Below, piece by piece: positions 1 through 64,000 of a stretch of DNA of 64,000 nucleotides. The translations under genes were made by a program, and so were the position numbers. This DNA comes from Bugula neritina (lineage: Eukaryota; Animalia; Bryozoa). Within the stretch, counting starts at the first letter, position 1. Every line of letters starts with the position of its first letter. The notes beneath the pieces are model-generated. The model was given only the letters and a program-made list of their open reading frames with translations. It did no database searches and was not told the DNA's origin. The stretch spans positions 4,144,722 through 4,208,721 of the forward strand of contig OZ037766.1 of NCBI GenBank assembly GCA_964035545.1, read 5' to 3'.

Positions 1-1245
1 CCCTAGCCCCAGACATCTGAGCAAACTTATCATCCTGGAACTGTTGAGAGATGGTCCAGGGGATGAGGTCACCACTTGCCCTTTGACCTCTGTGTAGACT
101 GTTCAAGATAGCTTTCTGGGAGAGTTCACCTTCTATACACACCTACACACCAGCAGTATAGTGACCTTAGCAATACGTAGTAGGTTACTGTCCAGCAAGT
201 TCTGACTACTTTATAACATCTTGAAATTGAGTTAACTTTAATATTATCAGTAAGTAGATTTAGCACAAAGCTTATTTCAATTTTGAAATCTTATCCTTAA
301 TTTAAATAATATAGAAAATTGAAATATTTCTATTACATATGATCTTTGGCAGGGTTGAACAGCTATTAAAATATGAATTGTTCATGCTGCTTATAAAAAC
401 TAAATCTCCTGATAGGAATAGTAACTGTAAACACAGTTAGTTGATTGCTGACTGACTTGCAAGACTACTAGTGCTTCAGGCAGCGACGTCTTAAAGTTTC
501 CTGGTGGTGACAGCACAAATATATGGTGTGAGGGTGAATCAGAGAGCATCTGCAGATCATTAGGTGAATTCTGCAAACAAGGCATTACTGAGCATTCAAC
601 TGTGAAAAAATAAGGTTTAGCAAAACCAATAAATATTTACATACAAATTTATATATTATACAAGTTTGACGTATAGGTATCACCAACTCATTTTAGCAAT
701 TTAGCAATTACATTTTCTTACGTATCAATTATATAGCATGAAGCCAGCACTTACCTTGTAGTGACTGGATACGTAGAGACTCATAATAGTTTGCAGGAAA
801 TCTTCAGATGCTTTGTGGAATGAGAACAGAGTGTCTCTGTAAAATAATAAATGTGATGAACAGTGCATACTTGTTGAGCATACCAATCTTCTCACTTGCT
901 CTAGAAACATGTGGCTTCAAAGCTGGAATTTCACCTCAGCACTTGGACAACGTTGAGCAAAATAGGCCAAAGAATAATTAATACTCTGGAATATTACAGA
1001 AACCAATTACAAGTGATGACACATAAACTATAGAGTTAGAACACAGAAGAAAATAATGTAGCAAGAGCAGTGAGGATACCCAGAGTAATTTAATTTGTCA
1101 TAGAGTAAAGAAGACTGGCAAAGATCATAGAGCTGGATGACCAAAAGATAACATGATAACAAGCTTGATAGATGATGTGGTGTGTGTGCGTGTGGTGTGT
1201 GTGCGTGTGGTGTGTGCGAGTGTGTGTGCGCGCGTGTGTGTGTGT

Positions 1246-1277
<32 letters not shown>

Positions 1278-1770
1278 GAGTTGTTACCTGTTCACATAAT
1301 ATAAATCACAATTATCTGGTGAGGGACAACCAGAGCTAATGCTAGTCACTTCAGTAGCATCCAAACAGAGTAACTGGTTAAGCCACGCCTCTACCAAATC
1401 TCCTTCCGCATAACGTATAGACTCCTTGAGTGATAATTCGTGCAGCTGTCGACCTAATGTAAAAACAATAGCTGAAAATAATATAAACGTTTGCAAGGCA
1501 ATCATATTTAGAAGCAGGCGATGTTTATATACAAAAGGAAGGGGAGACAAACCCTAATAAATATTGGAAAATCTGCTAAGGTCTGAAAATAAATAAAACT
1601 GTGTGAACCAAGTCATGGGACATGAGAATTGTGATCAATCTAACAATATTTTCTAAAATAATTTAAATTTAAGCGAGGAAACTTCAACCACAGATGAATC
1701 TGTATCTTACACACCTTTTTGTATAAAAAGTAAAACTGACATATACTCTATCAACCTCTCCATCCATTGT

Positions 1771-1801
<31 letters not shown>

Positions 1802-4800
1802 GTGCCAGCGGAGGCTGGTCTCCCTGACAAAGTTTCAGGAGGAATTTCTAAAGGGGTACAGGTCGTACCTGAGTGTCCCACCTACTTCTGTGGGACGCCG
1901 GGAATACATGATCTTCCCCAATTTCAAATAAGAAAATTCACCCAAGAACAATTTCCCTTTTGCTGCCAAAAAAATTTGTTTTCAGGAAAAAACTTTTTTG
2001 AACCTAAAGATAATCTTTAATTTATAACCATAAGTCGGTCTTTTCATTATGCTTTGCCTATTAAATTGAATTTTATAACTTGTATATGAATGTATGGAAT
2101 ATGAAATGCTTTCTAAACAGGTTTTATCATTATCAGTCAAGTTTTCATTAGTGTCAATGAATTCAAAATAATGTCGTAGAAAGGACAGAAAGCAAATGGT
2201 TTAAACTTAAAAATACACATATTTATTTTGTAGAAAAAATCAATGCTGATAAACTAACCTGAAACACTAGATGCTGTGTTAGTTGTCTCCCCCATATTTG
2301 CCGCTTTAATGGCTTCAGTGGAGTTGTTTCCCATAGTGGAGCACTGAGATCTCAGCTGCTGAATAAGTTTCAAGGAGAGAGACCTGCCAGTGCCCTCATA
2401 CCTACAGTTTAAACAAAGAGAAGATAACTCTCGTTACATCTCGATAACTTATAGCCTACAATGAAGAATAGTCTACTAAGATATCACTTCACACCATGAC
2501 TCTTGGTACACTTTCTCTCTTTCCGCGACTAATCTAGAAGATTGGTAAGTGAGTTGATCTTTACTCAAGATGTGACAGTGCCTTGTTATGGTCTAGTTAG
2601 AGCAGTTTACCCGTTAACAGTGGATGCCATGAAGACCAGATATGGACCCATCAGAGATTTGACAAGAGGGAGTGGAATGGCAGCAGCTTCATCTATCACA
2701 ACCAACTCAGCTTGTCCTAACTTGTGGGCATCAGTTGGGTGAATGTACTACAAACATGGAGCTTTTTAGTAAAATATTTTCTTCAAATACTATGGTTTGT
2801 ATACAGATGCAGTAGCAATACTGTATACATATAATAGAAAAACTGAAAGGTGGAATGTTTTCCTATTCTATGAAGAATTTGATTCAGATATACCTGTATA
2901 GTTTGTCTATGGTCTCTGTAGATGTTAACTCTAACTATAGCTTTGTTGAATTCTTCATTGGTTGACTGCACAATATCGTAATCTGTATGCTCCTTTAAAA
3001 TCACATGAATGATGAAGATATAACCAGCAAATTACCATTTAGTAATATCTCTATCATATACTCTTAATTGTAAAGAACATCTGTTACAGAAACTACCAAT
3101 AACACGACCAGTGTGATAGAAGTTGTCATTCCATGCAACTTACCTGGTAGCCCAAAGCATCAAACCCTTTGAATATAAACTCAAAGAGAGTTTTCAAGTT
3201 CTCCGGAGACGGTGATGTCACAAATATGTTGCTGTAACTAAACCCAACAGCTGAGGCTATTGCTAGCCCTAGAGCAGCTGATTTCCCACGACCTCTAGCA
3301 GCAGTGAGTGCTATTGTAGACCTCAAAGTCTTCTCTGAGATTGATTCCATGAATCTCAAAACACAATCGGCCTATAAATGAGAAAGCAGAAACGTTAACT
3401 CATACAAATAAATTCATGTGTCCCAATATAGCATTTAAAAGTTAAACAAAACAACCAACTAACATAATATAGGATCAAATCTAAATAAGGTGTATAAATT
3501 TTCAAGCAAGCTGAATTTGATAGTTGAATGAAAAGAAGTCATTACCTGGTCCACAGTCCTACAGCAGTTCACTATGACACCAGCTGGCTGGGTGTCTTCC
3601 ATCGACTCCTTGAGATCCATCAGCTCCTTGTCTTTCTTACTGAGTGAATCCTCCTGGAAACCAGACTCAAACATAATATAATAAATAACATGGCGCAATT
3701 TGCTAAAAAATCCATTTTCACATCTTTATCACATTTGAGTTTAATGGAGTAAATTGATTGAGTAAATTGCCATCAACAATTCTATTCAATTAACAATCTC
3801 CACACAGTGAATCTACTACAAACTTAATACTAAACACTATCTTATAAAATGCCAGGGTGAGTTATGATGAAGCAGTTTTCTTACGAATTCACATCATATA
3901 TGTAATGGAAATGTTTATAAAATATACGTAAATGTCTTGAAAGCAGAATGAACTCTTAAGCAAACTTACTGAAGACTTGGGAGGGAGAGGTGTAATGTTA
4001 GCTGTAGCTGATGATATGGGTAATACATTCAGCTCATCATCTATTACCAAACAGTTGGCACACGAAGTTAGAGAAAGTATGAACCTTTCATTAAACCTTG
4101 GAACTACATCAAGGTTAGCTGCAGTTCTATAACGTGAGTGGACATCCATGGTCATAGTATAGAGCTGTTGTAGCGAGTCCATTCCTTTCAGTAAAATGAC
4201 TATAGCGCCACCTCCTTCCACAGTCTCTATGGTCCTTGCTAAGAGATTCGGAGTAAGTGCCTCAAAGTCCTAAACAAACACATTTATTTATAGTTTGTAG
4301 ACATTTAAACTTAAATGAATTCTTAGCTTATCCTCTAAACAAGAATTCGTTTTTAAACCTGTTAAACTCCCCCCTCTTAACGATGTATCTAACAACTGCC
4401 AAGCTAAAATGCATCACCATCTACACACAGTAAATGCAAACAAAATATTTCATTTAAAACAACTAAGAATAACCTACCAGAGACAGCAATAAGAAATAGA
4501 AAGCTGAAATCAGTTTGAAATTTTAATTGACACGTTAAAAGCATTAACTGCTGCAGAAGAGCCACAATATATATACTGTACAGTTAGTACCTGCAAGATA
4601 CACATCCCATACGTGTTACCAAGTATCTTGTGTGTCTCGCTATAATAACAGTATCTGATTTCAGTCGAGGACACAAACAACTCCAAGGGGTCGTCTTCCC
4701 TCACAGAAATCTTTCCAGTTTTAATCTTTTTTTGGATCTCCCTCATCCTTTTCTTACGATTGCTACAGCAATGATAACGTTAATAATAATAAAGTAAAAG

Positions 4801-5735
4801 TCACAACTACTAGATCAAGTTAATGAAAGACCACTCAAAGTAAAAAAGGTGGCTTACTTTTTAGAGACATGATGCATGTAGAAGCTACAGGAAAATTTTA
4901 AAAATAAAAATAAAATAGAAAAAACAATTGATTACAAATTAAGAGACTATGGCATAAACAAAACGTAAACACCAGAAGAATTCACAATATGAACTATAAG
5001 TTTCACAGAAAGCTAACCAAGTTTGGTATATTAACAATAATTGTTTATGTAACATAGCACAAAAGATGTTTTATAATTTGAAGCAAACCCTTTAGAAAGT
5101 AAGTGATTTTAATTGATGCTGAAAGCGGAGACAACTCCTATCAGCTTTGGGAGAAAACATGTGTGCTTAAAAAGTTTAAATATTCACAACACAATACACT
5201 TCATAATTTACCTGCTAAATCCAAGATCTTTTTTATAACACCAGAGAACAGTGGGACGAGCTTTGACTGCTGCCTTTGACATTATATGATGCAACACGAC
5301 AACCTGTCAGCAACAAATATAAGCAACATGAATAGATGCACCTCACAATAAAAAACTCATGCAAGTTTATGGTCACCATCCCCAAGAGAAAACCCCTGAT
5401 GGAAGGGGTTTGTGTTAAATCGGGCTAAGGACTTATTCAGATGAAGTACAGGAGCAATTATGACTGGATGCTCTTCCTTACATCACCAATGGCTTTTTTC
5501 GGGTTTCGAATCCATGACTTCACGCTTACTAGGCAAACGCTCTAACCCCTATACCACGACTGCTCCCTCGATACAGCTCACAATGTTGACACTTTATTCG
5601 CTGATTACATAAAAGTTACACACTGACCTGATCTTTTGCTCTGTCTCCCACCACAACGAAAAAACTTCTCATTTTGGTCTTCAAATTGTTCTCTATCAGA
5701 ACTCTGATACGCTGATCTACTTTCTTTCTATGCAT
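1..5735 (-). CDS. NAT10: RNA cytidine acetyltransferase NAT10/Kre33, multi-exon, 3' part outside the window
   Basis: ATG at 5735 gives MHRKKVDQRIRVLIENN... (exon 5628-5735). Later exons: WCYKKDLGFS; ETHKILGNTYGMCILQ; ARTIETVEGGG; Walker A TAARGRGKSAALG; DEAAAIPL; GYEGTGRSLSLK; ESIRYAEGD; LYYVNRDTLFSFHKASE; HYKNSPNDLQMLSDSP; SGDLIPW. GT-AG boundaries checked for several introns. Confidence 0.97.
1176..1277. repeat. (GT)n/(GTGC) microsatellite in a NAT10 intron
   Basis: Directly visible imperfect dinucleotide run. Confidence 0.9.
1769..1920 (+). ncRNA. RNU12: U12 minor-spliceosomal snRNA, antisense within a NAT10 intron
   Basis: 5' end TGCCTTAAACTAATGAGTAAGGAAAATAACGA is nearly identical to metazoan U12 as recalled (UGCCUUAAACUUAUGAGUAAGGAAAAUAACGA, including the branch-point-pairing GUAAGGA). 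Followed by two hairpins, an Sm-like site GAATTTCTAAAG, the terminal stem-loop GTCCCAC-CTACTTCT-GTGGGAC (loop resembles the U11/U12-65K binding CUACUUU) and a 3'-box-like ATTTCAAATAAGA. Length about 150 nt. Confidence 0.95.
5356..5567 (-). mobile_element. tRNA-derived SINE, copy 1 (NAT10 intron)
   Basis: Reverse complement aligns over about 200 bp with copies at 43379 and 49083. Pol III A-box-like TGGTATAGGGG and B-box-like GGATTCGAAACC; shared 3' end ATAAACTTGCATGAG. Confidence 0.88.
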
Positions 5736-7385
5736 TGTGGTAAAGGATGGGCCTGTAATACAAAGTAAAGGTAATGAATAAAACAATAACTATCAGTTGC
5801 TTATAAAGAACTTGAAATCAAAATAGATCCAATGAGCTGCTACTTGTATTATATTGCTATAATATCTAGTACAACACAGCACAGGTATAATTAAGCCAAT
5901 ATTTCAAATGAAGGATAAAACAGATAAATGTGACGCACCAGGCATTGAATGAGATAGAAAATAAATAAATTGAATTAAATGACAACAGTAGTAATAAATA
6001 GACAATGAGATAGTAACTTGGCTATATAAATGAAATAATCTAATTGCCCAAGTCCTAAATAAAAAAAAACGGTGTGAAATAAAAAATAACATAATTGAGA
6101 CCAATTTATTACAACAAAACACAAACACAACTAATATACCAATATGGTTGAGAAGCGAAATAAAGTTTTAAAGTGGCCAGAAATAATATGTGCTGGCATC
6201 TAGAGAAGTAAGATAAGTTAATATGAATTAAATGGAAGCAAAAGATAAAAGAAGCCTTGAACAACTTAATAATTTCTAGTCAACTACTTTTATTATTGTA
6301 GTAATAGTCATACCAACTTGATTTTTTGCATTGGGTTCAACTTGAAAATATATTACTGACACCCTTACTTCTAGCTTTTGCTTGCAGTCAAACTGTTACT
6401 GTAGTATAACTGTGTGAGCATACAACCAGACGCCACTAGTTATTAGTAAAGTAATTTTTATTTTCAAGGTAAACATTTACCACCAGCTAATATAAATATT
6501 CATATAAAATTAAACAATAATTCATTAATTGATTCCTAATCCATATGGTTATGCACTTAGCCTTGCAGACTACATTAAAAGTAAAACTAATTAAGATTAA
6601 CTCTATAACTATTAGTTTACCTATAACCACTTTAAAGTTTATTATAATTATAATAATCATAATGTCGATGTGTAACTAGAGCTAGTAGTACTAGTACTCT
6701 GGAAATAGAGCACTACGTCTACTGGTACCACTATGACTATTAGTATTACTAGTAAGTCACTAAGTGAGTCACTGAGTATCACCACTACCAGTACGAGTAC
6801 TACTAGTACTAGTAGTAATTGAGTACTAGTACTACTACCGTACCAGTACCAGGGAATGCGAATGTTTTTTGCGCCACAAATTATTATTAAATATTATAAT
6901 TATTAATTAACTTATAGTTATTAAGCATTAGCTTAGGCTTAGCAGTGCCATAAACTAAAGCCGTAAAGGCATAATCATAATGATAAAGATAATTGTAAAT
7001 GTTTTATGCAATAATAGATCATGCAAATCTATATTACTTCATAAAAAATAATACTGCTTCGGTATTGATAATGGTTTTATTGATTTTGAGTAGCGGCTAT
7101 AATAATTGTTATTATACATATTTAAAGTGATATTTATTTTTAAACCCATATTTATTAACATGCCCCGACTTCCATGTCTAAATACCGGACATAGACAGTA
7201 AGTAAACGATACCTGAAAACTAAAGATGAACGTAACCTTTTTAGAATCAAAAACACTGCTTTGTTTTTATTTTTAATTTATTGTTAATAAAAAGTTAAAA
7301 ATTAAAATTTAAATTATCAATTGCAAGATAACTTGTTTAGGTAATTTATCGGTTTACCATAAAACCGTTTGGTCCGCATAACCAA

Positions 7386-7415
7386 TCCTTTTCCTGCCAT
7401 ATTCTATTGCCGAGT
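7386..7415 (+). promoter_or_regulatory. RPL32: RPL32 non-coding first exon with 5' terminal oligopyrimidine (TOP/TCT) tract
   Basis: TCCTTTTCCT, then a short exon ending in a GTAAGT donor at 7416; acceptor TTTCCAG at 7545 leads to ATG 7566. Typical ribosomal-protein gene architecture. Confidence 0.75.
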
Positions 7416-7565
7416 GTAAGTAAAAATTTTATACCTTGCAAGTAATCTGTCGCAGGTGTAACTTTCCTTTTGTAATCTGTATTTAATTTTGCGCATAGCA
7501 ATCTCTGAAATATTGACAAATATGGTATTAAATTATTATTTCCAGGTTTCACTTAGGGGATTATT

Positions 7566-9362
7566 ATGGCTATCCAAAAAGTCAGACCCCTGAAAAAACC
7601 CAAGATTGTGAAGAAACGATACAAGAAGTTTATCCGTCACCAAAGTGATAGATATGTTAAAGTAACGGTGAGTTTATTAATTTATTTTTAATGTTATGCT
7701 TATACTTTTACTAGCTCAAGCTATACTATTAAAGTAAAGTATAACTATGACTAGATCATTAATTACATTTACTTTTGGTGTGACTGAAATTTACTTGTAA
7801 TTTTAACGTTACCGACTTACTCCTAAATGTAAATTTCTATAGCTGTGAGTAGTACTAGTAGTATTAGTTGAGTGTAAGAGTGTTAATAGTTTTAGTTGGT
7901 GTTGCAGACTGCTGAAACTAAATAAGTAGTGGCAAACTAGTGTTGGTTAAAATATGCATTAATGTTGCAAGTTTCACCAGTGTTTAAAATTGATATTATT
8001 ATTATAATTATTGTAATTGGTTTACAATTAATTCTTGAATTGTGAATTTCTTTGAAATTAGTAATCTGGTGTTGTACTGTTACTATGTTAGTATTACTAA
8101 ACTTGATTTAGTGTAAATTTTCAATAAGTATTTCGATTTTAACTTTATGCCTGTTGTAAGTCGAAATAATGAATTTAGATCATGTGGCTATGTCAAAGTT
8201 TTTTATTGCAGAGGACCAATGATATGTATACATGTATCAGTAAACACTATTTTATCCCATAGACATTTTCACTAGATATTTTATGTAATAAATACTGTAG
8301 ACATAATTAATATAATTGAAAATTCAATTAGTATTGCTAGTCTAAGAACTGTTGAATAATCTCATGTTGTAATACATCATGGGCAAGTAGCATATTGTAC
8401 TTGGCCTTTAATGGTGCAGGTGTATTCTGCAATTGATAGATTCAATTTCCAGTTTTCACTTCACAAGCTTGTATTTTTGACATTTTTATTTTTTTTTAGG
8501 ACAAATATTTGTCATTAGAGAAGGTACAAGGATAAAAATTTTTTGTGTTTTTTAGCAAACATGGCGAAAACCCAAGGGTATTGACAACAGAGTTCGAAGG
8601 AGATTCAAGGGGCAATTTTTAATGCCATCAATTGGGTATGGTTCCAACAAAAAGACAAGATATTTGATGCCTGATGGCTTTAAAAAGTTTTTGGTGCACA
8701 ATGTTGCGGTAAGTAGATCTGGTGAAAATGTGCTCTGTTGTGTAAATTCCATCGAATAGCTGTAGTGTAATGATCGAATTTACCTGCATAAATGAGGCCT
8801 AACTAATTCTACCTGCCTGGAAGTTCTGTGGTTAAGATGTTCTTGAAATCACCGTATATTTTTTGTTATGGTTCCTGCATAAAGATAATGTGTATCACTA
8901 CAAGTAAAATCGCCTGTGATACATTTATCTGCTGCAAATTGCCATAAGTTCCAGTTTTCCAGCTGTAGTGGTTTCAAGGTTTTGATTAAATGTTTCTGGG
9001 CAGTTGATCTAAAATTCTAGGTATTTGCTCATTCCCTCACTATGCTCAGTTTATTCCCCGCTATCTGTTTTTACACACCATTCCTGAGCAGAACATTTTA
9101 TGCCGCCCAGATGTATCATCAATTGTAATGATGTATAATTATGTAAGTTTTGTAACTGTCATTGCTAATAGCTCTCTCACTGTTCTCTTTTTATTCATTT
9201 CAGGAGTTGGAGGTGTTGCTGATGCAGAACAGAACATTTGCTGCAGAGATTGCTCATGATGTATCTAGCAAAAAAAGGAAATTCATTGTGGAACGTGCAC
9301 AACAGTTGAACATTAAAGTAACCAATCCCAATGCTAGATTACGATCAGAGGAGAATGAATAA
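7566..9362 (+). CDS. RPL32: 60S ribosomal protein L32 (eL32); coding exons 7566-7667, 8556-8708, 9204-9362
   Basis: Spliced translation [68 protein letters not shown]...[22 protein letters not shown]...[12 protein letters not shown]; phases consistent. Confidence 0.98.
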
Positions 9363-9673
9363 GATTGTTCATGTACATTTCCTGTAATAAAAATGTTGAA
9401 AGCCTTTATTATTGTTTTTGTCCACATAATATGCAATCAAAAGAATAAGATGTTAGTTATTGCAGTATATATTCAAAAAGATAAATATGGAAAGTTTATA
9501 ATTGAAACTTAACGGTTACTCAAAAATTAATGCGTTAGAGAAATGCATATATATAAATCAAAATATAGAAAATTGAGACAGTGTAGGTATAAAATGATCT
9601 CTTGTAACAAGTGATGGTAAGATCATTTCTTTAGACTGCTGGTTAACGAACAAGGGTTGTGTCCCTCAATACT

Positions 9674-12600
9674 TCAAGCCATGCGCTTGAGTTCAGGTAC
9701 ACTGGGGAAGTACCAGTAGGTGCCTTTGACACAAGAGGTCAAGGTCATAATCAGATCACTATGACCATCCCCTCCAGCACCAACCATCCTGTCGAGCATG
9801 AACTCGAAATTCTCGGGGCTTGCAGCATATCCAATGAAGAAGAGGCCAGAGTCGCCGCTGACGGTGCCCCAAGGTTGTGACTGGCGGACTATCTCAAAAG
9901 GCTTGTTCTGCTGCCAGCCATTGCCTGTAAAATAGTTGTATACTTGCAATGTTCGAAGAAAAGTATTTGTGCAAAGTAAAACAGCAATAACATGCTTTTC
10001 TAAACTGGGATAGCAGTTACTGTACTCGTGAAAATGTCTTAATATTTTATAACAGCTGTCTGCAAATCTCAAACTGTTCAAAAAATTAAACCTGCGCACC
10101 AGTGTATAATATTGACATTTTCATAATCCCCTTGTTGAACTAAACAGATAACGGTTTGTAGTACATAACAGAATGCTGCTTAACTTCTGTATTATGGGCA
10201 AGGAAAGATTGAATAACTTGTGCTGTTTGCTCATTGGAGAAAAAGGTCAAATCAAACTTGCAAATATTATAATGCTCAACTAGTGATTTTAGCTCAAGGA
10301 ATAATTTACGTGATGTTAGGGAGTTGTCTCTCAGGAAGCTATGAGTAGATAACTGAAACAGAATAGTTACCTCCAACCATTCGAGCCACATGGGATTGTA
10401 TTGGCTTCCTGCTCAGTTCGATACTGTCAGCTTTATTTCGGCCAACTGCTGCTTCAAGAGTCTTTGCTAAAACGAATTTTCATCGCATAGTAATGAAAGA
10501 AAATCAAGCAAAAAATGCACAAGTACATTGAAAAATTCTAGCCTTGCATGCTCTAATGCGAAAATCTGAAACCAAAATAAGAATATAGAATCTATTCTTT
10601 TAGTAAATTTACTAAATGACGGCGGCTACTTAAACCAGCATTTGTCCCAATACAATTAACTTACTGGGTGCATTTGCTATATATTTATGGTTGTGGATCC
10701 ACTTTTGAGTGATAACATAACTGCCTCCAGTGCTGGGTTCAACAGCTACGTTCTCCCGCCATTCTTCATCTGCAGGATTCTCAGTACCTGGAAGACAGTA
10801 TTTAATATGAAGAGGTCTCTCTCTATAATGTATTACTAAATATCAACAGTACAAACAGATCCTATGGATCTAAATTGTAGGAATATATAATATAACATAG
10901 AATAGGTATTCAAGTGATCATGAGAGTAACATGGTAACCTTGACACTTTCATGCCTTTCTATAATTTTAGAAGCTTCGTATGACTAACAGTGACTGCACA
11001 TTTCATAAGAAGCAAAAGCAATGACATTGGAAGTAACATTGCATTAACACATCAAATATTCCAGCCAGACACTAGCGCAAAGTTGACAGACCATCAAAAC
11101 TGCATGGTCATGATTAATTACCATAATGTCCACAGTGTTCACAACAGTAATCGAACAACCTAGCCAGTGATTGTCAACAATTATTACCTCATTACATGAA
11201 AACCCACCATCAATAAATCCAGATAAATCTCTGCCATTCTGATATACCCAGCCATATATGTCTTCAAACGACTCAACGCTACCCACAGGCAACTGCGAGA
11301 TTATACGCTGTGCCAACTCAAACAGCTTACTTCTGTTGTTACTTTTTGCATGGATGAATATATCTCCACCTAAGAAAAGGCAATACCAGCATGAAATCTT
11401 GTGAACATGCAGTTGGGGCACTACAAAAAAATAGGATGTTAATGCACAGGCAGTACAAATCATGCGTGACGGAGAGGCTAGAAGTAATTTCAGCCAAACA
11501 AAAAATTAGTTTGATTGGCTGACAATGAGTTGATAGCAAGTAAGCAGGGAATAGGTCACTGAGGGAACACTTAATATGAACACAGAAGATAATAGAGCAC
11601 ACATTGTTCAAATTGTTTAAATGATACTGGACGATTCGGCCCACAATCAAGTACCGCTATGAAGGAGGTGGTAAAATATGAGTGAGCTAAAGAGCAAAAA
11701 CCTGCAAAAGATGTCACATCATGCTGAAAATGACAAAATAAATATGGCTATGACAATATGGATGCAAGACCTGAACAGTGTACCAATGAACTAAATAGAG
11801 GTTTACGGATGCACTATAGTTTCTAAAGTTCTTTTATATTCAAAATAAAAAACAAGTAAGTGTACAATCATCTATATTATCATTAGAGCAAGGACAAGGT
11901 TGCAACCTATATAAGGCACAGTTGCAAAGGTGACACTTTATCATATGGAAAGTTAAATCACATTAGACAAGGTAATTCATCAGATGCACAAATTCTGTGT
12001 TACAACTAACCAGTACTTGGAAGATCTCCATGGTCTCCCTTTCTGTGTGGATAAGTATAGTTCTTCTCCGTCTTTTTACCTGTGACCTAAAGACAAGAGA
12101 TGAACTCAATTTTTACAACAGTTGGTCAATACAAAACTGAAAACTTTGTAAGAGACTTTTCATAGTTTAGAATTTACCAAGTAAAAACCAACTTGCAATT
12201 TCAGTAGAGAGGCTCAACAAAGACTTTTATCTAACGTTACCTGGCTGAAGAAGTTGGTGCCGAATCCTACACCAGCCCAGACTTCGTCTTCCTCGTCTAT
12301 CTGGTCTGGTGGGCAGACGGTGTCTACATGTGCTTGCAGGTTGGCAACGACCTTGGCACATTTCTTCTTGTCGGCGGTGGGAGTTAAATGAATCCAGAGG
12401 TATAGAGCTTGCTCTTTTGTGCCGGAGACAACCTAACAATATAAGAATCGCAGATAGCAGAGTGTTGCTATGCAGTGAGTGAAAGTAGTTAGGATTTGAA
12501 TCTCAATCGAAGGCTTACACTATTTTGATATCGCTTTTCTGCAGCCGAAACTTTAGGAGTTGAGATGGTGTTGGAAAGAAGATCTTGCAGAGTCTGAGAC

Positions 12601-14026
12601 TTGTAGTAGCTGACCCCGGTGCCGACAGCAACCGCTGCTCCTCCTAGCAGCAGTGGCGCATACAGTCTGGGCCTGCTGACACCTGAAAATATTACCACGA
12701 TTATACTAGTTTTGACACCACCACATTTCAATGTCATGAAAAATCAGAAAAGTAATAGAATCCAACATTCCAATTTGCATATTTTAGTATTTTCTGCAAT
12801 AACTGCATCAACAATAATATATATATATATATATATATGTAAAAGCTCAACCCTGACCGAGAATGTTTTGCATATTTATTTATAACAATCATTACTGTAT
12901 ATAGCTACAAACTACTTAGGCTACAAGACAATTTGATCAGTTTATATAATAATACATATTTTAATTTCAAATAAACTCTTTCAGGTCTTCTAAATCTGTT
13001 CTAAAGTCAGGTTATTTGAAACATGAGACCCACTATTAGTATTAGTAATCATTCTAATGAGTTTCAACAGAAAATCAACACAAGTAGTATATCCCATGTT
13101 TCATCTTCAGGTCACCTGTTACCCAGTGAGCCACATTTGGCCTTCAAGTGAATTTAAGCCTGACAAACTAAAACTTGTTCACTCAGTAAGTATATAATTA
13201 GAACTTGACTTGGTATGGATCAGTGAGAATTTCCAAATGCCAGTTTCAATATTTATAAAACATTTATATTAACTTTAAATAAAAGTTAAAAGGTAGTAAA
13301 AGAAATTTATTGCAAAACTCAGTCAAACATAAAAGATATTCATATTGACACAGCTAGAGCATTATTTTGATTTCAATTCGCAGAAATCAAAAGTTAAGGT
13401 TTCTCACTTCAATTAAAAACCAAGATCGCTTTGGGTGAAAAGTGAGCTTAACTTTATGCAGTACATAGTTTGCAAGGCCTAAGAGTAAGAGTGACACAGT
13501 GACAGGGCTAACAGTAACACTCACAATTACTAAATAACTATTAGTATTAGTATTACAACCGTGATCAATTCAGTAATTCAATTACAATTACTAATTGTAA
13601 GCTGTCAGCAGTGAAGTAATAAGTACGAGTAAATACAAAAATTGAGTCTAATAACTATCAGTTATAAATATAAGCAAAAGCTATAGCCTATAACTATAAC
13701 TATTACTATAACTATAAGTATAAGTAATAACTATAACTTATTAACTATAACTATAAGATTAATATTATGCAATAACTATTACTGAGTTCAACATTTTAGC
13801 TAAATGCAGAAATAAGTAAATTATTATTACTACTGCATGATCATGTAAATGATATTGATAATACAGCTAAACACATGTTGATGTTCACGTTGAACATGAA
13901 CTTGAAGTTGAAGTTCACTCCAACTTGATTTTCTTGTTTCATGTCTGAAATTGATCACTCACCGGAGCTTTTAAAAGTCGAAAACCTTCTAAAGTATCTG
14001 GAGCTTTTGTTAAATATGCTAGCCAT
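9674..14026 (-). CDS. DyP-type (dye-decolourising, YfeX/class B-like) heme peroxidase, 8 exons, with an N-terminal mitochondrial-presequence-like segment and hydrophobic anchor
   Basis: Exons read by eye: 13963-14026, 12519-12682, ~12241-12432, ~12011-12086, ~11209-11370, ~10663-10787, ~10371-10466, 9674-~9924. Motifs: GGDIFIHAKS; RDLSGFIDGTENP (GXXDG distal Asp); GGSYVITQKWIH; VGR; SHVAR (proximal His); IVRQSQPWG (distal Arg); GLFFIGY; TYWYFPS. Confidence 0.93.
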
Positions 14027-14928
14027 ACTTATACTATAGTGTATGTACTGTTAAATAATACAACTGGGATAGTAGGCTTGCGTTAGGCAGTTGGTGCAAA
14101 ACCAAATGAAAATGGGTTTCGTAACACCTGGAAGTTTTGCAAACCAACTAGCTGGGGGAGGTATAGAATTTATAGCCAATGATCCTACTAATGCGATTTA
14201 ATACGAGTGACTGCCACGGTACCCGTATAGTGAAATGTTTTAGATTTTTTGTCTGAGCAATACTTCGAATTAGATCAGAAAATAAACGACATGTTTAAGT
14301 CGCATCGATCGAAAAATCATTGAATAAAAGCTAGACAACTCTTAAGAGACTTCAGGCGCCTCTTTAATTCCAAGTAAAGGAATATAATACAGCTTTGAAT
14401 AAATTTCTATTCTCAAGCTATAAAACCCATTTTTAAACTCGGTGCTTATAACTATCATCTTGCTGTAAAAATACTTTGTATACTGAAAATTAAAGAAGGG
14501 ATGGTTGTCACATATTGCCATACATTTTTGAGCACTTTCTATACAGGTAGAATATCCACTTCACCATCATTGTCTGGCAAACAAGCTGCTAATAGACTTA
14601 TGTAATCCTAGTGTACAGCTACCTGTTTTTCAACACATAAATTTGTGGCATTTCAAAAACTTATCTTGTATTCACATAATAAGCATCGAATTTGTTCACA
14701 AACTAAATAATTCGTCTGTTCATATATATAGACAACCTGATTCTACTAGACAAGATAGACATGATGAAGTATAACTACAGTTCATGTTTTCAAAAGCCTG
14801 TAAAATTTCCTATTTATATTTATTAGTTCCATAAATAATTGGAGAAACTTTATCAACAAATACGTTCAGATTTAATTTATATTATTCTGAATGCCAAGAA
14901 CAGGAGTTTTAAAACAAGCTAGATACTT

Positions 14929-17900
14929 CTATTGTTCATAATCTGGATTCTTTTTCAAAATAACAAATCCTTCTAAAATGGGCGTGAGTGCAAGATATTC
15001 ATCTGTGGCTAGCTCCGCCCTCTCTCCATGAGCCAGCAACACTGGAGTGGTATGAGTTTGGAATCCAGTGATTGTTTTCGGTTTCCCAGCCTGGCCAACG
15101 ACGTCAACTGCCTGTAATATAGAGAGAGAACACTGACAATTCATTCCACATACACCCAGCACACAGTCTTAACTGTCCATACCATGCAGACTAGTATGTT
15201 GAAGTTTTGTCAAGTGAGTTAAATCACACTCCCACTTATATTAAATCCTACATTCTGCTTTTGAGAATATTTACTACACAATCTGAACTATGAACGTCTG
15301 TTTCTACATTTAAAACTGGTACATTGGTAATACTACAAATTTATGTAAAGCAATACCAATAAGCAACATCTAATTTTGTTAGCAATCATAGATTATTAAA
15401 CAGTAAACAAAGGTAGGGCTGCTGCGAACCTGTCCAACCCGAACTGTGACAGGAAGTGGCCTTAGCTCTTCATCAAATGTAGTCAGCATCCTCGGCTGTA
15501 TTGCTGCCACCAGGTTGAAGAGAATATAATGGGACTTTCCAAGTATCACTGCAAATGAAATACAGAACATACTACTGCCTGTATAAGAGTGAGATGGGAA
15601 AATTAACTGGAGAACATAAACTAATGTAGCTAGGTATAATAGTAAGTCATGAATAGTATGTATAGTATGAAATAGTGTACTATATATGATATATTATAGT
15701 ATATATAGTATGGTATACAGGTTTAGTTTACTATATATGGTGTAACATTGTATGGCATGGTGTAGTATAGCAATACGTAGTATGGCACAGTATAGTATAG
15801 TGTAGTGTAGTGTAGTGTAGTATAGTATAGTATAGTATAGCGTAGCGTAGCATAATATAGTAGAGTAGAGTATAGTATAGTATAGTGTAGCATAGCATAG
15901 CATAGCATAGTATAGTATAGTATAGTATAGTATAGTATAGCATAGTATAGTATAGTATAGTATAGTATACATGCATAGTAGTTAGACCAGCTCCCCATGT
16001 GTCTAGAGTTGAAGATGGGAATAGAGAGATGGTATGTCATACTCACGATTCTTGACATCAAGACAGGAGATTAAAGATGATAAGAGGCCAGCTACGACTA
16101 CTGGGTGCATGAGAGCTCTGTCACTGTGGAATGGGCTAACGGTAAGAGTCCCTTTGCCAAGATGCGTTAGACCTTGGGCTAATCTCACCATAAACAGACT
16201 GCTAGCATCTTTACTGTGGTAGATTGCAAGCTGTCTAAGCATAGCACCGAGTCTAGCATTGTTAGTACCTGCGACAATATTACACAAAATGATTCTCGAG
16301 TGTTATTCAGCGCTGAAGGTAGATCTAGGTTACCTTGAATACAATGTTCACAACTTGTACCCCATATACTCAAATGAGAAGTTATTTGGATAAATATCCT
16401 GGCAAGAGTTTACAAAATGGCAAAAAAAAGCTTTACAGAACGTCACATAAGACTAGCTGTTGATAATGAAATTATGAATGGAGAGATTAACATACCAGCT
16501 CCAACAATACCCATCGCTAAAATAGAATTAGCGCAAACTTCTTGGTCATTGTCGTGAGAAAACTTGCTGAGCGTATCAAGAATCTGGAGCTTGGGGTTTG
16601 ATGGTGAAAGGAGAGCTAAGGCTAAGGGTACAGCCCTTTTTATTACAGTTTCTCCATACCGCAACTAGAAGACAGTGAGATGAATGATTTTACTACATTT
16701 ACATACCATACAACAGAAGTAAAAACTTTGGAAAATAATTGAGGCAACCCACAAAAATACACACAACATAGCTTTAATTTGCTATTTTCTTCCCTATCAC
16801 AAATCTTAAGGCTAATAGAAATAACAAAATCATCATGTGTACGAGCAAAAGAGGTTGAATGAAGGCTATTAAAACATGAGTATGTACACCAATTTTTTTC
16901 TAAATGACAATGAAATGCAGCATGGAATAATAAATGATTAACTTTGGCACCTCATACTATCAAACTACAACCACTGTTATACTCTACACCTAATTCTGTG
17001 GTAATGCTGATTAAAGTAACTGGTAGAAACTTATGTGCTTTCAACTCATATTCAAAACCATCACTTAGTTTATCATTATGAAAGAACAAGTAAAGTGATT
17101 GTAAAAGCATGAGTTGAAAGCAGGACATGAAACAAGGCAGAAAAACACTTACCAGATTGCCGAAAGATCTGATACACATTTCACTGCCGATGTCTTCACC
17201 CATTGCTATAAGAGCTATGCCTATGACAGCGATGCCCTGATGAGCTATCTGCTTGCTGGTTGGCTTATCCTTTGTACTAGTGGAAGTGGCGTCAGCACTA
17301 CTGGTGTCCATCTTCTCTTCTGTGCTGTTGGCTGAAGACTCTGTCTTGTTTTTATCTTTCTTGTCGTTATTATCCTATCACGACACATTACACCTTATAC
17401 AACTTATTACTGCACACAGATTACAGACATGCATTATACAACTTAATATAAATTCACAAACTAATCATAATATCAAGCGTTGCATATGTACTAACCAACC
17501 AGATAATAGTTTTAATCAGGAGTCACAGCATACTAATACCAAAGTATCTAAAGATGTTTAAGTTAGTTGAGTTCAAGTTGAGTCAAGTCTGCAACTCTAC
17601 ACTGATCTCACCTCATCTCTCTCCTCATAATGCTCAGAACAAATGTGGAGAAGTCTTTGTATTTTTAGCACATTTCCTGTGCCCGCGTATGCGCACACAT
17701 CCACAAGTATCTCCGCCATAGACTTCACTGGCTCTGCCACAACCTGCAACAACAAACTTCAACTTACTCGCTCTTCTAGCAATCATGTAACGAATCGGAA
17801 GTCATGCAGTATTTGAAGACGTAGATACAAACCTGCAGAGCCGCAAGAATGGCGTCAGCTGCTTCCTGTTTGCCGAGATAAGTCAGGGCGAGACCAAGAG

Positions 17901-20900
17901 CGAGGAATCTGGCATAGGTTGACTTCAGATCTGCCTCAGACTTCTCCATAAGAGTCTGCAGAATGGTGGAGGTGACGTCGCCGTTACAGCTGCCAACAGA
18001 AATCATGCCACAGGCGAGCGCTGCCATCCCGACAACCTGTGAAACAGTCAGATAGAATTCTCATCTCACTTTACAAAATACCATCTCACTTTACAGATTC
18101 AGCAAGTTGTTTTAGTCAACAGAACAAGTATAGCGGCTTACCTCCATGGAAGCCTTGGAATCACCAAGAACTGGTAATAGTGTTGACAATACATCCTCCC
18201 TGTTTGAGCCAGCATATGCTAGAGATAATCTGTAATAAAGGAAAACAAAGGTTACAGAGTCAACTGCTAAAGGCCAGCAATATCAGTCAGATTTAAACCC
18301 AGAGCCTATGCCCACGAATAACTAAGTATTTAATTTGTTAGTAAGATATTACAAAGAAGCATCATGGGGCAGAGATATATACTTGCTGTTTGACTACAAC
18401 TACTTACTACTTACCCAACAATGGAGCCAATACGTATCATTGTAGTTTGGTGAGAAGTGTAGTCTGAGAGCAAAGCCAAGGCGGGATCGCACTCATTCTT
18501 CACACCAGAGTTGACAATACCACAGGCTAAGAGGGCGCCAGCCTTGATCCAGTCTTCAGTGGAGTACAGATACTTGTCTATCTGGGTGAGACCTCCGTCC
18601 ACGTCCCACAACAACACCATACCGAGCGTAGCCGTGGCACTCATCATACCTGCCACAGTGAGACAATTATCAGATGATATGGTTGGTAGAATCAGCATAA
18701 CAATTACTAAAAGTGGAGTATATATCTATTAAAAAAGTTGGTAAAGTTAGCAAAAAGAAGATAGGTGTATGTGATTGAACTATATACAACTGATTGCACA
18801 CAGTAAAACCCAACACGGTTAAAACTATTAACTGCAACTAATATAAAGAAACCAATTGGCATTTCTATCAGCAAAGCTTTACTTCCTCCTTTACTAATTA
18901 CAATGACATAAATAAATGTAAAAATTTTGCTTGTCATTACGTGATACTTCACAAGAATTGTATGTTATATCAGTGCATCATATTAGTAAACATGTTAATC
19001 CAAAAACACTTCAGAATGAGTTAGGTTTATGTGTTTGTAAAAACTACGATGAAAGAAACACTCACCGTGTTCTTTGTTTTTGTACAGCCATTTATTACCA
19101 TCTTCCATCAGGAGTTTGTCTTGACCAAATCCACAATTAACAAACCCATTGACAAAGGAAGCGGCCAAGTTGGCTCTGGCAGAGTCCACATTACTTCCTA
19201 CAAGCCCTGTAGATACCACAGATTCTGATATGAGATGTCATTTATGGTGAAATCTTCCAACAACTAATACACATGCATGCACACACACATACCCACACAT
19301 ACACACATACCCACACACCCACACATACCCACACATACATACCCACACACACATACCCACACATACATACACATATATACAAGCACATAAATATAAACAC
19401 AAATGTATAGTTGACCAACACTCACGGTTTGGTTCTAAATGTGATTTGAATATATCTTCTGGCACTTTGGGTTCCATAATATCCAACTGCAAAATGCATA
19501 TATAGCTGAGATTACTATGTTCTCGGATACGCTGGCAATGTTAAGCATTTGGTATTTTTATTAAATGAAAAACCTATATGCTTCTACTGCACTTGATATG
19601 TACAGTTCTTGACAATATAATTATATAGTCACAAACCTCTCTTGCTAGAGCTAAGAAATTGTTATTGAGATGCGAGTTAGACATCAATTCAACGAGTTCA
19701 TCATAGTCTTCTGTCTCCTCGTCCAGTTCCAGAAAGATCTGCTGCCGCCCCAACATGTATGCCATCTGTTTCTTTATCATTCTGTATCAGATGGACTTGA
19801 GATTCAGCAAAAAATCAATTTAGTAAAGGCTACCATTTCATGCGACAGAAAAGAACTATTAAGATGCGACACTGACACAGCTAGATTTATAAGTGCAAAT
19901 TTGAATCCCACAAGTATTGAATCTTGATAGTTACAGAAAAGATCATAGCAGACATCTGTATTGCTAGACAAGACTGGAAATATTTCTGATCCTTACTGAT
20001 ATTGTAATCATACACTGAACTTTATTTGCAATAATTTGAAAATTTCACTCTTTTTTTATAAAAATTATGACCATGGACGTGAAAAGAATCTTGAACACAT
20101 GCTGGTTATAGTATTTTGGTAGAAAGCAGAATAGTGACTTACTTATCTGGACATGATACAAAAATCTCGGTGATCAACTCAATGTTGTTTAACTGAATAG
20201 CTAGACGCAATGACTCAGGATATTTGTTGAACTTTCTATTTATAGCTAGACAGGTTTGTAGGAGATTTGTGTTTTCTGGGTCTGGAACGAAAGGTACGCA
20301 GCTGCAAGAAAATACATAATAGAATTAAGATTACTTTACAGATATATATCATATAAAATGTTCACTGGTCAGCAATACTATTGACAATTCACTCCCAACA
20401 AGCCATGAAAACAAACATAACACCTTGCTTACAGGATAAAAAATACAATATAAATACTAAGTAATGGTATAGCCGAATAATACAGAGTGAAGCAAAATCC
20501 ACAGCTGAAATCAAGTGCTGCTAGATTTATCACCAGCCAATTAACAGAGACAAAGGAATTTTTACATAGCAGACAAAGCAGCAATAATCAAGTTCTGGTG
20601 TGAATAATGCTGTGCCGTCACATTGCTTAGTGAAGAAATGAGCTCTAACCTGCCGAGATAGAGACAGACACGTTTGTACACAGAGACATCAACAAACTCT
20701 AGCAGCATGTCCATCTGCTCAATCTCCATAAGTAGATCACAGGCTTCTGCTTCGGTGTTGTGAGACATGAGATACGGTACTATGAGTCTGGAGAGAGCGA
20801 GCAGCGCCTCTCTCCGCCCCTTGTCTTCTGACTCTGTTAGCTCCTGCCACTCGGCAGCAACTTCACCAGTCAGATGTCTACATATAACAATATTTCACCA

Positions 20901-23520
20901 GTCAGATGTCTACATATAACAATATTTCACCAGTCAGATGTCTACATATAACAATATTTCACCAGTCAGATGTCTACATATAACAATATTTTACCAGTCA
21001 GATGTCTACATAACCATATAACAATATTTCACTAATATAAAACACACACATTAACAAATACAAATGATTAAAAAACATTTCACTAATTTGAAATACACAG
21101 ACATAATTCAAAGAACAGAACTTTCCAGTAAAACAACATTTCACCAATATGATATACATACATACATACATAAATACACAGATTTTATTTAAAAAACAGA
21201 ACTTTCAATATAATGAAGAGTTGTCCTACCTGACATACTCATGACCCCAGAGGTCAATATCCCCTCCTCCACCGAGCATTTTATACTTGAGACAATCTCT
21301 GTTACCATCAGTGACTGTCATCCCAAGAACCGATATGACATCAGCGCATGCCGTCTGTTAACAAGTGGTAAAACATAGTAGTAGTGAAGAACATTATAGT
21401 GAGCATGGAGCAAGTACTTTAAGTATAAATACATGTGTGTATGTGACTATGTGTGTGTGTATGTATGTATGTACGTGTGTGGATGTGTATATGTATGTAT
21501 GTGTGTATGTATGTATGTGTCTATGTATGTATGTGTCTATGTATGTATGTGTCTATGTATGTATATATGTGTGGGAGAAGCCAAGAAAATAGAGAAAATT
21601 ATTGGTTGAAGGAAATTGTGGGTATTGGTATCATTAACACAATTGTGAACAACCACAAATACCATTGTGTTTAAAATCTGAAAGAATTGACATTAAAACA
21701 ATTCAATGCAACACCATGTTCCCACAGGATGTACCTTATATAATGCCTACATTTTCATGAGCTTCCATGACTGAAGCTAAGAATAAAGCAGTATTGTTGA
21801 CATACTAATATTCATATGCAATAATTAAGAAAACATATGCAGAAAAATAACTACAGCTGGAATTACCTTAGTGGCCGGGTCTGTGACTTTTTCATACACT
21901 GTTTTCAGAGTATCGTAATGGGGCCTCAGAAACTTGAGAGGTTTTGGAACGCTTGTCATGGAAGTTGTGGCAGCTTTGATCAAAGTTTGCATACTGTCCA
22001 ATGCTGCTTTGTACAAGCCTGCATCACTCTCCTAGAATAAACCATGGTACTCAACCATGATACTATTTCACAAATTGTGTTCCGAATTGAGACAAGCAAT
22101 GAGACTCTTCATTACTTTGTAGGAATAATAAGAACCACAGCATAGATTTATACTGCATTGTTTTATGGTGCCGTTTAAACTCTGGATTCTAACTTATCAA
22201 CCAAGAGCTCTGATGCACCAATAGACAGCTGGCATATATATGATAGACACAATTCTATTAAACATGATAAAGCATCATATTGTAGAAACTTGGATTTTAA
22301 AAAGTCATCACCTTTAAGTAACCATTTATTGACCACACAGGAAGTACAAAGAATAAACTAGGACACCATAGAGGTCAAAGGCCTTTTAAAAGCTGATGAA
22401 ATAATTCATTAGAATATTCTGTTAATATTTTTGGCTTCTTTATTTGTACTGCGTTATTTATGCTGCATGCCAGGTTAAACTATTTAACAACTTTTCTCTG
22501 ATAGCAAAAAGTTAGATAAAATGACTTACCGTGAGTCGCTCCACACACATGTTGAGTTCATCTTGAAGCTGTTTGTCTTCATCAGACTAAAATAATAAAA
22601 CACCTATACAAGTCGAATTGGGACATAGTTTAAACCTTATATTTTTCACTTGAAATCTTAAATATTCAAACATAAATTGCCTCTTGATAACTGTACTTCA
22701 TAAGAATCATAATTTCAAGCCATACTTTAAATGCGGACTATATCTATAGCAATAGCACAATGTACTTGATCTATCAATTTTTTAATTATTTTTATTTTGT
22801 CTGCAATTTGATATTTTCATATAATCAGGAAATAAAAACAATGGTATGATAATTTCATTAAACAGCATACTCAACAAACCATATAGTTGCTGGGCTATAA
22901 GAAATGCACATTTTTAATTCATTCCATCAAATAACTAGGCTAAATTTGAAAGCAAAATCAAAATTATAACTCATCAATATCATAGACCAATCCCTGCATA
23001 AACTGTAGACAATAGAGAATTTAAAGTTGTAGGGCTTTAAAAATAACTCAAAACAAAAGTTATTGTGATTGTTATAGTAAATAAAAATAAAAATATAATT
23101 ACAATAAGCATAACTATAATTACAAAATACAAATATTGAAATAAATGGTTGAAGTCTATACCGGTAATACAAACTCAAAGTATTGAAAGTTTTAATTTTC
23201 TATAGTAATTCTAAAAAAATTAACAGACGGACAACAAAAAAATGATACATTTAGTTTGGTTTGAGCCCGAAAAGTTTTTATTTGTACTCAAATTTGGTAA
23301 ATCATCCTCACGGTGCTGAAAGTGAATACACTAGTTTGAATTACCGCTCCAGTTAGGCTTGATTGTGCATTACTAGTAAAATCTATTAATTATGTTAACG
23401 ATTAGTTTATCACAAACTTACTAATTCGACTTCTTGTTCTGGTTTCTTCTTGTTGTCAGGAGCTCCTTCCTTTTTCTCATTTTTTTCATCTACAACTTCT
23501 TTTTTCTTTGGTTCCACCAT
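14929..23520 (-). CDS. PSMD2: 26S proteasome non-ATPase regulatory subunit 2 (Rpn1), multi-exon
   Basis: ATG 23520 (MVEPKKKE...). Exons [18 protein letters not shown]; [19 protein letters not shown]; WGHEYVRHL; [11 protein letters not shown]; [24 protein letters not shown]; [16 protein letters not shown]; [11 protein letters not shown]; GTNNARL; ending [26 protein letters not shown]...KKNPDYEQ*. Confidence 0.97.
15650..15975. repeat. (TATAG)n pentanucleotide microsatellite in a PSMD2 intron
   Basis: Directly visible; accounts for the spurious YYTIL ORFs. Confidence 0.92.
19268..19385. repeat. CA-rich microsatellite (CACACATACC-like)
   Basis: Directly visible. Confidence 0.85.
20862..21012. 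repeat. 32-bp tandem repeat (about 4.7 copies) spanning a PSMD2 3' splice site
   Basis: Unit TTCACCAGTCAGATGTCTACATATAACAATAT starting at 20862, 20894, 20926 and 20958, with a partial copy at 20990. Confidence 0.93.
21432..21572. repeat. (GTAT)n/(GT)n microsatellite
   Basis: Directly visible. Confidence 0.88.
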
Positions 23521-26500
23521 AGTTGCAAGCTCGCGAATACGGATATTAGATCTGTTATTGGTCAAAATTAAAACCAATGATTGGAAGGAGTTTTATTGGC
23601 CTCTAAGTAAAACGCTTTGTTATTAGTCAAACAGCTAGCCAACCAGATTAGTTATTATTCAACTAGTACTTTCGAGAAAAACATGCTGAACGTTGGCAAT
23701 CGCTAAGGCAGTAAGTGAACGTCAAACTCAAAGTCAAAGTGAGTTTTGCTGAATCTGCTCAGGTTGCGACAAACAGAGTAAGAAATTTAAAAGTGGGTTT
23801 AAAGTTACAACTTTTTAAATACTAGGTATACAATATTTGTATTATTTAATGATGTTCTGCAAACATCATTTCTGTTTTAGTTTATTTTAATTTTACTCTA
23901 ACGTTTTAGCGGAGATAAATTAAAATTTAAAACCATCACCATCGGCATTTGACCATGATCATGATCATGACGATGATGATCATAATGTCAATAATGATGA
24001 GGCATGACCATCACCATGTGCTTGTAGTAGAGCTAATTTTCAGTAGTATTACTGTATTAGTATTACTGTAACTATTACTATTACTAGTACGGTATAAGAT
24101 TCTTTCGCAGTTGATGGCACGGTGTTGAAAGTGAATTAGATTGAAAGTAGCATGCCTTATTTGAATACACAAATGTTTTTATCTATGCCAAATCATATGA
24201 ACAATATCAATATTTTCAGTTTACAAAACCACAAATGTCAAACTCAACCACATACTAATTGGTCACAGGTACAGTGTAACCGGAAAAGAAAATGAACCTA
24301 AAGACTGAGGCAATGAATTCACGGGACGCATGAATACCGCCCTACGCACGGTAAAGCCAGCTTATTTAGCCCACTTTAATCTATAATTTATACGAGTGCA
24401 CGCATAGCCACCCAACCCATGTAAGAAAATAGCATTATAACCGGACCCACTTAAATTAATATATTTAAATGTTCGGCTGTTATAACCGAACCCGGTTTGA
24501 CTTATGTTGATTAGTTTCCGGTTGTTGTAGGACTTGCCCAGGCACCAGAGACCAGACTCAAGTAAAACTAGAAAAAGCCCCATTACAGATAAAGAAGCAA
24601 CCAACTTAAAAAATGGAAGAACTTTAAACCACACCACTGATCAATATATGAAGACTAATGATATTTGTTGTTGCATAATGCATGTTGTTGCAATATTCAC
24701 TGATAAAAAAATTGTTTTTTTATCTATCAAATTATTAAAGCAACATCTAGCTGCTTACTGTAAATATGTATAAATAAAGAAAACTAAAATATTGTTCTGC
24801 AATAAAATGCAACTTTATATTCCTAACTAATATTTTAAAAAATCACTGATTGTCTTTAAACAAGAGTTGACTGAAAACAAAAATATTAAGAGAAAATTTG
24901 ATGCAATGTAGCATTAAATATGCATAAAAAATAATTTACTGTGTATTAAATATTAACAAAAAACGATAAAACAAAAAGGTACAATCAAAAGCATTGACTG
25001 TTGAATGCAGTGTTAGGTACACATAAACCTTTCACCAGCTCGAATAGCTTCTTTATATAGGCCTCGGATGAGGATCTAGCCAATAAACAAGGTGATCAGA
25101 GCCGTTTGCAAGTTTAGCCAATTGCTTGTCAAACTGTACTGGATGCACAAGAACTTCTGCAAGATGGTAGAGAGTTTGGTCCCCCCCAGATCACATCCAC
25201 CGCACACAACCACACTGACTGGCCGGTTCACTTTGGATGAAAGATTAAGATGATCTACTGTTGTACACATCATAAATATTTCTGCACTAGAAGTTCGACT
25301 CATCTGTAAATAATTGTACAAGGTGGATTAACATAGTCTGAAAATAAATACAATTTATTTGAGCAGCTTATAGAACAATTCAATTTATGTTGAAATAGTA
25401 AAATTTGCCACACCATTTGAATTTGGCGTTATTGATATAGGCTTTTGGGTTAGCTATGTAGAGGTTAGAGCACACAGGCTTAGTACACCTGCAAGTTATT
25501 GGGTTTGTTCCTAGTGACATTAACAAGTTTTAATTACTATTTAACTTCTTAAATCCAACACCCATTGATAGAAGGCTTTCTTTAGTGATGCATTAGCAAT
25601 GTATGCTGATATAAAGCCTTAGATGAAGAAAATCAGCAATTAAATCTTGCAAAGCAAAGACATGTTCTTGGGCATCGTCAACAGAGGAACCATCAAGTTC
25701 AACAAAACATAATGTTTACCACAATGTTACATTCATTAATTGTAATTTCATTTGCAAACAAAAATGTAATACTAATTAGTAATTGCATTTAATTTTTGTT
25801 TACCTATAATAAATATTATAGTTACTTGCTATCAATATCATTATGTTTTGTAATAGTGGGTTACACTAATACTAATAGTAATATACTAAGTCTAACTGAG
25901 TATTAGATTTAGTGTAACACTAATACTAATAGTAATACTCAAATAGTAATTACTATTACAACTATAAGTAATTTAATAGTAACACTAACAGTAGCATATT
26001 ACTTATAAATTTTATTAGTATTACTATTAGTATTAGACTATAAGTATTAGTATAACTATAAGATTAAGTATAACTATTAGTATTACTATTACTATTGGTA
26101 TTTATTACATTTTAAACTGAAAGTTAAAGTAGAACTTATTAAATACTTATAGTTATACTTTTATTTTATATTTAAATTAAAGCTGAACTATTGATTGCAT
26201 TTATATTTTAATTTGAAGCATATTAATTATTATAATATTAATTAAATCAAATTACTTTCACTTTGAAGCTTTAGAAAAAGTATAAACCAGAGTCCTCTAA
26301 CGATATCGGAACTAAGGTGGTTACGACCGATGACGTTGCGTAGTCACAGTCTATAAAAATTGAAAATTTAAATGCATTTTACTCATTTAATAGCAGCTGA
26401 AACAAGATATAGTTGCAAAAATATTGTTTATATGATAATATGGCAGTGAGATATGTAATAAAAATAAGCTTAGCTATAATAAATTAAACCAAAATCATTC

Positions 26501-27211
26501 ATATAAATTTCGACGAATTCTGCAACTTACCTCGTGTGAATTTCAATATGAAAATGATGAATTATTTCAATGCCACTACTGCCTATATTATAACCCTACA
26601 ATATGCCCCAAAAATATTCGGATTGGAAGCTACAGAAAGGGATGAAAAACCCATTCGAAAGTGACTTGAATTCAGTCTTTAATTACGATGGTGTCAATTC
26701 CCGAGGTATGGGTGAGAATTTGTGAGACTTTAGGTCACGTGATCGAGGGAAATTCCCGTCATCTCCCTACCTACTATTACTATTAGTATTACTATTAGTA
26801 TTAGACTTAGTGTAAGGTGGTACTATGACTATCGCCATCGGTATCTCAATCTGGGCCTATTACATTTACTTTTAGTGATTTACTCTTAGTATAAGTATTA
26901 CTATTAGTATTAGTATAAGATTAAGCATGTTTTTAGAGGAGGCCAGCATAAGGCATAGCTCAATTTTATAGACCCAAGACTGACATATGTTGTAATTATT
27001 CATTTCAAAGCACCCTAGGCCTATGCTAATTAATTTTTATTTCAGTATTACTATCAATATCAGCATAACTATTACTATTAGTATTTAGATTTCAAATCTG
27101 AATCTGAATCACTAACACTATCAGCCATCAGGACTGTAATTTAATTGTTACTCGAACTATTTGAATTTTTATGTCAATTGTAATTTGAACAGGTTATAAA
27201 ATAAAAAGAAC

Positions 27212-30200
27212 ATGGATTTGAATAGCCCACATATTGTTCAAGAAGAACTCAAATATGCTGGATCTAAAACTGCACCAGTTTTTGAAAATATAAGTGCGGA
27301 TAGTCAAGAGCAGACACCAACCATCATTGAGAGTTTGTGCATGAGCTGCCACAAACAGGTATTTTTAAGCTCACATTATATTTCTTGTTATTAGTTACCT
27401 CAGTACTGTGAAGTGGTACTATTAGATGGTTTTCTCCATGTATTCTATAGTAGCCAATGGCTAGCCATTAGCTTAGGTTTACTGTCAAAAGCAGTTATAA
27501 TTTTAAAGTTTTGTTTATATTTATATTATGATTTATATGTTTTATTATGATAGCTTTTGTATAATGACCATTTATTCAAAGTGATTGTACAGTGAAAATA
27601 CCATTGCTAATCATGGTGGCAAATATTGTCCTCGTTGCTTTCCTAGGGCTGTACTAAGCTAATGCTCACAAGGATACCCTTCTTCAAAGAGGTTATTATT
27701 GGATCCTTTGAATGCAGCCATTGCAGTTACAAAGATTCTCAAATCACATCTGCAGGTGAAATTCAAGAAAAGGGAGTCAAGATTGCTTTACAAGTTTCAG
27801 CTGTCGAGGTAAGCCTTTTGTGTTAGAATTTTCTCACCACTTGAAAGCTCTTTTAATGCATAACTATACAGTCTTTCTGATCTGCTTATATAGGTCACTC
27901 ACTTTTTGGCTCTTGCATATTGCTTGCTAAATCGCTTCTTTCAGATTGCAGTATTCGTTATTACACAAGCAGTTGCGACTAGAGGCTTTTTTAAATTGAT
28001 TTTCATTATGGGGTTTTGTGCACATGCTAATTAAAAATTATCCTTTCATTTTTATGTTGAATTATATTTTAGGACCTCAATCGGCAAATAGTGAAGTCTG
28101 ATGCGGCAGTAATAAAAATCCCACAAGTGGAACTGGAAATACCAGCTAAGAAAGGCTGTAAGACTATTAACTGTTTTGAGTAGTATAAATTGTGATTTGC
28201 TAAATTTCTCTTTGCTTCCTTGTCCTTTGTCTACTCACATGAAATACTTGAGTGTTAAAAGACAAATCTTTTTTTGAAATCTGAACTCGACGTCCTAATT
28301 GTGCAAATACTGAATGATGACCGAGCTGCCAAATAAATGAATGCCAATTGCTTTCAGGTCTAACAACCATTGAGGGAACTATCAACACAACTTGCGAAGA
28401 GCTGTTGTATGACCAGCCCGCCCGGAGACTCATAGACCCTGACAATGCTCAGAAGATTGACGACTTTATTGGTAGACTGAAGATGTTGCTGTTGGTCAAA
28501 GAGCCGTTTCAGTTTGTAAGTTGGGAGTTTTTCATCTCCACTTTTATTATTATTATAGACTATGGTGGTTTGTTAGCGTATTGCAATGACCCAAATGTTG
28601 TACATTGCTGATGCTCTTCTGGCTATGAAAATACGGAAGTAGCTGTGTCTAATGTCTAGTTTATAACAGTTATATATTTATTTGTGACCTGCAATTGCTT
28701 TCCAGCTGAATTTAGAGTTACTACTTACTTAGTATTGTCTTGAAAAGTAATTATAAAAAAAATTCATTTCAGTCATTTCAATTGCTATTCAATTTTCGTA
28801 GTAGTCCACTGCTATTTGTTAAGACTAAAATGACTCTAGTTTTCTGTAATGTATTGCTTAACATTTCAGATTATTGAGGACATAACTGGAAATAGTCACG
28901 TAGAAAACCCCAAGGCACCTTCGGCTGACCCTCTACTTCACACTATACGCTTCTTTAGAACCAAAGCCCAGAATGACCTCCTCGGAATCGAAACTCCAAA
29001 TAGTCAGGTGTGAGATACAGACCTCTGGGGTTGTAAATTTCTTTACATGACCTTTCACCTCTTTGCTATGTATCAAAAAAGTTCTTCCTGGTAAATGTTA
29101 AATTGGTTTATTACAGCCATCAACTGCAGTCGCCCACCCTAGCGTTACGCCACTGGCAGGGGAGCCAGGTGTTGCACCTATCAATTTCTCTGACGAGGTT
29201 GGTAGTCATCACAATCACTGTGTGACTTGTAGTCACGGTTTGTAATTACTTGATTTAAAGCTGTTTGTTTAGAGGGATAGATGTTTGTGTGTTGCCTTAG
29301 GCTATAGGTAGGTTAAGCGATTTCCTTAATGATATGAAATGAATAATTTCTCTGTGGGCAGGTAATGCAGTTTGCCGGTGTATGTAACATGTGTAATGCT
29401 CCGTGCGTGACCAACATGAAGATGGTGAACATACCGAGGTTTAAGCAAGTCATCATCATGGCTATGGCTTGTGACCGGTGTGGCTACAAGAACAATGAGG
29501 TCAAGCCTGGGGCCGGCATAGAAGAGCAAGGAGTTATCTATAATCTGTTTATAAAAGACTCCGTTGACCTCTCACGAGATCTTCTTAAGGTGAGTTAGCA
29601 GATGGTAAAATAAGTTCTGAAGAGATTGTTTGAATCATTACACTCCTACTTCTAACATATGATAAGCAACAAATCTCTAGTTCAAGTTTTGGGAATAGTT
29701 TTATAGTTATTGCTGTATAGAATACATTTTTAATAAATAGAATACATATATATATATATATAACACATATTGCTATATAGAATACATATATAACACATAT
29801 TGCTATATAGAATACTTATATAACACATATTGCTAAATAGAATACATATATAACACATATTGCTATATAGAATACATCTGTTAAACATGTCAACCATGTT
29901 ATGCTGTAGTCTGATAGTGCTTCCTGTATGATTCCCGAGCTAGACCTCGCACTCGCTCCGGGAACACTTGGAGGGAGATTTACAACAGTTGAAGGTCTCA
30001 TCTCTAACATCAGAGATCAGGTAGATTAGAATTATTAGCATAGCTATTACACAATCTGTTCTGTTTCTAATCGTCTTTTGCCAACCACTGTCCTATTGAA
30101 GGTATCTTGTAGGGGAGACAACTTACAATGTCTTGCGTGTTGAGCTATGCAACATACAGTCAAGTAGTTGAAGTTCTTTCTTGGTGTCTTATAGTTTTTA

Positions 30201-31365
30201 GTTCACCTTAATTATAGTGAATTTTGGTATTATAATCATCATATTATTATACAATTGTAACTAATATAATATTTTATCAAATTTATTTGTCTGAGGTACA
30301 TGAGCCAGACATTGATTTGCTAAACTGAACATCATGAACTCTGGAGCAGAGTTATTCTCAGGATTTTATTGGTTTAATCTGCTAAAATTAATAAATTCCG
30401 GTTTGATTTGGGGGGAGGGGTTAATTTTAATTCATTTTCTAAACTCAATATTTAATTAATCCTTTCTATAATCAACTTATAATAGTGTATAGAGCTGTTT
30501 GATAGGTTCTATACACTAGAATAATGTGGTAAGTTCAGCACAGTAACTCCGTTACATCACGTTGTATTAAGGGGTGTTTGTTTCAGTTGAGAGACACAAA
30601 CTTTACTTTCACCGGAGACAGTGCAAGTGAAGGAAGCAGAGAGAAGATGAGTAAGCTTTGTGATAAGCTGAGTGAGATTATAGCCGGTAAATTACTCGGG
30701 GAGTTTCACATGGTGCTGGATGATCCCACAGGAAACAGTTACCTGCAGGTACGTGTCACCTGTATTCATCTAAAATTTTCTTATGTTTTACAATGACATA
30801 TTCAGTTTGATCATGTTATTCTATTTTGTGTTTTGTTTGTAAATCTTTCTTTGAGTCTTTTAAAATGAAATGCTTCTGAAGCAGCTCTAAGAACAGTAAT
30901 AACTATCATTTCCCTTGAAAGATCGTATTAAAACCTGGTTATCAAATTCAGTTTCAAATGAATTTTTTGACAGTGATCTGTGAACAGATTCGTCGCACAA
31001 ATTCATAGTACAGATAGATATTAAATTTGAAAATTTGTGACTTTTTGAGAAGGATTTGGTTGCCAGACATTTGAAATTATTTTATAAGATAATATATATT
31101 AAGCTAATGAAATATTTTCAATGCATCAATCACCTAACTCTAATAAACAACAATGTTTAGCTCAATACATATCAATATTGATTCTTTGATGCCCATAGTT
31201 TGATGTTTAATTGAATTAACAATATTGAAGGATATCTATGAGCCAGAGGCAGATCCCTGTCTGAAAGTAGAACGGTATGAGAGGACAGAGGAGCAAAATG
31301 AGGAACTCGGGCTGATGGATATGAACACTGAGTCTACTGATGGTATGAAGCCACTCAGGAGCTAG
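27212..31365 (+). CDS. ZPR1: Zinc finger protein ZPR1 (ZNF259), multi-exon
   Basis: [10 protein letters not shown]; [22 protein letters not shown]; [10 protein letters not shown]; LTTIEG; CNMC...[27 protein letters not shown]; DLSRDLLKS; [12 protein letters not shown]; [11 protein letters not shown]; [13 protein letters not shown]. Two C4 zinc finger plus A/B domain modules; TAG at 31363-31365. Confidence 0.96.
29735..29877. repeat. About 30-bp tandem repeat in a ZPR1 intron
   Basis: Unit ATAGAATACATATATAACACATATTGCTAT, about 4.5 copies. Confidence 0.88.
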
Positions 31366-32020
31366 CATCCTCATTATCTTCTATTATTTTTACAAACATA
31401 GTCCAGGAAAATGGCAAGATATCTTGAAATATTTTACCAATGCATTATTTAGTCATTGACTAAGTAAAATACTGACCAACTTCTTTAGATTTTGTACAAG
31501 TGATATGATGTTTACGTGTCCACATGGCTAATATTTTTTACTATGTCCACATAACAGCTTTCATTTAAGTGGGATGCATTTATTTTGAATATAATCATAA
31601 AATAGTTTAATTGTAACTTCAGAAATCTATGTATGTGAATTTTCATGGTTTATCACTTAGCATTTGATTGCTTTACTTATTGGTATAGCATGGTTACTAA
31701 CACTGCATTTTACTCTAAACATTTAAATATATGCAATATAATAAAACATAAATATGCAAATGAATGCCATCACATTACTCTTATTTTGCTCCAACTTGTT
31801 ACATATAGAAGCTATGTTTGTGCTAGATGTCTGCATCTGTTCAGGGTAATAATGAAACAAATCACCATTTATAAGCTATGGCTCATGATTTATTTTCCTA
31901 AAAGTAACAAAAAGGAATTCTATATTGGATAGTCACTCCCAACTTCATAAATATCCACGAACTATATCTTACATAATTTGTATAAATATAAAATAGTTGA
32001 ATGCCTGAGCTCCGTCATTC

Positions 32021-35000
32021 CTAAGACCATATTCGTACGGTGTAGTCACTGCCTGCTGACACCAAGAACTCTCCTGTCCGGTCAAACAAAGTGGCCTGCA
32101 CGGCATCCTCGTGACCAATCAGCGACGTCACTTTCCCTGAAGACACTTCGTACATCTTGACAGTTGAATCGTTACTGGAGACAGCCAATAGCTGCCCAGA
32201 AGAATCAAATGAGACATGATTGGTTGGATGTGGACCAATGTCTACAGAGGCTAATTGACCAAGAGTTCTAACATCAAATAGCTTGAGATTGCCGTATGAA
32301 TCGCAAGAAGCTATGGTGTCTCCTTTGGTGTTGAAGGTAGCGCTGTTGATAGAGTACATGTGTCCGTAAAAGGTCTGAGCGCATAAGCCAGTCCTGGTGT
32401 CCCAGAGAGACAGCGTCTTGTCAGCAGAGCTGGTCAATATAGTGTTGGAGTAAGGCACATACTGAACACTGTTCACAGAATCCGTATGACCTCTCAGAGT
32501 GTATCGACATCGCAGACTGTTCAAGTCCCACACTTTACTCGTGTTGTCCATGGAGCAGGTAGCCAGGAAATCTCCACAAGCGTGCCAAGAGACCCCCCAT
32601 ACAGCGTGCTTATGCTCCATAAATGTATGTACACATTCAGCCTTTGAGAAATCCCATATCTTCACAGTGGTATCTCCACTGCCTAAAATGATAAACAATT
32701 TTCAGAGTTCAATTTTATCGCCATGTTTAGTGATTTCTTTGAAGCAGCATAAGAACTTGACACCAATGTGATAATATTTTGCACACTATTTATATTATTA
32801 AATTCCTTGTAACTAATTCTCAATATCGAACCTGTAGCCAGTTTCCCTCCTGATGGATGGAAGTCACATGATGAAACCCAGTCAGTGTGACCTTCACCTG
32901 TCATCACAAGGTCACCACTGGGTACCGCCCACATTTTCCATGTAAAATCATCACTGGTAGTTGCTATAATCTGCTTGCGCGGATGCAAAGCAATACTTGA
33001 CACAGCCAATGAGTGAGCTTGGTAAGTGGATGTCAGGCGGAACCCACCAGTTCTAGTCAGGTGACCAGGTGAGTTTTTAGCATATATTAAGTAAGGGTTG
33101 ATGCCACTGTCCACAGGAAATTCAGAATCCTGAAACGATAAAATTAAAATTTTTTTATTAATTTATAAATTTTACTAAAAGTTATAGGCTTTATCACAGA
33201 AGCCCTATAGTTTTATTACATGTAGCAGGATTAATAGCAAATTTTGAATAATTTATGAGGAGTTGTCACCTCTTTTACTACAGTATATAGTATTAGTGTT
33301 ATCTATGCTATTTATTGACAGCAAGAATGCAGACAGATTTATTATATAATGCAACATGATTAGGTGTGAAAAATAACTAAACTACTTGATTCAACTTTTA
33401 GTTATTCCTGTGCCAGTCTTTAATACAGGTTTGCTGATTTCTAATAAATGTTGCTAATCTTTTTTATTACATTTAGATTTTAGACTAACAATATTTGAAC
33501 TTGGACTCACATTCTCATGCTTCTTTTGCTGTCCAGCATTGGCCATATCCTTCCCAACCTCTTGCTTTTTCCTCTCCTCCACCAATGCTCTCTGACTAGG
33601 TCCCAAGCCATTCTCATCCACAGGCAGCTCCAGACCTTTCTTGCACATCCTCTGAGATGGAACAGACATAAAAGGTGGAGCCCCTACTGAACTGGTGTCC
33701 TATATAAAAATAATGTCATATATTTAGAATTAAAGTTTACAAGATAAGTGTAATTTCAATCACTTGATTGTTGGTTTATAGTAAGATGAAGGTATTTTGC
33801 CTAAACCTAAAGTACACGATACTTACTTATGATTATGGTAATATCGAAAAAAACTTCAACATTCGGTTTCAATCTATCATAATCATGTTTCAATTATGCA
33901 AAAGATACAAATCTGGATTGTAATTTGTTTTGCTACAAACTATGTTGGGAACATGTTTTTAACACTTAAAATGCAGTGTTGAAGCCATCCATGACATCAC
34001 GGTGACATCGCAAGTAATACCTTAATGACACCACAATGACATTATAGTGAGATAATATTGGTATTATAGTGACATCATAGTGGCATCGTGGTAACATTTG
34101 ATGTCATAGTGCCATTACAGTGGCATGATAAAACAAGTGACAAAACAGTGACCTTATAGTGACACAGTGTTACATTCCAGGCCATCTAACCTTCTATGGC
34201 CTAAGATACAGCTGTTCTACTTTGAATGCTATATAACACAGCGTCTATTTACTACCTTGAGAGCATCAATATTCTTTAGTGTGTTCTGCAATCCAGTAAC
34301 TTGTCCTAGAGCTCTATCTTTCTCAAGTTTTGAAAGCATCTTCTCTTTCATGGCAGTTTCATATTTAGTTTTCAGGTGTCTCAGAGTGGGTTCATAAGAT
34401 GCATAGTGTGCCTACACACATTTTATAGTGTAGATAACTACTAATATAACATGCAAAACAAAGCAGTGGTTGCATTTGCCTAAATCGTTTAATGTAAAAA
34501 TTTAAAGTTAAGCCAAAAATTTGATTTAAATTTCAATTGCTAGCAGACAGCTTTAAAACTTAAATTATTACTAGTGTTTGTCTATCAAATCTCCTATTAT
34601 ACTTGCTTCATTGTAATAATTATATATTATATGATATATTATATACTATTATATATAAATTTTGAAAAATCTTGTGTGCCATAAATGAAATATAGTAGTG
34701 AACCTATTAAAAATTCTTGCTGAAAACATTCAATATTCAGTAGAAATCTATTTAGTAATTTGAGCTTCAACCAAACTACTCAATACTAAAAATGAGTAGA
34801 TAGTAAAAATAGTGCAATAAAAGTTATTTATGCTGATTAATTTAATCATGGTTTTAAGTTTTAGGTCGTAGAGAATTGAAAAAACAAAAATTTTAATATT
34901 GTAAATGTGAGAAAGTAAAATCCTTCGGCCTAAGAATTGCAATGAACTTACTTTGAGTTTCTTAATTTCTGTAACAAGAGCATTCTTCTCTTGTACGACT

Positions 35001-36170
35001 CTTCTGTGGTGCATTCTGTGGTAATCTCTTTCTTTTCTTAACTTCACATATGCCTCTCTAGCCTGCATAGCTGCTTTTTTAAACTTGTCCACTTCTTTTC
35101 TTAAATATTTTGTCTGAAATTATAAGTGTTTTTAAATATGCATGTAAATGCATACTTTTGAAATTTTATTGTTAGCTAAATTGTTGTACGTGGTAGTTTC
35201 TGTAACATGCAACATGTTTTTTGCTTGACTGTAACACATGTGGTTGCAACTATAGGCATATATTTTAACTTTTAACAAAATATTTATAGCAATTCTCAAG
35301 TCATCAAATTGTTGATTAAATGGGACTTTCATTAAAATAAATATATACCTCAGTTTCTAAGTTGCCATTCTGTGTGTAAACATCTGGTACATCTGTAGAA
35401 TAGTCATCTCTAATGGCACCTTTTTGCTGTAGCTCATACCACTCACACTGAAACGTGTTTAATGTTTTTTGCATGCCCATTCTAACTAAAAAATTTCTAA
35501 CGAAATCATCCACAACTTCTGGTCTAGTTGTCAAGATAGACCTTTCGAGTTGTGTCCCTTGCACCTACAAAAACAAAGTCCCAATTCACAATAATGTTTG
35601 AGAATGACATAATACAGAACACAGTGGCACACATTACTTATGCATATTAGCTATTGCTAATGTAACAGACCAGTAAATTGTGACAAATTTTGCAATATAT
35701 GTTTTAACTTTTAGTGCTTACTAGCTTATATTCCAATGCCATACAATGAGTTTGAAATTATGTTTGGTTTTCATATAACAATAATATTTTAATTTTCAAA
35801 TATAAGTATCAGGAATTTTATTTGTTAACTACAGACGCGTAATAAATCATTGACTTGAACTCTTTAATGTTAAAAAAATTTCATTTCAAGTACTAAACAA
35901 TGAGTGTCACACTGTTACAGAATTCAATAGTAAAAGTCATGGATATAATGATAATCGTATTGATAATCATAATGGTAAGGATGTGTAACTTACATTTGCA
36001 GCCTCAGCATCTCCTTTTGCTTCGTTTATTACTCTAAGAGCTGTATCTAAATCTTCTTCAACAATGCTTGTGTAATCATCTTCTAATGGAATTTCTTCAT
36101 AATTAAATTCTTCATCAGAATCTACAGGTATTTCGTGCTTCTCAATGTAATAAGCTTGCTCGTCCGCCAT
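32021..36170 (-). CDS. SPAG16: Sperm-associated antigen 16 (PF20 ortholog; LisH-like, coiled coil, WD40), axonemal central-pair protein
   Basis: PEVVDDFVRNFLVRMGMQKTLNTFQCEWYEL; KLRKERDYHRMHHRRVVQEKN; YASYEPTL; then WD40 repeats (GEGHTDWVSSCDFHP, SGDTTVKIWDF, SADKTLSLWD...SDYTVRIWS*). Confidence 0.94.
33990..34170. repeat. Degenerate 11-bp tandem repeat (GTGACATCATA-like) in a SPAG16 intron
   Basis: Recurring gtgacatc/gtggcatc/atgacatt units. Confidence 0.6.
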
Positions 36171-36182
36171 GATTGCTGTTGT

Positions 36183-36195
36183 GTTGCTAAGCTAC
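36183..36195. promoter_or_regulatory. RFX X-box-like motif just upstream of the SPAG16 ATG
   Basis: GTTGCTAAGCTAC resembles GTNRCC-N0-3-RGYAAC; ciliary genes are established RFX targets. Confidence 0.55.
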
Positions 36196-37412
36196 AGCGA
36201 CGTCTTGTACATTGTTCTAAAACAAGCGTTTTGATTAGTTATAGATATTAATCATTGTCCACTCAAATTAGGTTAGCATATACAATCATGCTTTTGATTG
36301 ATTAAAACACTTTAGCCGCTTCGAAAACCACGTGTAGCGTAACCTAGTTGGTTTGTGCTAAAATTATTCTGCAACAGTGAGGAATATTCAACAGTATAAT
36401 TATAATATCTAAGGATGGCAAGAATCGATGGTTAACAGATGGTGTTAGCAAACCTTTACTGTCATTAAATAAACAAAAATTACCAGTTTCAAGATCATAA
36501 GGATGCCCATGAGAAAATAAAAGTTGCACCTTAAAACCTGAGTTACCTATGAAAAAGCACAAACAGTAAACATATTTACAACTTACTGCTGATCGATTTG
36601 TTGAATGTTATAGATCTATAATAATTACTATAATCAGGCATGGATGATCAAATTTGCTAACATATTTTACTACCAACTTGCATGTACAATAAAATATCAT
36701 TGCAGCTTAAAATACTCCAAAGTGTTTTCCTTAATATTTAAAACTTTCTATATGCTTTCATTATTATGTCAAAATGCCATTTCTGCTATTTGCATTGGTT
36801 TTTTTTAAATAAAAAGCTTCACCAGTAACTGATTTACAATAATTTATGGAGATATTTTAACAGTTGGTAGTACCTTTACTAAGTTCTATTAGTTTGTAAG
36901 AGAAATTAAATTGAATTTCAAAATTACTGCAGATGTGTACAAGTTACATAAAGAAGACCTGGACAGCTAAGCTAGCAAAATAATTTGAAAACCGGTTGTA
37001 AATTTAAATTTTATTATAAGTTTAAAAAATCTTACAAGAAAAAGGGTGTAATTAAAATATTGTGAGTCAACACCGTAAAATAAATTATAGTAAAAAGAAG
37101 TTGCCATAAACAGAGAGTGCATAGCCCAAGTTTATAATACTATAAGAGAAGCCACCTTAAAATATCCGACAATTTATAGGAAAAAACTTTCTCATTTTTG
37201 AGATACTTTCTAAAGTAATCTATGCTGTACAAAATAAACAAATACAATTAAAACACCATAATACAATACTATTCGGCTAAATTAATTTATTAAACAGAGA
37301 TTATGTGTTTTGCCTTCTGACACCTAAAGCCAGGAATTTTCTTATTATTCACAACTTTTTATACGTAAGCACCATAAAATAAAACATTTGGCAATTATAG
37401 AGTCACTGCAAT

Positions 37413-47800
<10,388 letters not shown>

Positions 47801-48278
47801 CTTGGTAACTTCACTCAGCCTATGTGTATCATGTAGATTACACTATGCTAATTTGTGACTGTATTATGGCAACTATATAATACACATTTCGTATACCAGT
47901 CAGACTGGCTAATAATTGAATTTGCTGAAAGCCTATTATGTGCTAACAATGAATGGTTAATTATATTATTCTGAAGTATCATCTTGGTTATAGAAGAGAT
48001 GTTAACTGAAACTATTTCACATCTTTTTCTATTCATACAAAATCACCACACGGAATAATCTTGTTGCACCAATATTCTATAAAATTAGAGACTAGTATTT
48101 TCACAGAAAAACATCAATATTTTAAGAGAAGGATAAACGCTGTGAAGTAAAAGTATAACCTACCATCAAATCAGTGCAGTCATGTTTTTTTTTCAGAAAG
48201 GCTCACTCATAGCACTAAAAATAGAAAAACACTAAAAAGGCTCCATGTGGCGATATTGTTTCAATTTGGCACATAAGT

Positions 48279-48292
48279 GTTGCCATGGTAAC
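48279..48292. promoter_or_regulatory. Consensus RFX X-box upstream of the FAK coding exons
   Basis: GTTGCCATGGTAAC; a minus-strand donor G/GTAGGT lies near 48160. Confidence 0.55.
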
Positions 48293-49082
48293 GGAATCAC
48301 TGCATAAATTACCACATAGCCTAATAGTTCGGAGTAATATAACCAATAAACAAAAAAAATATCAACTCTGAACTGGCAAAAACTACTTGGTTTGCTAGTT
48401 TAACTTTAAACAATAAAAACATTAAGCTTTGTATACAAGAAAATAAATAATCCGACACTAATTAAAATGAGTTTACTGCTACCATCCTACGACTCATAAA
48501 TGGCTACACTTCTTTCATGTTAAATTGTCATGCCTTCCCCAATACACAGAGTAATAGATGTTCTAAAATGCTTAGTATCTGGTATACTACCATTGATTTC
48601 CAAATCACAAGGTTTGCATCTAATGAAGCAATACAACCATTCCTATTAAAATATCATTGTGGTTATGATGCTTAAATTAGTTTAAACTTTTCTCTTTAAA
48701 ATTGGTAGAATTACTGAAAATTAATATATGAAAACATAAATAGTGATGTAAAAAGAATATATAGACGGCAATAATCAAACACCATCAAAATTTCATTTCA
48801 GGATGATTATAGCCACAAAGAGTGAATCAAACCATGGACACATTAACACCATTATGATGACAATAATAGGGAACAAAACAAAACAAAATAAATATTTACT
48901 TCAAATCTTTAAATCTTTAAAATTTGTCTATGAATAACTCAAGGTATTACAATAGTAACCAAATAAGACTATAGATAACAAAAATTTCAGGGGATACAAT
49001 GATCTAAAGTCACTTAATTGCAGTAGAATTTAATTTTATGTCTCACAAACTATTAAAGTAGTATTGATATATAAAAATATAA

Positions 49083-49295
49083 GGAAGCAGCCGTGGTCTA
49101 GGGGTTAGAGCGTTTGCCTAGTAAGCATGAAGTCATGGGTTCAAGCTCGAACAAAGGCTATTGGTGATGTTAGGAAGAGCATCCGGTCATAATTGCTTCT
49201 GCGCCTCATCTAAATAAATCCTTTAGCTCGATTTAACAAAAAACCCTTCCATCAGAGGTTTTCCCACAGGGATGGTGACTATAAACTTGCATGAG
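49083..49295 (+). mobile_element. tRNA-derived SINE, copy 3
   Basis: GGAAGCAGCCGTGGTCTAGGGGTTAGAGCG...GGGTTCAAGCTC...ATAAACTTGCATGAG. Confidence 0.88.
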
Positions 49296-50318
49296 TATGT
49301 AAGAATATAATTAAAATGGAAATTCATAAATAACTTTCAAACAAAGTTACTAGCATAATTGTAAATTTAGAAATAGTTTTCGACAAGCACTATTGATTAA
49401 ATATAGTAGAAATACTAGTTGTATTAAATTGTATTAAATTCAAAATTTAAATTAGCCTAGGGTTTAACTAACAAGGTTTGACCTATAATCATAATATTGT
49501 GAGAAAATCACGAAAATTCCTAAACTTGATCAAATTTAGTTATTAAAGTATAAATCCATGGTCATAGTGATAGTCATACCCATGCCATCACCATGACTAT
49601 GAGTATGAGTAATGTTGAAAAGCATAGGTAAAAAAACATGACAATAAGAGCAACAGTCTGAGTTACTAATATTTATAGCTATTAATCATACTAAAGAAGA
49701 ATTCTTCAATTCTGATAAAAATAGAAATATAATATTATTACATAAAATTAAATATTTTTCATGGTGTTAATGATGGTAAATTTGATATTAATTAAATAAT
49801 CTGTTAATCATCCTCATGATTATTTCAACTTTTCATAATCACTTACACCTAAAGTTAATGAATAAAAATCAAAATAAAGTTCAATTTGATATTCATATTG
49901 ATATTTCACTTCATACTGATATCATGTGATATAATCATGTAATGGTAATGACTAATGATATGACTAATTCATATTGATGTTGAAAATTAAACTTAAACTT
50001 AAACTATTACTAGTAGTAGTTAAAGTGATATTCATATTCAATTTCATTATTCACATTGAATTTGATATTCATATTTCATTAATATTTTCATCTGCTTTGC
50101 AACTATAAAAACACACAAACTGTTTTAGCTTCTTATGTTGCAAGCTGAAAATATAGCATAGTGATAGCAATAAATAATTATTACTAATATGATACTTATC
50201 GCCACTGGCAATGTCTAAATAAAAATTATTGTTTTTAGCGGAAGGAAGTGATCTGATTTCTCTCCATTCCTGCGTGACAATAATGCGCAAAGTTTTCCGT
50301 GTAGCATTGTATGTGGAC

Positions 50319-50332
50319 ATTGCCATAGCAAC
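50319..50332. promoter_or_regulatory. RFX X-box-like motif in the probable CFAP92/FAK divergent promoter
   Basis: ATTGCCATAGCAAC (reverse complement GTTGCTATGGCAAT), in a locally GC-richer patch that also contains CGGAAGGAAGT (ETS-like). Confidence 0.5.
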
Positions 50333-50866
50333 TATTCCATGTGCAGAATGATTGAAGTGTATGATAAGTTTTAGTCACTTATCATTTAGAAATTTTTTTA
50401 CAGGTTAGTTTCGCTGTTGAAGATTATTATATTTAGTTTGGGGCACTTACCTACGCATCTGATTATGGACTGACTTACTCACTTGATCATTATTGCGTGG
50501 TGATAGCAATACTGAAGTTGGAAGAAAAGTCTATGCCTTAGCAGCTCAGCCCTTGCCCCTTAGGCTTAGGCTTAACTTCAAGTTTAAAGTTTAATTACTA
50601 CTAGCACTAGTTGTACAAGTAGACAGTGTTAGTAATCTTTCTCAATCATAAAATTCTTTCCAATACAAAATGTTGTGATCATGTTGTCATAGCTTTCAAA
50701 CCAAGAATATGTAAAAATTGTAGATTTTACTGTATTACTATTAGTAAGGATAATGATTATCAGATTAATAGTAATACAAACAGCTTAAATTTAAATTATC
50801 AATAGTACTAGTAGTATTTCAGTTTGTATTTTTCTAATTGCTAACGAATTGTTCTCAAAGTGATAT

Positions 50867-51215
50867 TGTGATAAACTTGTGGGTTGAATGTAACTTAGTG
50901 CAGAACAAGATAGGTTGAAGTAGTAGAGTTCCAAATGTTTATTATAGTATAAAAATAATGTCAACTTGTCTAGGCGAGCTCCAGTAGTAGACTGGCTTAA
51001 CACCGTAACTCGCCTGCTTTTATATACAGCGAACAAAAGAACATAAAACAAAGAATCTTTTGTGTGTGTGGCCCGAAGTTCGGTAGCTCCGAAATTCGGC
51101 AGGCCCGAAGATCGGGGGAACCGATCTTCGGTCAAGCCGAAACTCGGAACTCCGAATTTCGGACCCCAATTAACATTATTGAACAAAAGAACAAACCAAG
51201 GCATAATCTATCACA
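50867..51215 (-). repeat. 3' LTR
   Basis: Direct repeat of 58310-58658; minus-strand TATATAAAA at 51018-51026 and AATAAA at 50938-50943. Confidence 0.97.
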
Positions 51216-51248
51216 CACACCCCCTATCGGAAAGCATGCTTTCCGATA
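51216..51248 (-). other. Polypurine tract with an overlapping perfect 24-bp palindrome
   Basis: Minus strand GATAGGGGGTGTG directly before the 3' LTR; TATCGGAAAGCATGCTTTCCGATA at 51225-51248. Confidence 0.75.
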
Positions 51249-51424
51249 CGAGGGCGAATAATAACATAATAACAATGAGACAGACAATAAACAAAACAAA
51301 AAAAAGAAACAGAAGAGAGAGAACAAAGAAACAAAACAAAACAAAACACCAAGTACATAGTATAAGGGACAACGAATATGTATAACAGAGAATTGTCATG
51401 CCACCAGTCAGGGAGAGGCGGGTC

Positions 51425-54400
51425 TCACTCCCTCCATGTCCCATCGTCGTTGTCGGTCTGACGTCGTTCCAGCCGGATCAGTCGTCGTCGCAATTGTGTC
51501 AGATCTTCCTCACACCGTGCCACGCGGCGCCGTAAGTGGCGCACCTCCTCTTCTAGTTGCGGTCGGGAGCGGAGTGTGTTGCGCTCCGGGTGTTGTCTGT
51601 GCTCTGGGTGGTGTCTGCTTGCCGCCGAGGAGCGGGGGTCCAGGTCCGATGTACCGGGTCTGGCACCATCCCCGACCCTTGTCAGCATGACCCGAAGAGG
51701 CTGGGTGGCTGCTGGTTGGAGGGCGGCGGCGGGTTCTCCGTCTTCTTCTTGAATTGCTCTGCACGCCGGAAACCCTTGGCCGAGGGTGGCACGCTTGTGG
51801 GGGTCCGCGACGTGCGGCAGGATGAGGTCCCGGAACTCCGGAAATGTGGCCTGATCCACGGTGAACACGTGACCTGGGTGGCAGCGCGAGATGCGCTGGT
51901 GGCGCAGCACATAATCCCGCTGGTAGGAGTATTCGCCGCAAGGGCAGAATACGTTGATGAAATGTTGTGGGGCGTGAACACGCAACCGCCGGGAGGAGGA
52001 GAATTTCCTCCGACATTGCCGGCAGATGCGGTTGCCCGCTGCCCCGCATGCTTCACTAATCTTCTGATTAGTGTCGCGAGAGACCCAGGACTGGCGGGCG
52101 ACCAGTGCCTGGGGTAGAGCCAAGGTGGGGGTGTCACCGTCTTCAGCTCGAGTAGAGGAGGGCACACCGCATAGTATTCCCTGTTCCTCCCCGGCGGCTA
52201 ATTGTAGCTCAACTGGGTTGGCGACAGGGTCACTATTCATGGTGGATAGCACCTCAGTCCGGTCTGTGGCGACCCGCGGGCTGCAAGGAGCCGTCACGGG
52301 GGCTGGTGGAGGGGGGGAGTCGACTCGACTGACCTCCACCTCATCACACTCCATTGCAGTGTCTACAATAGACAGCAGAGGCCGAGTAAGGCCGGTCTCG
52401 CCGTCGCCGAAATTCGGCATCGCCTTATAGGGTACTTTGTGGGTGGTAGGGAGCCGAGGTGAGTCATGGAGAGTGACTGACCCTATGTCCTGGTCTAATA
52501 AAAACTCATTTAGAGAGTCTTCTCCAAAACTCACATCGACTTCCTCCGTTAATAAATTAGATTCTAACAAATCTAAACTAGCCCAATTAATTACAGTTGA
52601 GTCAGACTCCGGTACGGGAGGCTCTGACTCTAATGAAATACCTGTGTTTGTAGTGTTGTTACCGGGAAGAGTAATACCCATATCCAATTCGTGATTAATT
52701 CGATTACAAGTTTCAGCTTTAAAATTGCGTGTTACTAGTGGGTTAGTAGTAGTGCAAATGGCCGAGCCTCGTGTTTCAATATTTTTACCTGCTACGCGAT
52801 CGTGGGGAATTCCCATCGAGTTTTGAAGGGACAACTCAGACAATCGCGTGCCCTCCGAATTTCGGTTTGCAACTGTTCCTTTTTGTAGTGATTCTCCAGG
52901 AGGTTGGAAGAATTTACTAACTAAGGAGGAGTAATGGCCCTGGACAGATGGATTCCCACTTGGGGGGGGCAACCCTAGGTGTCCTATGTGATAGTCTGCC
53001 AGATATCTGGGTGGTTTCCTCGCTCGCTGGCTCCTTTCCAGCGGTGTGGGTGCTGGTGGTGCCAGTTGCTCCTCAGTTGCCACCGTAGGGGGGTCCCCGC
53101 CTTCACCCGTAATACGGGTGGGGGTGTCCTCCCCCCAGAGGGGTGGTGGCTCTGGGGCGTGTTGCTGCTGCTGCTCCTGCCTCTGTTGTTGTTCCAACTG
53201 TTCTCGTAGGGCAGCCTGCTCCTGCTCTGCCTCCCTTCGGATGACAATTTCCACCTCCCGGGGCCGGGTGGCTCTCCCCCGCTGGTTAGGCTGGCGGTTG
53301 GGCTCCAGGAGGGGTGGAGCCTGACCCACCGCGTCTGGGCTGGCATGGTATGGTTTCAGGCGCTGTTCGCTCTGGACTGAGACCTGTCCAGAGCGCTCCA
53401 CACGGTATGTGTGGTTGGCCAGCACCTCCACCACGCAGTAGGGACCCACGAACTTGGGCTGAAGTTTAGCCGACTGTCCGCGTCGCCTACGATAGCTCAC
53501 CATCCAGACCCAGTCTCCCACCTGATACAATGGGGGCTCTTCTGAGTCCTCTGTGCGGATCTGCCACTGCTGGGCCCGCAGTGCATCATGGGCTTTACCC
53601 ATGATCTCTGTCAGTCTTTCGACGTACTCATGTACCGGCGATTCGGGGGCGGGAACGTGGTATGTCAGGTGTTCCGGAACCCGCGTTTCCCGGCCTAGCA
53701 TCAGGAAGTTTGGGGTCTCCTGTGTGGTGGAGTGTGGTGTGCTGCGGTAAGCCCGCATGATTTGTGGCAGCACCACGTCCCATTCTTCCTGACCTCGACC
53801 AAGGAGCAGGCTCCTGAGGGCGTCACCCAACATCCTGTTGTTCCGCTCGACGACTCCGTTCCCTTGTGGGTGATATGGGGTGGTCCGACTCTGGTTCACC
53901 CCCCATATCCGGCAGAGGTCTCCCATGAGCTGGGACTGGAACTGGGCGCCCTGGTCCGTATGTATCTGCTCGGGCAAACCGAGGTAACAGAACACATGTT
54001 GGTCCAGGGTCCGGGCCACCGTGGGGGCAGTTGCGTCTGGGATAGCCAGAGCATCCGCCCACCGGGTAAAGTGGTCCGTGAGCACCAGTATCCAGGTGTT
54101 CCCTCTGGCGGATAACGGCATAGGCCCGACAAGGTCTACCGCCACTACTTGCCACGGTCGACCAGCGTACAGCCGGCGTCGACCAGTGGTTTCCGTGGGG
54201 CGGCCATGCTTGCTAGCTTGGCAGACCTCGCATTGCCGTACCCGCAGTCGTACGTCCCGAGTCATTCCGGGCCAATACCAACGCAGCCGCAGACACCTGA
54301 TGACCCGACTGACTCCAGAATGAGCCTGCTTATGGGTGTCCCAGATCAGTTCCCGTCGGAGGGCGCGTGGACAGACGACGCGGTCCCTCTCCTGCTGACG

Positions 54401-57382
54401 GTTGTCTGCTGCTAACGTTATCATCAGGAGGCCATCAGGACTGACCTTGAGGGCATCCCAGCGACGACAGAGGAGTTGGAACTCAACGTCTCCCTGCCGC
54501 TGCTGTTCCTCGCTAGGTCGTCGGCCCTCCTTCTTGGCCCGGAAAATGTCCGCTACCGGGCCGGGTAGCGTCTCCTGGAGTCGGCACAGCTCCTTGACAT
54601 TCTGGTACAGAGTGGGGTTGGCGTGAAGCGCCTGGACGTCGTCTGAGTGGGTTTCGGTCCGAAGATGGCCGTGCTCCCACCGATAGACGGCGCCCTCCCC
54701 TAACTCTGTTTCCACGTCAAGGCGAGCGGGTCCCCCGTCCCGTTTTTCAATGTGCAGGCATTGCTTACAGTCCTCTACCGGCCGGCGGCTCATGCCGTCG
54801 GCGTTTCCGTGCTTCCGGCCAGCACGGTGTTCTATCCGGTAAGAGAACTCGGCAAGAATCTCTAGCCAACGAGCTACCTGGCTCGAGGGCTCCGCACGTT
54901 TACACAGCCATATCAGTGATGCATGGTCTGTTCGCAAACGGAACGTTCTCCCATACAGATATGGCCGAAAGTGTTTGACCGCCTTGACTACTGCTAGGAG
55001 TTCCTTCCTAGTGGTGCAGTAGTTCTTCTCGGCGGCCGCGAGAGTCTTGCTGTAGTAAGCCACGACCACCTCACTTCCACCCTGGACTTGAGACAGGACA
55101 GCTCCCACGCTGTGGTCACTGGCGTCGGTGTCCAGGATGTACTCCTTGGCTGGATCAGGATACGCCAGAATTGGCGCCTCCATTAGCCGTTGCTTGAGGT
55201 GGTCGAATGCCTGCTGCTCCTCCTGCGTCCACTGCCACCGGACCCCTTTTGCGGTCAGCCGATTTAACGGCTGAGCCACTCCTGCGAAGCCAGGTATGTA
55301 CTGCCGGTAGTACCCTACTAGGCCCAAGAATGCGCGCAACTCAGGGAGGTCACGGGGGACAGTCCACTGCTTCACAGCCTGTACCTTCTCTGGGTCGGTA
55401 GCGACCCCATCACGGCCCACCACATGGCCCAGGTACGTGACTTCCGGCTGCAAGAGTGCACACTTGGAGGGCTTCAGCTTGAGTCCAGCTGCCCGGAGGC
55501 GGTCAAAGACCTCCCGCAGACGACTGACATGAGTCGAAAAGTCTGGCGAGATGACAATGACGTCGTCCAGATAGATGAGGAGGGTCTTCCAGTGTAATCC
55601 ACTGAGGACCTGCTCCATGAGCCGTTGGAAAGTTGCCGGGGCGGACGTTAGTCCAAATGGCAGTACTTTCCACTTCCAGAGCCCGTCGCGAGTAATGAAT
55701 GCTGCTTTGTCCTGGGCATCAGGACTGAGAGGCACTTGCCAGTACCCGCTAAGCAGATCCAAAGTACTGAAGTACTTGCTACCCGCGAGGGCATCCAGAG
55801 ACTCATCTATCCGTGGGAGAGGGTAGGCGTCTTGGATGGTAACGCTGTTGAGTCTGCGGTAGTCCACACAGAACCTCCAGCTACCATCTTTCTTCTTGAC
55901 CAGGACTACTGGAGAGCTCCACGCACCGTGGGCAGGCTCAATCAGATCCCGGTCGAGAAGATCCTGTACCTGTCGGCTCACCTCCTTCTCCTTCTCCGGG
56001 CCTAGACGCCGGGTAGGCTGCCTGATGGGAGTGGTGCCGGCTGCCAGGGGTATCTCGTGGGAGATGACCTTGGTCAGCCCCATGTCTCTATCTCCACGAC
56101 TGAAGACATCACTGTACTCCGCAAGTAGTTGAGCCAGTACTTGGCGTTCAGTACTACTTGTACAGTTTCCACACGCCCCATCATACAGGTCAGCCATATG
56201 CTCCGGGACTGCTCCTCGTCTGGTGTGAGGGGGGTTCCCCTGGGTGTCGGCCACTGTCTCCAGTGCCGGACCCACATCCGCTTCCTGAATGGAGTGGTAC
56301 TTCCCCACCAGCGCTCCAGCCGATAATCGGACAGGTTCCGTGAAGGGGTTGATGCACTGCACGAGGAGCTCCTGCCGACAATCTAGCCGATTCAGGCTGT
56401 TTGCTAGTCGGATCGCTCCGTGCGTTCCCTCAACCACCCCCAGGCCGGCGATCCCCTTGCAGTTGACTCTGCAGCGAAGAGTCGCCTGGGATCTTCCCGG
56501 AACCGTGCAGTCCCGCACTACCTGGACTCCGCCCACCAAGGGCCTTCCGAACTTGTCGACGCAGACAAGCTCCTTCCCAGCCATCACCACCACTGACTTC
56601 TGGAAATCCATGTGACACTGGTGTTTCTCCAGAAACGGCATTCCCAGGATGGCGTCCTCCTTCAGCTGGCTGACTATGAACGTCTCGTGAATTGCTTGAT
56701 CACGGACGCGTCCAGGTAGTGAAATGACGCCGTAGAAAGGAATGCATGATCCGTCCGCCAACGTACCATGCGCACCTTCATACGGCTCGAGGCTCGCCCG
56801 CTCTCGTGCACCAAGAGTGTCAAAGAGACGCCTACTCAGCAGGTTGGTAGTGCACCCAGTATCCAGTAGGAATGTGGCAGCTTTACCCGAAATCTTTCCG
56901 GGCAGAAAGTAGCTGCTTCCATACGGCTGGGCGCTCCTGGAGCGGTCAGTCTCTGGGGGAGACACAACTTGGGTCCGCACAGCGGGCCTCCTCTTTGTCT
57001 TAGAGACAACGGGGGTTTTCTGAGGTCGGGAGGGTAGCTTGGGGTACTCTTGCGAGTAAGCTGAATCCTCCTCCACAACCTCCTCGGGCAACCCCGCGAA
57101 CCGGTTCTGGAGTGGCCAGGCCGGAGGATCGGGTAGACCTTGCGGTCTCCGAGATCTCCGAGGTGCCTGCCATCCTGCTTCTTCTAGCTGCATCCGGGTC
57201 TCGAGTGACACGGCCGGAGGATCGGGTAGACCTTGCGGTCTCCGAGGTCTCCGTGGCCTCTGCCACTCGGTATCGGCAGACCCTGTGGAGGTCTCTTCTT
57301 CTCCTCTTCGAGTCCTATCCCGGATGGGATTGGCGTGAGGCCCACGGTTGGCGGAAGTTACCGTGAGCCTTGGGTGTTTAAA
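51425..57382 (-). CDS. pol: Gypsy pol (protease, RT, RNase H, integrase) with an about 520-aa C-terminal extension (acidic region, C2H2 zinc fingers, coiled coil); entered by -1 frameshift
   Basis: LLDTGC (protease); LPFGL and YLDD (RT); DTDASD, NYCTTRKELLA, TDH (RNase H); H-x3-H...CEVC, VDLVG, HTDQG, NGVVER, GPY (integrase). The frame is open from the slippery site at 57382 to the stop at 51425. Confidence 0.96.
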   Translation of the reverse strand, partial: FKHPRLTVTSANRGPHANPIRDRTRRGEEETSTGSADTEWQRPRRPRRPQGLPDPPAVSLETRMQLEEAGWQAPRRSRRPQGLPDPPAWPLQNRFAGLPEEVVEEDSAYSQEYPKLPSRPQKTPVVSKTKRRPAVRTQVVSPPETDRSRSAQPYGSSYFLPGKISGKAATFLLDTGCTTNLLSRRLFDTLGARERASLEPYEGAHGTLADGSCIPFYGVISLPGRVRDQAIHETFIVSQLKEDAILGMPFLEKHQCHMDFQKSVVVMAGKELVCVDKFGRPLVGGVQVVRDCTVPGRSQATLRCRVNCKGIAGLGVVEGTHGAIRLANSLNRLDCRQELLVQCINPFTEPVRLSAGALVGKYHSIQEADVGPALETVADTQGNPPHTRRGAVPEHMADLYDGACGNCTSSTERQVLAQLLAEYSDVFSRGDRDMGLTKVISHEIPLAAGTTPIRQPTRRLGPEKEKEVSRQVQDLLDRDLIEPAHGAWSSPVVLVKKKDGSWRFCVDYRRLNSVTIQDAYPLPRIDESLDALAGSKYFSTLDLLSGYWQVPLSPDAQDKAAFITRDGLWKWKVLPFGLTSAPATFQRLMEQVLSGLHWKTLLIYLDDVIVISPDFSTHVSRLREVFDRLRAAGLKLKPSKCALLQPEVTYLGHVVGRDGVATDPEKVQAVKQWTVPRDLPELRAFLGLVGYYRQYIPGFAGVAQPLNRLTAKGVRWQWTQEEQQAFDHLKQRLMEAPILAYPDPAKEYILDTDASDHSVGAVLSQVQGGSEVVVAYYSKTLAAAEKNYCTTRKELLAVVKAVKHFRPYLYGRTFRLRTDHASLIWLCKRAEPSSQVARWLEILAEFSYRIEHRAGRKHGNADGMSRRPVEDCKQCLHIEKRDGGPARLDVETELGEGAVYRWEHGHLRTETHSDDVQALHANPTLYQNVKELCRLQETLPGPVADIFRAKKEGRRPSEEQQRQGDVEFQLLCRRWDALKVSPDGLLMITLAADNRQQERDRVVCPRALRRELIWDTHKQAHSGVSRVIRCLRLRWYWPGMTRDVRLRVRQCEVCQASKHGRPTETTGRRRLYAGRPWQVVAVDLVGPMPLSARGNTWILVLTDHFTRWADALAIPDATAPTVARTLDQHVFCYLGLPEQIHTDQGAQFQSQLMGDLCRIWGVNQSRTTPYHPQGNGVVERNNRMLGDALRSLLLGRGQEEWDVVLPQIMRAYRSTPHSTTQETPNFLMLGRETRVPEHLTYHVPAPESPVHEYVERLTEIMGKAHDALRAQQWQIRTEDSEEPPLYQVGDWVWMVSYRRRRGQSAKLQPKFVGPYCVVEVLANHTYRVERSGQVSVQSEQRLKPYHASPDAVGQAPPLLEPNRQPNQRGRATRPREVEIVIRREAEQEQAALREQLEQQQRQEQQQQHAPEPPPLWGEDTPTRITGEGGDPPTVATEEQLAPPAPTPLERSQRARKPPRYLADYHIGHLGLPPPSGNPSVQGHYSSLVSKFFQPPGESLQKGTVANRNSEGTRLSELSLQNSMGIPHDRVAGKNIETRGSAICTTTNPLVTRNFKAETCNRINHELDMGITLPGNNTTNTGISLESEPPVPESDSTVINWASLDLLESNLLTEEVDVSFGEDSLNEFLLDQDIGSVTLHDSPRLPTTHKVPYKAMPNFGDGETGLTRPLLSIVDTAMECDEVEVSRVDSPPPPAPVTAPCSPRVATDRTEVLSTMNSDPVANPVELQLAAGEEQGILCGVPSSTRAEDGDTPTLALPQALVARQSWVSRDTNQKISEACGAAGNRICRQCRRKFSSSRRLRVHAPQHFINVFCPCGEYSYQRDYVLRHQRISRCHPGHVFTVDQATFPEFRDLILPHVADPHKRATLGQGFPACRAIQEEDGEPAAALQPAATQPLRVMLTRVGDGARPGTSDLDPRSSAASRHHPEHRQHPERNTLRSRPQLEEEVRHLRRRVARCEEDLTQLRRRLIRLERRQTDNDDGTWRE
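57339..57382 (-). promoter_or_regulatory. Programmed -1 ribosomal frameshift signal (U UUA AAC plus 10-bp stem-loop)
   Basis: Gag frame ccT TTA AAC (57376-57382), 6-nt spacer, then stem GGCUCACGGU/ACCGUGGGCC (57339-57369) containing the gag UAA; pol is in the -1 frame and open from here. Confidence 0.88.
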
Positions 57383-58263
57383 GGCCCTTGGCCTCTAGGG
57401 CAGTGCCTCCTCACATGCCCTTGCACCCCGCACCCCCAACAGGTTAGTAGAGATGGGCGGACAGGGTTGTCCCGTGAACGGGGAGCCCGCCTATCCGCCT
57501 GTTCGCTCTGCAACTTCGTCACTGTAGCCTGCAGGCCTTTCATCATGTCCATTAACATGGTGAGCTGCGTCTGCTCGAGTGATTTAGTTGCTGCGGCCGC
57601 TACTTGGGGTTTAGCAGGCAGGGCGGTCTCCTCATCGACCACCTGGCGGGCGGCGAATCTTGGTCCTTGAAGCTCTTCTACCTGGAAATAGGCTTTACCC
57701 GTTTCCAGAGCTTCGTCCAGGCTGCCCACCTTGCCAGCCATCCAATAGCGTTGGAGGTCAGGATGATTTATACTCCGGAAAAACGCGTTGTACACCAGGC
57801 GCTGTCTTTCCGTTCCGGTAGCCTGGCTGAAAGCAGCCTGGGCCAAGCGTTCCACCACGTTGGCGTGGTCCTCCAATGATGTCCTCCTGTCCCTTCTCAG
57901 GGCCTGTAGGCGGTCAGACGCCTCCTCTGACGTCATGCCAAACCTGGCCCTTAGGGCACGTAAGATGTGTGCTTCATCGGGCCCCAGAGCGAAACTCTTG
58001 GCCCGGCCTGTCAAACAGGCCCGGAGTTGGAGGACGCGCACCGGCACTGGCCATTCAGCGATGGTGGCCACGTCCTGGAACTCCCGGATGAATTGCTCCA
58101 CATCCCCATCACCTCCAAAAGTTGGGGGACTGAGGCGGTACCTGTCACCAGGTGGCGCCTGCCCTGTCCCCTGCAACTTTCGGAGGGCTGTCACCAAAGC
58201 CTCCACAGTGAGGGTTGGTGTCGCGGCTGCTCCAGGGGTTGCCTCCTCACCCCCTGGAGCCAT
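57358..58263 (-). CDS. gag: Gypsy gag (capsid-like region plus CCHC zinc knuckle), 301 aa
   Basis: PPTFGGDGDVEQFIREF...W...LTGRA...LRARFG capsid-like signature; CWGCGVQGHVRRHC knuckle. Confidence 0.94.
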   Translation of the reverse strand: MAPGGEEATPGAAATPTLTVEALVTALRKLQGTGQAPPGDRYRLSPPTFGGDGDVEQFIREFQDVATIAEWPVPVRVLQLRACLTGRAKSFALGPDEAHILRALRARFGMTSEEASDRLQALRRDRRTSLEDHANVVERLAQAAFSQATGTERQRLVYNAFFRSINHPDLQRYWMAGKVGSLDEALETGKAYFQVEELQGPRFAARQVVDEETALPAKPQVAAAATKSLEQTQLTMLMDMMKGLQATVTKLQSEQADRRAPRSRDNPVRPSLLTCWGCGVQGHVRRHCPRGQGPLNTQGSR

Positions 58264-58288
58264 CTTGTTCTTCTTACACTAGTATTCA

Positions 58289-58308
58289 GAATCCCACCGC
58301 TGCCACCA
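58289..58308 (-). other. Primer binding site complementary to the 3' end of tRNA-Leu
   Basis: Minus strand TGGTGGCAGCGGTGGGATTC, 1 nt after the 5' LTR; complementary to ...GAATCCCACCGCTGCCACCA, the 3' end of metazoan tRNA-Leu(AAG/TAG) as recalled. Confidence 0.9.
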
Positions 58309-58309
58309 A

Positions 58310-58658
58310 TGTGATAAACTTGTGGGTTGAATGTAACTTAGTGCAGAACAAGATAGGTTGAAGTAGTAGAGTTCCAAATGTTTATTATAGTATAAAAATA
58401 ATGTCAACTTGTCTAGGCGAGCTCCAGTAGTAGACTGGCTTAACACCGTAACTCGCCTGCTTTTATATACAGCGAACAAAAGAACATAAAACAAAGAATC
58501 TTTTGTGTGTGTGGCCCGAAGTTCGGTAGCTCCGAAATTCGGCAGGCCCGAAGATCGGGGGAACCGATCTTCGGTCAAGCCGAAACTCGGAACTCCGAAT
58601 TTCGGACCCCAATTAACATTATTGAACAAAAGAACAAACCAAGGCATAATCTATCACA
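58310..58658 (-). repeat. 5' LTR
   Basis: Identical to 50867-51215; adjoins the PBS. Confidence 0.97.
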
Positions 58659-59689
58659 ATATATTCAGTATAGATCTAGATGTTGAAAGTATTAAAAATT
58701 CTATTGAATACCAATATAAAGAATTAAACCCAATCAACATGATAATCACTAACAGAGTCAATGAAATTCTCATTTTTAGTCTAAGAATAAAAATAAACTT
58801 TGGTATGGGAGTAAATCTCAATGACATTTAGTCACAGTGAGTAAATTACTGTGTTTGATTTCAATAAAATATATGATTTGATTAATAATTTAATTAAATG
58901 AATGAGATAATCACCATAGTTAGTATTCATTAAACAACTCATTTAAAGTAAGTGACTGTTAAATCACTTATAAAATAGTAGCATGCTGTATCATGTTAGT
59001 GTATGGAGATATTTTTATTTTCTATTGTTTCTTATAATTTTTTGCAATAACTTTCGTAAATATGCTAGCTGCATTCTAGATAACAGTACTACAGGGGGAG
59101 GGGGAGGGAGGGGGCAAAGAACTTTTAAGAAATTGACATATTATGCTTCAGTTTAATTTTTTAACCAGCATTAGAATGATAAATCTAGAAGTGAATTAGC
59201 TAAATCTGTGTTTTTTACTATAAAACTTATATAAAGTTAGTGTTGTTTTAGCTCACTGCATATTGATTTTAATATGTTGCAATGAAACATATTGTTTACT
59301 AATTTTATTGAATAAAAGACTTCTTTGACTAAGAAATGCTGCAGCATTTTTTATTTAATATACTTTCAAGTAAATGGGAAGTATTTACTAATACATGATA
59401 AAAATTATGTGCAAATATTTGTCAATAAAGGGAAGAAATAAATTGCTTTAAAGTTTTTAATGCTAAATACAAATGGTATTTTGCTTACAACAGATGAAAT
59501 TTCTTTTGGATTCTGCATAAACCAACTTTAGTAATTTATGTACTCATAGCTCTGAACAACTTATACTTTTATAAAACAGTTGATTCTGGTGTTGTTGGGC
59601 CTCAAGTTTGCGTTTGCAATTTGTAAATTACTCTTTAAATAGATTGATGATCAGGTATTGGAAGTTAATGGTTTAACGCTGTGAGGGTA

Positions 59690-62600
59690 ATGGAAGGGGA
59701 TAGTAAGATAGTAAATCATTCAGAAGAGCCTAATGCTGATGAAGAGCCAAGTGTGCCTACCACCCCACTGCCAAGGTCAGCAGTTATCGTATTCTTTTGA
59801 AGATATATCTCTTTTGGTTTTAACTATTAAAATTTCTTTTTTCACTTTTATGGATGGCAAAATTTGTCAGCTGATAAATCTAATTTTTATTTGAACTTTT
59901 TTCAATAACATAATTTGCAGTAAATATTGTAAGATTTTCTATAAAATTTATAGCAGTTTTTTTAACATTTTATCATAAACTAATTTGAGTGCTTTAGATA
60001 GTTTTGCATAATTTAATTTTTTGTTCTCCAAGCTGCCAATATATTTCCATTATTATATCACTGTTGATTTGTAGCATTTTGTCCAAAAATCTTCATTCAC
60101 TCAATCTCTTTACTTACTCATTCTATTCACTCTCTCTTTTTCTTTATTCACTTACTCACTCAATCAGTCACTCGGTCACTGTTTACTCATTCACTCACTA
60201 ACTCACTCACTAACTCACTCACTCATTAACTCACTCACTCACCCACTTACTCACTCACTGACTTTATTCACTCACTCACTAACTCACTCACCCACTCACT
60301 CATTCACTTCACTCACTTACTCACTCACTCACTCACTCACTCACTCACTCACTCACTCACTCACTCACTCACTCACTCACTCACTCACTCACTCACTCAC
60401 TCACTCACTTACTTAACTATACCTGCTCTATATACTATACCCGACGTCTGCAGGTCAGAGAGTCAGTTGAGTCAGAGTCAGGCAAGTGAAGTAGAAGAAA
60501 GTAAACACTCATCTGCTGGTAGACCTAGTAGTACTAAGTCACCTGGTTCAAGAAACGCTAGTGTTACCAGCTTTGTTACTGTTTCCTCAGCTGGTAGGAA
60601 ATCACGGGCTAAAAGTGCCGCTAGCACTCCTGATGTTCCAGAAACTCACCAGGTTACTTTTACTGTGACTGTGTCAGCAGCCGTGCCAGCAGGTAAATTT
60701 ATACACTGGGATTTGTAATTTAAACAAGAAATCTTGTGTAGTTAGTGAAATTGTTGTGCTCAGGTCACTATGAAACAAATTTTGGAAAATAGAGCAGTAT
60801 TCCGAAGGCCTATTGCTCCGAAGGCCGATTGCTCCGAAGGCCCATTGCTCCGAACGCCTGTTGGTCCGAAAATGAGTAGAGTTATTTGTTGTTTGTTATA
60901 TTTTGCACAAATCTCAACTGAAACCCCGTGTTTATATCTTCTAGAAAGAATTGTGGAAAATACTCAGATGTAAGTGCTGTGAAATATTTATATGCAAAAT
61001 GTATTTCTCTATTCAACTCTTGCAGATAAAAATCCTCCTAAAAGGATGTTTGACCGTAGCTATTATAAAGGCGAGCGCTCAGTCATGTTTTCTGGGATAG
61101 ATTCTAAGCATGGTGCTCTATGTTTACTCACTTGAAGTTTCTTCTAATGTTCCATTAATTCTGTTATGTTGTGTTGCGTTGCATTTAACTATCACTGTAG
61201 TATCTTGTATGTATTTGAGTATTACAATTATATAACCATGTTCTGATGTTGGTCATTCTGTGTGTACTGTTACACGTCTACATAATTCGCCACTTCTTTA
61301 TTATTATTTACATGATATTCTAAATTGTATGTATTTAAATTTAGCCAATGCAAGGTCTACAAAGAGTAGATATAGTTCGACGCATTTATATTATTTAGTG
61401 TAGGGTTTTTTATTGTTAACAACTGCTATTGAAGGATGAGAAAATATAAGTGTATTCATAAATTATATTAATGTTTATATATTAGATCAAATTAAAATTT
61501 AGTATATTATATTTTCAAGTGGTATATTTTCAAGTATTTTTTGCATGTTACACTTGACCATTTGTAGTGTACTGATTTTTTTTAGAAACACTCTGTGAAT
61601 AAAATATTTAATTTTGATCTTTAGTGTATGATGAAGAAGGCGACAAGAACAAAAGTAAACGAGTCGTCAGTGATCCTAAGCCTCAGGCGTTTTATCACAT
61701 TGAATATTTTCTGCTGCCTACTGACGTCGACCCTAACAAAACTGATATTACCTTGTTTGGAATAGCTGCTAAGATATACCCTGAGAAGCAAGATGCTAAG
61801 GTGATGAAGACGTGGACAGAAGGAAACAAAACATGGATAGCCTGGGCTCAGAGGTTTGTATATTTGTTGGATTGCTAAGCTTTAAGGCTGCTTTACATCT
61901 TTTTGTCATTTGCTATTAGTCTAAATTTTATTATATATTTATTTACAGCATTTTTTAAGTCTTTCTGCAGAGTTGTCTGTTCAAATTTCTTTTGCAACTA
62001 TTGCTAATTATCATCAATTGCGTGAATGCGCTTTTGTCACCAAGTAATGACATTATACTAAGAAGAATAAAATATGCCTAGTTTGCTTTGAACTGACAGG
62101 TATAAGAATATATAACCTTTTTTAGCATGCTTATAAAACATTTTATTAAAGTTTTTTTATTAAATTTACAGAAATTGATTTATGCAGATCTAGAATATGT
62201 GAGAAAAGTCTGAGTTTCAGATGACTTGCCCTTGTCACAGTGCCTGCTTGTTCTGCAAGTAGCAAGTTGTTTAATGCAGTTCATCTTATTCTATTAACTC
62301 TTTTAGTCACGTTGTAAATCTGACAAGCGATATGCTGAAAAAGCTCTGCTACCATAAGCTTGTTGTAAGAATTTGGGACACGCGAGACAAGTTTGGGCCA
62401 AAGGCTAGATTTGATAGACCGAGAGCTTTCAAGTTTCCGCAACAAAAACCAGGTTCACTAGAGATAGAATAAAAACTAATGATTATTACCTGTACATTTT
62501 ATTTTAGCAATAAACTCATGATTACCTAGAGTAATGAAGTTGCTGCATTCACACCAATGAAAACATGTTTATCTAAATTTGCATGCAGGTGAAGACTTGG

Positions 62601-64000
62601 ATGATATCAGTGGTGTGAAGACGTTTATCTCAAGGATGTGCAAAGCTTACACAAGACGACTCCCAAAGAACTCATATGAGAGAGCATTGCCTCAGCCTGT
62701 GGTCACGGAGAGCAAGTCTAAAGGTATGACAACTCCTTCGTCACCACGAGAGAAAATACTGTTATACTGTATTTGTACTTGTGCATTAATAATTACTAGG
62801 AGTTATGTTTCCTTGCTTATATTGATGATGGATCTCATTACCTTCATTTATCTCAAAGATAATCATGCTACTGATTTTTAAAAACAAAATTATTTTTTGA
62901 ACCTCAATTTACCTAATATTCAGGGACAAGTTACAGTTAACCAGTAAGACAAATTATCCGGACATCATTAGCAACGTTCCAATCTACAATATTATGTGGA
63001 GGATATGCATATTATGTTTCTTGCTATACATTTGTATTACCACCTTTCTTTCTCATCGTAGCTAAGCTAGCCGACTCTGAATTTACCCAGAATGCCGGGT
63101 TACCCGGAGTGGCAGCACATCCTGTGGAGTTCCGGGATGCTGACGAAGTTCCTTGCTTGCTTCTCGGACACCCGGATATGGAGTACAAGTGAGTCTTCTT
63201 TCCCTTTCTTAGCGCTACTACTACTACTACTACTGCTACTACTACTACTGCTACTACTACCGCTACTACTACTACTCTAATAATGACAGGGTTACTTAAC
63301 TTGATTTGACTAAGTTTTGGGGATCAGTTGTGATTGGTTCATAAGTAGTTAATTCTCTATTGCTTAGCAACATCAGGTATTATGTAGACCTTTGACGCAG
63401 TGATAAACTAGTATCTAAATTTTTCCTAGATGGCAGGTTTTTAATATGTAAATTTACAGTCTGTATTTAATTTTTATACATATTTATCAACTATAAGGAA
63501 AAGTGAAGATTTGTCTTGTAAATCTAGCTAATTTGTGTGAATTGTAATTATGTTTTCGATATATCACTGCTGGTACCAGTTTGTACTTTCTCTGCATGCT
63601 TGGTTTTTAACAAAAATATTAGATTTAAACTTATAAGCCTAATGCTATTTAGTTAGTTACTATTACTAAATTTTACTTTTTTCTCAAAAACATTATTCTA
63701 AAACTAAATTAGATTTTACTGTAATACTTTTTATAATGATTTCTATTTACAAGTAAAGAATAGGTGAGAGTAAATGACTGGTTTGATTGGCTACAATGGC
63801 TTGCAGGGGCAACTTAAGCTATTTGTATTTTAATCTTACAGAACTTATTCTAAGTTGGTTGAGTTGGCCAAGTTGGAGTCCCAGCACATAGGCAAAAGCT
63901 TACTGAGAAAGAACCTGCATGTAAACAGGAAGTCCCCGGATGGGGTGGCTGAACAGACAGATGAACGGAAGAAATCACCTACTAGTAGGCTTATTATGCA
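59690..64000 (+). CDS. CFAP92: Cilia- and flagella-associated protein 92-like (KIAA1257, DUF4550 domain), 5' part
   Basis: Exons at about 59690-59775, 60454-60692, 61625-61852, 62307-62452, 62589-62723, 63062-63188 and 63842-63984 splice in frame. HQVTFTVTVS; FYHIEYFLLP...KTWTEGNKTWIAW; LCYHKLVVRIWDTRDK match the recalled DUF4550/CFAP92 pattern. Start codon tentative. Confidence 0.82.
60130..60415. repeat. (CACT)n microsatellite
   Basis: Directly visible. Confidence 0.93.
60801..60870. repeat. 16-bp-period TCCGAAGG tandem repeat (5 copies), probably a DNA-transposon subterminal remnant
   Basis: TCCGAA at 60801, 60817, 60833, 60849 and 60865. Confidence 0.7.
63214..63277. repeat. (CTA)n microsatellite
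   Basis: Directly visible; accounts for the poly-Leu ORF tail. Confidence 0.92.

Follow-up and report, generated by a model that had tools for sequence, protein, structure and literature searches.

In the 64,000-nucleotide stretch of Bugula neritina DNA analysed here (the window), a complete Ty3/Gypsy (Metaviridae) LTR retrotransposon carries an uncatalogued two-finger module at the end of its pol frame. The module is paired with a palindrome array that is confined to the element, and this pairing is what is new here. Our best explanation, to which we give a probability of roughly 0.4, is that the module is a self-encoded, LTR-binding activator or anti-silencer, which would follow the logic of Tas or VANC with an unrelated sequence. 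Complex retroviruses (Tas) and the plant VANDAL DNA transposons (VANC) are characterised by sequence-specific transcriptional regulators that they encode themselves, and in the papers searched none was found reported for an animal Gypsy element. If the explanation is true, simple LTR elements have evolved complex-retrovirus-style autoregulation independently, within the pol polyprotein. With a candidate protein and a candidate 11-bp site both identified, counter-silencing by animal retrotransposons becomes testable. Mechanism aside, the domain represents an unnamed family with a confident predicted structure, for which a profile search gives 320 or more clusters at 50% identity.

The element and its extended pol frame

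The element is whole and young. Its two LTRs (5' LTR, 58310..58658; 3' LTR, 50867..51215) are 349 bp each, 100% identical, with TG...CA ends, and are flanked by a 4-bp target duplication, ATAT (58659-58662 and 50863-50866). Apart from this duplication and the CCGA-N3-TCGG palindromes, all features of the element given here are on the reverse strand. A primer-binding-site-like sequence, which we take to be of the tRNA-Leu type, directly follows the 5' LTR (58290..58308), and a perfect 24-bp palindrome (51248-51225), found by reading the sequence, enters the purine-rich tract ahead of the 3' LTR (51216..51248). The gag ORF (57358..58263) encodes 301 amino acids and has at its end a CCHC knuckle, which was likewise recognised by reading (Pfam zf-CCHC, E 0.41 only). 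A candidate -1 frameshift signal (57338..57382) is composed of the slippery heptamer TTTAAAC (57382-57376) and an 11-bp stem that starts 5 nt past it (fold z -3.0). The pol frame (51425..57394) has 1989 codons and comprises, in this order, protease (56902-56627), RT (55900-55421), RNase H (55231-54845) and integrase (54370-53387), the last with the Gypsy-type H2C2, rve and Tf2-like SH3 matches in Pfam. The LTRs, target duplication, primer-binding site, polypurine tract and pol order are those of a Ty3/Gypsy element. In Pfam, no chromodomain was found in the element at E up to 1, which sets it apart from the chromoviruses. No env match was found in Pfam either, and the highest 19-residue hydropathy is 0.57, which sets the element apart from errantiviruses and other env-bearing Gypsy elements and agrees with the first-pass annotation, where no transmembrane segment had been seen. 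Env and chromodomain identities for the extension are ruled out by the same searches. The available part of PMC8556966 mentions no ORFs, zinc fingers or PBS and is of no aid in placing the element's clade. The site of this one insertion is gene-rich, with about 3 kb to the first FAK-like exon and to DUF4550 exons.

An RxxRxxxPPxY-type motif, LERSQRARKPPRYL, is located at 53000..53041, where the first-pass annotation had placed it. We take it to be an integrase-end motif, a name that comes from that annotation and from general knowledge and not from a library model. Beyond it the frame stays open for 524 codons (51425..52999, with the stop at 51427-51425), close to the 520 or so that had been claimed. 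By base composition alone, the probability of 524 open codons by chance is about 3e-9, and that of the AT-rich first 180 codons staying open is about 2.7e-5, while the other frames there are crowded with stops; a chance open frame is therefore rejected. The AT-rich stretch (52535..52894), open in frame, has a GC content of 0.38-0.45 as compared with about 0.6 in pol, and can be regarded as a candidate internal promoter. Met codons within the extension include 52816, which comes first, and 52420.

The two-finger domain, its flanks and its relatives

The core of the extension is a folded domain of about 120 amino acids with a net charge of +11 (51755..52108). It consists of a Trp-led helix, a C2H2 finger (52024-51962), a C2HC finger (51946-51881), a strand and two helices, and both fingers form the core of this larger fold according to the alignment and an AlphaFold model (pLDDT 92, pTM 0.78). 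An earlier model, built on 16 sequences, had a pLDDT of 59 and was left out of the fold searches. The zinc ligands of finger 1 are C326, C329, H342 and H346, found in 104, 109, 108 and 105 of 109 domains, respectively; those of finger 2 include C352 (109), C354 (108) and H367 (103). The fourth ligand of finger 2 is a Cys in 69 of 108 rows and the subsequent His is present in just 23, so this finger is C2HC (C-x1-C-x12-H-x5-C). The canonical C2H2 finger of the first-pass annotation is present, and so is the second finger that it had described, which is not C2H2. The helix face of finger 1 is basic, with R/K at +2 in 89/108 rows and R at +3 in 77/108, and that of finger 2 carries Arg-Asp (84/108 and 78/108). 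We consider it quite probable that the domain binds DNA.

With one canonical finger and a hydrophobic linker of 5 residues, the domain differs from classical tandem C2H2 proteins (Kaiso, SALL4, ZBTB20 and CTCF), which repeat C-x2-C-x12-H-x3-H with TGEKP-type linkers; the CxC...H...C second finger and the wrapping helices and strand set it further apart. No family in Pfam or NCBIfam covers the domain, the finger matches of the window in Pfam fall under the cut-off, and the ESM Atlas returned mostly unnamed clusters plus weak C2H2 leads. Finger 1 matches such classical fingers in sequence, the best being SALL3 (E 3e-5). Foldseek gave no match for the domain in the PDB or BFVD at E 0.001, and VIA-align found none among 48,161 chains at Z >=5, which does not establish a new fold. 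In VIA-align, 50-57 residues of the core could be superposed at 2.3-2.7 Å on pairs of tandem fingers bound to DNA, with a Z of only 3.1-3.8 (best match: Z 3.8, rmsd 2.7, 57 aligned).

Three further segments flank the domain. An acidic-hydrophobic patch (52484..52630), activation-domain-like on composition alone, has 15 D/E and no K/R in 60 residues and corresponds to the acidic stretch noticed earlier. Such windows occur upstream of the domain in 16/30 relatives, compared with 4.1 in shuffles, and downstream in 2/49. The terminal heptad-repeat helix (51464..51559), a predicted coiled coil that had also been noticed, has counterparts in 35/65 long tails against 0.4 in shuffles. Between the domain and this helix, an LxVxLxR motif (51674..51697) is the single match in the 1989-residue frame to the published HP1a-binding consensus, which was searched as the 14-position HAC pattern printed in the methods of its paper. 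It lies in a disordered, conserved stretch, as the HAC consensus has it. Downstream of the domain the consensus is found in 23/87 tails against 6.0 in shuffles, and upstream in 5/71 against 5.9. In seven more distant relatives the motif is conserved at 50-75%, as compared with 6-46% in its flanks; its strict form is mostly on the window's side of the domain tree and is absent from many distant tails. It has 2 Arg, where the rule in Drosophila, which may differ elsewhere, asks for 3-6 basic residues between positions -4 and +4. It presumably also resembles a SUMO-interacting motif. HP1 partners carry motifs of this kind in disordered regions (PMC12526061). A DSP-type motif was dropped, being barely above shuffles in the tails (12/83; shuffle mean 4.9, maximum 11). 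We had taken that motif to recall the Ty5 targeting domain.

The Cys and His residues, whose loss in relatives the first-pass annotation had set against its reading, are near-invariant in relatives as low as about 25% identity, and neutral decay of the fingers is thereby ruled out. Most relatives are 23-39% identical to the window. The patch, HP1-type motif, fingers and terminal coil all recur among them, the patch, fingers and coil doing so together. The majority of the relatives are short proteins beginning inside the extension, and the module is fused in frame to a complete integrase in this copy only: no full pol-plus-module protein was found among 619 and 7987 candidates, with lengths 385-583 covered by one search only. 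Four relatives have at least 350 residues upstream of the domain. Two of these have the integrase-end motif (P0123 and P0154, in frame with the module and 31-33% identical to the window's domain) and one an in-frame protease, and they lie across a deep split in the domain tree from the window. In P0157 and P0171, protease and module share a frame without RT or integrase, as would suit a product that the protease releases and that acts in trans. The domain is also present in annotated bryozoan genes, where no pol context is evident. Scans of viral and metagenome sequences with the module or the integrase gave no confirmed relative. The tree is a quick version of 108 rows and 108 columns with many forks open, from which P0165 was excluded as a probable false member.

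The palindromes and a proposed self-encoded regulator

The sequence CCGA-N3-TCGG has 15 matches in the window, where 0.09 are expected, and all 15 are inside the element; there are none in the 56 kb of host DNA in the window. Half-site spacings from 0 to 10 other than N3 are absent anywhere in the window. Each LTR has six palindromes, the extension two and pol one, so that a short motif is densely arrayed in, and confined to, its own element, as with VANC. The array of the 5' LTR (58516..58605) occupies LTR positions 54-143 with spacings of 15, 16, 16, 16 and 16, and ends 46 bp upstream of a TATA-like box at LTR position 190; in the 3' LTR, array and box are at 51073-51162 and 51026-51017. The three isolated palindromes (0.14 expected) are one in pol after the protease (56320..56330), one at the start of the AT-rich stretch, 39 nt upstream of the Met codon at 52816 (52855..52865), and one just past the Met codon at 52420 (52407..52417). 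For the last, the peptide pattern is compatible with a site in 9/16 aligned relatives and fails in 7/16. A close relative, P0025, is known from protein only. Its out-of-frame tail reads into the LTR and, in a hand reading, is compatible with six sites at a 16-bp period, and most of its spacer-coded residues differ from the window's. Of the 23 and 4 loci that came out of scans for palindrome arrays elsewhere, not one carries pol or the domain.

Six evenly spaced copies sit in the element's promoter, so the module is likely to bind the palindrome (a prediction). We give a little better than even odds, overall, to CCGA-N3-TCGG as the target, with one protomer per half-site and the two joined via the coil. 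The module would arise as the C-terminal part of Gag-Pol, following a -1 frameshift, and then be freed by the element's protease; an internal promoter within the AT-rich stretch, which two sites flank, may perhaps supply more of it. As a predicted dimer, it would bind the palindromes arrayed in its own LTR, the acidic patch would recruit co-activators, and LxVxLxR would engage HP1, making the element readable in silenced chromatin. That patch and motif add up to a positive net effect is, overall, tentative. The Tas-like reading of the first-pass annotation thus keeps its set of patch, fingers and coil and gains a six-site array before a TATA box and two sites in the extension; the conserved HP1-type motif, which it had overlooked, may just as well point to repression or to tethering on chromatin. 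Several points speak against a self-encoded activator. Protein and palindrome are tied to each other indirectly, by their place in the same element; the array hairpin is more stable than the half-sites alone explain; motifs of the HP1 type are typically those of silencing complexes; and if Gag-Pol were its only source, the protein would be in short supply and packaged, a poor fit for a transcription factor. Host factors, moreover, commonly bind LTR arrays.

The module could instead stay on integrase and tether the integration complex to chromatin via HP1 or finger-DNA binding, as chromodomains tether chromovirus integration. It occupies the place typical of integrase targeting domains, P0123 and P0154 keep the integrase-end motif in frame with it, and the HP1 consensus is enriched downstream of the domain and better kept than its flanks. 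This alternative, which the first-pass annotation had already offered, is weakened by the survival of the module with a protease and without integrase in P0157/P0171; it leaves the patch and the LTR array unexplained, no relative with integrase core and module was found among the candidates searched, and the sole insertion (n=1) is in the gene-rich DNA described above. We consider it rather unlikely. The cis and trans evidence, with the conserved HP1-type motif added, would also suit a module that binds the same palindromes and represses via HP1, like a KRAB-ZFP and KAP1 in one chain, for copy-number control. The recurrence of the acidic patch upstream in relatives, the many distant tails that lack the strict motif and the recent movement of this copy, whose LTRs are identical, make such a repressor quite unlikely.

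The array may alternatively act as an RNA or ssDNA structure, a long U3 hairpin, or hold host-factor sites, with the fingers directed at RNA, a host protein or host promoters. It folds into one long hairpin at -68.9 kcal/mol (z -9.2), better than 500/500 controls with half-sites fixed (mean -53.3), the likeness to DNA-binding fingers is structurally weak, and the bryozoan genes with the domain lack evident pol context. A hairpin has no need of the isolated single sites, however, and 144/720 permutations of the N3 centres fold as well, so their order is not optimised for folding; a constant gap of 3 bp and a period of 16 bp are in keeping with an operator for a protein. We hold this explanation to be unlikely. 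Finally, the fusion to pol may be incidental, the module being in most family members an accessory gene apart, transcribed from a promoter of its own, and this copy simply lacking the stop, in keeping with the short relatives that start within the extension, the failure to find full pol-plus-module proteins, the internal Met codons and the two palindromes that flank the AT-rich stretch. An AT-rich linker kept open against the odds and the integrase-end motif or protease in long-upstream relatives across the deep tree split argue the other way, and fragmented contigs and decayed copies would yield short products anyway; we find an incidental fusion highly improbable. It touches expression only and is compatible with a regulator function.

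Extending the self-encoded regulator to a whole animal Gypsy lineage, with a private regulator-operator circuit at the polyprotein end, is doubtful. In that version a protease-released, dimeric zinc-finger protein would find CpG-containing palindromes in the LTR and the internal promoter, and its HP1-binding motif and acidic domain would open the element up again where chromatin is silenced. Fingers and motif would form a separate pair in every subfamily, and the domain would have undergone domestication in bryozoan hosts.

Comparison with known systems

Foamy virus Tas/Bel1 is an acidic-class activator whose coding region lies past the core genes and ahead of the 3' LTR (PMC517496, PMC7828637, PMC4929722), and it binds elements in both the LTR and an internal promoter (PMC517496). 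Similarly, the window has an LTR array and two internal candidate sites. Tas, however, has an ORF to itself in an enveloped retrovirus and is the product of the internal promoter, whereas the window's module shares the pol frame, combines zinc fingers with a coil, and is found in an element with no env; no Tas homology was found in Pfam, PDB and BFVD searches. VANC has as its target a short motif that is arrayed in the element encoding it (PMC5735166), to which it binds, and is predicted to dimerise via a coiled coil (PMC5735166; bioRxiv 10.1101/2024.04.02.587720). The window likewise has a short motif densely arrayed in its own element, to which binding of the module is predicted. VANC, as described in those sources, belongs to Arabidopsis VANDAL DNA transposons, has a MAIL1-like domain, recognises a non-palindromic motif in one orientation and is coded by a separate gene; in the window, an animal retrotransposon has zinc fingers and CpG-containing palindromes.

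Gypsy-like elements of spiralian animals with accessory ORFs include the bdelloid ORF3 types (PMC5408684) and planarian Burro (PMC6431247). Like the element in the window they have captured non-env domains, some of them inside the polyprotein. Their cargo, as far as the available text of both papers goes, comprises env, GDSL esterase, DEDDy nuclease, coiled-coil or membrane ORFs, RING, BIR, MATH and ankyrin; neither zinc nor C2H2 appears as a word in the bdelloid paper (PMC5408684), and for Burro that text names no module of tandem fingers (PMC6431247). Domains added C-terminally to a Gypsy-type integrase, as in the window, are also known from chromoviruses, with a chromodomain at the pol end (PMC12440569), and from Ginger1 transposases, with OTU, Ulp1 or PHD domains (PMC2836005). 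The window has none of the chromo, PHD, OTU or Ulp1 domains; unlike these systems, it has a 524-residue add-on with an apparent cis-target, and an add-on of this type persists without integrase in a relative.

The retrotransposon and the open end of its pol frame

The extended pol frame is part of a minus-strand LTR retrotransposon that is complete (58658-50867). Its two LTRs (58658-58310 and 51215-50867, minus strand) are 349 bp each and mutually identical, start with TG and end with CA, and ATAT is found on both flanks of the element, outside the LTRs. After a gag of 301 aa comes pol, whose frame of 1989 codons has protease, RT, RNase H and integrase arranged in the Gypsy order. The LTR structure and the order of the domains mark this as a Gypsy element; a chromovirus identity was rejected, and env is absent from it. 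The gag-pol overlap holds the slippery heptamer TTTAAAC, followed 5 nt later by a stem (z -3.0), and pol is therefore likely translated via a -1 frameshift. The Arg/Pro-rich stretch between the frameshift site and the protease carries a direct repeat (57101-57265) of 72 bp at 93-bp spacing, 86% identical. The surrounding DNA is that of an animal genome rich in AT and depleted of CpG (observed/expected ratio of CpG 0.42-0.46). A FAK-like gene has its first exon about 3 kb from the element, and DUF4550 exons lie at a similar distance. An intron-split Dyp-type peroxidase gene lies in the host DNA at 9674-11505 (Pfam Dyp_perox_C, E 1.7e-11).

The first-pass annotation had described pol as continuing past integrase into an acidic stretch, zinc fingers and terminal heptads, with no membrane segment; each of these features is present, no membrane segment is found, and the frame stays open for 524 codons after the integrase-end motif (53041-53000). 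From composition, the chance of such a frame is about 3e-9, and that of the AT-rich first 180 codons staying open is 2.7e-5. The zinc-finger module that closes this Gypsy pol is real, selected and uncatalogued, and a matching candidate operator array is located in the LTR.

The two-finger domain and its flanking segments

The last 219 aa matched 28 relatives among 641 candidates. A profile made from 16 of those sequences was run against 1.84 billion and found 320 representatives at E 0.001; a threshold of 1e-10 leaves 133 of them, and one of 1e-30 leaves 41. Of the 320, 150 were listed. A domain match was obtained in 149 of 163 proteins, and 109 domains are near full length, including one, P0165, that is probably a false member. 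Of the 109, 73 have 23-39% identity to the window. The zinc ligands are kept (C326 in 104, C329 in 109, H342 in 108, H346 in 105, C352 in 109, C354 in 108 and H367 in 103), as are W305, T310, V381 and D382 (94-99 each). Finger 2 has Cys as its fourth ligand in 69 of 108 rows and is therefore a CxC-type C2HC finger. The AlphaFold model of the domain, predicted from 81 sequences, is confident (pLDDT 92, pTM 0.78). Structural likeness is limited to the two-finger core and is weak: this core resembles tandem C2H2 fingers bound to DNA, with Kaiso as the best match (Z 3.8, rmsd 2.7, 57 residues). Pfam and NCBIfam list no named family for the domain, which is uncatalogued and contains both fingers. 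Of 25 members looked up, those with a name are all uncharacterised proteins from two bryozoans, Watersipora subatra and Bugula neritina.

The domain is also present in annotated bryozoan genes, namely P0037/P0173 (XP_067940964.1, XP_067940963.1), P0100 (XP_067944745.1) and P0174 (KAF6040922.1), which could be regarded as domestication candidates. Two domain copies and a coil are found in P0037/P0173 and in P0052.

In the relatives, the layout of acidic patch, domain and coil is conserved as a whole. By a crude score, 35 of the 65 long tails carry terminal heptads (0.4 in shuffles), and acidic-hydrophobic windows are found in 16 of 30 upstream segments (4.1 in shuffles) and 2 of 49 downstream ones. 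Between domain and coil, and missed by the first-pass annotation, lies the segment LRVMLTR; nothing else in the 1989 residues fits the HP1a-binding consensus of PMC12526061. The consensus is found in 23 of 87 downstream tails, which are not independent, vs 6.0 in shuffles, and the motif is better kept than its flanking residues. It is absent from many distant tails, and the copy in the window has fewer basic residues than the Drosophila examples. Two short motifs also recur, M[DE]x[DE] upstream of the domain (about 52354; 16/83 relatives vs 1.5 in shuffles) and [FYM]xIP[KRL] downstream (6/99 vs 0.14).

The palindromes of the element

The palindrome CCGA-N3-TCGG, the candidate target of the module, has 15 matches in the window against 0.09 expected, all inside the element and none in host DNA; half-site spacings other than 3, from 0 to 10, do not occur in the window. 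Each LTR has an array of six at a spacing of 15-16 bp, the last site lying 46 bp before a TATA-like box. The three internal sites (0.14 expected) consist of one in pol and two in the extension, at 52855 and 52407, which flank the AT-rich stretch and are each near a Met codon. Contig scans recovered no genomic loci of the relatives; at the protein level, site 52407 is compatible with 9 of 16 aligned relatives and site 52855 with 1 of 1. The frameshifted tail of one relative, P0025, reads into its own LTR, with residues compatible with six sites at a 16-bp period and spacer-coded residues mostly unlike those of the window; as it was read by hand from the protein, this is evidence of compatibility only.

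A perfect 24-bp palindrome at 51225-51248, with the half-sites in reversed order (TCGG...CCGA), adjoins a purine tract. The CCGA-N3-TCGG palindrome is also arrayed at a 15-16-bp period on 27 unrelated viral or metagenome contigs with neither pol nor zinc module; some of these arrays resemble iterons in phage replication genes, and others 5-codon protein repeats.

Possible roles of the module

A spaced palindrome is what a basic two-finger domain ending in a coil would be expected to read, with each half-site taking one protomer, and the 16-bp period would place adjacent dimers on alternate helix faces. With the acidic patch added, the module may activate or de-silence the LTR of the element that encodes it, either freed from Gag-Pol by the protease or produced from an internal promoter. 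We give this reading, with binding to the candidate palindromes, a probability of about 0.4. The module would then act like the foamy-virus activator Tas, which binds both LTR and internal promoter (excerpts of PMC517496), or like VANC, the anti-silencing protein of Arabidopsis VANDAL transposons, which binds a motif arrayed within its own element (excerpts of PMC5735166); the searches run on the module gave no homology to either. The known invertebrate Gypsy cargo includes no comparable module in the excerpts of PMC5408684, PMC6431247, PMC2836005, PMC9289625 and PMC12440569, and no earlier description was found among the papers searched.

The LTR array could instead be a hairpin or a set of host-factor sites, the fingers having another target, which we consider unlikely. 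The array folds as a single long hairpin (z -9.2), which argues against a pure operator reading, and its fold beats 500 of 500 controls with fixed half-sites; however, 144 of the 720 arrangements of the central triplets fold equally well. Self-repression via HP1 is placed slightly below this.

Tethering of integrase by the module ranks next after the activator reading, as an unlikely alternative, and an incidental fusion to pol seems highly improbable. No protein with both integrase core and module was found among the candidate proteins searched, and the fusion to a whole integrase is thus shown only in the copy of the window. The majority of module matches are short gene calls on short contigs, and only four relatives have at least 350 residues upstream of the domain. 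The integrase-end motif is in frame with the module in two of them, P0123 and P0154 (2/83 upstream segments; 0 in shuffles), a third, P0157, has a protease 38% identical to that of the window, and P0131 has neither. A deep split separates P0123, P0154 and P0157 from the window in a quick, poorly resolved tree. P0157 and its cluster-mate P0171 lack RT, RNase H and integrase: the module can persist behind a protease without integrase. In these products of 1145-1208 aa, Gypsy protease and zinc module share one frame, and they possibly represent a non-autonomous element that retains protease and regulator alone.

Follow-up and report, generated by a model that had tools for sequence, protein, structure and literature searches.

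What six short palindromes, phased at a nearly constant period upstream of the TATA box of a retrotransposon LTR, do in the genome of the bryozoan Bugula neritina, and which protein, if any, would recognize them, is the question raised by the locus described here. The stretch of DNA that was analysed, referred to as the window, comprises 64,000 nucleotides (C2:4144722-4208721) of a genome of 216 Mb. A previous annotation made from the letters of this stretch (the sequence-only reading) took the array for a candidate response element whose features fit selection for binding by a dimeric protein, and named the zinc-finger/coiled-coil product of the same element as the obvious candidate for an autoregulatory loop.

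The insertion and its six-site array

The element carrying the array is an intact, very young Ty3/Gypsy insertion on the minus strand (Table 1). Its assignment follows from the LTR ends, a 4-bp target-site duplication (ATAT), the primer-binding site and the polypurine tract, together with the order protease - RT - RNase H - integrase in the pol product, in which the Pfam domains Asp_protease_2 (aa 104-193), RVT_1 (438-597), RT_RNaseH (686-789), Integrase_H2C2 (948-1002) and rve (1018-1115) were found. The element has a G+C content of 57%, against 34% in the host DNA, and belongs to a family (family A) with at least 12 full-length copies, six of which have LTRs identical to those of the window. 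Within the LTR, U3 probably occupies about positions 1-245 and R about positions 245-325. The long pol tail contains a finger/coil module, whose two finger-like motifs read C-x2-C-x12-H-x3-H (from aa 1730) and C-x-C-x12-H-x5-C-H, the latter being CCHC-like (from aa 1756). An A-rich (AAACA)n low-complexity tract (51289-51348) separates the pol stop from the polypurine tract.

The six CCGA-N3-TCGG palindromes of the 5' LTR start at 58516, 58532, 58548, 58564, 58580 and 58595, that is, at spacings of 16, 16, 16, 16 and 15 bp. The two units that do not have the full CCGAAnTTCGG form have one CCGAA half each, and an arm starts every 7-9 bp along the family A array. When the window was re-checked, the layout proved to be as the sequence-only reading had described it, including the coordinates and sequences of the array, its presence in both LTRs, the exact reverse complementarity of copies 3/4 and 2/6, and the occurrence of GAACAAAAGAACA on both flanks; the distance to TATATAAAA, given there as about 45 bp, was measured as 46 bp. 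Such an arrangement is not expected by chance, since shuffles predict 0.09 matches to CCGA-N3-TCGG for the window and 15 were found, every one of them within this single element (12 in the LTRs and three in coding sequence). Genome-wide, the phased two-site pattern was found 120 times, against none in the reversed control, and among the matches listed all phased pairs lie in LTRs of the same family group, with the exception of one unrelated locus (C1:91424).

Table 1. Features of the window element and of related loci (window positions unless a contig is given)
Feature	Position	Strand	Remarks
5' LTR	58310..58658	-	349 bp; TG...CA ends; terminal inverted repeat TGTGATA/TATCACA
3' LTR	50867..51215	-	100% identical to the 5' LTR over 349 bp
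Six-site array, U3 of 5' LTR	58516..58605	-	CCGAAnTTCGG full form in 4 of 6 units
Six-site array, U3 of 3' LTR	51073..51162	-	same six sites; transcribed into the 3' end of the genomic RNA
TATATAAAA box	58461..58469	-	46 bp downstream (sense) of the array; 3' LTR copy at 51018-51026
Proximal GAACAAAAGAACA 13-mer	58474..58486	-	distal copy at 58624-58636
AATAAA polyadenylation signal in LTR	58381..58386	-	read from the sequence
Primer-binding site TGGTGGCAGCGGTGGGAT	58291..58308	-	two bases past the 5' LTR; same site in families B and D
gag ORF	57358..58263	-	301 aa; CCHC knuckle at the end
pol ORF	51425..57211	-	1928 aa; protease, RT, RNase H, integrase, then a tail of ~640 aa
Internal site CCGAAATTCGG (sense)	52855..52865	-	pol tail; codons N-R-N-S-E, aa 1448-1452
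Internal site CCGAATTTCGG (sense)	52407..52417	-	codons P-N-F-G, aa 1599-1602
Double zinc-finger-like region of pol tail	51878..52024	-	aa 1730-1778
Arginine-rich C-terminal helix	51449..51559	-	coiled-coil-like heptads; aa ~1885-1921
Polypurine-like tract	51216..51225	-	adjoins the 3' LTR
Pol-tail exact sites, other locus	C1:8565020/8565471/8566015
Pol-tail exact sites, other locus	C1:11029367/11029851/11030413
Sister-family LTR blocks	C1:11023570-11023674 and 11031171-11031275		around module 11030139-11030813
Sister-family LTR blocks	C1:2715529-2715633 and 2723099-2723203
Sister-family LTR blocks	C1:24456295-24456399 and 24463891-24463995

LTR families and the constraint on the arms

The array was compared among relatives in an alignment of 25 distinct LTR sequences from 40 loci. 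Six sites are present in the LTRs of families A and B, which are 87-100% identical to the window LTR, four in a deletion derivative and two to four in the older family C, with a site spacing of 16 bp throughout the subfamilies with 2, 3, 4 or 6 sites. The LTRs of the three families have been recombined, so that the sole block common to all of them is the one that stretches from the proximal sites across TATATAAAA as far as the beginning of R. Family C has R/U5 and the TATA box as in family A, an unrelated distal U3 and only the proximal copy of GAACAAAAGAACA, while the 536-bp LTR of family B is composed of about 166 bp of C-like distal U3, the whole A-type U3 and a different R/U5. The family B element (L042, G000:C1:9753900-9761600), with LTRs that are 99.6% identical and an ATAT duplication, encodes an RT, an integrase and a gag product that are, respectively, 98, 97 and 80% identical to those of the window element, and is best read as a recent recombinant insertion with a chimeric LTR. 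Its LTR diverges about 50 bp past the TATA box, which fits a strand-transfer junction within R, so that the transcript would start shortly after the TATA box. The contigs of four RNA-labelled runs covered only the pol region 53260-57460 at 95-99% identity, and so come from relatives of the element, and neither a transcript start or end nor an LTR-related splice joint was found in them. An inverted repeat CCAGT...ACTGG (58416-58440) is located just downstream of the TATA box, at the presumed start of R, where family B has another sequence that is likewise palindromic.

With regard to the units themselves, the description of fixed arms with variable centres and spacers held when it was put into numbers. 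All 48 arm positions are alike across the six units (120/120 in pairwise comparisons), and pairwise identity is 40% in the centres (18/45) and 20% in the spacers (12/60). Uniform arms next to spacers only 20% alike are a pattern that a decaying tandem repeat could not yield. In a set of 14 distinct LTRs with six sites, variation common to at least two LTRs was observed at 1 of 48 arm positions as against 7 of 42 centre/spacer positions (Fisher p = 0.023), and the five arm changes present in these LTRs are all CpG transitions. Arm decay is also one-sided in old family C copies, from CpG to TpG or CpA. These data support the view of the array as a cis-element of U3 that lies upstream of the TATA box and is under selection.

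The CpG context of the array differs strongly from that of its surroundings: the observed/expected CpG ratio rises from 0.46 in the host DNA of the window through 0.76 in the element as a whole and 1.08 in its LTR to 1.6 in the array, where 12 of the 16 CpGs of the LTR are located. In the host DNA (window positions 1-50866 and 58659-64000) the CpG ratio of 0.46 is accompanied by a GpC ratio of 1.19, and this points to germline CpG methylation. The remark that binding to the array could be sensitive to methylation appears reasonable in view of the contrast between host and array ratios and of the loss of arms in old copies by CpG transitions only.

Half-sites in a sister family and in coding sequence

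Comparison with more distant relatives indicates that the core unit is probably the TTCGG/CCGAA half-site, and not the whole palindrome. Genome-wide, 351 blocks of the form TCGG-N4-TCGG-N4-CCGA-N4-CCGA were found, compared with 86 for the control, and the LTR pairs of a sister family, as listed for six elements of contig C1 with a module 67-69% identical to that of the window, are made of such blocks. Half-sites follow there an 8-bp phase, two direct and two inverted; the inner 4-mer is free, and the 4-mer preceding each TCGG on its 5' side is semi-conserved (CATT, CACT, TACT or TGTT in most cases), the semi-conserved 4-mers on the two sides not being kept complementary. For families of 39-77% module identity, our statements rest on coordinates and on the strings matched in pattern searches. 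The use by two related families of one half-site, at a spacing of about 8 bp and in different orientation syntaxes, favours recognition of single half-sites by multiple copies of a protein, and argues against an obligate dimer on one palindrome as well as against a conserved hairpin. Of the proposed selection for binding by a dimeric protein, the selection on the arms can therefore be retained; a strict dimer on each palindrome is not required, since the sister family uses the two-direct, two-inverted order.

Copies of the motif are also found within coding sequence. The exact form CCGAAnTTCGG occurs 402 times genome-wide, against 49 in the control, and besides the LTRs it is found at homologous places of the pol tail, about 750 and 285 nt before the module, in families with 56-100% module identity; some families have a further exact site 274 nt inside the module. 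In the window element, the internal sites at 52855 and 52407 are about 830 and 390 nt, respectively, upstream of the finger codons, and the homologue of the site at 52855-52865 is kept in families with 56-72% module identity. Among the C1 loci listed for the classes of 39-52% module identity, no exact CCGAAnTTCGG was found nearby. Pairs of internal sites separated by 461-490 nt were found 29 times, against none in the control, and the flanks show one reading frame in all of them. Changes of the centre base of the internal sites are non-synonymous (N/I, N/K) and leave the arms intact, and the residue following the first internal site can be E, V or G, yet the first base of its codon is always G. 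This suggests that the internal arms are under constraint at the nucleotide level. A third coding site, CCGATAATCGG, located at 56320-56330 in the coding stretch that separates the protease domain from RT, persists in families A and B and has decayed at its CpGs in family C; it may be a mere coding coincidence. The sites in coding sequence are the least expected part of our results, and a model in which the motif acts purely as an upstream promoter element leaves them unexplained.

Known LTR systems and candidate binders

The best parallel for this arrangement was found in plants. LTRs of Sireviruses have in their U3 region 8-32 copies of palindromic repeated motifs with a CGG-CCG core, which form a CpG island whose end lies about 37 bp ahead of a conserved TATA box; extra copies of the motif are located either before the env-like gene or where it begins, and there is an inverted repeat at the terminal polypurine tract (PMC2829016, Bousios et al. 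2010). In maize, the palindrome region of Sireviruses can form hairpins and is a hotspot of small RNAs, siRNAs included (PMC4728375, Bousios et al. 2016), where U3 repeat arrays of other families are also discussed. The motif of Osr9 contains TTCGG...CCGAA, and the function of the Sirevirus motif is itself also unproven (PMC2829016; PMC4728375). Both systems share dyad-symmetric motifs with a CpG core that are repeated in U3, a CpG-rich stretch that ends a short distance before the TATA box (37 bp there and 46 bp here), copies near an accessory gene (here those at 52855-52865 and 52407-52417), an inverted repeat at the polypurine tract, potential to form hairpins, and differences in motif sequence and copy number among families. 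On the other hand, Sireviruses are Ty1/copia elements of plants, whereas the bryozoan element is a Ty3/Gypsy one, with the integrase after RT/RNase H, and its motif is everted (CCG...CGG), follows a strict 16-bp period and has its internal copies within coding sequence. The likeness is one of architecture, not of descent or membership, and through it the window array adds a further case to a type of LTR cis-region that has already been described.

As to the inverted repeat at the polypurine tract, a perfect 24-bp palindrome (51225-51248) lies directly 5' of the tract in the window element and has TCGG/CCGA arms of its own. At the equivalent place, about 370-400 nt past the module stop, the elements of a more distant group bearing the same kind of module (the D-group, here L048-L070) have a stem in which CAGGAAG/CTTCCTG and CAGAAAG/CTTTCTG represent a paired change. 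The palindrome adjoining the tract looks like a conserved stem-loop.

Other LTR elements offer partial parallels. The Tax protein of HTLV-1 acts through 21-bp repeats, and the Tas protein of foamy viruses has sites both in U3 and in an internal promoter. As in those viruses, repeats are located here in U3 upstream of the TATA box, and the internal foamy-virus set before the accessory gene resembles our two internal sites; unlike there, array and module do not co-occur across relatives, and DNA binding and activation by the accessory protein are putative. Clusters of identical short sites for a host protein, variable in copy number, are also known from LTR retrotransposons, such as the Su(Hw) cluster of Drosophila gypsy and U3 repeat boxes like BII of Tnt1, and in this regard they are like the array. 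The gypsy cluster differs from it in its position in the 5' untranslated leader, its insulator role and its sites, which are not palindromic and have no CpG core. To our knowledge, neither the sites of HSF (GAAnnTTC), STAT (TTCnnnGAA), ETS (GGAA), IRF or NF-kB, nor those of papillomavirus E2 (ACCG-N4-CGGT) or the CGG pairs of fungal zinc-cluster proteins, fit the array in spacing and core at once. A literature search for the exact motif string returned only unrelated primers, oligonucleotides and constructs.

Taken as a whole, the comparisons establish a real and non-random array ahead of the TATA box, in which conservation is limited to the arms, the number of sites differs among relatives and CpG transitions are the sole form of decay. 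We consider it rather probable that it represents a promoter-upstream cluster of identical half-sites for a protein in U3, and that what it recruits is a host factor sooner than a product of the element. The six CCGAAnTTCGG-type palindromes, with their 16-bp period and their position 46 bp upstream of the TATA box, would be the upstream cis-regulatory block of the LTR promoter, at which several copies of a sequence-specific DNA-binding protein, probably encoded by the host, would raise or gate transcription of the element. Since there is a CpG in every half-site and the host genome is strongly depleted of CpG, methylation of the half-sites would probably switch binding off. The number of sites seems to have changed by gain and loss of units, with 2-4 in older subfamilies and 6 in young active ones.

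That the binder is instead the element's own pol tail, acting on the TTCGG half-sites of U3 and of the pol tail as a Tas-like transactivator that would also serve families B and C in trans, we hold to be unlikely. A canonical C-x2-C-x12-H-x3-H finger, a second CCHC-like finger, a terminal helix and a long linker could permit variable arrangements of half-sites; as far as listed, TTCGG half-sites, either in LTR arrays or as exact internal sites, occur only in families with 56-100% module identity; and the internal sites precede the finger codons and keep their arms in spite of non-synonymous changes at the centre. Confinement of the half-site to one subclade of modules is nevertheless explained equally well by shared descent. 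Moreover, the match of the tail fingers to Pfam zf-C2H2 is weak (E 0.19-0.46), even if the C2H2 spacing is there and the zinc ligands are invariant, and no homologue of tail residues 1400-1928 was found outside this genome at E <= 0.001. The module is very common in this genome: searches with an A and a D query each led to about 1000 candidates at first look and to no fewer than 150 scored loci, the modules being 38-100% identical to that of family A, fused to pol in some families and encoded in others by a separate ORF of 311-379 aa. Array and module are found apart in both directions, the two outcomes that the sequence-only reading had itself given as refuting its proposal. Family B, which has transposed recently, carries the array, but its tail departs from that of family A immediately ahead of the fingers, and the roughly 65 residues from there to its end are unrelated and contain neither Cys/His fingers nor coil; this C-terminal replacement is family C sequence, and family C (L043, L044) combines two or three sites with the same finger-less type of tail. 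Conversely, the D-group (30 loci) has a module whose identity is about 35-41% as a whole and about 50% in the finger region, and none of its 29 scorable 3' LTRs contains CCGA-N3-TCGG, with at most one TCGG/CCGA arm each, the thirtieth scoring solely through an inserted family C solo LTR. A and D agree in every zinc ligand, the RRLRVH of finger 1 is conserved except for an R-to-H change in L048, and finger 2 differs at few positions, so that the LTR motif differs where the putative recognition residues do not. Both the proposed binding of the array by the finger/coil protein and the expected co-variation of motif and recognition helix thus lose ground, as response element and activator appear, from these comparisons, neither to co-occur nor to co-vary among relatives. 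If the self-activating circuit were nonetheless true, bryozoan Gypsy elements would be 'complex' retrotransposons with a Tas-like loop, and the finger-less families B and C would be its parasites.

Two side observations concern the D-group. Its 3' LTRs (L048-L076, first 40 nt) begin with a conserved, CpG-rich inverted repeat of their own, GGACG...CGTCC around TAATACGCG, after which come a CCAAT-like box and a TGCGTCA-type motif, a different promoter vocabulary accompanying the same accessory module. The inserted solo LTR (L046, 8050-8535) is antisense and has three sites; it sits in the 3' LTR of a D-group element, close to the 5' end of that LTR, and this D-group element is itself inserted in the RT of another element.

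It could also be the case that the array acts as a nucleic-acid structure, either a hairpin of about 46 bp in the 3' genomic RNA or a DNA cruciform, with a role in RNA processing, export or packaging or as trigger and target of small-RNA silencing, the latter having been proposed for the palindromes of maize Sirevirus LTRs; to this reading we give quite a small chance. In keeping with the nested stems considered possible previously, the predicted fold of the whole array is a single long hairpin (-68.6 kcal/mol as RNA, with -34.6 in shuffles, z -8.9; z -8.7 as DNA), the array is 76-77% identical to its own reverse strand, sites 3 and 4 are an exact 11-bp inverted pair, and the hairpins and siRNAs of the Sirevirus region set a precedent. 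Folding of this kind is, however, largely a consequence of repeating a palindromic unit: any regular array of palindromes would fold likewise, so that the z-score is not independent, and a self-identity of about 70% is estimated from palindromy alone. A hand count in which the spacers paired in the hairpin (1 and 5) are invariant and the unpaired ones (2-4) vary (0/9 against 6/15 positions) lends it weak support. Across families A, B and C no compensatory two-sided arm change was found, only one-sided CpG transitions, and the spacers of three-site family C arrays are not complementary; in the sister family, the mismatches inside one LTR would be G-U on opposite strands. The A/T preference at centre positions 5 and 7 extends the half-site, but these bases would not pair in a 3-nt loop. 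An origin as a functionless by-product, be it a minisatellite or an inverted duplication made by template switching of RT, is very improbable. TRF detects a 16-bp period (2.9 copies, 73% matches) plus a 32-bp one, and unit number does differ among subfamilies. A metagenome scan for three phased sites gave 45 contigs, nearly all of them perfect 16-bp tandem repeats with the same arm pattern and none related to the LTR or pol. Yet spacers 20% alike next to 48 identical arm positions would be impossible for a tandem repeat decaying neutrally, the arms persist where the flanking U3 is unrelated, and the half-site recurs in the sister arrangement and in coding sequence. A plain tandem repeat was rejected on the disparity between arms and the remaining positions and on the low copy number and match rate given by TRF, and a captured DNA-transposon repeat, which had been considered as a source of the array, was rejected on the distribution of the listed phased pairs.

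Recruitment of a host factor to phased half-sites, the reading that we prefer, provides a promoter design open to testing, in which one 5-bp CpG half-site has been multiplied and set in phase, for a retrotransposon family that is active at present in the genome of a little-studied animal. The CpGs that are kept in active copies and lost in dead ones constitute a natural record tying the motif to methylation. Moreover, the fact that plant Ty1/copia and animal Ty3/Gypsy elements share this design suggests a convergent solution, and either system could inform the other.
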